Part shown: one piece after another, positions 1 through 64,000 of the stretch | Layout: each line of letters starts with the position of its first letter | How positions within the stretch are numbered: the first letter of the stretch is position 1 | DNA from: Candidatus Latescibacterota bacterium | GTDB taxonomy: Bacteria; Latescibacterota; UBA2968; GCA-2709665 | NCBI GenBank assembly: GCA_965219995.1 | Contig: CBDCOX010000002.1 | Coordinates: 608,001-672,000 of the forward strand | Direction: 5' to 3' | DNA length: 64,000 nt | Notes under the pieces: generated by a model | Told to the model about the DNA's origin: nothing | Database searches by the model: none | The model's input: the letters and a program-made list of their open reading frames with translations, nothing else | Position numbers and translations under genes: made by a program

Positions 1-1448
1 ACGAACCGCTGAGCGCAGCCGTAGCTGTCGCCCGCTTCGCCCTCGACATAGGGAAACGGGCCGTGGAGATCCGCACGGACGATGCCGTCGTTTCGTGCGG
101 GGCCGCGGCGCTGCATTTCGCCCATCACCAGGGGCAGATTGTGGGCTTCGCCAAGGGCGCCCAGGCGAAGAACTTCGGTTGTGTCCGGGAGCCTCTCGAG
201 CGCGTAACCGGAATCGCAGGCAAAGGTCTCTCCGAGGGCGTGCAGCGAAAACTGGTTGCGGTCGGCCTGCCGGTGCCCGCCCGCCGGGAACACGTCACAC
301 AGAAACGAAAGAAAGAAATCGTCGGATTTCCATCCCGACCGGACGTCCACAAGCCCCCGGTTTCGGAAGTGTTTCGCGGCCGGCAGATTCAGGCCGTCGG
401 GGGGAACGGCCGCCACGGACGGGTCGATATACAGGAGGTACCGGTTGACCGTATCGCTCCAGAAGTTGTCCGGCGGCCTCCAGGTTCCGCCGTCGTCCGG
501 CGGTTTGTCGATACTCTTCCAGAGCCACTGGGCGAGCCCGTTGTTCTGCTGTGCGGCCACGAGGGACAGCCACTCGACGTGGAACTGGTCGCCGCAGTCG
601 TTGAGCGGATTGGGCCTTCCCGTGGCCGGTATGAGTTCGTACGCCAGACCCTCCGCGATCCTCGCCCATCCGCCGTGGTCCACGAGGTCCCTGTCTCCGC
701 AGACGGCCAACGCCAGCGCGAACGGTGCGAGAAACTGCAACGTGGCACTGCCGTACGCGGGGCCTTCGTAGAAAGCGCCCTGGCCGTCGTGTCCCTTTTC
801 GAGAAAGAGCAAGCACCGCTTCTTGCCGGCCTCGAGCGCCCGGTTGAAACGGGATTCGTCCAGTACGCCGTAATTCCGCAATACCATTCCGAGCAGGCCC
901 AGACCGATGAGTCCGATCGCGGCCATGTTCCAGTCGGGCCGCGTCTCCTCCGGGTCCGGCGGTGTCTCGAGCAGGTAGTCGATAAACGGCAGGCAATAGG
1001 CCCCGATTTCCCGGCGTTCCGCGTCGGTCAGCTCGCTGTGGAGAAGGTCCATGCCGATGGCGAGCATCGTGGAGCTGGCGCCGGCATCCAGACAATTGTC
1101 CCGCCATGTCCGGTACGGCCGCCCGTAGTTGGTGCCGCCGCAGTTTTCGACGATGCGGTGTTTCACGATGGTCCGAAGGATGTCGCAGGCGGTCGCCGCG
1201 TATTTCCTGTCCAGTACGACGCCGCCGACAGCCAGATTTTCAATCGATTTGGGAAGCAGGCGGCCGCCGGGCCGGGTCAACCAGAAGTCCGAACGGCGTT
1301 CCTTATAGTCGATAAATCCCGGCGAATCCGGTTTCACGCAGTCTTCGCAGGTCTGTCGGAGGTTTCGTTTCAACGAGCGGACGACGGGGCTCGCGTCAAC
1401 GCGGCGGTTCTCCAGGATGGGCCGAAAAAGTGATTCCGGTAACTTCAT
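1..1448 (-). CDS. Heparinase II/III-like polysaccharide lyase (3' end runs off the window)
   Basis: Manual translation from ATG 1448 (MKLPESLFRPIL...). Contains YEGPAYG, RSGW, GGHRQADRNQFSL and DSGY motifs typical of Hepar_II_III proteins. Absent from the ORF track because it is open at the edge. Confidence 0.7.
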   Translation of the reverse strand, partial: MKLPESLFRPILENRRVDASPVVRSLKRNLRQTCEDCVKPDSPGFIDYKERRSDFWLTRPGGRLLPKSIENLAVGGVVLDRKYAATACDILRTIVKHRIVENCGGTNYGRPYRTWRDNCLDAGASSTMLAIGMDLLHSELTDAERREIGAYCLPFIDYLLETPPDPEETRPDWNMAAIGLIGLGLLGMVLRNYGVLDESRFNRALEAGKKRCLLFLEKGHDGQGAFYEGPAYGSATLQFLAPFALALAVCGDRDLVDHGGWARIAEGLAYELIPATGRPNPLNDCGDQFHVEWLSLVAAQQNNGLAQWLWKSIDKPPDDGGTWRPPDNFWSDTVNRYLLYIDPSVAAVPPDGLNLPAAKHFRNRGLVDVRSGWKSDDFFLSFLCDVFPAGGHRQADRNQFSLHALGETFACDSGYALERLPDTTEVLRLGALGEAHNLPLVMGEMQRRGPARNDGIVRADLHGPFPYVEGEAGDSYGCAQRF

Positions 1449-1494
1449 AGCTGTTTCTCTCAGCGTTCGGAACGCCGTTATTCAGGCGCCGGGA

Positions 1495-2259
1495 TCAGGT
1501 CCCTTCCAGTTCGGGCGGCATGAAGATTTCCCTTCGCCTGCCGTCGCTGTACCCTTCCACGTCGCTGAGGACCACGCCCGGGCTCGCGAGCGCCGCCCTG
1601 ACGATCTGGCGGTTGAAGGTATGTACGTAGTCTGACGACAGGTATTCTTCAACGGGCATCCAGAGACATTCTTCGATTTCTTCGGGTTGAAGGACAATGT
1701 CGTACGTGAGCGGCTTGAGGCGGCAGACGAAATAGATGTCGGACTTGTCGTGGCGGTAGCCGTGCCAGTGGCGGAAACAGACCATGGCTTCGAATGTCGT
1801 CCGGACACCGGTCTCTTCCAGGATTTCACGGACGACGGCCTCGGCCAGGTGTTCGCCCGGATGCAGCGCGCCCCCGGGCAGCTTGTAGTAAGGCCTGCTG
1901 CTCCCGCGGTGTTTTTCGCAGACGACGAGGACCTCATCGTCTTCGCTGACCACCACCCCGCCCGCGCCTATATAGTGGGTGGCGAAACCGGGGATGAACG
2001 CGTCCTCGACCAGCGGGCGGGTCAACATGAGATAGGTCTCGCCGCTGTGGTGAAACGAGAATCCCGCCTGCACCGCGACGGGAATGAACTCCGATCTGCT
2101 TATGGGAACCTCCAGCCACACAAGCTGGTGACCTCTCTTCTTCCAGATTTCCAGGGACATTGAGAGGCGATGACTGAACGTCTTCCCGGCTGAGGGAAGG
2201 CTTTCAGGGTTGATGACAATGCCGTTGAAGGCATTGGTGGTATGTTCGAGGAGTTCCAT
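1495..2259 (-). CDS. Nudix hydrolase with pre-Nudix N-terminal domain (NUDT6/AtNUDT2-like)
   Basis: Nudix box GGALHPGEHLAEAVVREILEETGV; N-terminal segment VWLEVP..GFSFHH..YLML..P.FATHYIGAGG. Confidence 0.85.
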   Translation of the reverse strand: MELLEHTTNAFNGIVINPESLPSAGKTFSHRLSMSLEIWKKRGHQLVWLEVPISRSEFIPVAVQAGFSFHHSGETYLMLTRPLVEDAFIPGFATHYIGAGGVVVSEDDEVLVVCEKHRGSSRPYYKLPGGALHPGEHLAEAVVREILEETGVRTTFEAMVCFRHWHGYRHDKSDIYFVCRLKPLTYDIVLQPEEIEECLWMPVEEYLSSDYVHTFNRQIVRAALASPGVVLSDVEGYSDGRRREIFMPPELEGT

Positions 2260-2474
2260 CGTAGGGATCCCCCGGATCCTTGCTGGCGCGGTTGGCGGCG
2301 ACCTGAATGTAAACAGCCCGTCGCCGGTTTACAAGTGGTTTTGATACGGAGAGGTTTTGGCTTGACAGGGTGTGGACGTCGGTTGATATTGACGGGCCTT
2401 TCGGGTTGCGGAAGCGGGATTGCGTTCGCATTTTCGCGTTTGGGTGTGCCGGATCAGCCTCCAGGAGGTGGTGG

Positions 2475-3674
2475 ATGAGCAGCGTCTATGAACGCCTGGG
2501 AATTCGTACCATCATCAACGCGTCCGGGCCGTCCACCCGGTTGAGCGGGTCGATCCTCCCCGCACAGGTGGCGCAGGCCATGGCGGACGCCTCTCAACAC
2601 TGCGTGGATATCGCGGAACTGCAGGCCTGGGCGGGCCGGGCCATTGCCGACATCACGGGCGCCGAGTCCGGATACGTCACGTCGGGCGCCGCAGCGGGCA
2701 TTATGCTGGGCGTGGCGGCGTGTGTGACCGGGCTGGATCCGGGCAGGATGAACCGGCTGCCGGACACCGAGGGCATGAAGGACGAGGTGATCATTCCGCG
2801 CAGCCACCGGAATTTTTATGACCACGCCATCCGGGCGGTGGGCGTGAAGCTTGTCGAGGTGGGAATTTCCGACCGTTATAGCGGCGCGGGGGTCCGGGAT
2901 ACGGAGGCCTGGGAGATCGCCGACGCGATTACCGACCGGACCGCGGCGGTTGCATATGTGATGAACGCGCGGGCGCGCCCGGACCTGGCGGACGTCGTGA
3001 AAGCAGCCCACGACCGGGGTGTGCCGGTCGTGGTGGACGCCGCCGGACAGCTTCCGCCGCAGTCGAACCTCCAGCGCTTTGTCGATGCCGGGGCGGACGT
3101 GGTCTGTTTCAGCGGGGGAAAGACCATCCGCGGGCCGCAGAGTTCGGGGATTCTATGCGGACGGAAAGACGTCGTATCGGCTGTCGCGTTGCAGCACCTG
3201 GACCAGGACGTGTTTTACGACCTCTGGAATCCGCCTCCCTCGCTGATCGATAAGAGCCGCCTGCCGGGCGCGCCCCAGCACGGGCTCGGGCGACCGTGCA
3301 AGGTGGGCAAGGAGGAGATCGTGGGGCTCATAACGGCGCTCAGGCTGTTCGTCGACGAGGGAGACGAGGCGCGCCACGCCCGATGGTCGGCCGTAATACG
3401 AAGCCTCGCGCATGCACTGGAAACATTGCCGAATGTACGGGTAACCGCGACAATCGATTCCGGCCGGCCGGTGCCCGGCTTGCGGCTTGAGATCGACGAA
3501 GCGGCCGCAGGTATTTCCGGTCTGGAACTTGCACGGCGCCTGATCGAGGGCGAGCCGGGCATTCACTGCAATACGGCTGAAGTGTACGAGGGTGTGTTGG
3601 GGTTCGGTCCCATGTGTCTGCGGGAAGGCGACGTCGAGGCCATCGGCAAGAGACTCGGAGAATTGCTGGCCTGA
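2475..3674 (+). CDS. SelA-like PLP-dependent enzyme (DgaE/SelA-related family)
   Basis: IINASG, VTSGAAAG, VDAAG, FSGGK(PLP Lys)..GPQSSG, GRPCKVGKEEI; RBS AGGAGG at 2463. Confidence 0.8.
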   Translation: MSSVYERLGIRTIINASGPSTRLSGSILPAQVAQAMADASQHCVDIAELQAWAGRAIADITGAESGYVTSGAAAGIMLGVAACVTGLDPGRMNRLPDTEGMKDEVIIPRSHRNFYDHAIRAVGVKLVEVGISDRYSGAGVRDTEAWEIADAITDRTAAVAYVMNARARPDLADVVKAAHDRGVPVVVDAAGQLPPQSNLQRFVDAGADVVCFSGGKTIRGPQSSGILCGRKDVVSAVALQHLDQDVFYDLWNPPPSLIDKSRLPGAPQHGLGRPCKVGKEEIVGLITALRLFVDEGDEARHARWSAVIRSLAHALETLPNVRVTATIDSGRPVPGLRLEIDEAAAGISGLELARRLIEGEPGIHCNTAEVYEGVLGFGPMCLREGDVEAIGKRLGELLA

Positions 3675-3779
3675 TCGGGCGACGGGCCGGGTGTCGGACG
3701 CGGATTCACGCGCCGGCGCGCGCAATGACGGGCGATCGGGCCGATTGGCGGATTCAGACCAATTTCGGGAGATTCGGCG

Positions 3780-5126
3780 ATGAACGTGGTTTGGGATGCA
3801 TCGGGGCGGGAGGCGGTGGGCTGGCTTCGCAGGCTGCTCAGATTCGACACCACGAACCCGCCGGGAAACGAACTGCCCCTGGTGCGGGACATTGCCGGAG
3901 CGCTGGCCGCTGAGGGGCTCGCGCCGTGTGTCCTGGAATCGGCGCCGGGGCGGGGGAACCTGGTCGTACGTCTGGAGGGCGATGGATCCGAACGCCCGCT
4001 GTTGCTGCTTTCACATATCGACGTGGTTCCCGCGGAGCCTGCGAAATGGACACGGGACCCGTTCGGCGGTACGGTGGATGCGGGCTATGTGTGGGGACGC
4101 GGTGCGATCGATTCCAAGCTGACGACGGCCGTGGGACTGCAGGTCCTCCTGATGTGCCGGCGCCTGGGTCTCGCGCTGAAGCGGGACCTGGTTCTGGTGG
4201 CGGCCGCGGACGAGGAACTCGGGGGGGTGCACGGGGTACGCTGGCTTGCGGCAAACCACCCGGAGGTGTTCGACGCCGAGTACGGCATCAACGAGGGCGG
4301 CGGATTCGCGCTGATGATCGACGGGCGGCCGGTTTATACGTGTCAGGTGGCCGAAAAAGGAAGCGCCGAGGTGAATCTGGTGGCGCGCGGGCAGCCGGGA
4401 CACAGTTCCGTGCCTCACGGCGACAACTCGGTTTTCCATTTGGCCGGGGCCCTCGAGAGAATGCGCGGCGAGAAGATGCCGCACCGGGTAACGGCCGGGG
4501 TCCGGGCGTTCTTCGAAGGCGCCGCAGCCGCGCAGGTCCGGAGCGAGGTCGCGGACCTGCTTCTGGACGTGCTGGATCCTGAGCGCTGCGACAGGGCGTT
4601 GTCAGCCTTGCCGGTTGACGAGCCCACCCGGTTGATGTTCGACGCCATGGTGCGCAATACGTGCGCGCCGACCATTCTCGAGGCCGGCGTGAAACGCAAC
4701 GTGATTCCCTCCGAAGCCGTCGCGCGGTTGAGCGGCAGGCCGCTGCCGGGTGTGGACAAGGCGGAATTTGACCGTGAAGTTCGCGCCCTTGCGGGCGAGG
4801 GCGTCGCGTTCGAGTTGGAAAAAACCTTCAGGCCCGGCACGGAATTCGACCATCGCACACCCCTTCTGAACGCCATCGAGGCGTCGGTCGCCCGGTTCGA
4901 TCCCGATGCAGCCGTGGTCCCCTACATGCAGACGGGCGGAACGGACGCTCGGTTTCTTCGGGACCGCGACATCCACATCTACGGATTCATACCCATGCGG
5001 CACGAAGCCGGCGAGGCCTATTTCGAACTGTGCCACGGCCACGACGAACGGGTCTCCGTCGCGAATGTGCAGTTCGGGGTGCAGGTGCTGTTCGACGTCG
5101 TGTGCAGGTTGAACGGAATCGCATAG
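3780..5126 (+). CDS. M20/M25/M40 family metallohydrolase
   Basis: SHIDVVP, GRGAID, ADEE, NEGG, GGTDAR, HGHDER motifs. Confidence 0.9.
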   Translation: MNVVWDASGREAVGWLRRLLRFDTTNPPGNELPLVRDIAGALAAEGLAPCVLESAPGRGNLVVRLEGDGSERPLLLLSHIDVVPAEPAKWTRDPFGGTVDAGYVWGRGAIDSKLTTAVGLQVLLMCRRLGLALKRDLVLVAAADEELGGVHGVRWLAANHPEVFDAEYGINEGGGFALMIDGRPVYTCQVAEKGSAEVNLVARGQPGHSSVPHGDNSVFHLAGALERMRGEKMPHRVTAGVRAFFEGAAAAQVRSEVADLLLDVLDPERCDRALSALPVDEPTRLMFDAMVRNTCAPTILEAGVKRNVIPSEAVARLSGRPLPGVDKAEFDREVRALAGEGVAFELEKTFRPGTEFDHRTPLLNAIEASVARFDPDAAVVPYMQTGGTDARFLRDRDIHIYGFIPMRHEAGEAYFELCHGHDERVSVANVQFGVQVLFDVVCRLNGIA

Positions 5127-5150
5127 CGGGCGGTTGTTGTCACGCCCGGT

Positions 5151-6047
5151 CTACCGTGCCAGTACGTGCCGAAGCGCGCCGTGCAGTTCGGGATGCTGGA
5201 ATTCATACCCCGATTCCTGAAGCCTGGCGGGCAACACGCGGGTGCTCGACAGCAGCAGGGCATCCGCCATTTCCCCGAAAGCCAGCCGGGCGGCGAAGGC
5301 CGGCATGGGGAAGAGCGTCGGGCGGGAGAGGGCGCTGCCCAGCGTCCTGGTGAATTCCCTGTTGGTGACCGGCGCGGGCGACACCGCATTCACGGGCCCC
5401 TGGAGCGATTCCGCGTTGAGCGCGTGGTTGACGATTCTTACCAGATCGCTCAGCGTAATCCAGCTCATATACTGATCTCCGCTGCCGATCACGCCTCCTG
5501 CGCCCATTTTGAACGGGAACAGCATTTTGGCCAGCGCGCCGCCGTCGGCGCTGAGCACGATTCCGATGCGCAGGTACACCGTACGTATGCCCGCGTCCGC
5601 CGCGGGCCGCGCGGCCTGCTCCCAGGCGAGGCACGTCTCCGCCAGGAAGTCGTCGCCCGGCGCACTCTCCTCGTTGAGGATCTCTTCGCCGCGGTTTCCG
5701 TAGTAACCGACGGCCGACGCGCAGATCAGCACGCCGGGAGGCGTCTGAAGTTCCGCAAGGCCTTGCGCCAGAAGCCGTGTGCCATCCTCCCGGCTGCTGT
5801 GGATTCTGTCTTTCTTTGCGTCGTTCCACCGGCCCGAGGCGATGTTTTCGCCGGCAAGATGAACGACGGCCTGAACGCCTTCGAGGTGGGCGGCGTCGAG
5901 TTCTCCCCTTTCCGGATCCCACCGACGCTCCGTGTCGCCTTGCGGGCTTCCGCGAACCAGCCTGAAGACGCGGTGGCCGCCGGCGTCGAGGTTGGGAATG
6001 AGTGCTGAGCCGACCAGCCCGGACGAACCCGTTACGAGTACGGTCAT
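5151..6047 (-). CDS. TIGR01777/YfcH-like NAD-dependent epimerase family protein
   Basis: TGSSGLVG, HLAGENIA..RW, SAVGYYG, GSGDQYMSWI motifs. Confidence 0.9.
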   Translation of the reverse strand: MTVLVTGSSGLVGSALIPNLDAGGHRVFRLVRGSPQGDTERRWDPERGELDAAHLEGVQAVVHLAGENIASGRWNDAKKDRIHSSREDGTRLLAQGLAELQTPPGVLICASAVGYYGNRGEEILNEESAPGDDFLAETCLAWEQAARPAADAGIRTVYLRIGIVLSADGGALAKMLFPFKMGAGGVIGSGDQYMSWITLSDLVRIVNHALNAESLQGPVNAVSPAPVTNREFTRTLGSALSRPTLFPMPAFAARLAFGEMADALLLSSTRVLPARLQESGYEFQHPELHGALRHVLAR

Positions 6048-6071
6048 GGGATGCCTCCTTGTCTCTTACAG

Positions 6072-6485
6072 TTACAGTCGGTAAAGCATAACATAGATGA
6101 ACACGCCGCTGATGCACACGAACATCCAGACCGGCCACACCCACCGTGCGAGGCGCCGGTGGGCCCTGAACCGCCCGCGCAGCGCAAGCCATACGACCGC
6201 GAGGACAAGCGGCGCGTTCAGACCCGCCAGGACAACGTGCGGAATCAGAATGGCGAAATAGATGCCGCGGGTCCAGTCGTGGTGCGGATAGGGCACCGAA
6301 CCGACCTGGATGTGATAGACAAGGTACGACGTCAGAAACAGCCCCGAGCAGACCAGGGCGAAGAGCATCATCCGCCGGTGCAGCCGGACGTTGGCGCGCC
6401 TGATCTGCACGTAACCCAGCAGCAGAAAGCATGCGCTGACCGCATTGAATATCGCATTGAGGGTTGGCAGATCCTCTACGGCCAT
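6072..6485 (-). CDS. DUF420 family membrane protein
   Basis: LPTLNA..N, HRRMM, FLTSYLVYH, ILIPH..LA, HRRLARW..PVW...SGV. Confidence 0.85.
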   Translation of the reverse strand: MAVEDLPTLNAIFNAVSACFLLLGYVQIRRANVRLHRRMMLFALVCSGLFLTSYLVYHIQVGSVPYPHHDWTRGIYFAILIPHVVLAGLNAPLVLAVVWLALRGRFRAHRRLARWVWPVWMFVCISGVFIYVMLYRL

Positions 6486-6873
6486 CCAGACCACTTATGC
6501 GGGGATGCGCAACGGAGTTGACGTTCTGTCCCGAATCCAGGCAACCGGTTATCGGGACAGGAGACTAAGTGTACTCATTTTTGCCGTTCCTGGCAACCGG
6601 GCGGACAACTGCGGTCGGAGACGCGGCGGTTGTAGCGCCAACGTGGGTCGACGGATCGGGTTGAATGCCTTCCCCTCGCCGGCGCGAATGCACCGGCGCG
6701 AAAGGAAACGCCGCGGGCGGGCTCCCGGAATCGACGGGGACGCCATGAAACGTCGCGGCCCCCGATTCCGGCGATGAGCAGGCCGTCATAACGGGTTGAC
6801 ACAGGGTCGGATTTCGTTTATTTTCGGTTTACACGAACAGAATTAAGCCTGTTTAAAACAGGAGGATAGCGGA

Positions 6874-7077
6874 ATGTCTGCAACGGGCGGCCTGTGGATG
6901 ACACCCGGAGAAATCGAACAGTCCCTGGGGCGCCGGAAATCCAGAGAAGTGTTTGAAGACCTCATCTACGACAGGCGCAAGCGACGAGAGATCCTGGACC
7001 TCCTGATCGAGGCCACGGGCTGCAACGAGTTTTCGGCGGAGGATTTCCTCAGGGAGATCGTCAAAACGCGCCAGTAA
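6874..7077 (+). CDS. Small hypothetical protein (67 aa)
   Basis: Strong RBS AGGAGGA at 6860; upstream TTGACA-17-TATTTT at 6796; helical, charged sequence. Confidence 0.6.
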   Translation: MSATGGLWMTPGEIEQSLGRRKSREVFEDLIYDRRKRREILDLLIEATGCNEFSAEDFLREIVKTRQ

Positions 7078-7211
7078 CGCCGGTTCGAACCCCGAGCCGG
7101 CCGGAAGACGCCATCCGATGAAACGAGTGGACGGCTTGCCGTGTTCCGGAATTGTGATCTGTTGCGGTCCGTTCGCGGCCGTGTCGAATTTTTCGGAAGG
7201 GAATAGCGTCC

Positions 7212-8867
7212 GTGCCCGACGTCATGGAATCCGATTATCTGGTCATTGGCAGCGGTATCGCCGGTCTGTCTTTCGCATTGCGGGCGGCGGAGTCCGCCTC
7301 CGTCGCCGTGATCACGAAGAAGGAGTCCCAGGAGTCGAATACCAATTACGCCCAGGGCGGTATTGCCGCCGTCTTCGATTCGGACGATTCCTTCGCCCAC
7401 CACGCTCGGGATACGCTCGCCGCCGGGGCCGGGCTCTGCCGCAGGGACGTGGTGGAACTCGTGGTTGGACAGGGGCCCCGTATGGTCAGGGAACTGATTG
7501 CCTGGGGCGCCGCGTTTACGATGCAGCAGGGCGGCCGCCGCCTGTCGCTCGGACGGGAGGGAGGGCACGCCAGGCACCGCATTGTCCACGCGGCCGACCT
7601 GACTGGCAGGGAAATCGAGAGAGCGCTCACCGAGGCGGTTGAAACCCATCCGAACATCACGCGTTTCGAACACCATATGGCGGTCGATCTGATTACGGAA
7701 CACCACCTCATCGGCGCCAAAACGGAACCGCGCGGGAGGATTCATTGCTGGGGCGCTTACGTCCTGGATGCGGCGTCGGGCCGGGTCAGGCGGTTTCTGG
7801 CGCGGGTCACGCTGCTGTGTTCAGGGGGCGCCGGACAGGTCTACACGCACACCACCAATCCGGGCATCGCAACCGGCGACGGGATCGCCATGGCGTACAG
7901 GGCGGGCGCGCCGGTAGCGAATCTGGAATTCATGCAGTTCCACCCCACCACACTCTACCATCCGGAGGGTGACTCGTTCCTGATTTCCGAGGCGGTGCGC
8001 GGTCACGGGGGCGTGCTGGTTGACCGGAACGGGCGTTCTTTCATGGATGGATATCACGAGATGGGCGCGCTCGCGCCGCGCGACATCGTTGCCAGGGCGA
8101 TCGACAACGAATTGAAGAAGAGCGGAGCACCCTGCGTGTATCTCGACGTCACCCACGTGCCCGACTCCGAGATTCAGGAGCGTTTTCCCAACATCCACCG
8201 GCGGTGTCTCGCGCTCAATATCGATATCACCCGGCATCCCATCCCGGTTGTGCCCGCGGCCCACTATATGTGTGGAGGCGTGTCCACGGACCTGTGGGGG
8301 CGCACGGGGATCGAAGGGCTCTATGCCTCCGGGGAGGTGGCGCACACGGGCCTGCATGGGGCCAATCGCCTCGCCAGCAACTCCCTTCTCGAAGCACTTG
8401 TGTTTTCGGACCGCGCCCATCAACATGCGTCACGGCGCCTGGACAGAGCAACCGGCTTTCCCGATGTGCCGGACTGGCGTGAAGACGACGTGTTCAACGC
8501 CGAGGAGTGGGTGCTGCTGGCCCACGATCGTTTGGAGGTCCGGCGGCTGATGTGGGACTACGTCGGCATTGTGCGTTCCGACTTCAGGCTCAAGCGGGCG
8601 GCGAGGCGCATCGGCGTCATCGCCCGGGAGGTGGAGGATTTTTACAAGCGGACCAAGGTAACGGAAGCGCTTCTGGAGTTGAGAAACATCACGACCGTGG
8701 CCGCGCTCGCGGTTCGCTGCGCGCTGGAGCGGCGCGAGAGCAGGGGGCTCCATTACAACGTGGACCGCCCCGCGGAAGGCTCGGCACCACCGAAAGATAC
8801 GGTTCTGTCCGTCCGCGAGACCTGGCATGCGTCGGAAATCGACTGGCAGGCGGCCATGAATGTCTAG
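7212..8867 (+). CDS. nadB: L-aspartate oxidase
   Basis: IGSGIAGL, SNTNYAQGGIA, LEFMQFHPT, LISEAVRG, PAAHYMCGG, GLHGANRLASNSLLE, ESRGLHY. Confidence 0.95.
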   Translation: MPDVMESDYLVIGSGIAGLSFALRAAESASVAVITKKESQESNTNYAQGGIAAVFDSDDSFAHHARDTLAAGAGLCRRDVVELVVGQGPRMVRELIAWGAAFTMQQGGRRLSLGREGGHARHRIVHAADLTGREIERALTEAVETHPNITRFEHHMAVDLITEHHLIGAKTEPRGRIHCWGAYVLDAASGRVRRFLARVTLLCSGGAGQVYTHTTNPGIATGDGIAMAYRAGAPVANLEFMQFHPTTLYHPEGDSFLISEAVRGHGGVLVDRNGRSFMDGYHEMGALAPRDIVARAIDNELKKSGAPCVYLDVTHVPDSEIQERFPNIHRRCLALNIDITRHPIPVVPAAHYMCGGVSTDLWGRTGIEGLYASGEVAHTGLHGANRLASNSLLEALVFSDRAHQHASRRLDRATGFPDVPDWREDDVFNAEEWVLLAHDRLEVRRLMWDYVGIVRSDFRLKRAARRIGVIAREVEDFYKRTKVTEALLELRNITTVAALAVRCALERRESRGLHYNVDRPAEGSAPPKDTVLSVRETWHASEIDWQAAMNV

Positions 8868-8948
8868 TGCCCGTCCCGAAAGCATCTCACCGTTCAGCCG
8901 GCAGATCACCGCGACGGAACGTTCCAGCCGGGCCGAAGAGGAGTATGC

Positions 8949-10748
8949 ATGCAAAACGGCATCGCCGTTCTGGATTTCGGGGGGCAATACGCCCATCTGA
9001 TCGCCAATCGGATCCGCCGGTTGCAGGTCTATTCGGAAGTCTTCCGGCCCGACGTGGACACGTCCGCGGTCGACGGGTTCGCGGGTCTGATTCTGTCGGG
9101 GGGCCCCGCCAGTGTCTACGATCCGGACCAGCCGGCGTTCAATTCCGCTCACCTGCGTTCCGGGCTGCCCGTCCTCGGGCTCTGTTACGGCCACCAGTTG
9201 GTCTGCCAGGAACTGGGCGGCGAAGTTGTCCGCGGAAAGATCCGCGAGTACGGTTCGGCGGAACTGCGCATTCGATCAAGCACCGGACTCTTTGCGGGCA
9301 TGACGCCGTCCCAGGTGGTGTGGATGAGCCACGGTGACGCGGCCAGCCGCCTGCCCGAGGGGTTCGAGGTGCTGGGTTCCACGGACGACTGTGCAACGGC
9401 CGCTGTCGGCGACGTTCGGCGAAACCTGTACGGACTGCAATTCCACCCTGAGGTTGCGCACACGGTCCGCGGAATGGATATCCTGGACAATTTCCTGGAT
9501 ATCTGCGCCGCGCCGCGTACCTGGACCATGGCCGGCTACGCGGAAACGGCGATGGGAGAGATTCGGGAACAGGTTGGGCGAAAACGCGTATTTCTGCTGG
9601 TTTCGGGTGGGGTGGACTCGAGTGTGGCTTTCGCGTTGTTCAACCGCGCTCTCGGTCCGGAACGGGTGCTGGGGCTGCATATCAACAACGGTTTCATGAG
9701 GAGGGAAGAGTCCGCCCGCGTGGCCTGCGCGCTGCGGGATGAGGGATTCGAAAACCTGATTGTGGAGGATGCTTCGGAGGATTTTCTGCTCAGTGTTGAG
9801 GGGTTGGTGGAGCCGGAGCAGAAACGGCTGGCCGTTGGCCGGGCCTTTCTCAACGTCAAGGATCGCGTGCTGGACCGGATGGACCTGGATTCGGATGGCT
9901 GGCTGCTGGGGCAGGGAACGCTCTATCCGGATACGATCGAGTCCGGCGGTACGGAACATTCAACGGTGATCAAAACGCACCACAACCGGGTGGACGTGGT
10001 GGAGGAACTGATCGCCCGCGGACTGGTCATTGAGCCGCTGGCGCATCTGTACAAAGACGAGGTGCGCGAACTCGGGGTCGCCCTCGGGCTGTCGCCGTAC
10101 CTGGTCTGGCGCCAGCCATTTCCCGGTCCCGGACTGTCTGTGCGCTGCCTCTGCTCCCGGGGCGACAGCGCCGGTACGCCGAACGCCCGCGTCGAGAAAG
10201 CCGCCCGCGAAATCGCCGCCCGCGCCGGATTCGGGCTTCGCGTCCTCCCGCTCCGGAGCGTGGGCGTCCAGGGAGACTTCCGTACCTATGCGCACCCGGC
10301 GGTTGTCTGGGGAGGTGCGGATTGGGGGACATTGGAGGAAGTATCCACCCGCATCACGAATTCCATCCAGGAGATCAACCGGGTGGTCTATCTGCTGGCG
10401 CCATCGTCGCTTCCCGAACTGAAGCTGAAACGGGCTTTCCTGACGCGGTCCCGCCTGGATCTGCTCCGAGACGTGGATGCGCTCGCGATGGCTGCGCTCG
10501 AGCGCGCGGACCTGTCGAAAACGGTGTCTCAGATGCCCACCGTCCTGTTGCCGCTGACGTCCGACGGCTTCGCGGAAACCGTGGTCTTGAGACCCGTGGA
10601 GACGCCGGACTTCATGACGGCCCGGTTCTGCGCGCTTCCCTTCGATTTCGTACGAAGACTCGCGGGTGAGATTCTGTCTGAAGAAGGTATCGAGGCGGTA
10701 TTTTACGATGTGACGCACAAACCCCCGGGTACGGTCGAGTGGGAGTAG
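8949..10748 (+). CDS. guaA: GMP synthase (glutamine-hydrolysing), long 599-aa form
   Basis: LDFGGQY, GLCYGHQ, QFHPEV, SGGVDS, QGTLYPDTIES, IKTHHN, PFPGPGL, KPPGTVEWE. Confidence 0.95.
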   Translation: MQNGIAVLDFGGQYAHLIANRIRRLQVYSEVFRPDVDTSAVDGFAGLILSGGPASVYDPDQPAFNSAHLRSGLPVLGLCYGHQLVCQELGGEVVRGKIREYGSAELRIRSSTGLFAGMTPSQVVWMSHGDAASRLPEGFEVLGSTDDCATAAVGDVRRNLYGLQFHPEVAHTVRGMDILDNFLDICAAPRTWTMAGYAETAMGEIREQVGRKRVFLLVSGGVDSSVAFALFNRALGPERVLGLHINNGFMRREESARVACALRDEGFENLIVEDASEDFLLSVEGLVEPEQKRLAVGRAFLNVKDRVLDRMDLDSDGWLLGQGTLYPDTIESGGTEHSTVIKTHHNRVDVVEELIARGLVIEPLAHLYKDEVRELGVALGLSPYLVWRQPFPGPGLSVRCLCSRGDSAGTPNARVEKAAREIAARAGFGLRVLPLRSVGVQGDFRTYAHPAVVWGGADWGTLEEVSTRITNSIQEINRVVYLLAPSSLPELKLKRAFLTRSRLDLLRDVDALAMAALERADLSKTVSQMPTVLLPLTSDGFAETVVLRPVETPDFMTARFCALPFDFVRRLAGEILSEEGIEAVFYDVTHKPPGTVEWE

Positions 10749-10851
10749 AAACGAAATCCCGCAGCGACGGTCCCCGGACGACGTATCCAACTGTCGCCGC
10801 GTCCGGGTCTGTTGCGGGGCGGCAGTTCAATCCGACGTGGAGGAGGAAACC

Positions 10852-11289
10852 ATGCACGAGGTGAATTATCTTGCTGTGTTGATTGCCGGTATCGTCCCGA
10901 TGGTTGTCGGCGCCATCTGGTACGGGCCGTTGTTCGGAAAGCGCTGGCTCGTATACATGGAGACCACCGAAGAGGAGATACGCAGGGATTTCAATCCCCT
11001 GAAGACGTACGGGGCGAGTTTTGTGCTTGCGTTGCTCACCGCGTTCATTCTGGCACAGCTGATCGCCGGCATGGGCGGTCCGAAGGACGTATCCTCTCTC
11101 CCGGGGAGCGGGGGCGATTCAATGGTCGGGGTCCACATGGCGCTGATGGCGCTGATCGCCTTCGTGCTCCCGGTCGCCTACCAGTCGGTGGCCTTCGAGG
11201 GGCGGAAGGCGGGTCTGTTCTGGCTCAGCCTGGGATACAACGGAGTGGCGCTGATCGGGCAGGGCATCGTAATTGCGCTCTGGCGGTGA
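10852..11289 (+). CDS. DUF1761 family membrane protein
   Basis: NYLAVL.A......GAIWYGPLFGKRW signature; RBS GGAGGAGG. Confidence 0.8.
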   Translation: MHEVNYLAVLIAGIVPMVVGAIWYGPLFGKRWLVYMETTEEEIRRDFNPLKTYGASFVLALLTAFILAQLIAGMGGPKDVSSLPGSGGDSMVGVHMALMALIAFVLPVAYQSVAFEGRKAGLFWLSLGYNGVALIGQGIVIALWR

Positions 11290-11337
11290 CGCGCGTGGCC
11301 GCGTACGCGCCATTCCGGAATTCGGATCTGCAAACGG

Positions 11338-12027
11338 TCAGTCGGAGGCGACGGCCGTTTTTTCGTCCATAGCGAGGCCGTCCAGGGTATAGCGTTCGAC
11401 CGGGACGGACTGTTGAACAAGCCTGTGGCGGGCGGCAAATGCGGATTTGACCCGTGAACCGAGGAGAACGCAGATGAAGAACACGGCCCCACCGGCGAGC
11501 ATGAGGTGGGTGAGATTCAGGAGGTTTCCGATCAGAACAAAGAGCAGGTACCGGGGAAATCGTCCGAAGAACACGGCGACCACGTATCGATGGAGCGGAT
11601 AGCCGCTGGCGGGACTGAGGATCCGGAAAATGTAGAACGGGATGAACGGGACCAGCGCCGCGAACCAGATCGCAAAGAAGGGCGCTTTCAAGAAATAATA
11701 CACCGCGCCTTTGTAGACGTCGCTCTCGCGGGTCCGCCTGATCCTGGCGTTGCGAAACGCGAAGTTAACGGCCCGGTAATCCACGAAGCATGCGATCATC
11801 GTTCCGGCGACGGCGGCAAGAGCGGCCACTGCGGGATGGTATGAACGGCCGAAATAAACCAGCGCGGGTTCGTGCGGGAACGGAATGAACGAGTTGGAGG
11901 GAATGCTGTAGAAGAAGAGAAGCGAAAGGTCGCGATAGTCCGGCAACAGGAACCCGGCAACGCCCGCTGCTGAAAACACACCGGCCGCCGCGCAGAGAAA
12001 CCGTTTCCAGCCTTTGCTCATCTCCAT
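11338..12027 (-). CDS. DedA/VTT-domain-like membrane protein
   Basis: Hydrophobic; IPFPHEP, P.IPFYIFR, FFGRFPRY motifs. Confidence 0.65.
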   Translation of the reverse strand: MEMSKGWKRFLCAAAGVFSAAGVAGFLLPDYRDLSLLFFYSIPSNSFIPFPHEPALVYFGRSYHPAVAALAAVAGTMIACFVDYRAVNFAFRNARIRRTRESDVYKGAVYYFLKAPFFAIWFAALVPFIPFYIFRILSPASGYPLHRYVVAVFFGRFPRYLLFVLIGNLLNLTHLMLAGGAVFFICVLLGSRVKSAFAARHRLVQQSVPVERYTLDGLAMDEKTAVASD

Positions 12028-12171
12028 TACCGGAAAACCCCTGTTTCGGTGGGAAGTTCTTTCGCGAAAATATAAGTGAAGCTTTTAATTTTGTCAACTC
12101 ATTTTCAGTTGACATTCTGGAATTCGCCCCACTTCAGTTTTTGAAATGTTTCCTTGCAGCGGATAGGTTTT

Positions 12172-13524
12172 CTAAAACGTGCTCTCCGACGTTGTTCCCG
12201 GACACCAGCGGGCCGTGGCCAACGCCGGGATGAGGGCATTCAACGCCGCGGGCGTGCCGATGCGTCTGAGCGCTTCGGCCGCGTTGCCCCGTGCGTAACG
12301 GTTGCCGTCCGCCAGCCCGTCACGCAGTTCGGGAACGGCGGATTCGGCCGCCGGTCCCAGTTTCGCCAGGGCGAGTGCGGCTGTGCGGCGCACGTCCCCG
12401 TCGGTATCCTTCATCTGTTTCTTCAATCCTGAGACCGCCGCCGGTTCCGCACGGGCGATATTTCCGAGGGCTTCCGCGGACCAACGGCGGATCTCGGCGT
12501 CTTCGTGTCTGAGCGTTTCGACCAGACACGGGACGGCCGCCTCGGCGCCCCTGCCGATATCCGCCAGGAGCTCAACCGCCATGGCCGTGTCTCGGCCAAG
12601 CCCGTCGATGATGCTCGGCACCGCGGACGCGCCTACGGCGCTGAGGGCATAGGCCGCGTTGCGCCGAACGGATTCGGACCCGCCGACCACACGTTTCATG
12701 AGGGTGGGAACAGCAGTTTCTCCCGTCGCGGCGAGGCGATAGGCGGCATTCAGTGCGGTGTCTTCGTCGGCGTGCTCCAGGTCCCGTGCGAGATCGTCGA
12801 TCGGCGTGTTGCCGCCGTTTGCGGACGAACGTCCCCTATGCCACTGCCACAGGTGGTCCCAGAGCGGCGTTCGTATCTCCGCGTCGTCCCAGGCTGCCGG
12901 CCCCGGTTGTCCCGACGGAGCATGCTTCCAGCTTGCCTCATCGGGTTCCTGCATCCGTGCGAACAGGAACTTCATCATATAGCGAGACCGTTCGGTGGAA
13001 TTGGGCATGGCGCGGTGCCACAGGTCGTAATGGACGATTGTAACGTCGCCGGCATCTCCGCAAAGCGCCAGTTCTCTTCCGTCTTCCGCGTCATACGTAT
13101 TGTTGAAGTGACTTCCCGGCACGACGCCGGTCGGCCCGAGGCGCAATGGCGTGGGCTGGGGATAATAGAAGGCCATGGCCCATCGCGTGTGGTGGTGACG
13201 CCGGTTCCAGCCGTCCATGTGCATACGCTGACCGGTGCTTCCCGGCGGGTTGCAATGGCAGTGGCGGTGAGGATGCATGTAATAGTCAGCGCCAAGCAGT
13301 CCGGTAAGTGCGCCTGCCACGTTGGGATCGTCGAAGACCCGCCTGATTTCCGGCAGCCGAGGCAGAAGGTTGTTCCCGGGATTGCCCTCTTTCTCGAATA
13401 TGGCATCGGTACGTTCGTAGACGTCACGATGGAATTCCGGCGGAAGCGCCGTCTTGACGGTAATGAACCCGTTGACGACGTAGAACCGCATCTGTTCGTC
13501 CGTAAGGAGCTTGACGTCAGACAT
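12172..13524 (-). CDS. Phytanoyl-CoA dioxygenase (PhyH) family domain fused to HEAT repeats
   Basis: HMD facial triad, GPTGVVPGSH, HYDLWHRA; C-terminal repeats VRRNAAYAL, IRRWSAEALG, VRRTAALAL, ARGNAAEAL. Confidence 0.85.
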   Translation of the reverse strand: MSDVKLLTDEQMRFYVVNGFITVKTALPPEFHRDVYERTDAIFEKEGNPGNNLLPRLPEIRRVFDDPNVAGALTGLLGADYYMHPHRHCHCNPPGSTGQRMHMDGWNRRHHHTRWAMAFYYPQPTPLRLGPTGVVPGSHFNNTYDAEDGRELALCGDAGDVTIVHYDLWHRAMPNSTERSRYMMKFLFARMQEPDEASWKHAPSGQPGPAAWDDAEIRTPLWDHLWQWHRGRSSANGGNTPIDDLARDLEHADEDTALNAAYRLAATGETAVPTLMKRVVGGSESVRRNAAYALSAVGASAVPSIIDGLGRDTAMAVELLADIGRGAEAAVPCLVETLRHEDAEIRRWSAEALGNIARAEPAAVSGLKKQMKDTDGDVRRTAALALAKLGPAAESAVPELRDGLADGNRYARGNAAEALRRIGTPAALNALIPALATARWCPGTTSESTF

Positions 13525-13538
13525 GGGAGAACCTCCGA

Positions 13539-14726
<1,188 letters not shown>

Positions 14727-14783
14727 TTTGCGTGTCCCTTTCCGGGAATCCGGGATTCCGCGCAGCCCGGCCCGAACCTGAAG

Positions 14784-14822
14784 AAATAAAGAAACAGGGG
14801 GCGTTGATCCGTCCCCCTGTTT
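14784..14822 (-). terminator. Intrinsic terminator after glnA
   Basis: AAACAGGGGG/CCCCCTGTTT stem with a T-rich tail on the minus strand. Confidence 0.65.
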
Positions 14823-14852
14823 GCGAACCGCGTTTTTTCCAGGCGTATGGGT

Positions 14853-16271
14853 TTACGCGTCGAAATACAGCGCGAATTCATAAGGATGCGGCCTCAATCG
14901 CATCTCGTCGATCTCGTTCTTTCGCTTGTAGTCGATCCAGTGGTCGACCACGTCCTGGGTGAAGACGTTGCCCTTGAGGAGGAATTCGTGATCGGCCTCG
15001 AGCGCGTTGATGGCTTCTTCCAGCGATCCGGGGGTCTGAGGGACGCTGGCCAGTTCTTCCGGTTCCAGTTCGTAGAGGTCCTTGTCCAGGGGTTCACCCG
15101 GATCGATCTGGTTCTCGATCCCGTCCAGGCCGGCCATGAGCATGGCGGCAAAGGCCAGGTACGGATTGCATGACGGGTCGGGGCAGCGGAACTCGATCCG
15201 CTTGGCCCTCGGGCTGGGCGAATACATCGGGATCCGGATGCAGGCGCTGCGGTTGCGCCGGGAATAGGCCAGGTTTACCGGGGCCTCGTATCCGGGCACC
15301 AGGCGTTTGTAGGAGTTGGTGGTGGGCGCGACGAAAGCCAGCAGCGCGTGCGCGTGCTTGAGGATTCCGCCGGCATAGTGCAGCGCCATGTCGCTCAGAC
15401 CGGCGTACTCGGAACCCGCGAAGAGGGGTTCGCCGTTTTTCCACAGGCTCTGGTGTACGTGCATTCCCGTACCGTTGTCTTCGAAAAGTGGCTTGGGCAT
15501 GAAGGTAGCGGTCTTGCCGTGTTTCCTTGCGGTGTTTTTTACGATATACTTGTAGAGAATCAGCTGATCGGCGCACGCCAGCATCGGCGCGAACCGGAAG
15601 TCGATTTCTCCCTGGCCGCCGGTCGCCACCTCGTGATGGTGGGCTTCGACATTGATTCCGCAGTTGAGCATATGCAGGACCATCTCACTCCGGATATCCT
15701 GGAGGCTGTCGGTGGGCGGCACCGGGAAATACCCCTCCTTGTAGCGGGGCTTGTAACCCAGGTTCGGCTGCTCGTCGCGGCCGGTGTTCCAGCGGCCTTC
15801 AATCGAATCGACGTAATAATAACCCGAACTATTCGTCTGGTCGAAGCGGATATCGTCGAAAACGAAGAACTCCGCCTCCGGGCCGAACGTGGCCTCGTCG
15901 GCGATCCCCGAGGATTTGAGATAATTTTCGGCCTTTCGCGCGACGGTTCTCGGGTCCCGGGTATAAAGGTCTCTCGTGATCGGGTCTTCGATTTCGCAGA
16001 ACAAGACGAGCGTGGAAACCTCGAGGAAGGGATCGACAAACGCCGTATCCGCGTCGGGCATCACGAGCAGGTCGCTCTCGTCGATGGATTGCCAGCCGCG
16101 CATGCTGGACCCGTCGAAGCCGAGTCCGTCTTCGAAGGTGTCCGCTTCGACCTCGTTCGCGGGCACGGAAAAGTGCTGCCAGAGACCCGGATAGTCCGTA
16201 AACCGGAAATCCACGATCTTTACGTCATTATCCTTGATCATATCAAGGACGTCTTGAGGCGTTTTGCCCAT
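14853..16271 (-). CDS. glnA: Glutamine synthetase type I
   Basis: [50 protein letters not shown]; adenylylation site KDLYEL. Confidence 0.97.
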
Positions 16272-16507
16272 GCTGCCGCTCCTTTCGGGTGTGGGTCGTT
16301 GAATGTCTCCACAAGTGTCAAAACGGATTTCGAATGGCGCAAATATACGGGCGATATGTTTCGGATAGATTTCAAATAGGTTAAATATATATTAATAGCG
16401 TTGTCGGTCCGCAAGGGCGCGTACCTGCGAACGGTGCGATATCATCGTTGTTTCAATACCGGCACGGAGGCGGGGATCACGGCCGCCCCGGTTATGCGGC
16501 AAAGGGC

Positions 16508-16536
16508 TTGACAATGCAATTGCGTTCGCTTATCAT
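16508..16536 (+). promoter_or_regulatory. Sigma70-type promoter of the hrcA-grpE-dnaJ operon
   Basis: TTGACA-17 nt-TATCAT. Confidence 0.7.
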
Positions 16537-16790
16537 TTCTGGGTAGTTCCGGACTGCCGGTTTCGAAGCTCGAAACTGCCCCCCCATCGGGGTGGCGTTG
16601 TCGCATGGCATTCAATGAACGACGCCTTTCAAGTTGTCCTTTCTCCCCCGGAAGAAGCCGTCTGAAGACGCGGGCTGATCGTTTGTCACTCACCACGCAT
16701 CTCCTCCGGCCCCGCGGTCATTTGCTGACGCCTTGTGTTCTGTCCCGGTATCCATTTGCAGGACGGGACACGCAAAAAGGGGTGGGTCGT

Positions 16791-17822
16791 ATGTTCCAGT
16801 TACAGCAGCGGGAAGCAGCCATACTGAATATCCTCATCAGTACCCATGTCAATACCGGCGAGCCGGTCGGTTCGCGCGCCATCGCCAGGTCGGGGCTGGG
16901 TCTCAGTCCCGCCACGGTGCGCAACTCGATGGCCGATCTGGAGGAGAAGGGCCTGCTGACCCATCCGCACACGTCGGCCGGTCGCGTGCCTACCGATAAG
17001 GGCTACCGCTATTACGTCGACAGGGTGATGCCCAGACAGACGCTTGAGGAGGAGGAACGCGAACAGATCCGCGAGCGGGTACGGGCATACGTACGGGAGG
17101 GCGACGTCGAGGTTCTGCTTGAGCAGATGTCGAGACTGATCGCCGATCTTTCGATGAATCTCGGAATGGTACTCTCGCCCAGGTTCGAGCAGGGGGTATT
17201 CGACAGGCTGGAAATGGTCCATCTGTCGGAGGGCAGGCTGCTGCTGGTGCTTGCAATCAAATCGGGCCTTGTGAAGACAATGGTCATGGAGGTGGACTCG
17301 GCGATCACGCCCGGCGAACTCGACGAGACGTCACGGGCGGTGAACGAACGCCTTTCCGGGCTCAGCGTGGCGGACATCAGGGATTCTGTCGCCGAGCGGC
17401 TCCGTGAGGTCTCGAGCGGGTCTCCCAGACTGCTTCGTGTGCTGTGCGACAGCGCGTCCAACCTCTTCCGGTTCCAGAGCGGCACGGACCTGCATTTCGG
17501 CGGGGCCGGCAACTTTATCATGCAGCCGGAATTCAACCGAAAGCAAAACGACCTGGCCGCCCTCATGGAATTGCTGGAAGCCCGGGAACCGATGATTACC
17601 ATCCTGGACGAACGGACCGAACGGGACGGGATTTCCGTCACGATCGGCACGGAAAACGGTCCGCCGCAACTTCGGGGCTGCAGCGTGCTGACGTCGCGAT
17701 ACCGGGTTGGCGCCATTTCCGGGGTAATCGGGTTGATCGGCCCGACCCGGATTCCGTACGCAAGGCTGATTCCATTAACCCGTTACATGGCGGCGCTGGC
17801 CGAGGAAATGCTGGATCATTAG
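16791..17822 (+). CDS. hrcA: Heat-inducible transcription repressor HrcA
   Basis: EPVGSR, SPATVRNSMADLE, PHTSAGRVPTDKGYRYYVD, IGPTRIPY. Confidence 0.95.
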   Translation: MFQLQQREAAILNILISTHVNTGEPVGSRAIARSGLGLSPATVRNSMADLEEKGLLTHPHTSAGRVPTDKGYRYYVDRVMPRQTLEEEEREQIRERVRAYVREGDVEVLLEQMSRLIADLSMNLGMVLSPRFEQGVFDRLEMVHLSEGRLLLVLAIKSGLVKTMVMEVDSAITPGELDETSRAVNERLSGLSVADIRDSVAERLREVSSGSPRLLRVLCDSASNLFRFQSGTDLHFGGAGNFIMQPEFNRKQNDLAALMELLEAREPMITILDERTERDGISVTIGTENGPPQLRGCSVLTSRYRVGAISGVIGLIGPTRIPYARLIPLTRYMAALAEEMLDH

Positions 17823-17843
17823 CAGGAGGACAACCACGCACAT

Positions 17844-18461
17844 ATGGCGGAATCTGACGAAGTCAACGGCAAGGAAGGCTGCGAGGAAACCAGCGAAGCG
17901 GAAGTTCGCGAGGACGGGGAAGCGTCCGGGGAAGAAGACGCGCCGGACCCGCTCGAGGAAGCGCTCCGGGAGTCTGAAGAGTACAGGGATCGGTGGATGC
18001 GGCTGGCGGCGGAGTTCGAGAATTACAAGAAACGGAGGTCGAGGGAATTCGATGCCCTGGTTCATTCGGCCAGCGAAAACCTCATTCGGGAACTGCTGCC
18101 GGTCCTCGACTCGGTTGCGCGAGCGCTGGAACACCGCGACGACGGCGAGGAAGAGTCCGACGGTTTCAAACAGGGCGTCACCATGATCATGGAGCAATTT
18201 CCCAAGGTCCTCGAGCGCCGGGGCCTTTCCGAGATCGACGCTCTTGGCCGGCCGTTCGACCCCAACTATCATGAAGCGTTGATGCAGATGTCTTCAGACG
18301 AACACGCGGAGGGGCTGGTGATGGGCGTGGTGGATCGGGGGTACCGCCTGGGAGACAAGGTGATCCGGCCTGCAAAGGTCGTTGTGAGCGGCGGGAGTGC
18401 GGCAAAGGAACCCGATAGCGAAGAAGACGCCGGGAAAGAGTCTGAAGCGCGGGAATCCTGA
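17844..18461 (+). CDS. grpE: Nucleotide exchange factor GrpE
   Basis: [39 protein letters not shown]. Confidence 0.95.
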
Positions 18462-18474
18462 GCAGGAACGGAAA

Positions 18475-19632
18475 ATGTCCAAACGCGACTATTATGAGGT
18501 CCTCGGACTGCAACGGGAAGCATCCGAGAACGAGATCAAAAAAGCCTATCGCAAACAGGCGATGAAATTTCACCCCGATCGGAACGCCGGCGATGAGGAG
18601 GCCGCGGCCAGTTTCAAGGAGGCCGCCGAGGCGTACGAGGTCCTGAGCGATGCCCAGAAACGCCGGGTGTACGACCAGTATGGGCATGCGGGCCTGGGCG
18701 GCCCGTTCCAGGGCGGTGGATTTCAATGGTCCGACTTCACGCATGCGACCGACTTCGAGGATATTTTCTCCAACCTCGACGACGTGTTCGGAGGCGGGAT
18801 TCTGGGCGATCTGTTCGGCCGTCGCGGCGGCCGGCGGGGCCCTCAGCGCGGGGAAGACCTCCGCATTCCGCTCCGGCTGACCCTCGAGGAGATTGCGTCC
18901 GGCGTCCAGAAGAAGATCCGGTTCGCCCGGATGGACCGGTGCGACACATGCGGTGGAACCGGGGCCCGGTCCGGGTCGGCCGCCACTACCTGCAGCGTCT
19001 GCAACGGCATGGGGCAGGTGCGCCAGGCCACGCGTTCGCTTTTCGGGCAGTTTGTGAACGTCACCACGTGCCCTCAGTGCAACGGAGAGGGCAGGGTGAT
19101 CGGCGACCGTTGCTTCGACTGCGGGGGCGACGGCAGGGCGAAGAAGACCGTCAGTCTGTCCGTGAACATACCGGCGGGCGTCACCGACGGAAACTATATC
19201 CCGTTGCGGGGCCAGGGCAGCGTCGGGCCGCGGGACGGCGAAGCCGGCGACTGCATGGTGCTGATCGAAGAGGAGGAGCACGAGTATTTCGAACGGCATG
19301 GCAACGATATTCTCTATGAGTTGCCGATCAGTTTCAGCCAGGCGGCGCTCGGCGCCGAGGTCACTGTGCCCACGTTGAGCAGCAGGGCGGAAATGAAGAT
19401 ACCTCCGGGAACGCAGTCCGGGCAGGTCTTTCGTCTGAAGGGCAAGGGGATCCCCGAGTTGAACGGGTATCGGACCGGAGACCAGCTCGTACGCGTGATG
19501 GTCTGGACCCCCGCCCGTCTCAATGAGGAAGAGAAGACGTTGTTCAGGCAACTCGCCGAACTCGAGAATATCCAGCCGCCCGAGGGCGGCAAGGGGATAT
19601 TCGAACGCATGAAGGAGGCGTTTGGCGGGTAA
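18475..19632 (+). CDS. dnaJ: Chaperone DnaJ
   Basis: [13 protein letters not shown] region, four CxxCxGxG repeats. Confidence 0.97.
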
Positions 19633-19707
19633 GGCAAGGTTCGCGCGGGCGCCGGACTCTGCAGCCGGGGACGTCGGACCCGCTGTCATTGGATCGTCGA
19701 ATCTACT

Positions 19708-21144
19708 TCAGGTCAGCCCTGGAAACAGGGGCTGGCCTTTTCTGATCTCAACCCTCGAGAAACCGGTTTCGATTCGTTCAGCCGTGCCCGGGAGAAAGGG
19801 TCTCAGGACCCATGAAATGGCGCGGACCGATCCCACCCAGGCCGAGAGGTGTTGTTCGAGCTTCCCGGCCCTTTGCCCTTTCAGAAGTTCCCATGGGCGT
19901 ACCGCGTCGATTTCACGGTTCATGTCGTCCACGCGCCCCCAGACTGTCTTGAGGGCCCCGGCAAAGTCGAAACGGTCCAGCGCGTCCGTCACGTCCGGCG
20001 GAACCCGGAATTCGGGCGTTGCCGCCCGACCGTAACCGCACCTTTCGCAGAGAGATTCGAGCCGTCGCACGAGATTGCCCAGGCCGTTCGCCAGGTCGGT
20101 TCTGTAGATTTGCCGAAGTCCGGCTTCGGAGACGTCACTGTCTCCTCCGGAACGGACGGCGCGCAGGAGGTAGTAGCGGACGGCGTCAGGGCCGTATCGC
20201 CGGATCAGCGGGAATGGATCCACGGCGTTGTCCAGCGACTTGCCGATCTTGCGGCCTTCAACGGTCAGATGGCCGTGGACGAAGACGGCCCGGGGCAGCG
20301 GCAGGCCGGCTGAGAGCAGCATGGCGGGCCAGTAGACGGCGTGGAATTTGAGGATGTCCTTTCCGATGACGTGGACCTTGTCGGGACAGTCACGCCAGTA
20401 GCGTCCGAAATCTCCACTGTCCGAGCCGTAGCCGAGTCCCGTGAGGTAGTTGGTCAGAGCGTCGAACCAGACGTATACGACCTGGGTCGGATCGCCGGGC
20501 ACGGGCACGCCCCAGCCACCGGACCGATTCCGATTGCGGGAAACGCTGAAGTCCCGCAGGCCCTGCCTGATGAACCCCAGCGCTTCGTTTCTCCGCGTTT
20601 CCGGGAGTATCCGAAGCTCCCCGGATGTGATAAGGTCTTCCAGCGCCTCTTGATAGGAGGACAGGCGGAAGAAATAGTTCGTTTCTTCGACGGTCTCGGG
20701 TTCGACACCGTGAACAGGACACCGACCGTCCGAAAGGTCCCGTTCCAGGTAGAAGTCCTCGCATCCCACGCAATACAGACCGCGGTACTGTTTGAGGAAG
20801 ACGTCCTCCTGCCGGCAGGCCGACCAGAATCGGGATGCGCCGAGGACGTGGGTGTCCGTCGAGGAGCGAATGAAGCGGTCGAACGAGATGTCGAGGGCTT
20901 CGGCGAGGTTTTTGAAGACAGCGGCATTCCGCTCGCAGAGTTGACGCGGCTTCAGGCCTTCCCTGGCGGCGGCCTGCACGTTTTTGAATGCATTTTCGTC
21001 GGTCCCGGTCAGGAAGAACGTGTCGTGGCCCAGAAGCCGGCGCCACCTGGCGATCACGTCGGCCTGTACCAGCTCCAGTGCGAAGCCCAGATGGGGGCGG
21101 GCGTTGACGTAAGGGATGGAAGTCGACACATAGGAAGTCTCCAT
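19708..21144 (-). CDS. metG: Methionine--tRNA ligase, short atypical form (HLGF and KIGKS motifs)
   Basis: IPYVNARPHLG, FLTGTDE, YCVGCE zinc knuckle, YVWFDAL.NY, IGKDILKFHAVYWPAML, LANGLGNLV.R; RBS AAAGGA. Confidence 0.9.
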   Translation of the reverse strand: METSYVSTSIPYVNARPHLGFALELVQADVIARWRRLLGHDTFFLTGTDENAFKNVQAAAREGLKPRQLCERNAAVFKNLAEALDISFDRFIRSSTDTHVLGASRFWSACRQEDVFLKQYRGLYCVGCEDFYLERDLSDGRCPVHGVEPETVEETNYFFRLSSYQEALEDLITSGELRILPETRRNEALGFIRQGLRDFSVSRNRNRSGGWGVPVPGDPTQVVYVWFDALTNYLTGLGYGSDSGDFGRYWRDCPDKVHVIGKDILKFHAVYWPAMLLSAGLPLPRAVFVHGHLTVEGRKIGKSLDNAVDPFPLIRRYGPDAVRYYLLRAVRSGGDSDVSEAGLRQIYRTDLANGLGNLVRRLESLCERCGYGRAATPEFRVPPDVTDALDRFDFAGALKTVWGRVDDMNREIDAVRPWELLKGQRAGKLEQHLSAWVGSVRAISWVLRPFLPGTAERIETGFSRVEIRKGQPLFPGLT

Positions 21145-21164
21145 GGCATGTCCTTTCCAATTGC

Positions 21165-21201
21165 AAAAAAAACCCACCGCCGATGAATCGGCGGTGGGTT
21201 T
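21165..21201 (-). terminator. Attenuator terminator in the metG leader
   Basis: Perfect inverted repeat AAACCCACCGCCGAT/ATCGGCGGTGGGTTT with a run of 8 T on the minus strand, about 20 nt before the metG start. Confidence 0.9.
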
Positions 21202-21229
21202 GTCGGTTCGAATCTACGTGTGATTCAGT

Positions 21230-21388
21230 TCAGGTCAGGGGATGTTTCGCCGCCGAAGTTCCGGAAGTAAAGGTGGCCATCATGTACATGGGAATATCGA
21301 CGGCGCCAGTCCGCGTCGCGTCGTTCGGTACGGCTGAGGATCGCCGGGGTTTTGGCGATCCGTCATTTGAGAATTGAACAGACGTCAT
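21230..21388 (-). CDS. Putative 52-aa metG leader peptide with a Met cluster (MYMM)
   Basis: RBS CAGGAG, then MTSVQFSNDGSPKPRRSSAVPNDATRTGAVDIPMYMMATFTSGTSAAKHPLT*; lies between promoter and terminator. Confidence 0.75.
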   Translation of the reverse strand: MTSVQFSNDGSPKPRRSSAVPNDATRTGAVDIPMYMMATFTSGTSAAKHPLT

Positions 21389-21415
21389 TCCAGTCTCCTG
21401 TATTCGGTACGAGAG

Positions 21416-21444
21416 AATATAGAATGCGGGCCACGAATTGTCAA
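21416..21444 (-). promoter_or_regulatory. Sigma70-type promoter of leader-metG
   Basis: TTGACA-17 nt-TATATT on the minus strand. Confidence 0.75.
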
Positions 21445-21477
21445 GTCCAGTGGGTTTTGTTGTACAGTCATTCTAGG

Positions 21478-21880
21478 CGACGTCAAAAAGCACCTATCGA
21501 AACGTGGTCATTGAGCTTGTCGAAATGCCCGTATTCCGGAATTCCGTCGACACACACGCCGTCTCGTCATGCCCTTCTGGCCGCAAACGTGCCGCCTTCC
21601 AGGCTCGCGATACGTACCAATCACGCAGCCATCAACCGATGCCGCAGTAGATCCTTCGTCGGCCGGCCTGCCAATAATTCTCTGGCAGGCCGGCTTCCTC
21701 AGGATGACAGTTTTGGCAAACGTGTGACTGAACCGTCTCGCTTTATGGATATTGCAAAACCTGTCATTCTGAGCGCAGCGAAGAATCTCCCGTCTTCTCA
21801 ATCGTCCCGGACACAGCAACGCGGGAAACACATTGGCGCGGACACATCACCGGTTTGACGGCCTCCTCATGATGGCAGTC
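21478..21880. repeat. Composite REP/MITE-like element, copy 1
   Basis: Modules GGTCATTGAGCTTGTCGAAATGCCC, CCTCAGGATGACAG and TGTCATTCTGAGCGCAGCGAAGAATCTCCCGTCTTC; colinear with the reverse complement of 56254-56628. Confidence 0.75.
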
Positions 21881-22041
21881 AGATTGCCGATTCTGCATCT
21901 TACCCTTGTCCTTTTCTCGGTATGGGCTTACATTGACGCAGACGGGAAAACCGGCGGCCGGCATCACGGTTTCCCGATTTCGCGCCTCTACAGGGCGTAG
22001 AATTACTCGTGCGAACACCTTGAAGGAATAGGGGACCGCTT

Positions 22042-23091
22042 GTGCTTTATTGGCTGGGAGAACGATTTGCCGATGTGTACGGGCCCTTACGGCTCTTGAC
22101 GTCCTATCTGTTTCTGGCCGTTCTGGGCACGGCGCTGGCGGGGCTTTTTACATGGCGTCTGCTTCCGAGGCTGTGGATGCGGCTGCCCAAAGACCGGGGC
22201 CGCGCGTACGCCGTCGAGAACGAGCAGAGCCACGGCAAGCCCGTTGGCGCGGGCGTGATCTTCATCCCCATCTATCTGGTCGTGTGTTTGCTGATTCTGC
22301 CGCCGGGTTCCCAGTACTGGCAGATTCTGGGCTGTCTGTTTCTCGCCATGCTGGCCGGTTTCCTTGACGATCGAAGTCCGGGAGGATGGGGCGAGTACCG
22401 CGTGGGAGCCATCGACCTGGGCATTTCCCTGCTTGGCGCAATGGTTATCTGCCAGCTGGAGTCCGTCGAGCTCTGGCTGCCGCTGATGAAGACGCCGGTT
22501 CTGGTTCATCCGTGGATATTCGTGCCCGGAGCCGCGCTATTGATCTGGGTTTCAATCAATGCCACCAACTGTACGGATGGCGTGGACGGGCTGTCGGGCA
22601 GCCTGAGCGTCCTCGCCTTTATCTATCTGGGCGTCATTCTATACGGGATTGTGGGGCACACGGACATTGCCAGGTACCTTCTCGTGCCGCACTATCCCGA
22701 TGGCGCGGTGTGGGCGCTGTTCGCATTTGTCATGGCCGGGTGCCTGGCCGGATATCTGTGGTACAACGCCTATCCCAGCGCCGTGATGATGGGAGACGCG
22801 GGGTCCCGGCCGATGGGTTTCCTGCTCGGTATACTCGTTCTTGCGTGCGGCAATCCGTTTCTGATCGTCGTCGTCGCCAGCGTGGTCCTGGTGAACGGGG
22901 CCACGGGATTGTTGAAAGTGGCGCTGCTCCGGTTTCTGAAGATCGGGATCTTCCAGACGGTTCGATATCCGCTTCACGATCACTTCCGGCACAAGAACGG
23001 CTGGTCGAATACGCACGTACTCGTGCGTTTCATTCTGCTCCAGGCGTTCGTGACGCCGATTCTGCTGGTGCTGCTGGTTAAGATACGATAG
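22042..23091 (+). CDS. mraY: Phospho-N-acetylmuramoyl-pentapeptide transferase (stand-alone)
   Basis: GKP.GAG, GFLDD, NATNCTDGVDGL, LWYNAYPS.VMMGDAGS, PLHDHF. Confidence 0.85.
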   Translation: MLYWLGERFADVYGPLRLLTSYLFLAVLGTALAGLFTWRLLPRLWMRLPKDRGRAYAVENEQSHGKPVGAGVIFIPIYLVVCLLILPPGSQYWQILGCLFLAMLAGFLDDRSPGGWGEYRVGAIDLGISLLGAMVICQLESVELWLPLMKTPVLVHPWIFVPGAALLIWVSINATNCTDGVDGLSGSLSVLAFIYLGVILYGIVGHTDIARYLLVPHYPDGAVWALFAFVMAGCLAGYLWYNAYPSAVMMGDAGSRPMGFLLGILVLACGNPFLIVVVASVVLVNGATGLLKVALLRFLKIGIFQTVRYPLHDHFRHKNGWSNTHVLVRFILLQAFVTPILLVLLVKIR

Positions 23092-23136
23092 TGACGGGTC
23101 CCCGAAGAGTGTAGGTGTCAGGCATCTAAAAGTCGG

Positions 23137-23499
23137 GGAGACGTTAGACGTAAGAGGGGAGAGGAAATGAGTGCCCTATGGTTTTTCTGGTCGTTACGAT
23201 AGCGGTAAATTAGCAGGCACGGTTTATGTGACAAACATTGCTGTAAATGTCTTCATCTACCCTCTACCCTCTACGTCTCACCGGTTTTATTGCCCCGTCC
23301 AGTTTCATTTTGTGCTGGAGGCATAAAAGTAGAACCAATCGGGCAAGGACGTCATCTAACGTCTTGCGTCTCACGTCTCACCGGTTTTATTGCCCCGTCC
23401 AGTTTCAATTTGTGCTGGAGCCATAAAGGAAAAACCAAACGGGCAAGGACGTCATCTACCGTCTACCCTCTTACGTCTAACCGCTTTTATCTCCCGTCC
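23137..23499. repeat. 100-bp tandem repeat (about 2.5 copies) with heptamer blocks and an upstream inverted heptamer block
   Basis: TCATCTA starts recur at 23253, 23352 and 23452; GTTAGACGTAAGAGGG near 23142 is the reverse complement of 23466-23481. Confidence 0.85.
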
Positions 23500-23527
23500 C
23501 CGCCATTTGGCGAACCGCGAGGAGTAT

Positions 23528-24898
23528 ATGAACGAAAAAGAGACGCTGAAGCGAAATATCTGTGAGGCGATCGACCGCCGGCGCGGGCAGATCGAGCGGA
23601 TCGGGGACCACATCATGGCCCACCCCGAGACGGGATTCAAGGAAGTAGAAACGTCCAGGCTGGCCGCGAACACGATGGAGGAGTTCGGCATTTCGCATGA
23701 AACCGGACTGGGGATCACGGGCGTAAAGGGGATCCTGCGCGGAGCGAAGCCGGGACCGACCGTTGCCCTGATTGGTGAACTGGACTCGCTGGTGGTGCCG
23801 GACCATCCCATGGCGGATCCGGACACCGGCGCCGCACACGCCTGCGGGCACAACGCGCAGATGGCCGGGCTGCTGGGCGCGATGATGGGGATCGTCGATG
23901 CCGGTGCGGCCGGGCATCTGGCCGGGAACATCGTGTTCTTCGCGGTGCCCGCGGAAGAGTACATCGAAGTCGAGTACCGGATGGGGTTGGTCAGGGAAGG
24001 GAAGCTGGAGTTTCTCGGCGGGAAACCCGAACTCGTCCGGCTCGGTCAGTTCGACGACGTTGACATCGCGGCCATGATCCACACACACAGCGACCCCAAC
24101 ATGAAAAAGGCGGCGGTTTCCGAATCGTGCAACGGGTGTCTGGTGAAAATGGTCCACTTCATCGGCCGGGCCGCGCACGCCGGAGGGGCGCCCCACCGGG
24201 GAATCAACGCCTTGAACGCCGCTCAGATCGCGTTGGCGGCGATTCATGCACAGCGGGAGACGTTCCGGGACAACGACTCGATCCGGGTGCACCCGATCAT
24301 CACAAAGGGCGGAGATATCGTGAACGTGGTGCCCGCGGAGGTCAGGATGGAGACCTACGTACGCGGCAAGACGAACGAAGCGATGCTGGACGCCAACGAA
24401 AAGGTCGACCGGGCGATCCGCGCCGGCGCGATGGCGGTGGGCGCACGGGTGGAGATCGAGACGCTTCCGGGGTACCTGCCTCTTCGGAACGATCCGGCGT
24501 TGAGCGCGATTTTCGAAGCGAATTCGAAGGCGCTGTTCGGCGCGGAGGAAGTACGCGAGGTCTCACATCGAACGGGATCCACGGATATGGGGGATCTTTC
24601 CCATATCATGCCGGCGATCCATCCGTACATGTCCGGAGCGGACGGCGTGGGCCACAGCGCGGACTGGCATATTTCGGACAGGGAGATGGGGTATATCGCG
24701 CCCGCGAAATCGCTGGCGCTGCTGGCCGTGGACCTTCTGCACGGCGACGGCGAGGCGGCGACGGGCCTGCTCCGGGAATTCGAGCCGGCGATGACGAAGG
24801 ACGAATACCTGACGTTTCAGCGGGCGCTGTTCAAGACGGAGAACTTCGACGGGGCGCACGGGGGGAAACCGGAGAGTCAGAATGTCACATCCGAATGA
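23528..24898 (+). CDS. M20 amidohydrolase (AbgB/ACY1L2-like)
   Basis: HPETGFKE, GELDSL, HACGHN, PAEE, GRAAHAG, GSTDMGD; RBS GAGGAG. Confidence 0.9.
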   Translation: MNEKETLKRNICEAIDRRRGQIERIGDHIMAHPETGFKEVETSRLAANTMEEFGISHETGLGITGVKGILRGAKPGPTVALIGELDSLVVPDHPMADPDTGAAHACGHNAQMAGLLGAMMGIVDAGAAGHLAGNIVFFAVPAEEYIEVEYRMGLVREGKLEFLGGKPELVRLGQFDDVDIAAMIHTHSDPNMKKAAVSESCNGCLVKMVHFIGRAAHAGGAPHRGINALNAAQIALAAIHAQRETFRDNDSIRVHPIITKGGDIVNVVPAEVRMETYVRGKTNEAMLDANEKVDRAIRAGAMAVGARVEIETLPGYLPLRNDPALSAIFEANSKALFGAEEVREVSHRTGSTDMGDLSHIMPAIHPYMSGADGVGHSADWHISDREMGYIAPAKSLALLAVDLLHGDGEAATGLLREFEPAMTKDEYLTFQRALFKTENFDGAHGGKPESQNVTSE

Positions 24899-26510
24899 CG
24901 GAAAAATCGGCTGGAACGCGGTGAGCGGGACCGGCGCGGTCGCCGCCGGGGGCGCTGGCGCCGTGGCGGCCGGTATCGAGATTCTCGAACGGGGCGGGAA
25001 TGCGGCCGACGCGGCGGCGGGCACGATTCTCGCGCTGAACGTGACGGACCACGGCGCGTGTTCGATTGGCGGCGAGGTGCCGGTGATCGTCTACGACGCC
25101 CGCAAGAAGGAAGTCAAAACGCTATCGGGGCAGGGCCGGGCGCCGCTTTGCACCGAAGCGATCTCGTGGTACATGAAAAACGGCATTCCTGACAAAGACA
25201 TGAAGATGGCGCCGGTCCCCTCGGTCGTGGACCTGTGCACGACGCTGCTCCGGCAATACGGCACCCTGACGTTCGAGGAGATTGTTGCGCCCACGCTGTC
25301 CATCCTGGACGCCGGCGGGGAACCCTGGCACCCCAGGCTGGCCGTGACGCTGCGAAGACTGGTCGAGGCGGAGCAGGGCGCGCGCGGAAGCCGGGAGGAG
25401 AAGGTGGCCGCCGCGAGCGACCGCTTCTACGGCCGGAACGGGGCCGTGCAGGACGTCGCCGATGATCTGGAAGCGGACTACGTGGAAAAGGGCGGTTTCC
25501 TGCGCAAGGCGGACCTGGCCGCTCACCGGACGCTGATCGAAGACCCCGTTGCGGTCAACTACCGGGGGTACGAGGTGTACAAATGCGGCCCGTGGACGCA
25601 GGGGCCCTATCTTTGCCAGGCGTTGCGTCTGCTGGAGGGATTCGACCTGCAATCCATGGGCCATCTATCCGCGGATTACGTGCACGTGGCAGTTGAAGCG
25701 CTGAAGCTGGCGATGGCCGACAGGGACGCGTATTACGCCGACCCTGACTTCGCCGCCGTTCCGATGGCCGAATTGCTGTCCGACGAATATACCGAAATCC
25801 GCCGTCCGCTGATCGAGTTGGACAATGCGTCTCACGAAGCCCGTCCCGGAGATCCGTATGCGCTGAAACCGCTGCGCGGAAACGGCGTGTTCGAACCGGG
25901 TATCGGGGGAACGACCACCTGCGTGGTCGCGGACCGCTGGGGGAACGTCGTCTCGGCCACCCCCAGCGCGAACGTCTACAGAGGCGAAACCCCTCTCGGC
26001 GGTCGTACCGGGGTGTCGTACGGCAACCGTCTGAGAAGCCTGAATACCACGCCGGGTCATCCCAACTGCATCCAGCCGGGGAAGCGACCGCGCATCACGC
26101 TCACTCCGACGCTCGTGTTGAAGGACGACCGGCCCGTGCTGGCGATCAGCGTCGCCGGCGGCGACCTGCAGGACCAGGCGACGCTCAACCTGCTCCTGGA
26201 CTTCATCGAGTTCGACATGCTGCCCGAGACCGCCGTCCGGGCGCCGCGCTTCGCCACCGCGCATCACGAGGACTCGTTCGATCCGAATCCCGACCGGCCG
26301 GCCACGTTCAAAAGCGTCGGTTCGCTGTCGATCAGCGACCGGGTGAGCCCCGACGTCCGTAACGAACTCGCCCGTCGCGGCCATCGCGTCGAACCGTCAG
26401 GCGGCCCGATTGCGACGCCCGTCATGCTTTTCATCGATCAGGAAAGCGGGCGTTTCCACGCCGCCGGCGACCCCGACGCCGGACGTCACGCAGCGGGATT
26501 GGGAGAATAG
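24882..26510 (+). CDS. Gamma-glutamyltransferase family protein
   Basis: GGNAADAA, YRGYEVY, WTQGP, KLAMADRDAYYADP, catalytic TTT, PGKRPRITLTP. Confidence 0.9.
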   Translation: MSHPNDGKIGWNAVSGTGAVAAGGAGAVAAGIEILERGGNAADAAAGTILALNVTDHGACSIGGEVPVIVYDARKKEVKTLSGQGRAPLCTEAISWYMKNGIPDKDMKMAPVPSVVDLCTTLLRQYGTLTFEEIVAPTLSILDAGGEPWHPRLAVTLRRLVEAEQGARGSREEKVAAASDRFYGRNGAVQDVADDLEADYVEKGGFLRKADLAAHRTLIEDPVAVNYRGYEVYKCGPWTQGPYLCQALRLLEGFDLQSMGHLSADYVHVAVEALKLAMADRDAYYADPDFAAVPMAELLSDEYTEIRRPLIELDNASHEARPGDPYALKPLRGNGVFEPGIGGTTTCVVADRWGNVVSATPSANVYRGETPLGGRTGVSYGNRLRSLNTTPGHPNCIQPGKRPRITLTPTLVLKDDRPVLAISVAGGDLQDQATLNLLLDFIEFDMLPETAVRAPRFATAHHEDSFDPNPDRPATFKSVGSLSISDRVSPDVRNELARRGHRVEPSGGPIATPVMLFIDQESGRFHAAGDPDAGRHAAGLGE

Positions 26511-26547
26511 GACGTCAAGGAAAAATCGCCGTCGCGCGAGCACCAGC

Positions 26548-26574
26548 GTAGGGGCAGGTTTCAAACCTGCCCCT
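26548..26574 (+). repeat. GTAG-type REP-like palindrome
   Basis: GTAGGGGCAGGTTTCAAACCTGCCCCT. Confidence 0.75.
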
Positions 26575-26663
26575 GTTTTCGTTTGTCCGCAGACTCCGTG
26601 TCCGGCTTGCAGAAGCAGGTTCTTGCGGCCAATCCGCGCTTTCGGACCCCGCTTCTTCCCATG

Positions 26664-26699
26664 GGCCTTGCTGATAAAATGTCAGCAGGGCTTTTTTTT
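26664..26699 (+). terminator. Intrinsic terminator after the amidohydrolase-GGT operon
   Basis: GCCTTGCTGA-loop-TCAGCAGGGC followed by a T run. Confidence 0.7.
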
Positions 26700-26723
26700 G
26701 CGTGATTTGGCGAACTCCCACCG

Positions 26724-26779
26724 GCTGAGACAGAGCCCAAGCAGCAATTCATACTCATGTGCGGTCAATTCCACGCGGC
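26724..26779 (-). pseudogene. Remnant of a hybrid kinase winged-helix domain
   Basis: 48/56 nt identical to 36609-36664; translates RVELTAHEYELLLGLCLS versus RVDLTAHEYELLRELCAS. Confidence 0.8.
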
Positions 26780-26930
26780 TGCGTGACCTCGCCTCTATGT
26801 AACACCCCTGACGTGAAGTCATCTCAATGAACCTCCGTTAGTACACCGTCGCGTTTTGGTCAGAGGCTGACGCACCCTTCCTGCGCAGGTCTGTAGAACG
26901 ACCTCGCCGGGAATTTTTATTGTTTGACCG

Positions 26931-26999
26931 AAAAATCACGATAAAGTCACTATATTATGGTCCGGTAGTCACTAAAAAGACATTTCAATGTTGTATATT
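26931..26999 (+). promoter_or_regulatory. TCAC-box promoter A, upstream of the FN3 giant protein
   Basis: TCAC at 26936, 26947 and 26969; GTATATT at 26993; same spacing as copies B and C. Confidence 0.7.
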
Positions 27000-27066
27000 C
27001 TCATAATAATTATACACCAAATGCGGCTCAAGGGAAACCGGAGACCATCTCGACGGAAGGGATCTT

Positions 27067-30000
27067 GTGTCTACTGATCATCGCAGACGATTCAGGGCGT
27101 GTTATTCCACCTGCAGGTTGTTGTGCAGCGTCGCGTACCGCGGTGTCGTGCGACCCGGCAGATGGATGTTCGTTCCGATGGGCTGGTTGTTTCTTGCCAC
27201 GTCGGTATACGCACAGGCCGGCAGTGGCCCGACCAACCTGAGGGTTTCGCTGGTTGGGCAGAACAGGTTGGAACTGACGTGGGACGCGCCGGCAGTGGAT
27301 GTGGCGAGTGTGAGCCATTACAACATCCGGTACAATGAACAGACCGGAGATTTGCGGGCATGGGGAAACGGCACCTATGGCGCCCTGGGCACTGCGACCC
27401 GCGCGGAGGTGGTATTGGGCAACCGGTCGAGGGCACGGTATTATACGTATCGAATGCATGCCGTGCGCAATGGCGTGGAGAGCGAATGGTCGAACAGCGT
27501 TACGTATGATGCGGACGGGGATACGGTGGTGGAGCTGCCCGTGGCGCCCGGCAGGTTGACGGCCCTTCCGCGAGACGGTGAGGTCGGATTGTCGTGGGAC
27601 GATCCGTCTGACGCCACGATCGTCGTCTACCAGTTACGCTTCACCCCCGGCGGCGTGTCTGCCCCACCGGATTGGACGCACGTCGTGTGGAGCGATATAG
27701 CCGGCAGTGACGCGGTTACGACCGTTCACGCCGTTGCGGAGCTGACCGACGGAACCGAGTATACGTTCGAGGTGCGCGCCAGGAATGCCGCCGGCGTGGG
27801 CGATTCGAGCGTGGTGACGGCCACGCCGGGTCTGCCTTCGCCGCCCGTCAATCTGTCCGCAACTCCCGGCGACGCATCGGTGCGGTTGACGTGGGACAAT
27901 CCGGGCGACGTTACGATCACGGGATATCAGGTCAGGTACAGCGATGCGACGGGTCTCGTACAGGACTGGACGGATATCAGTCTGAGCGATCAATACACGA
28001 CGGGTCACGAGGTGACGGGCCTGACGAACTGGACGGAATATACGTTCGAGTTACGGGCGGTGAACGGTGCGGGTCCCGGTGGTTCGTCGCACGTGGTAGA
28101 GACGCCCGGTTTGCCTCCCGGCGCGCCGTCGGGCCTGACGTGGACGCCCGGCGACGCGTCGGTGAATCTGTCGTGGGACGATCCTGCTGACGACTCGATC
28201 GAGAAATATCAGCTCAAGTACGGCGATGCGACGGGGCTGATACAGGACTGGACGGATATCAGTTTGAGCGATCAATACACGACGGATCACGAGGTGACGG
28301 GTCTGACGAACGGGACGGAGTATACCGTCGAGGTTCGTGCGGTCAACGCGGCCGGCGACGGCCAATCGTCGAGCGTGACCGCGATGCCCGGCCCGCCGCT
28401 GGCGCCGGCCAACCTGACGTCGTCGGTAGGCGGATCGTGGGTGATGCTGACGTGGGACGATCCGATGAACCCGAGTATTACCGGCTATGAAGTACGCCAT
28501 GGTGACGGGCACGAGTGGGAGCAGGACTGGATGGAGATCGTCTTGAGCGATGCGAACACGACGGAACATACCGTCGGAGACCTGGAACTCGAGCGGGAAT
28601 ACGTCTTCCAGGTGCGCGCGGTAAACGCTGCCGGCGCGGGTGAGGCGTCCGAGGTGACGGGAAAGCCTCAGGTTCCGCCGTCGGCGCCGTCGGGCCTGAC
28701 CGCGATTTCCGGCGACGGTTTCGTGACGCTGTCGTGGGACGATCCGGCCTATCCCGGCCTGATCGGGTATCAGGTGCGTTACGTGGAAGGCACGATGCCG
28801 CTTCCGGAAACGTGGGAAGACATCGAGGGCAGTCACGCGAGTACGACGTCGCACACGGTCGGGAATCTGACGAACGGCAGGAGCTACAGGTTCGAGGTGC
28901 GCGGGGTTAACGAGGCGGGGCCCGGGGAATCGGCCGGCGTTACGGGCAGACCCGGTGGCCCGCAGGCGCCCGCAGGCCTTTCTGCATCGGCGGGCGAGGC
29001 GGCGGTGACGCTGTCGTGGGAAGATCCCGACGATGGGACGATCACCGTCTATGAGGTGCGATACGATGAGCGCGCTTCGGGGCTGCCGGGAGTATGGGAA
29101 GGCATCTCGCACAGCGACAGCAGTACGACCCGTCACGAGGTGACGGGCCTGACGAACGGCACGAGGTACACGTTCGAGGTGCGGGCGGTCAATGCCGTGG
29201 GTCCGGGGGCGTCGTCCGGCCTGACGGCTGCCCCCGGCGCGCCGGGGGCCCCGGAGGGCCTTGGCTGGTCGCAAGCCCACGGGTTGGTGACGCTGACGTG
29301 GGACGATCCTGACAACGCCGCGGTCGCCGGTTATCAGATCCGGTATCGGGAGGGCGCGACGGGTAATCCGAGCTGGACGGATATCAGAGGGAGCAACGCG
29401 AACACGACCCGCCACGAGGTGTCAGGGTTGACAAACGTCACGTCGTATACCTTCGAGCTGCGCGCGTTCAGCGATGCCGGTTTCGGTCCGACGGCCAGCG
29501 TGATGCCGATGACGCCGAAGACGCCTGCCGGCCTGCGGGCGACGGCGGGGGTGAACGAGGTGACGTTGACGTGGACGGATGCCGATGACGCGTCGATATC
29601 GGGATATGAGATCCGATACGGCGACGGCGTGACGTGGGACCCGGACTGGACGGAGATCGATCCGAGCAACGCGAACACGACCCGCCACGAGGTGACGGGG
29701 CTGACGAACGGGGAGGCATACGCGTTTGAGTTGCGCGCGCTCAACTCCGCCGGACCCGGCCCGGCGGCGAGTGCTGCGGCCACGCCGATGCCTGCGGCGC
29801 CTGCGAACCTGGCGGCGGAGGCGGGCGTCAATCAGGTGACACTGACGTGGAGCGACCCGGGAGACGCGGCCGTCACCGTGTACCAGCTCATCTACTATAG
29901 CGGCAGCCGCCCTTCGCAACCGGTTTGGAATGACCTTTCCGGAACGGTCAGCCACGCGGTCATGGGCCTGAAGAACGGGACGGAGTATACGTTCGAATTG

Positions 30001-33000
30001 CGCGCGAAAGCGACGGCCACCCCCGGCGATTCGTCGGTGGCGATGGCCGCGCCAAAACCTGCGGCGCCTGCGAATCTGGAAGCGGCGGCGGGCGTCAATC
30101 AGGTAACGCTGGCGTGGGACGACCCCGGCGACGCCGAAATCACGATGTATCAGATCCGGTATGCGGAAACGAATGCTTCGCTGCCGGCGTGGAGCGATGT
30201 ACCGGGCAGCCGCGCCGGCACGGCGGACTACACGGTGACGGGCCTGAAAAACGGGACGGAATATACGTTCGAGCTGCGCGCGAAAGCGACGGCCACCCCC
30301 GGTGACTCGTCGGTGGCGACGGGCACGCCCGTGCCTGACGCGCCAGCGAATCTGCAGGCGGCGGCGGGCGTCAATCAGGTGACGCTGGCATGGACCGACC
30401 CGGGGGACGCCGAGATCACCATCTACCAGCTCAAGTATGGTCACGGGACGACCGTCGATCTGGACTGGAGCGATATTGTAGGGACTGGCGCAACCACGAC
30501 GCAGACCACGGTGACGGGACTGACGAACGGGACGGTGTATACGTTCGAATTGCGGGCGAAAGCAACGGCCACCACCGGCGATTCGGCGGTGGCGATGGCC
30601 GCGCCGAAACCCGCGGCGCCTGCCAACCTGAATGCGACGGGCGGTGACGGGAAGGTCACGCTGACGTGGGACGATCCGCAGGATGCGGCGATCACGAAGT
30701 ATCAGATCCGGTATGCGGAAACGAACGCGTCGCTGCCGGCGTGGAGCGATATATCGGAAAGCGGCGCGGCCACAACGACCGAGCACGTGATGAACCTGAC
30801 GAACGATACGGAATATACCTTCGAATTGCGCGCGAAGGCGACGGACACCCCCGGCGAATCGTCCGTCGTGAATGGGACGCCGCGGTCGTGTCCGACGTTG
30901 ACAATTGCATCGATTGCAGACGTGGCGAAGGCCGTGGGATCGTCAATCTCGATCACGGCGACTGCTACGGGGGGATGCGGCACGAAGACATTCTCGAAGA
31001 AGCCGGACGGCAATACGCCGTCGTGGATCAGCGTCACCTCCGGCGGCAGCATCACGGGCACGGTACCGAGTTCGGCTGCCTGCAATACCCACAACGTAAC
31101 GGTAAGGGTCACCGACGAGAGAGGAACGACCGACGAGGAATCGTTCAGGATCACCGTGGGGGCCGCTTCGAGACTGGCCATCAGATCGATAGCAGACGTG
31201 ACGAAGGCGGTGAGATCGTCGATCTCGATCACGGCCACCACGTCGGGGGGATGCGGTACGAAGACGTTTTCGAAGAAGCCGGACGGCAATACGCCGTCGT
31301 GGATCAGCGTCACCTCCGGCGGCAGCATCACGGGCACGGTACCGAGCGCGGCTGCCTGCAATACGCACAGCGTAACGGTCCAGGTCACGGATGGAAGAGG
31401 AACGACCGACGAGGAGTCGTTCAAGATCACCGTTCCTGGTGAGGCGCTGACGATTTCGTGTCCGACGGACCAGACCGCGACGAAGGGCACGCCTATCTCC
31501 GCGGTTAGGCCGACCGTCGGCGGAGGATGCCCTGATTATGAGTATTCGATGACGGGAGCGCCGTCGGGAGTCTCGATCAACTCATCGAACGGGAACATTA
31601 GCGGGACGCCCACGGAGACAGGCACATTTAGTTTGACGGTGGCGGTAGAAGATGAGGAAGGTACGACGGATAGTTGTTCGTTTACGATGACCGTCAATGC
31701 ACCTTCGCTGACGATTTCGTGTCCGGCGGATCAGACGGCGACGAAGTGCACGGCCATCACCGAGGTCACGGCGACCGTCGGTGGAGGATGCCCTGACTAT
31801 ACGTTTTCGATGACGGGAGCGCCGGCTGGTATGGAAATCGACGAAGGCACGGGAGAGATCAGCGGCAAACCCACGGAAACGGGTACGTTCAACGCTAACG
31901 TGACCGTAACCGATGCCGAGGAAAACACGGCATCGTGTAATTTCGCGATCACGGTCTCGTGTCCGACGATCACGGTGGGAGGTTTGTCGGATGTGATAGG
32001 AGGTCTGCCGCACGTGGTGGTGGAGGTAAACGAGGAGATGCCCACGATGGCGGCCACGGCATCGGGCGGTACCGCGCCGTATACGTTTGGGATATCCGGC
32101 CAGCCGGGGAACGTGACGACTAACCCAACAAGCGGGGTCATCAGTGGCAACGTCGGTGAAATACCCGGCAGATACACCGTGACTGTGACGGCGACGAGCG
32201 CGTGCGGCTGCAAGGGCACGGGCACATTCACGATCACGGTCTCGTGTCCGACGATCACGGTGGGAGGGCTGTCGGACGTGGTGGTGGAAGTAAACGAGAA
32301 GATGCCCACGATGACGGCCACGGCATCGGGTGGTGCGTCGCCGTATGCTTTTGCAATATCCGGCGAGCCCGGGGACGTGACGATTAGCGAAACAAGCGGG
32401 GAAATAGAGGGCAACGTCGGCCTCCGTGCCGACACATACCCGGTGACGGTGACGGCGACGGACCGCTTCGGTTGTGAAAGTACCGGCACCTTCGATATCG
32501 AAGTCGTCGATTACGACACGCTGGAGATCGACGACATCGGCGACGTGGATGCAGACGTCAACAAAGCTATTTCTTCGATAACGCCATCTGTCTCCGGAGG
32601 CAAGACTCCGTACACGTTCTCGAGCTCCGGCAAACCCGCGGGCATCACGTCCAGCACGTCGACCGGTGTGATAAGCGGCGCGCCAACCGCGCTGGGCACG
32701 TTCAACATCACGGTGACCGTCAGTGACGACCGCGGAGAAACGGATGAAACCGACTTTACCATGTACGTCAGCCGGTCGCTGTCTGTCGCTTCCGTTTCGG
32801 ACGTGGTGGTGACGTGGTATCTTGACATGGACCCGATCCAGGTGTCGGCATCCGGCGGCAGGTCGCCGTACACTTTTTCTCTTGAAAGCCCGCCCGCCGG
32901 CATTTCCATTAATCAGTCGTCCGGCGTCATCAGCGGCACGCCAACGCAGTTGGGCAGCGCATTGGTAACTGTCGTGGTACGAGATCAGGGCAGACGCCAG

Positions 33001-52500: not shown

Positions 52501-54169
52501 ATCCAACGGAACGGCGGCAGCAGGCGCAGACTATGTGAGGACGCGTGGCGCCCTTCGCTTCGACCCGCTGGAGACGCGGCTGACGATCAATGTCCCGATC
52601 GTCGACGACAGCGTCGAGGAAGACACCGAGAATTTCAGGGTGATCCTGTCCAGGTCCGTGAACGCGACGCTTAACGGTGGCGAGGCGGCGGCAACCGGCA
52701 CGATCGACGACAACGATGCCGCGATACGGGCGCTGGAGATATTCCTTTCGAGCGTCGGACGCATGGTGGCTTCGGATGCCGTCGAGGTGATCAGCCGCCG
52801 TTTCGATTCGAACAGTGACGGCCGTCCGTCGCTCACGCTCGGCGGGCAGACATTGATCATTGACGGCGACCGGGAATCGGGCCACCGGTTGTACTCGACA
52901 ATTCCCGCGCGGGAAATCGCCTGGATCGAGGCGCCGGGGCAACGTATCCCGACGGACGCTCAGACGGCCCAGAGCCGGTCTCATCTGCGCCAGACCAGTG
53001 TTTGGGACGTGCTGTCCCGCAGCGACATCTACGTGCCCTACCGCAGAAGAGGAGGCGAGTCGGGATGGACCCTTTGGGGCCGTGGCGCCATCAGTGGATT
53101 CCACGGCGCGCCCGGAACCGCTCGGCGGATGGATGCTGACGCCATCAGCAGTTACGTCGGTATCGACTACAACATCCGCTCAAGGGCGCTGCTGGGCCTG
53201 GCTGCAACGCGAAGCGCAGGAGATTTGAATTACACCCATTCCGCTTCGGGCAGGACACTCGTGCCGATCGATTTTTCGATCACAACGCTGCTGCCTTACC
53301 TCCTTCTGAAACCGCATCCGCGGTTTGGATTGTGGGGGATGTTCGGTACGGGCCGGGGCAGGGTCGAGCTTGTTGACGCCGACGGCGGTCTGGATACGGA
53401 TCTGGCGTTACGGATGGGCGCCGGCGGCGGCCGTCAACATCTGACCACGCTGGATCGGGTCCAATTCGCACTTAAGGGGGACGCCTTTTACGTGGAAACC
53501 ACGTCTGACGGAAACGCACGATTACCGGAGGTGCGTGAGCAGGCAAAGCGGGTGCGCCTGCTCATTGAGGGCCGTCACACCCATAGAAGTGGACGCAAGA
53601 GCCGGTTTAGCCAGAACGTGGAAATCGGCGGAAGGTGGGACAGCGGGCGCGTTGAGAATGGCAGGGGCGTTGACGTGGGCGGCGGCATCGAATACACCCA
53701 TGTCGATCACGGCGTCAGCCTTTCCGCACGCGGACGCTATCTCGTCTTGCACCAGCAGCCGGACTACGAGGAGTGGGGGGCGAGTCTGTTTCTGCGAATC
53801 AGTCCCGGTTATGGCGAACGGGGAATGCTGGTAGACGTCACGCCGGCCTGGGGCGCACCCGCAGATTCGGACGGAACGCTGTGGCTGGACGCGCCGTTCC
53901 TGGCATTCAATCCCGCGGAAACGCCAGGAGTTCGACCGGATCGGATGAAGGTCGATATCGGGTATCGACTCCTGACGGCTGACGGAAAAGGGACGGTAAC
54001 TCCGTATGGCGGTTGGACGGCAGGGCCGCGCGGCCGCGACAGATATCGCATCGGCGGCCGTCTCCGGCTGGGTAGGGCTGCAGGCCTGGACGTGTGGGGC
54101 ACACGGCAGGCGCAGGGACAGGATGCTGCGATTTACAGCATCAGAATAACGGGACGCATAGTCTGGTAG
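43571..54169 (+). CDS. Giant (about 3530 aa) acidic Calx-beta-like repeat surface protein with a C-terminal autotransporter-like beta-barrel
   Basis: Long signal region ending AVA-Q; many YTVKL.T.PTA.VTVT..LTFT...WN..QTVTV.A.DD.D repeats; canonical Calx-beta VNYATSNGTAAAGADY..E.TENF.V.LS; amphipathic strands ending in terminal W. Confidence 0.85.
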   Translation: MTLKYHNTARPVNAKTGSTCGGPSHARYATGSDRCIAGCRRRRPWLGLVSRSRNSIFRTALSVITLLILGAADRAVAQSQDLVLSESSLVVEENADNSYTVKLATAPTADVTVTISGTSGTDLSVDNTSLTFTSTTWNAEQTVTVTAAGDTDATDDTATLTHTASGGDYASVTKNLPVAVEDVTTVTMNISGLLSSISEAGDVYASLELSASLNLALSDDVTLTVSAAPADANTTADHYTLSPDPPEITIASGATQTGDVVNFVPVDDHKTGHKNVTLTFTVNNDRVTVSPGTTYNVFIRNDDLAQITLELQPAPIFENGRAGRVRARLLRSRPQTEQVTLNIAATASSPTVASDFTLSGQALTFPPGSFMSEGLVEITANDDTDMDDEIVIVSATVEAGQGVIEPDPLNLQIVDDDESGPITLSLRLSPDRLVESGGSTISTVTAEASRPLSQAATITVSASPDSAVATTTTDDFTLSLNRELLIGVGETASRGAVTITAVDNALYEGTHKSVLVAGTVTGNTGVAAPPERVLTILENDSKALVQMIATPGEIDEDGGVSTISAVSFVPMPETVTFDVRVFGSTLTLSDNVQLTMPAGQTMSTGTVTVTAGDVAGTNNTSASISRTNLSSSSFTVRTTSVIILDDDATASMLWMLLSPNRLVEGQGQTSVVSAYLTQPLAENVSVTVAFDEDNTTAFADEYTLSTDRTLTISAGDTTSTGTVTLSTVDNDYYSHRFGSKVAYTYEVTGPDGLNAAKIQNDWNIVEDESPPEVTLVLTPDAIGEDGGMSTVTAELNSAVRSDVTVTVSTEASVDFTQTGSTLTIAQGSKTSTGTVTLTAIDNDVDALDRLVLVSGALTIADELSFGTIAFPYSRQLTITDDDDANLVLSSQTLPVNEGSSNTFRARLDTEPTANVTVNIGLPPGTDVSVNNPVLTFTPTTWNTEQTVTVLAAHDDDAVDDTAILTLEASGGGYGSISKDLDVTVTDDDEAAIVLSPAPLPVDENDDNSYTVKLDTEPTATVTVTIGGHSGTDLSLDKTSLTFTTTTWNTEQTVTVTAGDDDDGVDDDETLTHVASGGDYASVTKDLDVTVTDDDEAAIVIDPAPLPVDENDDNAYTVKLDTEPTATVTVTIGGHSGTDLSLDKTSLTFTTTTWNTEQTVTVTAGDDDDGVDDDETLTHTASGGDYGSVTKDLPVTVTDDDEAAIVIDPAPLPVDENDDNAYTVKLDTEPTATVTVTIGGTADTDLTTDPPILTFTTGNWSTEQTVTVTAGEDDDAVDDSATLTHTASGGDYGSVTKDLRVMVTDDDEPAIVLSPVPLSVDENDDNAYTVKLDTKPTATVTVTIGGHSGTDLSLDKTSLTFTTTTWNTEQTVTVSAGDDDDGVDDSETLTHTASGGDYVSVTKDLEVAVTDDDDPALVITPPSLGVLENGDRPYTVSLATEPTATVTVTIGGHSGTDLSLDKTSLTFTTTTWNTEQTVTVSAADDTDAVNDPETLTHTASGGDYGTVSKDLPVTVTDNDEAGLSLSSPALEVGENDDETYTVALATEPTATVTVTIGGHSGTDLSLDKSSLTFTATSWNTEQTVTVSAGDDDDAVNDGETLTHTASGGDYGSVSKDLPVTVADDDEAAIVLSPTPLTVNENDDNTYTVRLATEPTATVTVTIGGHSGTDLLLDKTSLTFTTGNWSTEQTVMVSAGDDDDAVNDGEDLTHTASGGDYGSVTKDLSVTVTDDDEAAIVLAPASLPLDENGDNTYTVKLATEPTATVTVTIGLPPGTDVSLDRTSLTFTTGNWNAEQTVRVSAGDDEDAVDDSETLTHAASGGDYVSETKDLPVTVTDDDEAAIVLAPASLPLDENDDATYTVVLDTRPISTVTVTIGGTAGTDLTTDLPNLTFTTGNWNVEQTVTVSAGDDDDAVNDNETLTHVASGGDYGSVTKDLPVTVTDDDEAGLVLAPETLGVRENGSAPYRVRLATRPTADVSVAISGYMGTDLTLDETGLTFTTATWNVEQTVTVTAGDDVDAVSEDATISHTASGGDYGSVTADLSVVVTDDDAPALVLSPPSLTLMEGENVTYTVSLATRPTAGVTVTIGGTADTDLLLDKTLLTFSTTDWNIDQTVSVSAEADDDSGSDTATLTHTAFGGDYGSVTRDLRVLVTDDDEADLVISPRSLTVTEGSSASYRVRLSTLPGGAVTVTIVVTSDADVSLSTTTLRFTPENWNVDQSVRVSAAHDADSSDDSARLSHSAAGAAYGSVRKDLPVRVADDDEVGLVMSPASLSFGEGTSTAYTVKLFSQPGANVIVTISGGSEADLRLGRNTLAFNNSNWNTAQTVTVTAGHDDDAVNDTGVLAHMASGGNYGSVRENLPVTVIDDDSGGGGRGVAGDIVLAPASLRVDEGTHEDYTIALNAPPGSDVTVTIGGTTGTDISLDKESLTFGTASWNTPQTVRVSAAHDDDADDDSATLSHAASGGGYDTVGRNLAVTVTDDDTRDEQAGAEVTVSFARTNYTAEEGGNPAQVTVRVVLNSDPEREVTVPLTVDLNGGATPDDFEGVPEAITFGVGQMAKSFNVIAVDDDVDDDGESLTIGFGSLPDRIVAGRPSSTEIHIVDNDDPMTVVSFARDSYTAREGSAPARVTVRVMLSGDPERRVTVPISVNLLGGATLEDFEGVPASVTFGRGEMEKFFDVIAVDDDLDDDDESIAVGFGTLPDRVIPGNPAEAVIHIEDDDDPVVNVSFDRSSYDAAEGGNPALVAVLLGADPEREVTIPVVVTHGGGATAADYDGVPPNVVFNSGETRKQFAIAAVDDDVDDDGESVTLGFGTLPERVERGRPMNAAVTIVDNDERGVTVSTRALAVPEGQAASYTVVIRSEPTSQVNVDVTVTANPDVSVDPLQMTFSTENWDVPQEVVVLAAHDDDAIVDRATLNHATSGGDYGAVAVPSLAVTVIEDDVPVVAIGNERVTEHAGDMVFTVSLDVQSSEEVIVNYATSNGTAAAGADYVRTRGALRFDPLETRLTINVPIVDDSVEEDTENFRVILSRSVNATLNGGEAAATGTIDDNDAAIRALEIFLSSVGRMVASDAVEVISRRFDSNSDGRPSLTLGGQTLIIDGDRESGHRLYSTIPAREIAWIEAPGQRIPTDAQTAQSRSHLRQTSVWDVLSRSDIYVPYRRRGGESGWTLWGRGAISGFHGAPGTARRMDADAISSYVGIDYNIRSRALLGLAATRSAGDLNYTHSASGRTLVPIDFSITTLLPYLLLKPHPRFGLWGMFGTGRGRVELVDADGGLDTDLALRMGAGGGRQHLTTLDRVQFALKGDAFYVETTSDGNARLPEVREQAKRVRLLIEGRHTHRSGRKSRFSQNVEIGGRWDSGRVENGRGVDVGGGIEYTHVDHGVSLSARGRYLVLHQQPDYEEWGASLFLRISPGYGERGMLVDVTPAWGAPADSDGTLWLDAPFLAFNPAETPGVRPDRMKVDIGYRLLTADGKGTVTPYGGWTAGPRGRDRYRIGGRLRLGRAAGLDVWGTRQAQGQDAAIYSIRITGRIVW
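46225..51010 (+). repeat. Intragenic tandem array of about 15 x 318-bp (106-aa) units
   Basis: GAGGCGGCGATCGTG recurs at 46535, 46853 and 47171; adjacent units nearly identical. Confidence 0.9.
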
Positions 54170-54315
54170 GCTCAACCTGACAGAACAAACCCCCAGCTGC
54201 GTTCCGACGAGTCAGAATTCCGCCATCCCGCCCGTAGTCCCGGTTTTCGGGACGGTTGGGTTTGAGGTCCAGTGTCAATAAAGCGACTTGCATGCCGCAA
54301 GGCGCCAACGAACAC

Positions 54316-54348
54316 GCCCTGCTGATCGGTTTTCAGCAGGGCTGTTTT
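54316..54348. terminator. Hairpin terminator between the giant gene and tRNA-Glu
   Basis: GCCCTGCTGA-loop-TCAGCAGGGC followed by TGTTTT. Confidence 0.55.
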
Positions 54349-54364
54349 GTCTGGTTTTGTAATA

Positions 54365-54440
54365 TGGTGACCCCGAGGGGAGTCGAACCCCCGTTTCCAG
54401 GGTGAGAACCTGGTGTCCTAGGCCACTGAACGACGGGGTC
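54365..54440 (-). tRNA. tRNA-Glu(CTC)
   Basis: Acceptor stem GACCCCG/CGGGGTC, anticodon arm CCAGG-TTCTCAC-CCTGG, T loop GTTCGACTC, encoded CCA. Confidence 0.95.
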
Positions 54441-54459
54441 ACCCTGTCAAAGCGGTCGA

Positions 54460-54488
54460 AATCTAACCAGAACAGCCGGTTATGTCAA
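54460..54488 (-). promoter_or_regulatory. Sigma70-type promoter of tRNA-Glu
   Basis: TTGACA-17 nt-TAGATT. Confidence 0.7.
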
Positions 54489-54542
54489 GAAATTTGAGGG
54501 TTGAGCCGGCTCTGCGGACGCCTGTGTTCCGACGCCGCGCAC

Positions 54543-54914
54543 TCAATCCCTCGGCGGCACGGCGCACAGGAAGCCGAAGGGCTCGTCGCCGGTATTTTCG
54601 AACTGATGTTGTTCGTTCGGGGGAATGTAGACGATGTCGCCGGCGCCGATTTCATAGACTTCGCAGCCCATCATCAACCGGGCGGCGCCTCCGAGAACGT
54701 AGACGCCATGGTCGTGTTCGTGGCGGTCGAAGGAGGTCTGGCCCCCCGGTGCGATTTCATAGTACCGCAGGCTGAAGTTGACGGCGCCGTCGCGTTTTCC
54801 GATCACGACCTGCCTGCTGCCGCCCACGGCGCCATCGGTGTTATATGGTTCAACGTCGACGCCGTCCCATGTATACTCGCCGTGTTCACCCGTAAACCGG
54901 TGGAGTACGCCCAT
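54543..54914 (-). CDS. Cupin domain protein
   Basis: RYYEIAPGG...RHEHDH.VYVL.G; GDIVYIPPNEQHQF.N. Confidence 0.9.
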   Translation of the reverse strand: MGVLHRFTGEHGEYTWDGVDVEPYNTDGAVGGSRQVVIGKRDGAVNFSLRYYEIAPGGQTSFDRHEHDHGVYVLGGAARLMMGCEVYEIGAGDIVYIPPNEQHQFENTGDEPFGFLCAVPPRD

Positions 54915-54946
54915 ATCATTCCTATTTTATCCGGGCGCGCCGTCGT

Positions 54947-56095
54947 CTATTGCCCGTTGTTGAGGACAACTTTGACGAATTCGCCGAAATCGGTCGTGTC
55001 GAAGGTCCTGAAGGAGGTGAGCATGGAAGGCGTCCACTCGTCGTGCCAGATCCAGGCGGTCCATCCGATGCTGCGGGTCTGGCAGAAGTCGATCAGGGGC
55101 CGGCCGTAGTCTTCCCTGATTCTTGCCGGATTTTCCGAGTGCCCGTACCCCCATTCGCCCAGGAAGACGGCTTCGGTCTTGTCCAGATCCGAAAGAACGC
55201 TCTTCCAGGCTTCGCCCTTCCAGGGATAGGGATGGGTTTCATACACCACGTTGGGCCGATCGACCGGGTTGTCGAGCGCGCCGCTCAGGTCGTACCCCCA
55301 GTCGACGCCGGAAACCAGCACGAGCGCCCGGGGATCCACGCCGTGGATGACGTCGACGAGAGACTCGGCCACGGGCCGCCAGTCGTCCCACGCAATAAAC
55401 GAGGGTTCGTTGAACGTGCCGTAGATGACGTGGGGCTGATCTCTGTATCTTCGAACGATATCGTCGAGTGCCTCTTTTGCCAGTGAAAGGTCGGGGTTGT
55501 AGGGATTGCCGCTCCACGGATGCAGGTACCCCCACTCGGGGCGTTCCGTCTGGCCGGTCAGCGGGTTCCCGTGCGCGTGCCAGCCGAGAAAGATGTACAC
55601 GCCGCGCCGTTGGCCCCACGCGACGATCGGATCCACGAATGCGGCCAGGTAGTCCCGATACCGGTCCCAGAGGTCGGGGTGAATGGGGACCCGGACGATA
55701 TCCACGTTCCACTCGTGGGCCAGAAGGTCCAGCGCGTCCTGTCCCCGGCGGGTGGCGGCGTGCAGAAAGTACGGGTCGATCACGGCCACGCCGCGAAGGA
55801 CGACGTCCACGCGCTGACCGAAGGTGTCCGCGAAGGCCAGAAAGTCGGCAAAATCGACGATCCCGCTGTTGTCCAGGTCGAATTCGACCGCTGGCGAACC
55901 GAAAGCGTCCGCAAACATCAAAAAGTCCCGGAGATCCACCTGGCCGCCGCCGTCGAAGTCCGCGGCGGCAGTATTCACGCTGACGATTCTGTGCCCTTCA
56001 ACCCGCAGTCTCGAAAGGTTGTCGACGCCATCCGCCGGTGCAGGAAAGACCGGCAGGACGAGGATGAGAATAACAATAGCGAGGCTTCTGGACAT
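54947..56095 (-). CDS. Secreted glycoside hydrolase family 5 with an internal dockerin/EF-hand-like insertion
   Basis: Signal peptide MSRSLAIVILILVLPVFPAPA; VRVP, WH, FNEP (acid/base), H.YP, GEWG (nucleophile), GWTAW; start could be 56113. Confidence 0.8.
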   Translation of the reverse strand: MSRSLAIVILILVLPVFPAPADGVDNLSRLRVEGHRIVSVNTAAADFDGGGQVDLRDFLMFADAFGSPAVEFDLDNSGIVDFADFLAFADTFGQRVDVVLRGVAVIDPYFLHAATRRGQDALDLLAHEWNVDIVRVPIHPDLWDRYRDYLAAFVDPIVAWGQRRGVYIFLGWHAHGNPLTGQTERPEWGYLHPWSGNPYNPDLSLAKEALDDIVRRYRDQPHVIYGTFNEPSFIAWDDWRPVAESLVDVIHGVDPRALVLVSGVDWGYDLSGALDNPVDRPNVVYETHPYPWKGEAWKSVLSDLDKTEAVFLGEWGYGHSENPARIREDYGRPLIDFCQTRSIGWTAWIWHDEWTPSMLTSFRTFDTTDFGEFVKVVLNNGQ

Positions 56096-56180
56096 CCGGA
56101 CGTTCATGGACATTCCGGGATCGATTGCGCAATGCGTCTTTTTCGTTTCTTCCGTATACGCCATGCTCAGGAAACGGATG

Positions 56181-56628
56181 TGAGGGTGGGGCAGACATTC
56201 CTGTCTGCCTTCCTCGACATCGGTCAAAGTCTCCGGTCGGCCAATTGCAAACACTGTCATCCTGAGGAGGCCGGCAAACCGGTGATGGGTCCGCGCACAA
56301 GCTCGTCTGCGAAGGGCATCTGCCCCGCGTCCAGTCGAGAAGACGGGAGATTCTTCGCTCCGCTCAGAATGACATGCTTTGCAATAGCCGTCAGCGAGAT
56401 GTTTCGGTGACACCTTCGCCAAACCTGTCATCCTGAGGAGGCCGGCAAACCGGTGATGTGCCCGCGCCCCAAGCCGCTCCCTGAGCTTGTCGAAGGGTCG
56501 GCGAAGGGCTCAGGAGCTTCCTTAATTCGGGCATTTCGACATTTCGACAAGCTCAATGCAGGCATGCTTACTTCGGCAAGCTCAGCACAGGCAATGACCA
56601 CGTTTCGATAGGGGTAATTAGACGTCGC
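56181..56628. repeat. Composite REP/MITE-like element, copy 2
   Basis: TGAGGGTGGGGCAGACATTCCTGTCTGCC; two copies of CTGTCATCCTGAGGAGGCCGGCAAACCGGTGATG; GAGATTCTTCGCTCCGCTCAGAATGACA; TTCGACAAGCTCA modules. Confidence 0.8.
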
Positions 56629-56740
56629 GCTGAATTACAGGCGGCCGGGTATTAACCCGATGAGATCCTTTCAATGAAAGATAGAAATAATGCCCGTTGC
56701 TCGCAAGGCAGAAGGGAATGTCGACAATGGTTGGCGCATC

Positions 56741-56769
56741 TTGACATCACAGGATGAACATCGTATTTT
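56741..56769 (+). promoter_or_regulatory. Sigma70-type promoter of the small gene pair
   Basis: TTGACA-17 nt-TATTTT. Confidence 0.55.
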
Positions 56770-56849
56770 GAAAGGGAAGCCATCAAGAAAACAGAGATAG
56801 GGGAAGCGTTATCTCCGAACTCACCTCACGCATCATTTCTCAGTCGCGT

Positions 56850-57047
56850 GTGATTGCCAGAGGTGAAAGAATTCGCGATATTGACCGATTGGTACGCACT
56901 TTCGGTGGCAGAAAATCCAGGTGGACCAAAAAGAGCAGTCCGCGTTTCGAGATTCATGGTCTACTCTACGAATATCACTGGTACGAACATCCTGATTTGG
57001 GTCGTGTCGAACTGAAACGAAAAAGAGTCGCCGCCGATGACGGTTAA
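56850..57047 (+). CDS. Small basic protein with HWYE motif (putative toxin domain)
   Basis: IRDIDRLV..FGG....W.KKSS...YEYHWYEH...GRVELK; true start uncertain. Confidence 0.55.
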   Translation: MIARGERIRDIDRLVRTFGGRKSRWTKKSSPRFEIHGLLYEYHWYEHPDLGRVELKRKRVAADDG

Positions 57048-57369
57048 ATTTCGAAGCCAATGCGCAGATTACCCCGATCTGACACCCGGACACGAATATG
57101 GGGTCATCGGAATCGAGGCGGATGATTTGCGGGTCTTGAGCGATCAAGGTCGACCTTACCTGTATCCTGCGGCCGTATTTGAGATCGTGAATCCTCGTGA
57201 ACCAGGCGATTGGATTACTGCCTACGGAGAAGACGGTGAGCGGTACGCATACCCGCCACCGCTCAATGGCAATGGCTTCTTTGAAGACTTCTTCGACGAA
57301 GACGAGGAGGCCGTTGCCGTCTTCTGGCGAACTGTCAATCAGCGCCTGGCTGCCACGTTGGCGGTTTGA
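57037..57369 (+). CDS. Small acidic protein with YLYP motif (putative immunity/antitoxin)
   Basis: LTPGHEYGVIGIEADDLRVLSDQGRPYLYPAAVFEIV; overlaps the upstream gene by 11 nt. Confidence 0.65.
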   Translation: MTVKFRSQCADYPDLTPGHEYGVIGIEADDLRVLSDQGRPYLYPAAVFEIVNPREPGDWITAYGEDGERYAYPPPLNGNGFFEDFFDEDEEAVAVFWRTVNQRLAATLAV

Positions 57370-57391
57370 GAAATCTCGTGATGATCCAGTT

Positions 57392-57420
57392 GCCCTGCTT
57401 TGGTCGGCAGGGCTTTTTTT
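57392..57420 (+). terminator. Intrinsic terminator after the gene pair
   Basis: GCCCTGC-loop-GCAGGGC followed by T7. Confidence 0.75.
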
Positions 57421-57729
57421 ATACTCAGTCGATCGAAACCGCAACCGATGGTCCCACAGACAGTTACGTTAAGTCCATTCGACCGTGGGCCGTTTCCGTA
57501 GCGGTGAACGCCGAGCTTCGGACCCATTATTTGTCCCGGCTCTCCAGTCTTGTACGATACCCAGCCAGTGTCTGATGCCGCTGCAATCCAGTGTTCGATA
57601 CGGCGCATGGTTTCAGGAATTACCTTGTAACCCCGTCCCCTTGGGGTTATATTTGAAGCTTTTGGGCGGATCTCCAGGGGATCCGAATCGAAGCGCCCTT
57701 TGGACGATCATTTGAACGGAGAGATCCGG

Positions 57730-58716
57730 ATGTTGAAATACATCGCGTGGCGAATCCTGATGATGATTCCCACGCTCTTCGCCATTTCCATCGTATCGTT
57801 CCTGATCATCCAGCTTCCGCCTGGAGACTTCCTCACTTCGTATCTGGCGCAACTCACCTCGATGGGAGAGACGGTAAGCGAAGAGGTCATTGAGGCATTG
57901 AGGGCGCGGTACGGGCTGGGTAGTCCGGTCTACGTCCAGTACTGGACCTGGATGACCGGAATCATCACCCAGGGCGATTTCGGAATGTCCCTTCTGTGGG
58001 GCAGGCCGGTGAGCGAACTGCTTTGGGAGCGGGTCAGCCTGACGGTGATGGTGAGCGCGAGTTCGGTCCTCTTCATCTGGGTGGTCGCGATTCCCATCGG
58101 CATCTATTCCGCCGTGCGGCAATATTCGATCGGCGACTACATCTTCACGTTTCTGGGTTTCCTGGGGCTGGCCACGCCGCCGTTCATGCTCGCGCTGATC
58201 GCGCTGTGGATCGTCTTCGTGTCCACCGGAAGCGTGCTGGTCGGGCTGTTTTCGCCCGAGTTTATCGACGCGCCATGGTCGTTCGCCAAGGCACTGGACC
58301 TGCTCGCCCATCTGTGGATTCCAATGGTGATCCTGGGTACCGCGGGGACCGCCGGGACGATCCGCGTGATCCGCGCCCAGATGCTGGATGAACTGCACAA
58401 GCCGTACGTGGTGACCGCCAGGGCGAAAGGCGTGTCCGAGTTGAAACTGCTCTTCAAATATCCCGTGCGGATTGCCCTGAATCCCTTTTTCAGCACGCTG
58501 GGCTGGCTGCTGCCCCGGTTGATCGCGGGCGAGATTCTGGTGTCGATCGTGTTGAATCTGCCCACCACCGGGCCGCTGCTTCTCGGCGCGCTCACCAACC
58601 AGGATATGTACCTGGCCGGAAGCTTTATGCTGATTCTGAGCACGTTGACGGTGATCGGGACGCTGATATCGGATATACTGCTTGCGTGGGTGGACCCGAG
58701 GATCCGTTACTCATAG
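57730..58716 (+). CDS. Dpp/Opp-family ABC transporter permease (DppB-like)
   Basis: IIQLPPGD, GDFGMS, YVVTARAKG, QDMYLA, WVDPRIR. Confidence 0.9.
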   Translation: MLKYIAWRILMMIPTLFAISIVSFLIIQLPPGDFLTSYLAQLTSMGETVSEEVIEALRARYGLGSPVYVQYWTWMTGIITQGDFGMSLLWGRPVSELLWERVSLTVMVSASSVLFIWVVAIPIGIYSAVRQYSIGDYIFTFLGFLGLATPPFMLALIALWIVFVSTGSVLVGLFSPEFIDAPWSFAKALDLLAHLWIPMVILGTAGTAGTIRVIRAQMLDELHKPYVVTARAKGVSELKLLFKYPVRIALNPFFSTLGWLLPRLIAGEILVSIVLNLPTTGPLLLGALTNQDMYLAGSFMLILSTLTVIGTLISDILLAWVDPRIRYS

Positions 58717-58793
58717 CGTGCTGTCCGGGCGCGCCCGGGAATGCACAGGAGTCGCTCAAGATCGCTACGGAATCGAAAAGCAATAGACATTCA

Positions 58794-59996
58794 GTGAAGC
58801 CGCCGCCGTCGACCGGGACGTTGAAGGGTGTCTTCGAAAAATTCCGGGACGGCGGGATCGCACGGTTCCGCAGGAGCCGGAAAACCCGCCCGTCCGGTGA
58901 GGAATCGGGAGCGCAGGTACTGGTGGCTTCCCAATGGCGGCTGATGTGGTGGAAGTTCCGGAAGCACCAGCTGGCCAAAATCGCGGGCGCGGTCCTGATC
59001 CTCTTCTATCTTGTGGCGGGATTCTGCGAATTCGTGGCGCCGCACGATCCGCACCGCCTGAATACGAAGTACATTCATGCGCCTCCTCAGAAGGTTCGGT
59101 TCATCGACGCCGACGGGGCGTTTCATTTCAGACCCTTCGTGTACCGGCACGTCCAACAGCGGGACCCGGTTACGCTCCGACTCTCCTACCACGAAGACCG
59201 TTCCCTGCGCCTGCCCATCCGGTTCCTTGTCGCCGGAGACCCGTATGCCCTCTGGGGATGGGTTCCCCTGCGGCGTCATCTGATCGGTCTTGAGGACGGA
59301 GAACGCCTGTTCCTGCTTGGCGCCGACCGCATGGGTCGGGACCTGCTGTCCCGCATCGCGTACGGGGCGCGCGTTTCGTTATCCATCGGATTGATCGGCA
59401 TTGCCATCAGTTTCGTTCTGGGTCTGATTATGGGTGGAATTTCAGGCTACTTCGGCGGCAGAATCGACGACGTCATCCAGCGGCTGATCGAGTTCATTAT
59501 GGGAATTCCGGGTCTGCCGCTGTGGATGACGCTCAGTGCCGCGCTTCCCCCTGACTGGCCGATCATCCGGGTCTACTTCGGCATTACGATCATTCTGGCG
59601 TTCGTGGGCTGGACCGGCCTGGCGCGCGTGGTCCGCGGGCGCTTTCTGGCGCTCCGGGAAGAAGATTTCGTGATGGCGGCACGGCTGGGGGGCGCCCGGG
59701 AGAGCCGGATCATCGCCAAACACATGGTGCCTTCGTTTATGAGTTACATCATCGCCGCGCTCACGCTGGCGGTTCCGCAGATGATCCTGGGTGAGACGGC
59801 GCTGAGCTTCATCGGGCTTGGGCTGCGTTCGCCCGCGATCAGCTGGGGAGTGCTCCTGCAGGATGCGATGAATATCCGGGCCGTGGCGCATTTTCCGTGG
59901 CTTCTGCTGCCGGGCGTGTTCGTCATTGTCGCCGTGCTGGCGTTCAACTTTCTGGGTGACGGGCTGAGAGACGCGGCCGATCCATATACCAGGTAG
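58794..59996 (+). CDS. Dpp/Opp-family ABC transporter permease (DppC-like); start uncertain
   Basis: LGADRMGRDLLSR..YGARVSL, EDFVMAA, ETALSFIGLG, FNFLGDGLRDAADP. Confidence 0.9.
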   Translation: MKPPPSTGTLKGVFEKFRDGGIARFRRSRKTRPSGEESGAQVLVASQWRLMWWKFRKHQLAKIAGAVLILFYLVAGFCEFVAPHDPHRLNTKYIHAPPQKVRFIDADGAFHFRPFVYRHVQQRDPVTLRLSYHEDRSLRLPIRFLVAGDPYALWGWVPLRRHLIGLEDGERLFLLGADRMGRDLLSRIAYGARVSLSIGLIGIAISFVLGLIMGGISGYFGGRIDDVIQRLIEFIMGIPGLPLWMTLSAALPPDWPIIRVYFGITIILAFVGWTGLARVVRGRFLALREEDFVMAARLGGARESRIIAKHMVPSFMSYIIAALTLAVPQMILGETALSFIGLGLRSPAISWGVLLQDAMNIRAVAHFPWLLLPGVFVIVAVLAFNFLGDGLRDAADPYTR

Positions 59997-60004
59997 GGGG
60001 GACG

Positions 60005-61006
60005 ATGGATCCATCGGTGTTGCTCGAAGTCCGTGACCTGCGCGCGTATTTCTTCTCCGACGAGGGTACGGTGCGGGCCGTGGACGGCGTGGATTTTCAG
60101 ATAATGAAGGGTGAGACCCTCGGCGTGGTCGGGGAGAGCGGCTGCGGCAAGAGCGTGACGGCGCAGTCCATCCTTCAGATTCTACCGAAGAACGGTCGGA
60201 TTGTCGAAGGCGAGGTGCTGCTGCACGTCAATGGAAAGGCCGTCGACCTGGCGGGATTGAAGCCGAACGGAAGGGAGATCCGGAATATCCGCGGCAAAGA
60301 GATCGCCATGATGTTTCAGGAGCCGATGACCTGCCTGAGTCCGGTCCATACGATCGGCAACCAGATCGAAGAGGCCATCCGGCTGCATCGCAGCGCGGAC
60401 CGGAAGGAGGCCAGGGAGATCGCGGTCGATATGCTGCGCAAATGCGGCATTCCGGAACCGGAGCGGAGGGTGGATGCCTATCCCCATCAGTTGAGCGGGG
60501 GCATGCGGCAGCGGGCGATGATTGCCATGAGTCTGTCCTGCCGGCCCCGTCTGCTGATCGCCGATGAGCCCACGACGGCGCTGGACGTCACAACGCAGGC
60601 GCAGATTCTGGACCTGCTGAGGGATCTGCAGGAGGAAATCCACACCTCCATCATGATGATTACGCACAATCTGGGCGTCGTCGCGGAACTGGCCGACCAC
60701 GCGATGGTGATGTACCTCGGAAAGGTCGTGGAGTTCGCACGCTGCGAGACGATCTTCAACGATCCCGGTCATCCGTACACCCGCGCCCTGCTGAAGTCCA
60801 TTCCCCGGCTGGGAAGCAAGGCGAAGGAAGGCCTGCTTTCGATCGAGGGATCGGTTCCGAACCCGTACGAATTGCCCTCCGGCTGCAAGTTCCATCCGCG
60901 GTGTCCGGACCGGATCGACGGCGTCTGCGACCGGTACGAGCCGGAGTTGACGACAATTGGTGCCGAACACGGCGTGAGTTGCTTCCTGTATTCCGAACCC
61001 GAATAG
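60005..61006 (+). CDS. ABC transporter ATP-binding protein (DppD-like)
   Basis: [38 protein letters not shown]. Confidence 0.93.
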
Positions 61007-61079
61007 GGGAACAAACAGGAAGCACGCAGTCAACCTTTGCAAGATGCATTCCGTATCGCTCCGGTGCCATCGCGTATTG

Positions 61080-61200
61080 CAACGTGGTCATTGAGCTTGT
61101 CGAAATGCCCGTGTCTCACGATACGTTCAGCGCATAGCCGGGAGCCCGTCGCCGACCCTTCGACAGGCTCAGGGAGCGACTTCGGGCTCAGGCACATAGC
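61080..61200. repeat. Composite REP/MITE-like element, partial copy 3, inside the ABC operon
   Basis: AACGTGGTCATTGAGCTTGTCGAAATGCCCGT (matches about 21500-21532) and GCCGACCCTTCGACAGGCTCAGGGAGCG (inverse of about 56475-56502). Confidence 0.75.
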
Positions 61201-61304
61201 TGGCCGGGCCGTTCTGCGTCGGAGTTCCGTCATCCTGTTTCCGGGAGAGAAACCCGGTACCGGCATCTGCGCGTGAAGCCAACCACCCGCAAAGAAAGTT
61301 GACC

Positions 61305-62333
61305 ATGTCCGACAGCGAAACCGTTCTTCTGGACGTGAAGAACCTGCGCAAGCATTTCCCCATTACCGAAGGGTTCATGAAGCGGGTGGTGGGGCAGGTG
61401 AAGGCGGTGGACGGCGTCAGTTTCGCGGTGAAGAAACAGGAGACGCTGGGCCTGATCGGCGAGAGCGGGTGCGGCAAGACCACGGTGGGCCGGAGCATCC
61501 TGAGGGCGGTCGAACCCACCGGCGGAGAAGTGCTCTTCGAGGATCACGGACGGATGGTCGACGTCTGCGGCCTTTCACGGAGGGAGTTGAGGGCGTTTCG
61601 CAGGCATATGCAGATGGTGTTTCAGGACCCGTACTCCTCGCTGAATCCCCGGATGACCGTTTTCGATATCGTAGCGGAGCCGCTGGTGGTGAACCGGATC
61701 GCCCGGGGCGCCGAACTCGAGGACCGGGTCGCGGAGCTTCTCGGGGTCGTCGGACTGGACCCGCAGTTCATGCGCCGATATCCGCACGCGTTCAGCGGCG
61801 GGCAGCGTCAGCGGATCGGCGTCGCGCGGGCCCTGGCGTTGAACCCCAGGCTGATCATCGGCGATGAACCCGTTTCGGCGCTGGACGTGTCGGTCCAGGC
61901 CCAGGTGTTGAATCTGCTCCAGGAACTGCAGGAGCGGTTGGGGCTCACGTACCTGTTCATTTCTCACGATCTGGCGGTGGTGGAACACATCAGCGACCGG
62001 ATCGCCATCATGTACGTGGGTCAGATCGTGGAACTGGCGGACGAGGAGACGTTGTTCGCCACGCCCAGACACCCGTATACCGAAGCGCTGCTGTCGGCCG
62101 TACCCAAGCCCGATCCCGCGTACAGGAAGCGAAAGATCCTGCTGCAGGGCGAAGTAGCCGATCCGGCCAATCCGCCCACGGGATGCTATTTCCACCCCCG
62201 GTGTCCCTATGCCGAGGCCCTGTGCCGGGAGGAAACGCCGGAACTCGTCGACGTTTCGCCGCCGGAACAAGACCCTCATTACGTCCGCTGCCACTTCAGC
62301 GACACCCTGCAGCTGGCAGGAATCGACGCATGA
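61305..62333 (+). CDS. ABC transporter ATP-binding protein (DppF-like)
   Basis: [43 protein letters not shown]. Confidence 0.93.
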
Positions 62334-64000
62334 CGAAGTCGCGCAAACAATCCCGCCGGACGGCGGGTCTCGTGTTCCACGCCGTCATCCTTCTCGTGTG
62401 TCAGCTTTGTCTGACGGATTCCGTTCCGGCGTCGCCCGAGGCGTTGAAAGAAGCGCCGGTGCTGGGCGAACGCGTCCGGGCGGGACTACTCCCGCCGCTT
62501 CGGGAGCGTCTGCCCGAGTCGCCTGCAGTCGTGCTTCCCGTGGAGCGTACCGGCCGTTACGGCGGTACGTGGCGGCGCGTACACATGGGTATGCCGGACC
62601 GGGCCGGCTGGATGCGTCTCACGTACGATCCGCTCCTGCGCTGGTCGAAGGATTACGCAAGGGTCGAGCCCAATCTCGCCCGCTCGTGGGAGGTCTCGGA
62701 CGACGGAAGGGAATTTACGTTCAACTTGCGAAAAGGGATTCGCTGGTCCGACGGGGCGCCGTTTACCGCGGACGATTACATGTTCTGGTACGAAGACGTG
62801 ATCCTGAACGACGATCTGAATCCCGTCAAGCCAAGCTGGCTCACCATCGCCGGTGAACTCGGCGTTGTCGAACGCCTGGACGACCACACGATCCGGTTCC
62901 GCTTCGTGAAACCGAACGGCGTCATCCTGCAGTGGCTGGCATCGTGGACGGACGTGGTCGCGGGACCGGCGCCGAAGCACTACCTCAAGCGGTTCCATCC
63001 GAACTATGTACCGGAATCGGTACTGGATTCCATTGTGTTCGCGGAAGGCTATGACACGTGGATGGCGCTGTACGAAACCAAGAGCAGTGCGTTTCTGAAT
63101 CCCGACCGGCCCGTTCTTTGCGCATGGCAGGCGAGAACCGGCGCGGACGCGGCCATCTTCATCGCGGAGCGCAATCCCTACTACTGGAAGGTGGACCCGG
63201 AAGGCAATCAGCTGCCGTACATCGACCGGGTGGAAATGACGCTCGTACAGAGCGCTGAGACGGTGACGCTCAAGGCCATCGCCGGACAGATCGATATGCA
63301 GAGCCGGCGGGTCGAATTCATGAATTATCCGTTGCTGATGGAGCACCGCGAAAGCGGCGGATACCGCGTTCTGCGGTGGAAGCCGGCCACCACGGGGCAG
63401 GGAACCGTCTATCTGAATCAGAACTATTCCCACCAGGATTCCGTGATGGGCGCCCTGCTCAGGAACCGCACGTTCAGGCGGGCGCTGTCTCTGGGCATTG
63501 ACCGACGGCAGATGATCGACCTGTTCTACATGGGTGTGACCGAGCCCAGGCAGGTGGTCCCGTATACCGATGAATTGCACGGTGTGCCTGGTACCGATAC
63601 AATGTACACTTCGTTCGATCCGGATCAGGCGAACCGCCTTCTGGACGAAGTCGGACTCGACAGGCGGGACAGTGCGGGATACCGGCTGCGTCCGGATGGC
63701 AAAAGACTGAAGTTCACGATTGCCGGATTCACGCCTGGAAACGCTTACGTGGACGTGGCCGAACTGCTGGCAACGCAGTGGATCGCGCTGGGCATCCAGT
63801 CAACGGTCAAGCCCGAAGACGTGGCCTTGTGGGTGACGCGCGCCACGGCAGGGGAACACCACGTCTCCGTGTATGCCGCATCCGGGGGGTTCCGGCCGAT
63901 GATGGATCCGGTCTGGTTCTTCCCCTCGGCGTCCACGGCCTACTGGGCGCCGCTGCACGGGCTCTGGTACACCAGCGGCGGGAGGGCCGGAGAAAAACCG
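62330..64000 (+). CDS. Family 5 ABC substrate-binding protein (partial, runs off the window)
   Basis: Manual translation MTKSRKQ...[22 protein letters not shown]...GRYGGTWR...[17 protein letters not shown]...[21 protein letters not shown]; ATGA overlap with the upstream gene. Confidence 0.9.

What the first reader, a model, noticed from the sequence alone, without database searches (positions are those of the whole stretch)
19708..21144. Methionine-depleted MetRS with altered signature motifs
Seen: only 3 Met in 478 aa (start, PAM, DDM), against roughly 2-2.5% in typical proteins. KMSKS is replaced by KIGKS, HIGH by HLGF, and the C-terminal tRNA-binding domain is absent. Cys is retained, so this is not general sulfur sparing. 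Inference: a starvation-adapted paralog that stays translatable when Met-tRNA is scarce and is induced by the adjacent attenuator. It could alternatively be an inhibitor-resistant back-up enzyme.
Basis: partly seen in the sequence, partly recalled or inferred. Interest (0 to 1): 0.75.

Follow-up and report, generated by a model that had tools for sequence, protein, structure and literature searches.

The report
Nearly methionine-free back-up MetRS
This bacterium carries a second methionyl-tRNA synthetase that contains almost no methionine and sits behind a methionine-codon leader and terminator, so it looks like a spare enzyme that can still be made when charged methionine tRNA runs out.

Summary
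Window 19708-21144 (-) encodes a 478-aa MetRS with Met only at residues 1, 275 and 408, HLGF for HIGH, KIGKS for KMSKS, and no C-terminal tRNA-binding domain. The genome, a Candidatus Latescibacterota, also has a canonical 634-aa MetRS.

The depletion is Met-specific. In 15 related genomes the paralog has 1-4 Met and the canonical core 10-16, with Cys equal. Of its 120 closest database homologs, 81 have at most 2 Met and 33 only the start Met.

Directly upstream lie a near-consensus promoter, a 52-codon leader ORF with M-Y-M-M, and a 14-bp terminator. Short upstream ORFs with adjacent Met codons precede 14 of 22 second copies from other phyla, against 1 of 48 sole copies and 1 of 20 co-resident canonical genes.

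Best reading: a back-up MetRS switched on by ribosome stalling at Met codons and built to need almost no elongator Met-tRNA. Whether the trigger is Met starvation or a disabled main enzyme is open, and nothing is shown experimentally. The motif variants and short length are subfamily traits. I found no publication describing this.

The parts
21416..21444 (-). Sigma-70-type promoter: TTGACA, 17-nt spacer, TATATT
   Evidence: It matches 11 of 12 consensus positions. The TTGACA box is at the same distance in 11 further genus orthologs.
21394..21399 (-). Ribosome-binding site (AGGAGA) of the leader ORF
   Evidence: Read directly from the sequence, 5 nt before the leader ATG.
21230..21388 (-). Leader ORF of 52 codons plus stop, peptide ending ...DIPMYMMATFTSGTSAAKHPLT
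   Evidence: Translation is. An ORF of 50-57 codons in the same frame is present in 12 genus loci.
21278..21289 (-). Regulatory codons ATG TAC ATG ATG (M34, Y35, M36, M37)
   Evidence: M-x-M-M is kept in 11 of 12 genus leaders while the x residue varies (C, Y or R). L006 has MYMP.
21249..21305 (-). Predicted hairpin 1:2, which encloses the Met codons and sequesters the CGGCGGCG strand (region 2, about 21249-21257)
   Evidence: It appears in the minimum-free-energy fold and in the consensus fold of 11 orthologs. The 1:2 duplex energy is -16.7 to -24.3 kcal/mol in the 11 orthologs.
21165..21201 (-). Intrinsic terminator: 14-bp stem with 9 G-C pairs, 4-nt loop, T8 tail. Its 5' arm (region 3) can instead pair with region 2 as an antiterminator.
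   Evidence: Found. The stem is invariant in 11 orthologs. The 2:3 pairing is predicted when the Met codons are blocked, with an energy of -15.2 to -18.8 kcal/mol.
21151..21158 (-). Ribosome-binding site (GGAAAGGA) of the MetRS paralog
   Evidence: Read from the sequence and conserved in the orthologs.
19708..21144 (-). Short MetRS paralog, 478 aa plus stop
   Evidence: TIGR00398 metG scores 395 bits against a cut-off of 336. PF09334 gives E 6e-94. Aquifex MetRS 2csx matches at E 3.5e-107 over residues 2-455.
21082..21093 (-). HLGF (residues 18-21), the variant of the HIGH motif
   Evidence: HxGF is present in 112 of 120 homologs.
20710..20772 (-). Single zinc knuckle, C125-x2-C128 ... C142-P-x-H145
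   Evidence: C125, C128, C142 and H145 are invariant in alignment A2. The knuckle accounts for 3 of the 8 Cys.
20320..20331 (-). WPAM (residues 272-275), which holds one of the two internal Met
   Evidence: W, P and A are invariant, but the M is L, F or I in several relatives.
20236..20250 (-). KIGKS (residues 299-303), the variant of the KMSKS motif
   Evidence: K299, K302 and S303 are invariant. KI[SG]KS is present in 113 of 120 homologs and KMSKS in 1 of 120.

Best explanation
This is an accessory, catalytically competent methionyl-tRNA synthetase of a short MetRS1 subfamily. It is kept beside the housekeeping MetRS as a spare for times when charged tRNA-Met is scarce. Proposed mechanism (inferred): transcription starts at the promoter at 21444-21416 and a ribosome translates the 52-codon leader. 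When Met-tRNA is plentiful the ribosome passes M34, M36 and M37. Hairpin 1:2 then forms behind it, the terminator (3:4) forms, and transcription stops 25 nt before the gene. When elongator Met-tRNA is scarce the ribosome stalls on the Met codons, which lie inside hairpin 1:2. That frees region 2 (CGGCGG) to pair with the 5' arm of the terminator (CCGCCG), so RNA polymerase reads into the gene. The mRNA then has only two internal AUG codons, and none in many relatives. The enzyme can therefore be made with little more than initiator tRNA, escaping the circular need for Met-tRNA to make MetRS. Shown here: the composition, the gene pair, the leader and terminator anatomy, and their recurrence. 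Inferred: induction, enzyme activity, and the physiological trigger.
For: (1) There are two genes: a canonical 634-aa MetRS with HLGH, KMSKS and a C-terminal domain lies elsewhere in the genome. In the window's taxonomic family, 16 of 18 other genomes hold both copies. In the sister family, 0 of 12 hold the paralog, and all 31 genomes searched hold the canonical type.
(2) The depletion is Met-specific: 15 of 15 same-genome pairs show 1-4 against 10-16 Met, and the Met ratio of 0.10 compares with 0.68 or more for every other residue. In 23 genomes of other lineages I paired the subfamily copy with a co-resident MetRS; I made the tally by hand. The subfamily copy has fewer Met in 22 and ties in 1 (Saccharopolyspora, 10 against 10).
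(3) The trait is clade-wide: 33 of 120 closest homologs have only the start Met, 81 have at most 2 and 100 have at most 4.
(4) The leader anatomy is present. M-x-M-M is kept in 11 of 12 genus leaders while the middle codon varies. No Rfam family matches, so a T-box or SAM riboswitch is unlikely.
(5) Alternative pairings are predicted for the window. Comparable 1:2, 2:3 and 3:4 energies are found in 11 of 11 orthologs.
(6) Small upstream ORFs with adjacent Met codons occur at 14 of 22 second copies from Actinomycetota, Rhizobium/Agrobacterium, Gemmatimonadota, Chloroflexota, Myxococcota and Rokubacteria. The controls are 1 of 22 on the reverse strand, a mean of 0.23 in 200 shuffles, 1 of 48 at sole copies, and 1 of 20 at co-resident canonical genes. 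Examples include MDNTVISTFVMMMPRS in Rhizobium.
(7) Competence is likely: the profile and PDB matches are strong. Pocket and anticodon-helix columns are invariant. The same motif variants occur where the enzyme is the only MetRS.
Against: No expression or enzymology data exist; no RNA run was listed.
The antiterminator has no covariation support, because the paired bases are invariant in the genus.
My crude automated stall test showed a clear switch in only 4 of 26 leaders.
Leader, low Met and second-copy status all sit in one 37-row clade of a quick FastTree tree. A phylogenetically independent-pairs test had only 3-6 pairs and gave a median p of 1, so the association could stem from few events.
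Low Met also occurs in some genomes where the enzyme is the only MetRS: 10 of 48 sole copies have at most 4 Met. Depletion is therefore not tied strictly to spare status.
Four second copies with 6-10 Met lack a leader.
The 52-codon leader is long for an attenuator.
Within this genome alone the Met count is only about the 4th percentile.
Confidence: 0.68

Rival explanations
1. It is an inhibitor- or damage-resistant spare. The paralog replaces the housekeeping MetRS when that enzyme is blocked by a natural inhibitor or inactivated, for example by oxidation. The leader senses the resulting fall in Met-tRNA, and the Met-poor composition again helps synthesis. This shares the regulatory mechanism of the best explanation and differs only in the trigger and in the property selected in the enzyme.
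For: There is a precedent for an auxiliary, antibiotic-resistant TrpRS gene controlled by ribosome-mediated attenuation in Streptomyces; I saw only the title, in the reference list of PMC4787780. Attenuators at trpS2 and leuS were predicted in Streptomyces (passages of PMC1262725). The paralog differs from the canonical enzyme at both signature motifs and shares 41% identity with it, so different inhibitor sensitivity is plausible. Many carriers are soil Actinomycetota and Myxococcota.
Against: I saw no biosynthetic cluster or resistance context beside the gene. Its neighbours are dnaJ (convergent) and a MraY-like gene (divergent). I know of no widespread natural MetRS inhibitor (recalled, not searched specifically). 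The same subfamily serves as the sole MetRS in many small genomes. Cys is not depleted, which argues against general oxidation-proofing.
Confidence: 0.2
2. Low Met is an inherited, largely neutral trait of this MetRS subfamily. The second copy is a horizontally acquired redundant gene, and the upstream ORF and terminator are not a Met sensor.
For: Low Met (2-4 residues) also occurs in 10 of 48 sole copies, mostly from Patescibacteria. The independent-pairs test is not significant. Within the genome the value is only about the 4th percentile.
Against: A ten-fold Met-specific deficit, with every other residue within 0.68-1.79 fold, is hard to obtain by drift. Even the M of KMSKS and, in relatives, the M of WPAM are replaced. 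Adjacent Met codons in upstream small ORFs are far above all four controls. The Met codons are kept while the codon between them changes.
Confidence: 0.08
3. The paralog has left translation. It might be a Met sensor, or an enzyme acting on a Met analogue or in a tRNA-dependent side pathway.
For: Both class I signature motifs are altered, and TDEHG of canonical enzymes reads TDENA.
Against: The same variants occur in genomes where this is the only MetRS. The columns I recall as Met-pocket and anticodon-recognition positions are invariant (Y12, D49, W226, A229, Y233, H268, W272, N353, R361, W418). The match to a solved MetRS runs full length.
Confidence: 0.04

Closest known systems
Auxiliary TrpRS gene of Streptomyces coelicolor under ribosome-mediated attenuation (Vecchione and Sello 2010; only the title was seen, in a reference list), and predicted attenuators at trpS2 and leuS of Streptomyces and pheST of gamma-proteobacteria (passages of PMC1262725)
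   Same: An aminoacyl-tRNA synthetase gene sits behind a short leader ORF rich in the cognate codon, followed by a terminator. In the TrpRS case it is a second copy beside a housekeeping enzyme.
   Different: The amino acid here is Met, for which PMC1262725 reports no RNA regulatory structure in Actinobacteria. The enzyme itself is purged of its cognate residue. The pairing is spread over several phyla. Resistance to an inhibitor is not known here.
Low cognate-amino-acid bias of amino acid biosynthetic enzymes (PMC4209129; only the search listing and the start of the abstract were seen)
   Same: Proteins needed during starvation for an amino acid contain little of that amino acid.
   Different: The bias is described for biosynthetic pathways; the search listing shows no occurrence of 'aminoacyl-tRNA synthetases' in that paper. 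Here the effect is near-total, down to the start Met only.
Sulfur-starvation paralogs of cyanobacterial phycobiliproteins that lack Met and Cys
   Same: A paralog pair in which the stress-time copy spares the limiting residue.
   Different: Here only Met is spared and Cys is unchanged. The logic is therefore tRNA charging rather than sulfur economy, and the protein is the enzyme that handles the spared residue.
Aquifex aeolicus MetRS (PDB 2csx/2ct8), a short MetRS1 without a C-terminal domain
   Same: It is the best solved match, at E 3.5e-107 over residues 2-455, with the same single CxxC...CPxH knuckle and a similar length of 497 aa.
   Different: In the printed alignment the Aquifex enzyme has HLGH and a Met at the KMSKS position (KMSKT) and reads TDEHG.
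Second MetRS gene of Streptococcus pneumoniae (Gentry et al. 2003; only the title was seen, in a reference list)
   Same: Two distinct MetRS genes in one organism.
   Different: That case concerns variable sensitivity to synthetic MetRS inhibitors. I saw no report of Met depletion or of a Met-codon leader there (the paper was not read).

Membership tests
Methionyl-tRNA synthetase (class I; TIGR00398 metG, PF09334) | Profile score above the curated cut-off | tested here: met
   TIGR00398 scores 395.2 bits against a cut-off of 336.35. PF09334 scores 315 bits against 20.1. The full-length equivalog NF008900 scores 465 bits, below its cut-off of 598, as expected without the C-terminal domain.
Methionyl-tRNA synthetase (class I; TIGR00398 metG, PF09334) | HIGH signature | tested here: inconclusive
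   The motif is HLGF. The first His and the Gly are invariant, and the last position is F in 112 of 120 homologs. The variant also occurs in sole-copy genomes, for example L055, L081 and L126.
Methionyl-tRNA synthetase (class I; TIGR00398 metG, PF09334) | KMSKS signature | tested here: inconclusive
   The motif is KIGKS. Both Lys and the Ser are invariant, while the M and the first S are replaced.
Methionyl-tRNA synthetase (class I; TIGR00398 metG, PF09334) | Met pocket, zinc knuckle and CAU-anticodon recognition residues | tested here: met
   Invariant columns include Y12, D49, W226, A229, Y233, H268, W272, C125/C128/C142/H145, N353, R361 and W418. Assigning these to pocket and anticodon roles is recalled from E. 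coli and T. thermophilus MetRS work, not tested here.
Methionyl-tRNA synthetase (class I; TIGR00398 metG, PF09334) | Methionylation of tRNA-Met | not testable with these tools
   This needs an enzyme assay or complementation.
Leader-peptide (ribosome-mediated) transcription attenuator | Short translated ORF with clustered codons for the regulating amino acid | tested here: met
   The leader is a 52-codon ORF with a ribosome-binding site and M34, M36 and M37. M-x-M-M is present in 11 of 12 genus leaders. Translation itself is not shown.
Leader-peptide (ribosome-mediated) transcription attenuator | Intrinsic terminator between the leader and the gene | tested here: met
   A 14-bp stem plus T8 tail at 21165-21201, 21 nt before the start codon. 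It is invariant in 11 orthologs.
Leader-peptide (ribosome-mediated) transcription attenuator | Mutually exclusive antiterminator whose formation depends on ribosome position | tested here: inconclusive
   It is predicted for the window, and 2:3 duplexes of -15 to -19 kcal/mol occur in 11 of 11 orthologs. There is no covariation. The crude automated test was positive in only 4 of 26 leaders.
Leader-peptide (ribosome-mediated) transcription attenuator | Read-through responds to charged tRNA level | not testable with these tools
   No RNA data were available.
T-box or SAM riboswitch control (the usual RNA controls of Met genes) | Match to an Rfam covariance model | tested here: not met
   No family reaches its gathering score in the window except one tRNA. 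At E up to 10, the 21050-22100 region gives only weak hits to the terminator hairpin.

The most novel reading that the evidence does not exclude
A portable two-part cold-start module is spread by horizontal transfer through at least six bacterial phyla. It consists of a MetRS that needs no elongator Met-tRNA for its own synthesis (only the initiator Met in 33 of 120 relatives) coupled to a Met-codon leader-peptide attenuator. It would be the first natural aminoacyl-tRNA synthetase purged of its own amino acid, and the first Met-sensing leader-peptide attenuator. It would also show a natural solution to the circularity of needing Met-tRNA to make MetRS.
Probability: 0.5. Interest if true: 0.85.

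Novelty: new variant of a known kind. Interest (0 to 1): 0.8.

Why it matters
Synthetases are made by the translation system they feed, so a cell that has run out of charged tRNA-Met cannot easily make more MetRS. A MetRS that contains no internal Met, switched on by ribosomes stalling at Met codons, would be a clean natural answer to that problem.

It would extend the idea of cognate-residue sparing from biosynthetic enzymes to the translation machinery. It would add methionine to the short list of amino acids sensed by leader peptides. It would also explain a common, unexplained duplication of metG in soil, marine and symbiotic bacteria.

The hypothesis is directly testable in cultivable carriers such as Rhizobium leguminosarum and Actinoplanes. 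The naturally Met-free enzymes could also be useful where Met-free catalysts are wanted, for example in Met-analogue labelling or in reconstituted translation.

Tried and rejected
Known RNA regulators: two Rfam scans found no T-box, SAM riboswitch or other family at the leader.

Chance or composition: rejected as the sole cause by the paired and per-residue comparisons. The single-genome statistic alone is weak.

Other Met leaders in this genome: blastn with the leader, plus a scan for small ORFs with ATGATG followed by a hairpin and T-run, gave 14 rows. Only the one before this gene is intergenic, has a strong terminator and sits directly upstream of a gene.

Automated stall-versus-no-stall folding of 26 leaders showed a clear switch in 4 (L001, L108, L079, L064). 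The test is crude, because hairpin choice was heuristic and translated upstream RNA was left free to pair.

Independent-pairs tests of leader against low Met, second copy against low Met, and second copy against leader had 3-6 usable pairs and were not significant.

Expression: no RNA holder was listed among 24 runs, and read laying was not used.

Met biosynthesis: the metH and metE profiles gave only split or short homologs below cut-off, so auxotrophy could be neither shown nor excluded.

Literature: eight full-text searches and passages of four papers turned up no description of a Met-depleted MetRS or a Met-codon leader. The review PMC9437257 on duplicated synthetases has no occurrence of 'MetRS' or 'methionyl'. 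A catalogue of duplicated synthetases in the supplements of PMC4787780 could list these genes without my seeing it.

No structure prediction or complex prediction was run, because the sequence matches to solved MetRS were already decisive for the fold.
Full report
OBSERVATION. The ORF at window 19708-21144 on the minus strand encodes 478 residues. Met occurs only at positions 1, 275 (WPAM) and 408 (DDM), and there are 8 Cys. The class I signatures read HLGF (residues 18-21) and KIGKS (299-303). The protein stops where the canonical MetRS of the same genome continues into a C-terminal domain. A GTG at 21177 would give 489 aa but lies inside the upstream terminator. All orthologs start at the ATG, which follows a GGAAAGGA site.

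IS IT MORE THAN CHANCE? Inside this genome alone, only modestly. I built a crude gene set of 3414 non-overlapping ORFs, which includes some spurious ones such as the antisense of dnaJ. In it, internal Met is 1.77%, 73 of 1970 ORFs of at least 350 aa are as Met-poor as 2 in 477, and the binomial probability is 0.009.

The comparison with the sister enzyme is what counts. In 15 genomes of the same family that hold both genes, the paralog has 1-4 Met (mean 2.3). The first 480 residues of the canonical MetRS have 10-16 (mean 13.5). Cys is equal, about 8 against 8.6. Pooled over these pairs, internal Met is 0.27% against 2.62%, a ratio of 0.10. The next most depleted residue is Trp at 0.68, and Cys is 0.97.

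A SECOND COPY. The window's genome (G000; related records are titled Candidatus Latescibacterota) has a canonical 634-aa MetRS elsewhere. It carries HLGH, KMSKS and a C-terminal domain and shares 41% identity with the paralog. Among 30 relatives, 16 of 18 genomes of the window's family have both genes. One of these (G012) has the paralog in two pieces. G001 and the 80%-complete G018 lack it. None of 12 genomes of the sister family has the paralog. All 31 genomes, G000 included, have the canonical type. The short gene is therefore an accessory copy.

THE SUBFAMILY. The 120 best database hits (clusters at 90% identity, all about 470-520 aa) are almost all of the same kind. HxGF is present in 112 of 120, KI[SG]KS in 113 and KMSKS in 1. 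Their Met counts are 1 in 33, at most 2 in 81, at most 4 in 100, and 5-12 in 20.

A scan of one genome per species found 597 relatives. The best 80 come from Patescibacteria, DPANN archaea, Chloroflexota, Actinomycetota, Rhizobium and Agrobacterium, Myxococcota, Gemmatimonadota, Rokubacteria and others. I searched 72 of their genomes with PF09334. The small genomes of 0.5-1.5 Mb have this enzyme as their only MetRS. Most large genomes have it beside a canonical MetRS.

Met counts are 1-10 (median 2.5) in 22 second copies and 2-17 (median 8) in 48 sole copies. In 23 genomes outside the window's family I paired the subfamily copy with a co-resident MetRS; I made this tally by hand. The co-resident enzymes have 4-15 Met in 480 residues. 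The subfamily copy has fewer in 22 pairs and ties in one (Saccharopolyspora, 10 against 10).

In a quick FastTree tree of 97 sequences, all second copies fall in one 37-row clade (support 92). That clade is nested in a family whose deeper branches are mostly sole copies from small genomes. The canonical co-resident enzymes form separate clades. The tree is a fast one with compositional warnings, and I draw no direction of transfer from it.

THE MOTIF VARIANTS. HxGF, KI[SG]KS and the short length are traits of the subfamily. They occur in genomes where the enzyme must work because it is the only MetRS, for example L055, L081, L122 and L126. They are therefore neither decay nor starvation devices as such. 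Even so, loci with a Met in the KMSKS position have a median of 9 Met and those without it a median of 3. In several relatives even the M of WPAM is replaced. This fits a purge that reached conserved positions.

Competence is supported in three ways. TIGR00398 scores above its cut-off. The full-length match to Aquifex MetRS 2csx has E 3.5e-107. The zinc knuckle and the columns I recall as Met-pocket and anticodon-recognition residues are invariant.

THE LEADER. Upstream on the same strand lie, in order:
- a promoter matching 11 of 12 consensus positions (21444-21416);
- an AGGAGA ribosome-binding site;
- a 52-codon ORF (21388-21230) with M34-Y35-M36-M37;
- a terminator with a 14-bp stem and T8 tail (21201-21165);
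- a GGAAAGGA site and the start codon.

No Rfam family matches this region. Twelve loci of the genus have the same arrangement, with an ORF of 50-57 codons. Eleven of the 12 keep M-x-M-M while x is C, Y or R; one has MYMP. That pattern points to the Met codons, rather than a peptide or RNA motif, as the conserved element.

The consensus fold of 11 orthologs gives a hairpin whose stem contains the Met codons and whose 3' strand is CGCGGC(GG), followed by the invariant terminator. For the window's own leader the minimum-energy fold shows the same 1:2 hairpin. When I blocked 31 nt around the Met codons to mimic a stalled ribosome and folded the transcript up to the terminator loop, region 2 paired with the terminator's 5' arm. 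With the block at the stop codon, 1:2 and the terminator formed. Duplex energies in all 11 orthologs are -17 to -24 kcal/mol for 1:2, -15 to -19 for 2:3 and -25 to -32 for 3:4. The 2:3 value beats shuffled region 2 in most cases, with the fraction of shuffles as good ranging from 0.000 to 0.157. This is the architecture of a classical attenuator.

Weak points: the paired bases are invariant, so there is no covariation. A crude automated test found the switch in only 4 of 26 leaders.

THE SAME PAIRING ELSEWHERE. Small ORFs with runs of Met codons precede second copies in other phyla. Examples are MDNTVISTFVMMMPRS in two Rhizobium...ATMMMLRS in Agrobacterium...NPMMRPAPGLFGVR in Actinoplanes, MRTRDERMMRPLPGLLGVR in a Gemmatimonadota genome, and similar ones in Gaiella, Thermoleophilia, Rokubacteria, Chloroflexota and Myxococcales.

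The formal count asked for an 8-90 codon ORF with two adjacent internal Met codons within 300 nt upstream. It is present at 14 of 22 second copies. The controls are 1 of 22 on the opposite strand, a mean of 0.23 (maximum 2) in 200 shuffles, 1 of 48 sole copies and 1 of 20 co-resident canonical genes. The four second copies with 6-10 Met (L062, L065, L094, L102) have no such ORF.

Because these genes are relatives, the rows are not independent. The independent-pairs test had too few pairs (3-6) and was not significant. The leader peptides differ greatly between groups, which suggests either fast turnover or repeated invention; I cannot tell which. In G000 no other gene has such a leader.

MECHANISM AND RIVALS. 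I read the locus as a spare MetRS that is transcribed past its terminator when ribosomes stall on the leader's Met codons. Its own mRNA, nearly free of AUG, can still be translated in that state. The trigger could be Met starvation (my preference) or loss of the housekeeping enzyme to an inhibitor or damage. The leader cannot tell these apart. An auxiliary antibiotic-resistant TrpRS under the same kind of control is on record, though I saw only the title. Neutral inheritance of low Met, and a non-translational role, are less likely for the reasons given in their entries.

WHAT IS KNOWN. Attenuators before synthetase genes are known or predicted for pheST, trpS2 and leuS. The comparative study that reports them found no RNA regulatory structures for methionine operons in Actinobacteria (passages of PMC1262725). 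Sparing of the cognate residue is described for biosynthetic enzymes (PMC4209129, listing and start of abstract only). Eight searches found nothing on a Met-depleted MetRS or a Met-codon leader, and a 2022 review of duplicated synthetases does not mention MetRS.

VERDICT. I rate it a new variant of a known kind of system and of high interest.

Noticed in passing
L006, L007, L018, L019, L021 (relatives of the window's family), 100-130 nt before the paralog's start: These loci have a second type of small ORF directly before, and running into, the MetRS start. It also carries Met codons, for example ...GIGYMRMSSSMRNH... in L018 and ...VSFMCMSLSLRN... in L006. In L006 and L007 it follows the terminator-bearing leader; in L018 and L019 it stands alone without an obvious terminator. 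The Ser codons after the Met codons (TCCTCTTCT) resemble an anti-Shine-Dalgarno for the GAAAGGA site, which would suggest translational rather than transcriptional attenuation. I did not test this.
   Followed up: partly
G012:C5:1245474-1246908 (locus L021): In one genome of the genus the paralog matches in two pieces (residues 1-137 and 137-478), so it may be frameshifted or a pseudogene.
   Followed up: no
L084 (G057, an Actinomycetota MAG): A subfamily member (521 aa, KISKS, 6 Met) lies in tandem, about 470 nt away, with a MetRS of another type (HLGN, 482 aa in my parse).
   Followed up: no
L069 (G042, a Caldilineaceae MAG of 10.1 Mb): The PF09334 search found only one MetRS gene here. It is still Met-poor (3 of 530) and is preceded by a leader ORF with ...SSIMRMAMQM.... 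Either the second gene is missing from the assembly, or a sole MetRS can be under this control.
   Followed up: no
window 18397-19632 (+) and 18187-19689 (-): A dnaJ-like gene converges on the paralog. The 500-aa ORF antisense to it is almost certainly spurious. A hairpin with a T-run at 19710-19738 (+) sits at the junction and could terminate both genes.
   Followed up: no
window 21450-22040: About 590 bp between the leader promoter and the divergent MraY-like gene (22042-23091, +) hold only short, unconvincing ORFs. Apart from one weak chance-level hit at its 22042 edge, no Rfam match falls there.
   Followed up: no
G000:C2:4593716-4600383 and other places: The methionine synthase profiles hit only separate short ORFs: B12-binding, pterin-binding and homocysteine-methyltransferase parts of MetH, three core-MetE-like ORFs of 334-394 aa, and seven further homocysteine-methyltransferase-domain ORFs.
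   Followed up: partly
window 19600-21500: Among public runs, three labelled sponge or marine metagenome, from three different studies, hold half or more of the sampled words of this stretch. This hints at a marine, sponge-associated lineage.
   Followed up: no

What the first reader, a model, noticed from the sequence alone, without database searches (positions are those of the whole stretch)
21145..21444. Methionine-sensing leader-peptide attenuator upstream of metG
Seen on the minus strand, in order: promoter TTGACA-17-TATATT, RBS CAGGAG, a 52-codon ORF whose only internal Met codons are clustered (ATG TAC ATG ATG, 21289-21278), a strong terminator (21201-21165), then the metG RBS. The heptamer TCGGCGG (21256-21250) lies inside the leader ORF about 22 nt past the last Met codon and is complementary to CCGCCGA in the terminator 5' arm. 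A ribosome stalled at MYMM would leave it free to antiterminate, while a ribosome reaching the stop at 21230 would mask it. Established: this is the geometry of trp/his/pheST attenuators, whereas metG control is usually described via T-boxes. Inference: ribosome-mediated sensing of charged elongator tRNA-Met, which I do not recall being described for metG.
Basis: partly seen in the sequence, partly recalled or inferred. Interest (0 to 1): 0.88.

Follow-up and report, generated by a model that had tools for sequence, protein, structure and literature searches.

The report
Methionine-codon leader attenuator before backup MetRS
A short upstream reading frame with clustered methionine codons, followed by a strong terminator, sits in front of a second copy of the methionine-charging enzyme, and the same arrangement recurs in many bacterial phyla, so it is most likely a ribosome-based sensor that turns on a backup enzyme when methionine charging runs low.

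Summary

Two things are new. The downstream gene is not the housekeeping metG. It is a second, short MetRS (478 aa, 41% identical to the 634-aa canonical copy in the same genome).

The leader is also conserved. All 14 aligned genomes of the genus keep the promoter, SD, uORF and terminator. Met codons 34 and 36 are invariant and codon 37 is Met in 13 of 14, while the rest of the peptide varies freely.

Across homologous short MetRS genes from other phyla, 21 of 78 upstream regions hold at least 3 ATG in 7 in-frame codons. Shuffles give a mean of 1.5 and the antisense strand gives 4. Counting ATGATG as well, 39 of 78 qualify. Upstream of 30 canonical MetRS genes the count is 0. All 5 carrier genomes tested hold another MetRS.

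Rfam, NCBIfam and six literature searches found no description. The terminator/antiterminator switch is plausible in the window but has no covariation support. No expression data exist.

Verdict: a Met-tRNA-charging leader-peptide attenuator, a new member of a known kind.

The parts
21416..21444 (-). Sigma-70-type promoter: -35 TTGACA (21444-21439), 17-nt spacer, -10 TATATT (21421-21416)
   Evidence: 11 of 12 matches. TTGACA and CTAT.T columns are invariant in the 14-genome alignment A1.
21395..21400 (-). Shine-Dalgarno sequence of the leader ORF (CAGGAG), 6 nt before the ATG
   Evidence: The GG.G core and the ATG are invariant columns in A1.
21230..21388 (-). Leader ORF (uORF1), 52 codons plus TGA. 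The peptide is variable except at the Met codons and at codons that overlap RNA helices.
   Evidence: The length is 52 codons in 13 of 14 relatives. One relative has a 1-nt deletion that changes the C-terminus but keeps the RNA sequence.
21278..21289 (-). Regulatory codons ATG TAC ATG ATG (codons 34-37)
   Evidence: Codons 34 and 36 are Met in 14 of 14, and codon 37 in 13 of 14.
21297..21305 (-). Region 1 (CGCCGUCGA), the anti-antiterminator strand. It pairs with region 2 and lies 7-16 nt 5' of the first Met codon, inside the footprint of a ribosome stalled there.
   Evidence: MFE. Duplex energy -19.6 to -20.2 kcal/mol. The best partner of region 2 lies at this position in 10 of 14 relatives.
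21248..21256 (-). Region 2 (UCGGCGGCG). It pairs either with region 1 or with the terminator 5' arm, where it acts as the antiterminator.
   Evidence: The 2:3 duplex is -14.7 kcal/mol, against -7.5 +/- 2.3 for 300 shuffles (fraction at least as low 0.003). The GCGGCG codons use a single codon type in all 14 leaders.
21165..21201 (-). Intrinsic terminator. 5' arm 21201-21188 (region 3, holding CCGCCGA at 21194-21188), loop, 3' arm to 21170 (region 4), T8 run 21172-21165.
   Evidence: 14 pairs, 9 G-C. 100% of cells paired in 14 genomes, with one compensatory change.
21151..21158 (-). Shine-Dalgarno sequence of the MetRS paralog (GGAAAGGA). It begins 6 nt after the T-run, so there is no room for a separate promoter.
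19708..21144 (-). Auxiliary methionyl-tRNA synthetase (MetRS2): 478 aa, short form without the C-terminal tRNA-binding domain, with motifs HLGF and KIGKS
   Evidence: Pfam PF09334, E 6.5e-94. TIGR00398, 395 bits against a cut-off of 336. Full-length matches to solved MetRS structures, best 2csx at E 2.6e-107. The canonical 634-aa copy lies elsewhere in the genome.

Best explanation
This is a ribosome-mediated (leader-peptide) transcription attenuator. It reads the charging level of elongator tRNA-Met and controls a second, auxiliary methionyl-tRNA synthetase.

Transcription starts at the conserved promoter, and a ribosome translates the 52-codon leader.

When Met-tRNA is plentiful, the ribosome runs through codons 34-37 and over region 2. 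Region 2 is then occupied by the ribosome or recaptured by region 1. The 14-bp terminator forms and transcription stops 6 nt before the MetRS ribosome-binding site.

When Met-tRNA is scarce, the ribosome stalls on ATG-TAC-ATG-ATG and covers region 1. Scarcity could come from methionine shortage, or from inhibition or damage of the housekeeping MetRS. Region 2 is left free to pair with the 5' arm of the terminator as it emerges. The terminator does not form, and the backup MetRS is made.

Shown by sequence and comparison: the parts, their order, their conservation, and their specific association with auxiliary MetRS genes across phyla.

Inferred: that the uORF is translated, that stalling occurs at the Met codons, the identity of the antiterminator helix, and the physiological trigger.
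For: 1. All parts are present and ordered as in classical attenuators. The terminator T-run ends 6 nt before the MetRS SD, so every MetRS transcript must read through it.

2. Conservation in 14 genus genomes whose MetRS2 is 75-90% identical. The promoter hexamers, SD, start codon, Met codons and terminator are invariant or nearly so. Codons 2-33 show 2-7 amino-acid types per column. The GCGGCG of region 2 shows a single codon type, which points to RNA-level rather than peptide-level constraint. One genome has a frameshifted C-terminus with the RNA unchanged.

3. Diverged leaders in the same family keep the Met clustering in other sequence contexts: MCMM, MRMM, MGMPMSM with its own terminator, and YMRMSSSM.

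4. Across phyla, 21 of 78 upstream regions of homologous short MetRS genes hold at least 3 ATG in 7 in-frame codons. The antisense strand gives 4 of 78, a CDS segment 1 of 78, and 200 dinucleotide shuffles a mean of 1.46 with a maximum of 5. ATGATG occurs in 30 of 78, against 3 antisense and a shuffle mean of 5.1 with a maximum of 12. The union of the two criteria is 39 of 78. Eight of the 14 distant leaders carry a clear hairpin plus U-run.

5. Specificity. None of 30 upstream regions of canonical MetRS genes in the same and related genomes has either feature. All 5 carrier genomes tested from other phyla hold another MetRS.

6. Structure. Region 2 is the best upstream partner of the terminator 5' arm in 13 of 14 leaders. 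The best partner of region 2 lies just 5' of the Met codons in 10 of 14. With a ribosome placed on the Met codons, 2:3 forms in 14 of 14 local folds. In the window the ribosome-free fold gives 1:2 and no 2:3.

7. No riboswitch, T-box or other Rfam family matches.
Against: - No expression data: no RNA run holds the region. Translation of the uORF, termination at 21165 and Met dependence are all untested.
- The antiterminator helix is invariant in the genus, so it has no covariation support. The 1:2 helix has only one pair changed on both sides.
- In ribosome-free local folds, the expected 1:2 without 2:3 appears in only 4 of 14 genus leaders.
- In whole-leader folds with a ribosome placed on the Met codons, only 3 of 14 leaders (the window, G003 and G006) paired the terminator 5' arm with region 2, and G003 and G006 did so in the other states too; in several others that pairing appeared only with the ribosome at the stop codon or absent.
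- In the 8 distant leaders, the 2:3 energies are not better than shuffles, with fractions from 0.09 to 0.99.
- Region 2 ends 17 nt before the stop codon. A terminating ribosome probably does not mask it, so the off-state depends on 1:2 re-pairing or on tight coupling.
- The uORF is unusually long for a leader peptide, and its fixed length is unexplained.
- There are only three Met codons, and one close relative has two.
- Methionine is also needed to initiate the leader peptide. Severe starvation would therefore stop the sensor itself.
Confidence: 0.77

Rival explanations
1. The leader is a nascent-peptide or drug-sensing arrest element of the ermCL/TnaC type. It would respond to something other than tRNA-Met charging, such as a ribosome-targeting antibiotic, free methionine or SAM, with the M-x-M-M peptide acting inside the exit tunnel.
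For: The uORF is long and has a fixed length of 52 codons in 13 of 14 genomes. An M-x-M(-M) pattern recurs in many leaders. Auxiliary synthetases are often resistance genes (recalled, not tested here).
Against: Only the Met codons are conserved as amino acids. Residues next to them vary: Y, C or R at codon 35 and I, S, P or A before the cluster. Distant leaders share nothing but Met clustering, with MMMPGAW, MSMAMRS, MPMAMPQ and MGMPMSM as examples. The exclusive link to MetRS genes fits codon-level sensing.
Confidence: 0.07
2. The control is protein- or RNA-mediated rather than ribosome-mediated. One version is autoregulation, with MetRS2 binding a tRNA-like feature of its leader as in E. coli thrS. 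Another is an undescribed riboswitch. In either case the uORF would be incidental.
For: The leader RNA is structured, z = -3.0. Several conserved RNA segments lie outside the Met codons. Autoregulated synthetase leaders exist; thrS is cited in a passage of PMC2965389.
Against: There is no Rfam match at permissive thresholds in the window or at gathering thresholds in 20 related loci. The SD and start codon of the uORF are invariant. Met-codon clustering would be unexplained. Leaders from different phyla share no common RNA sequence.
Confidence: 0.07
3. uORF1 with its terminator is an independent small-protein or small-RNA gene. The MetRS is expressed by constitutive leaky read-through, and the Met codons are part of a functional micropeptide, for example a modified-peptide precursor.
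For: The uORF has its own promoter, SD and strong terminator. Some relatives carry two paralogous uORFs in tandem, as precursor-peptide genes often do.
Against: The peptide sequence is poorly conserved, and one genome frameshifts the C-terminus. No modification enzymes are adjacent: the neighbours are dnaJ, which is convergent, and a distant glycosyltransferase family 4 gene. No protein-family model matches. The association is with MetRS genes specifically and spans phyla.
Confidence: 0.05

Closest known systems
Classical attenuators upstream of aminoacyl-tRNA synthetase genes: pheST in gamma-proteobacteria, and trpS and leuS in Streptomyces
   Same: A short leader ORF with codons cognate to the synthetase's amino acid, followed by terminator and antiterminator hairpins and then the synthetase gene. 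Passages of PMC1262725 (abstract, Tryptophan, Leucine and Conclusion sections, read) describe candidate attenuators upstream of trpS2 and leuS and compare them with pheST.
   Different: The sensed amino acid is methionine. That paper says it screened aminoacyl-tRNA synthetase operons of Actinobacteria and reports none for a methionyl enzyme. The leader here is longer at 52 codons. The family spans many phyla.
Streptomyces coelicolor trpRS1, an auxiliary, indolmycin-resistant TrpRS said to be controlled by a Trp-codon leader attenuator
   Same: An auxiliary synthetase copy is switched on when charging of the cognate tRNA drops. This is the same logic proposed here.
   Different: The regulation paper (Vecchione and Sello, J Bacteriol 2010) is recalled only; it is not held. 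Only the resistance of TrpRS1 is confirmed, in a table passage of PMC9437257. No inhibitor or resistance is known for the MetRS here.
E. coli trp operon attenuator (trpL)
   Same: A four-region scheme with 1:2, 2:3 and 3:4 pairings and few regulatory codons (2 Trp there, 3 Met here). Stalling next to or on region 1 frees region 2. This comparison is from recalled textbook knowledge. The abstract start of PMC1183508 was seen in the listing.
   Different: In trp the stop codon lies just before region 2, so a terminating ribosome masks it. Here region 2 lies 17 nt upstream of the stop. The regulated product is a synthetase, not a biosynthetic operon.
Cysteine-codon uORF attenuators of mycobacteria
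   Same: Short uORFs rich in one amino acid's codons regulate downstream genes of that amino acid's metabolism. Seen as the title and abstract start of 10.1101/834739 in the listing, and as passages of PMC1262725.
   Different: Those lack obvious intrinsic terminators and control cysteine biosynthesis operons. This one has a canonical terminator and controls a synthetase.
ermC-type translational attenuation (recalled)
   Same: In relatives, a second uORF places its Met codons in the 5' arm of a hairpin whose 3' arm holds the MetRS SD and start codon. This was seen in 5 of 5 folds. Stalling would expose the SD.
   Different: The window itself lacks this second uORF. The signal would be Met codons rather than a drug-bound ribosome.

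Membership tests
Ribosome-mediated leader-peptide transcription attenuator | A short ORF with its own SD and start codon in the 5' leader of the regulated gene | tested here: met
   The uORF at 21388-21230 has SD CAGGAG 6 nt upstream. The SD core and ATG are invariant in 14 genomes. Translation itself has not been shown.
Ribosome-mediated leader-peptide transcription attenuator | [quoted passage not shown] | tested here: met
   3 Met in 4 codons. Codons 34 and 36 are invariant, and codon 37 is Met in 13 of 14. Distant homologs show 21 of 78 against a shuffle mean of 1.46. Canonical MetRS controls show 0 of 30.
Ribosome-mediated leader-peptide transcription attenuator | An intrinsic terminator between the leader ORF and the regulated gene | tested here: met
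   A 14-bp stem plus T8 at 21201-21165. 100% of cells paired in 14 genomes. The MetRS SD begins 6 nt after the T-run.
Ribosome-mediated leader-peptide transcription attenuator | Mutually exclusive anti-antiterminator, antiterminator and terminator helices, placed so that stalling at the regulatory codons selects the antiterminator | tested here: inconclusive
   The window behaves as predicted. Region 2 is the best partner of the 5' arm in 13 of 14. However, there is no covariation for 2:3. The ribosome-free fold gives the expected state in 4 of 14. The distant leaders are not better than shuffles.
Ribosome-mediated leader-peptide transcription attenuator | Read-through that rises when the cognate charged tRNA is limiting | not testable with these tools
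   No RNA data are available. This needs reporter, Term-seq or Ribo-seq experiments.
T-box leader | A match to the T-box covariance model (specifier loop, T-box sequence) | tested here: not met
   No T-box hit up to E = 10 in window 20800-22200. No hit at gathering score in 20 related loci.
SAM or other known riboswitches | A match to an Rfam aptamer model | tested here: not met
   The only sub-threshold hits were driven by the terminator hairpin (miRNA and sRNA models, E 0.1-9).
Methionyl-tRNA synthetase (downstream gene) | Class I catalytic domain of the MetRS type, with the HIGH and KMSKS signature regions | tested here: met
   PF09334, E 6.5e-94. TIGR00398 is above its cut-off. Residues 2-459 align to solved MetRS chains. 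The motifs read HLGF and KIGKS. Both H.GF and H.GH forms occur throughout this subfamily, including in the one reduced genome tested (G046, 0.7 Mb), where it is the only MetRS. Activity has not been assayed.

The most novel reading that the evidence does not exclude
Met-codon leaders may form a widespread, undescribed class of tRNA-Met-charging sensors. They come in a transcriptional form (uORF plus terminator, as in the window) and a translational form (uORF whose Met codons sequester the MetRS SD, as in relatives). They travel with a horizontally spread short MetRS.

The leader and synthetase together would work as an inducible backup or self-protection unit. It would switch on when the housekeeping MetRS is inhibited by natural products not yet identified, or when it is damaged. 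Simple methionine starvation would not be the main trigger.
Probability: 0.3. Interest if true: 0.8.

Novelty: new member of a known kind. Interest (0 to 1): 0.66.

Why it matters
Leader-peptide attenuation is textbook for Trp, His, Phe, Leu, Thr and Ile/Val, and has been proposed for Cys. My searches found no methionine-sensing example. Methionine is a special case because it is also needed to start the leader peptide.

If confirmed, the element does four things:
- It adds a new amino-acid specificity to this class of regulator.
- It marks a conditionally expressed second MetRS in many phyla, several of them mostly uncultured. That raises the question of what inhibits or overloads the housekeeping enzyme in nature.
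- It gives annotators a simple signature (an ATG cluster in a short uORF before a short MetRS).
- It offers a natural, compact sensor of Met-tRNA charging.

Carriers include cultured actinomycetes such as Umezawaea endophytica DSM 103496 (record title), so the idea can be tested directly.

Tried and rejected
- Known RNA families: Rfam found nothing in the window at E up to 10 other than terminator-driven noise, and nothing at gathering score in 20 related loci.
- Known leader-peptide models: Pfam and NCBIfam gave no hit for the window peptide. NCBIfam gave none for six leader peptides at E up to 1.
- Functional micropeptide reading: rejected because the peptide is variable and is frameshifted in one genome.
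- Whole-leader MFE with ribosome masks gave inconsistent long-range pairings across species. I replaced it with local duplex and local-fold tests. Their mixed results are reported in the Against line.
- A search for other Met-cluster leaders in the same genome found none. Of 801 cluster starts, 5 had a following terminator, and only this one lies in a short frame.
- Expression: no RNA holder is listed for window 20700-21500. Read laying was not used, because contigs cannot show RNA ends.
- Literature: six full-text searches and term look-ups in PMC2965389, PMC9437257 and PMC1262725 found no Met-codon leader or attenuator for a methionyl-tRNA synthetase.

Rows dropped:
- L088 (no upstream sequence) was left out.
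- L101 (the match starts at residue 42) was left out from then on.
- L102 and L108 (truncated proteins) were left out of the tree.

The protein query window:19708-21147 carries one extra N-terminal Ala codon. The true start is 21144.

Full report
**1. What is in the sequence**

All features lie on the minus strand.
- Promoter: -35 TTGACA (21444-21439), a 17-nt spacer, and -10 TATATT (21421-21416), 11 of 12 consensus matches.
- Leader ORF: SD CAGGAG (21400-21395), then a 52-codon ORF (21388-21230).
- Met codons: the only internal Met codons are ATG TAC ATG ATG (21289-21278).
- Terminator: a 14-bp, 9 G-C stem-loop (21201-21170) with a T8 run (21172-21165).
- MetRS: GGAAAGGA (21158-21151) begins 6 nt after the T-run, followed by the MetRS start ATG at 21144.

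The leader folds better than all 200 dinucleotide shuffles, z = -3.0. No Rfam family matches. The sub-threshold hits are driven by the terminator hairpin.

**2. The downstream gene is a second MetRS**

The genome holds two MetRS genes.
- One is a canonical 634-aa enzyme with HLGH, KMSKS and a C-terminal extension beyond the catalytic core, which I take from recall to be the usual tRNA-binding domain.
- The other is the window gene: 478 aa, 41% identical to the canonical copy, with HLGF and KIGKS.

The window gene is a full-length MetRS by several measures: Pfam at E 6.5e-94, TIGR00398 above its cut-off, and residues 2-459 aligning to solved MetRS chains. Both H.GF and H.GH forms occur throughout this subfamily. 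The one reduced genome I tested (G046, 0.7 Mb; its own motif is HIGF) has it as its only MetRS. I therefore see no sign of a dead enzyme.

Relatives at 75-90% identity carry record titles of Candidatus Latescibacterota MAGs. The paralog is present in 14 of 15 genomes of the genus, counting the window's own. In one of the 14 (G012) it is split into two frames. It is also present in three other genera of the family.

**3. Conservation in the genus**

I aligned 14 leaders (A1).

Invariant or nearly invariant features:
- the promoter hexamers;
- the SD core and the uORF start codon;
- Met codons 34 and 36 (14 of 14) and codon 37 (13 of 14);
- the GCGGCG of region 2;
- the whole terminator.

Codons 2-33 show 2-7 amino-acid types per column. 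The two Ala codons that make up region 2 use one codon type in all 14 leaders. One genome has a 1-nt deletion that rewrites the C-terminus but leaves the RNA unchanged. The constraint is therefore on the Met codons and on the RNA, not on the peptide.

The uORF length is fixed at 52 codons in 13 of 14 leaders. I cannot explain this.

**4. Other leader forms in the family**

- Some relatives carry a second uORF between the terminator and the MetRS (..FMCMS....YMRMSSSM..). Two other genera have only this second uORF.
- In 5 of 5 folds, the Met codons of the second uORF lie in the 5' arm of a hairpin whose 3' arm holds the MetRS SD and start codon. This looks like a translational version of the same sensor.
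- A 60%-identical homolog has a different uORF with MGMPMSM and its own terminator.

**5. Across phyla**

I took 80 loci encoding relatives of this short MetRS. Of these, 78 had usable upstream sequence and a clear gene start.

| Test | Sense strand | Antisense | Other controls |
|---|---|---|---|
| At least 3 ATG in 7 in-frame codons, within 450 nt upstream | 21 of 78 | 4 of 78 | CDS segment 1 of 78; 200 shuffles mean 1.46, max 5 |
| Same test, distant loci only, 40-56% identity | 14 of 69 | 4 of 69 | none |
| ATGATG within 300 nt upstream | 30 of 78 | 3 of 78 | 200 shuffles mean 5.1, max 12 |
| Union of the two criteria | 39 of 78 | not computed | none |

By record title, the 14 distant loci are Planctomycetota, Verrucomicrobiota, Chloroflexota, Thermomicrobiales, Myxococcota, Gammaproteobacteria and an actinomycete. 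Eight of the 14 distant leaders have a clear hairpin plus U-run after the uORF. An actinobacterial type reads ..MMALPPGP...

On a FastTree of the proteins, the leader label needs at least 9 changes, against 19.4 for shuffled labels. It fills whole clades, for example 4 of 4 in the PVC clade. Because related genomes share labels, this shows clustering of the trait, not a count of independent origins.

Specificity:
- Neither feature occurs upstream of any of 30 canonical MetRS genes in the same and related genomes.
- All 5 carrier genomes tested from other phyla hold another MetRS.
- Of 5 genomes that did not meet the 3-of-7 criterion, 2 have this enzyme as their only MetRS. One of the other three, L093 in G047, does carry an MM-type ATGATG uORF. 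The numbers are too small for a firm association.

**6. The switch**

In the window the minimum-free-energy fold pairs CGCCGUCGA (21305-21297) with UCGGCGGCG (21256-21248), alongside the terminator.

| Pairing in the window | Energy (kcal/mol) | Source |
|---|---|---|
| 1:2 | about -20 | |
| 2:3 | -14.7 (300 shuffles: -7.5 +/- 2.3; fraction at least as low 0.003) | |
| 3:4 (terminator) | -26.7 | |

Region 1 lies 7-16 nt upstream of the first Met codon, inside the footprint of a ribosome stalled there. Region 2 starts 22 nt after the last Met codon and would be free.

Results that fit the model:
- Region 2 is the best upstream partner of the terminator 5' arm in 13 of 14 leaders.
- The best partner of region 2 lies just 5' of the Met codons in 10 of 14.
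- With a ribosome on the Met codons, 2:3 forms in 14 of 14 local folds.

Results against it:
- 2:3 is invariant, so it has no covariation.
- 1:2 has one pair changed on both sides and a 3-nt register shift between clades.
- The ribosome-free fold gives 1:2 without 2:3 in only 4 of 14, although the window is one of the four.
- Whole-leader folds with a ribosome placed on the Met codons paired the terminator 5' arm with region 2 in only 3 of 14 leaders (the window, G003 and G006), and G003 and G006 did so in the other states as well, so only the window showed the switch; in several others that pairing appeared only with the ribosome at the stop codon or absent.
- The 8 distant leaders are not better than shuffles, although 7 of 8 can engage the 5' arm in the stalled state.
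- Region 2 ends 17 nt before the stop codon, so masking by a terminating ribosome is doubtful.

I therefore treat the three-helix scheme as inferred and well supported only for the window and its nearest relatives.

**7. Comparison with what is known**

Attenuators with cognate codons upstream of synthetase genes are known or predicted for pheST, and for trpS and leuS of Streptomyces (passages of PMC1262725). That study says it screened aminoacyl-tRNA synthetase operons in Actinobacteria and reports nothing for a methionyl enzyme.

The auxiliary, drug-resistant TrpRS1 of S. coelicolor is the nearest functional parallel. Its resistance is confirmed in a passage of PMC9437257. Its attenuator is recalled only, because the paper is not held.

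Six full-text searches found no Met-codon leader for a MetRS. Supplementary tables of attenuator screens could not be seen.

The element meets three of the five defining features of leader-peptide attenuators. One is inconclusive and one cannot be tested here. It is not a T-box or a known riboswitch.

**8. Verdict**

The element is best filed as a new member (methionine specificity) of the leader-peptide attenuator kind. It controls an auxiliary MetRS and is part of a multi-phylum pattern that appears to be undescribed.

Confidence in the mechanism is about 0.77. The physiological trigger, starvation versus inhibition of the housekeeping enzyme, is open.

Noticed in passing
L010, L011, L025 (same genus), L022, L023 (other genera): about 130 nt before the MetRS start: A second uORF (..FMCMS....YMRMSSSM..) overlaps the MetRS start in another frame. 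Its Met codons lie in the 5' arm of a hairpin whose 3' arm contains the MetRS SD and AUG, in 5 of 5 folds. This looks like a translational Met-sensing attenuator. The window lacks it.
   Followed up: partly
L062, L071, L075, L076, L078, L082, L083, L085, L091, L093, L094, L097, L098, L103, L111, L116 (Actinomycetota and a Dormibacteraeota record), 80-220 nt upstream of the MetRS homolog: Conserved short uORFs with two adjacent Met codons and a shared motif (..MMALPPGP.GV....MMCP.TGHAGL..). They are followed by GC-rich hairpins next to the SD.
   Followed up: partly
window 21651-21705 (core at about 21660, minus strand): A 23-nt inverted repeat contains a 17-nt core that occurs 35 times in the 5.4-Mb genome. 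A near-identical motif, differing at one base, lies upstream of the leader promoter in several relatives. It is probably a REP- or MITE-like dispersed element.
   Followed up: partly
window 23273-23472: Two tandem 100-nt direct repeats, 89% identical, with a partial third copy before them. A 20-nt inverted repeat flanks them (23143-23162 and 23462-23481). They lie just upstream of, and run into, the predicted start of an M20-family peptidase gene.
   Followed up: no
L026 / L101 (G037): The 48%-identical MetRS2 homolog has one in-frame TGA, and the match begins only at residue 40-42. It may be a pseudogene or an assembly error.
   Followed up: no
L025 (G012): The MetRS2 gene is split into two frames at about residue 137/138, while both of its leader uORFs are intact. 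This could be a frameshift or a sequencing error.
   Followed up: no
window 16605-19632 (+): An hrcA-, grpE- and dnaJ-like gene row lies convergent with the MetRS paralog. The names are my reading of the translations, not a family search. A glycosyltransferase family 4 (MraY-like) gene lies divergent at 22042-23091, leaving an 850-nt gap that holds the leader and the repeat element.
   Followed up: no
run list for window 20700-21500: Partial holders of the stretch are labelled sponge, coral and marine metagenomes.
   Followed up: no

Follow-up and report, generated by a model that had tools for sequence, protein, structure and literature searches.

A one-chain kinase-regulator family, its TCAC box array and divergent surface-protein genes: a predicted portable module in Latescibacterota and other phyla

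Results

Organization of the locus

The window, a 64,000-nucleotide stretch of a Candidatus Latescibacterota genome, carries one intact regulator gene, a paralog split by an insertion sequence (IS), two regulator remnants and three promoters with box arrays, behind which lie giant repeat-protein genes or a stub (Table 1). A sequence-only reading had described the same layout of regulator, promoter and surface protein three times, and its coordinates, contents and promoter homology were confirmed by Pfam and by alignments. The divergent orientation that it assigned to all three copies needs two qualifications: no window promoter is faced by the intact regulator, and remnant A derives from the middle of a winged helix-turn-helix (wHTH) domain. 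The intact gene sits downstream of the split paralog and is convergent with the FN3-WD40 genes.

Table 1. Features of the regulator and surface-protein region (positions within the window).
Feature	Position	Strand	Description
Remnant A	26723..26779	-	mid-domain wHTH fragment of 19 codons, no gene start; reads as wHTH peptide
Box array A	26932..26986	+	half-sites at offsets 0, 11, 33, 44; rank 4 in genome, non-Latescibacterota matrix
-10-like hexamer of promoter A	26994..26999	+	TATATT; 10 bp past last half-site
Payload A1	27067..33261	+	2064-aa FN3 / He_PIG (Ig) repeat protein, C-terminal dockerin (Pfam)
Payload A2	33342..35975	+	877-aa WD40 protein, dockerin-like tail (Pfam WD40)
Intact one-chain regulator	36366..38810	-	814 aa; Pfam GAF, PAS, HisKA, HATPase_c, Response_reg, Trans_reg_C
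Paralog C, 3' half	38970..40286	-	degenerate HATPase and intact REC-wHTH (Pfam)
Insertion sequence	40254..41815	-	terminal inverted repeats; DDE_Tnp_1_4 transposase 40276-41655
Paralog C, 5' half	41748..42461	-	PAS-HisKA, no GAF (Pfam)
Box array C	42578..42632	+	-10-like hexamer 42640-42645; top site of genome scan
Stub behind promoter C	42695..42808	+	37 aa; resembles start of Calx-beta protein
Remnant B	43150..43343	-	decayed start of C-type regulator; two stops and a lost start codon; 73% identity with region C
Box array B	43453..43507	+	-10-like hexamer 43515-43520; rank 3 in genome scan
Payload B	43544..54169	+	3541-aa Calx-beta repeat protein (Pfam Calx-beta, E 4e-43)

Both payload genes of the window are intact frames. 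Payload A1 matched the Pfam families fn3 (E 2e-146), He_PIG (5e-74) and Dockerin_1 (3.5e-8), and the tail of A2 is 51% identical to the A1 dockerin; A1 and A2 are probably co-transcribed, since the gap between them is 80 bp. Payload B has a probable C-terminal autotransporter barrel, a model-based assignment for which the Atlas features gave 0.96 and the Autotransporter family was found on 26 of 30 matches; Pfam returned no Autotransporter match for the whole protein, and AlphaFold, run on the C-terminus as a single sequence without alignment, gave a pLDDT of 33. That the payloads are unrelated, as had been proposed, agrees with blastp, which found no similarity between the 2064-aa and the 3541-aa protein at E 1e-3. 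Payload swapping was borne out as well: at the orthologous A and C sites of congeners the boxes persist with different proteins behind them, and an 85% ortholog of payload B lies directly behind box C in G009.

The intact regulator and its family

Kinase, receiver and DNA-binding domain are combined in a single chain in the intact regulator (Pfam). It has a GAF-PAS N-terminus and no membrane segment, with a maximum 19-residue hydropathy of 1.16. His327, Asp618 and Lys667 are invariant in all 76 aligned members; within the receiver (REC) pocket, S645 is likewise found in 76/76 and D574 and D575 in 75/76, and the winged helix then follows. The output domain is Trans_reg_C (E 7e-23), and an AraC match is absent among the 10 Pfam families on the protein. 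The closest solved REC-wHTH in the PDB is MtrA (E 9e-39). An origin of this part from KdpE was not supported, KdpE being the sixth of 16 PDB matches and absent from the best 25 NCBIfam models, none of which reached its cut-off. For the GAF domain, the PDB matches were mycobacterial DosS/DosT (DevS) heme GAF-A sensors only (5 sequences, E 8e-12 to 6e-7). DosS-like heme sensing was discarded as a candidate function: the position of the ligand histidine is Arg in the regulator, and in this loosely aligned column R occurs in 37 and H in 10 of 76 members. Counted in the best 150 matches, the family comprises about 74 full-length clusters at 50% identity.

The intact gene has no upstream array of its own (score -9). 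It is the only intact regulator within the window, as had been noted, but the genome carries two further intact paralogs outside it, one of them at C2:4.61 Mb, each with its own variant boxes; the idea that a single sensor was left in charge is not supported.

The split paralog and the remnants

The IS in paralog C is present in five copies in the genome, one other being 100% identical. With its DDE_Tnp_1_4 transposase (presumably the family label of IS1380-type elements), terminal inverted repeats and several copies it has the features of that type. Contigs of DNA run X6, which may be the source sample, cover both IS junctions and show no differences there. The 3' half of the paralog is an open frame whose ATG lies inside the IS end, 8 nt before the transposase stop.

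In seven congeners paralog C is kept as a kinase-less PAS-REC-wHTH protein, to which the REC-wHTH of our paralog is 82-86% identical, with a pairwise dN/dS of 0.15-0.22; the kinase-less paralog in the congeners is under purifying selection, with a dN/dS of 0.22 for its REC-wHTH. No ortholog of its HATPase was found in congeners, the best match in 14 genomes reaching 53%. The congener protein fits the pattern of a stand-alone OmpR/PhoB regulator with a separate kinase. The earlier view of paralog C as a redundant loss is not supported, given this retained form and the REC-wHTH half that is still an open frame here.

Remnant A matches the wHTH-coding stretch of the intact regulator (36608-36664) at 86% identity (E 1e-11), and the DNA around it is also matched in genomes G002 and G005. 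The closest congener, G010, is missing both window regulators and both payloads. Its single regulator was considered as a chimera of two paralogs; it proved nearer to the second paralog in most of the segments compared, and this candidate was dropped.

Box arrays in the genome

Each of the three window promoters contains four TCAC-type half-sites with an 11-bp period, the last one 10 bp before the -10 hexamer. The proposed alignment of the intergenic regions gave 73% identity over 437 nt for C (42280-42714) and B (43160-43590; E 1e-63), 76% over 89 nt for A and B (E 3e-7) and 72% over 89 nt for A and C (E 4e-4). The three promoters are homologous. Descent alone would leave homologous promoters with a repeat in common.

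Both strands of C2 were ranked with a matrix built from non-Latescibacterota regions, with a small leak from site positions taken from the joint fit, and the first to fourth sites were C, C2:4633821, B and A. The sites ranked 5-9 stand in front of four other ORFs, 926-2876 aa long. Six positions of the real genome score over 30 and none in 5 block-shuffled genomes; wrong half-site spacings also yield 0-6 positions over 25. Six matches at a 9-bp spacing were rejected as boxes, five being copies of a single dispersed repeat. The fourth box, C2:4633821, and box A have no regulator beside them.

The array across phyla

The same array recurs in the upstream DNA of regulator homologs from Chloroflexota, Latescibacterota and other groups. 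We used a half-site model common to all regions, an earlier 46-bp motif fit having converged on a redundant Dehalococcoidia clade. In a fit not dereplicated by helix, 57 of 77 upstream regions contained an array at p <= 0.01. In a second set, 60 dereplicated loci from metagenomes that were retrieved once the matrix existed, 30 had arrays, and equally high scores were obtained at only 8 of the 60 on the reverse strand. TCAC dyads at 11 bp occurred in 31 of the 77 regions vs 1.0 in dinucleotide shuffles, and dyads at 33 bp in 24 vs 0.6; they are confined to the payload strand. A TAnnnT hexamer follows the last half-site by 9-11 bp in 22/33 promoters (null mean 3.1, maximum 9 in 2000), and in 17/28 when the five promoters of this genome are left out. 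Half-sites and -10 hexamer are conserved across phyla at fixed spacing, whereas the intervening DNA is not. Most arrays are located some 60-140 bp away from the start of the regulator.

Among related genomes, the box pattern occurs in 12/41, all from the genus having the regulator, and in 0/19 of a sister family without it; these genomes are kin and not independent, and the pattern was derived from the window sites. In 11 of 27 pattern matches no regulator lies within 1.5 kb upstream, and some boxes precede non-adhesin genes (L144, L146, L158). Half-sites vary descriptively among regulator clades. Covariation of recognition helix and half-site (27/32 vs 1/14) is suggestive of a recognition code, with just 3-4 independent pairs and a sign test p of 1; locus L063 has a TCAC-class helix yet no array.

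Neighbourhood of the homologs and RNA data

In 42 of 76 close loci, which come from the top 80 of 450 matches, a divergent ORF of 900 aa or more is located within 2.5 kb of the regulator. The same was seen for 103/2255 genome genes and 2/80 downstream genes used as controls (2.5-4.6%). The close set is rich in kin: 14 loci have an identical helix, and L017 and L020 are the same locus. Of 24 hand-picked payloads, 19 contain fn3, cadherin, Calx-beta, SWM or LRR domains and one is a TonB receptor; in other phyla, homologs are paired divergently with giant genes of the FN3, cadherin, Calx-beta or LRR type. In a more distant metagenome set, 5/32 loci have a divergent ORF of this size and 6/32 an upstream protein that can be recognised as LRR, cadherin-like, RCC1 or Ig; housekeeping genes account for many of the neighbours. 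To call the system dedicated to adhesins is too strong, the link between regulator and surface protein being weak in distant subfamilies. The module is family-wide and not merely a local duplication, and the pair of protein and box recurs in several unrelated phyla of bacteria.

Four RNA runs had just 0.11-0.12 of words in common with the query. The contigs of run X2 were short and of low depth; among the pieces listed, those on the regulator were about 88-97% identical, and strong cover was confined to a related IS. These matches are not evidence of transcription or habitat. Joints skipping the IS were absent among the 15 listed, with 107 more outside that list.

Discussion

The proteins form a large family of one-chain two-component regulators with OmpR-type output, a construction unlike that of the Bacteroides hybrid systems (HTCS), whose output domain is of the AraC type. 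Both unite kinase, receiver and DNA-binding domain in a single polypeptide, and both have many paralogs per genome. In HTCS, such tethering insulates paralogs and may permit fast expansion by duplication or lateral transfer (PMC11253607). HTCS are described there as membrane sensors for polysaccharide loci, whereas the present family is cytoplasmic with GAF-PAS, has a winged helix and adjoins genes for exported repeat proteins. It would function like the Bacteroides HTCS without belonging to them.

The array resembles the pho box, which has units 11 nt long (PMC4415409) and lies 10 bp upstream of the -10 element (PMC1906773): as for PhoB, a REC-wHTH output domain is paired with direct repeats of 11 bp that stop 10 bp short of a -10 hexamer. 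Unlike PhoB, the intact gene has its own kinase fused, the half-site core is TCAC with variants such as TCAG and TCAT, and the array is a fixed 2+gap+2 arrangement. The GAF-A-like domain recalls DosS/DosT. In DosS the heme-ligating residue is His149, at whose position Arg stands here, and the DosS partner is a separate NarL-type protein.

We consider it likely that the family acts as a one-chain activator which switches on divergent genes for exported or surface proteins through the box array, as a portable module with exchangeable payloads. A cytoplasmic cue would be perceived by the GAF/PAS part of the 814-aa protein, whereupon the kinase would phosphorylate His327 and the phosphate would pass on to Asp618, as suggested by the invariance of both residues. 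The winged-helix domains would then bind the 11-bp direct repeats, which are arranged as two tandem pairs. With the last half-site in the -35 position, the bound regulator could recruit sigma70 polymerase to the divergent gene, activation being predicted from the pho-box geometry. Regulator and box would constitute the portable unit, and several such units would be lined up in the genomic slot, where payloads are swapped and regulators duplicated or lost while the boxes stay, readable in trans. The likeliest readers of boxes A, B and C2:4633821 are the intact regulator, the REC-wHTH of paralog C or both; paralog C is probably a kinase-dead partner that could be fed by the intact kinase through cross-phosphorylation. 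The module may serve host colonisation, as the sequence-only reading had suggested.

We judge it unlikely that the array is merely a passenger, i.e. intergenic DNA that moves with the regulator through duplication and transfer and is decaying here, with A and B outside the control of the intact regulator. Two remnants, an IS-split gene and a stub within 28 kb, the losses in G010 and the intact regulator without an array are what such decay would produce; the conservation of only half-sites and -10 hexamer at fixed spacing across phyla, the boxes that remain without an adjacent regulator and the intact payload frames speak against it. Less probable still is a separate global regulator of the OmpR/PhoB family, e.g. 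PhoB itself, as reader of the boxes, with the hybrid protein a mere neighbour. The array shares its geometry with the pho box, whose half-site is similar to TCAC, but the top sites lie in surface-protein islands and beside hybrid genes, not before recognisable phosphate genes, the pattern is restricted to the regulator-bearing genus among the kin genomes compared, and the half-sites vary, descriptively, with the regulator clade. Lowest, by a shade, we place repression or autoregulation of the regulator gene instead of payload activation. At their distance from the regulator start, the arrays possibly overlap its divergent promoter; however, the repeats are strand-polar, the -10 hexamer is found towards the payload, at activator distance, and neither box A nor C2:4633821 is accompanied by a regulator.

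Sponge-symbiont genomes are characterised by eukaryote-like and adhesion proteins. Lineages that live with sponges, Latescibacterota and Chloroflexota among them, are enriched in FN3, cadherin, LRR and WD40 proteins, the types found among our payloads, and these proteins are laterally transferred (PMC8163846, PMC12993501, PMC3909097). In their main text, these three papers tie no regulator or DNA site to repeat-protein genes; the term histidine kinase is absent from the main text of the first two and, in the available text of PMC3909097, is used solely for microcompartments. Our search of mainly open-access literature returned no description of the regulator family or the box.

A bolder extension, which we regard as possible although rather doubtful, is a switch shared laterally among co-living symbionts of several phyla: one regulator family and box grammar would couple the same host-derived cue to the display of eukaryote-like FN3, cadherin, Calx-beta or LRR proteins by unrelated bacteria, a helix-to-half-site code would insulate paralogs, and kinase-less partners would widen the reach of one kinase.

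For the activator module, the analysis offers a candidate transcription factor, its putative DNA site and a target-gene prediction that requires only sequence, in uncultured members of several phyla. The small size and solubility of the DNA-binding part make the claim testable without culturing. The ligand of the GAF/PAS part, once found, would name the cue for surface display.

Domain architecture of the regulator

The genome that holds the window comprises 5.44 Mb in two contigs. The sequence-only reading had described a kinase-regulator, a TCAC promoter and a divergent giant surface protein gene in a layout occurring three times (A, B and C), and this layout is present in the window sequence (table). 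The product of the intact regulator gene (814 aa) consists of GAF, PAS, HisKA, HATPase, REC and Trans_reg_C domains; a membrane segment is absent. Seven residues (His327, Asn444, Gly474, Gly505, Gly507, Asp618 and Lys667) do not vary among 76 aligned full-length members of the family, 72 of which retain the G1 Asp. PDB matches of the GAF domain were confined to DosS/DosT GAF-A, and the heme-ligand position is occupied by Arg in the window regulator and by His in 10 of the 76 members. The regulator belongs to none of the Bacteroides HTCS, DosS and KdpE families.

Features of the window and related positions on contig C2
Feature	Position	Strand
Palindromic intergenic repeats	21467-21879, 33327-33417, 36071-36285, 56179-56638, 61075-61197	
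Tandem duplication, 99-bp period	23253-23499	
Boxes A, C, B	26932-26986, 42578-42632, 43453-43507	+
Dockerin-like tags	33261, 35975, 54947-56431	
Intact regulator	36366-38810	-
Paralog C, 3' half, IS, 5' half	38970-40286, 40254-41815, 41748-42461	
Stub C	42695-42808	
Propeller-type remnant	42905-43030	+
Remnant B	43150-43343	
Payload B	43544-54169	+
318-bp repeats in payload B	46197-51014	
Third island	C2:4265734-4344211	
Second island	C2:4608824-4636501	
Dispersed repeat	C2:1436114, 3457603, 3702948, 4038945, 4991220	

A conserved half-site array upstream of the payload gene

TCAC dyads spaced at 11 bp occur in 31 of 77 homolog upstream regions (1.0 expected) and at 33 bp in 24 (0.6 expected), on the payload strand only. 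The box unit is a half-site pair, a skipped turn and another half-site pair (offsets 0, 11, 32-34 and 43-45). The array reached p<=0.01 in 57 of the 77 regions, in a set without dereplication and with a mononucleotide shuffle as null. A set of 80 metagenome loci was dereplicated to 60 by removing 20 that were redundant or had short upstream DNA; at least two of these loci also occur in the first set. Against block shuffles, 30 of the 60 reached p<=0.01 and 41 reached p<=0.05. Of 33 promoters, 22 have a TAnnnT hexamer 9-11 bp past the last half-site (null mean 3.1). Excerpts of PMC1906773 and PMC4415409 describe the same arrangement of 11-bp repeats and -10 spacing for the pho box, and because of this shared spacing the geometry points to a predicted activation of the payload gene. 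Judged from sequence, the regulator, box and payload form a real system, which would work like hybrid two-component systems with a promoter of the pho-box type; our literature searches found no description of it.

A genome scan with a matrix built from non-Latescibacterota sites placed box C, C2:4633821, box B and box A at ranks 1-4, in that order. Ranks 5-9 went to TCAG/TCAT variants ahead of 926- to 2876-aa ORFs, of which four adjoin the paralog at 4.61 Mb. Block-shuffled genomes peaked at scores of 22-28, and six real positions exceeded 30. The third paralog has a variant box with 10-bp spacing 1 kb away.

Association with giant surface proteins

In 42 of 76 close homologs, an ORF of 900 aa or longer starts divergently within 2.5 kb (longest-first rule, no gene caller); the corresponding control counts are 103 of 2255 for genes of the genome and 2 of 80 for downstream genes. 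These loci belong to Dehalococcoidia (30/45), Latescibacterota (6/13), Caldilineaceae (4/14) and Acidobacteriota (2/2; others 0/2). Domains of the fn3, cadherin, Calx-beta, SWM or LRR type occur in 19 of 24 payloads picked from the 42; of the other five, one is a TonB receptor, one an SH3 protein and one an SLT-TPR protein, and two gave no hit. In the genome of the window, autotransporter-like ORFs of 2876 and 4426 aa lie next to the two other intact paralogs. The proposed link between regulator and surface protein is weaker in the more distant metagenome set, where such an ORF was found in 5 of 32 loci and recognisable repeat proteins in 6 of 32; some neighbouring genes have lipoprotein-like starts, and many are housekeeping genes. 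Conservation of the box exceeds that of the link to giant genes. In genomes G008 and G013, the box lies between a hybrid regulator and a divergent gene for a 254-256-aa protein that looks receiver-like rather than adhesin-like. At a further locus, with no regulator nearby, it precedes a non-adhesin gene, whose product presumably resembles a secretion membrane-fusion protein.

Payload exchange behind retained boxes

The island directly follows the gamma-glutamyltransferase gene in the eight congeners mapped. FN3 and WD40 proteins are encoded behind box A in the window and G002, and unrelated autotransporter-like proteins of 2.0-2.5 kaa in G004, G005 and G009. G014 has an autotransporter-like payload at this slot but no box scoring >15, and G006 and G011 lack any payload there. 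Behind box C, most congeners encode a 940-aa protein and G009 an 85% ortholog of the 3541-aa payload B. Since boxes A and C are kept before different proteins, payload exchange behind a retained box, as had been suggested, is shown. G002, G005, G006, G009 and G010 also have a third regulator-box pair, which the window lacks.

Paralog C

In seven of eight congeners, paralog C is an intact PAS-REC-wHTH frame of 392-463 aa that has lost the kinase core through one common in-frame deletion (mean dN/dS 0.22 for REC-wHTH, 0.49 for PAS). The window copy is the older form, with an intact H-box, a decayed G1 motif and a HATPase that no congener has. Its pairwise dN/dS of 0.15-0.22 mirrors the shared past and is no measure of selection after the insertion. 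Within HisKA it is interrupted by the IS, whose end contributes an in-frame ATG shortly before the transposase stop, so that a REC-wHTH product is possible. Paralog C would be a kinase-dead partner, phosphorylated by the intact regulator downstream.

Distribution of the regulator family

The E 1e-50 cut-off retained all 8000 candidates that were scored, a count that includes other hybrid kinases; at 50% identity, the best 150 rows group into about 74 clusters of full-length proteins. The closest titled records are Candidatus Latescibacterota MAGs, one bearing a Gemmatimonadota label. Within the phylum the distribution is patchy (32 of 151 genomes, two families), with the regulator in 14/14 congeners and 0/19 genomes of the sister family. 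The family is carried by Latescibacterota, Chloroflexota and Acidobacteriota, which an excerpt of PMC8163846 includes among typical sponge lineages. In the regulator tree the phyla are intermixed, and AU tests on 38 picked rows, with groups defined after the first tree was seen, rejected a single clade of Latescibacterota (p 0.015) and of Dehalococcoidia (p 4e-7). The simplest reading would be repeated transfer, to which no direction is assigned; old paralogy is the alternative explanation for the mixed tree.

Further islands and repeats

The second island contains an intact paralog, five boxes, further exported proteins, a 2876-aa protein paralogous to payload B (61-65% identity) and the 926/415/252-aa gene trio found after box C in congeners. 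The third has an intact paralog that converges on autotransporter-like genes encoding 4426 and 3332 aa, along with numerous proteins with dockerin-like tails and boxes that are weaker or 10-bp-spaced. In the window, dockerin-like calcium-loop tags occur on FN3, WD40 and GH5 proteins. Payload B contains about 15 tandem repeats (106 aa each, 61-93% alike), the most similar copies lying mid-array. Between stub C and remnant B, a remnant of a propeller-type N-terminus matches the start of a 1076-aa gene at C2:4215910 (55% identity, 42 aa), whose tail we take to resemble a sigma54-activator HTH. Several families of short palindromic repeats border the island as well as its genes and are possible recombination substrates. 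The tandem duplication separates glycosyltransferase-4 and M20 peptidase genes, and a repeat of about 60 bp with internal CACAAAA units is dispersed over contig C2.
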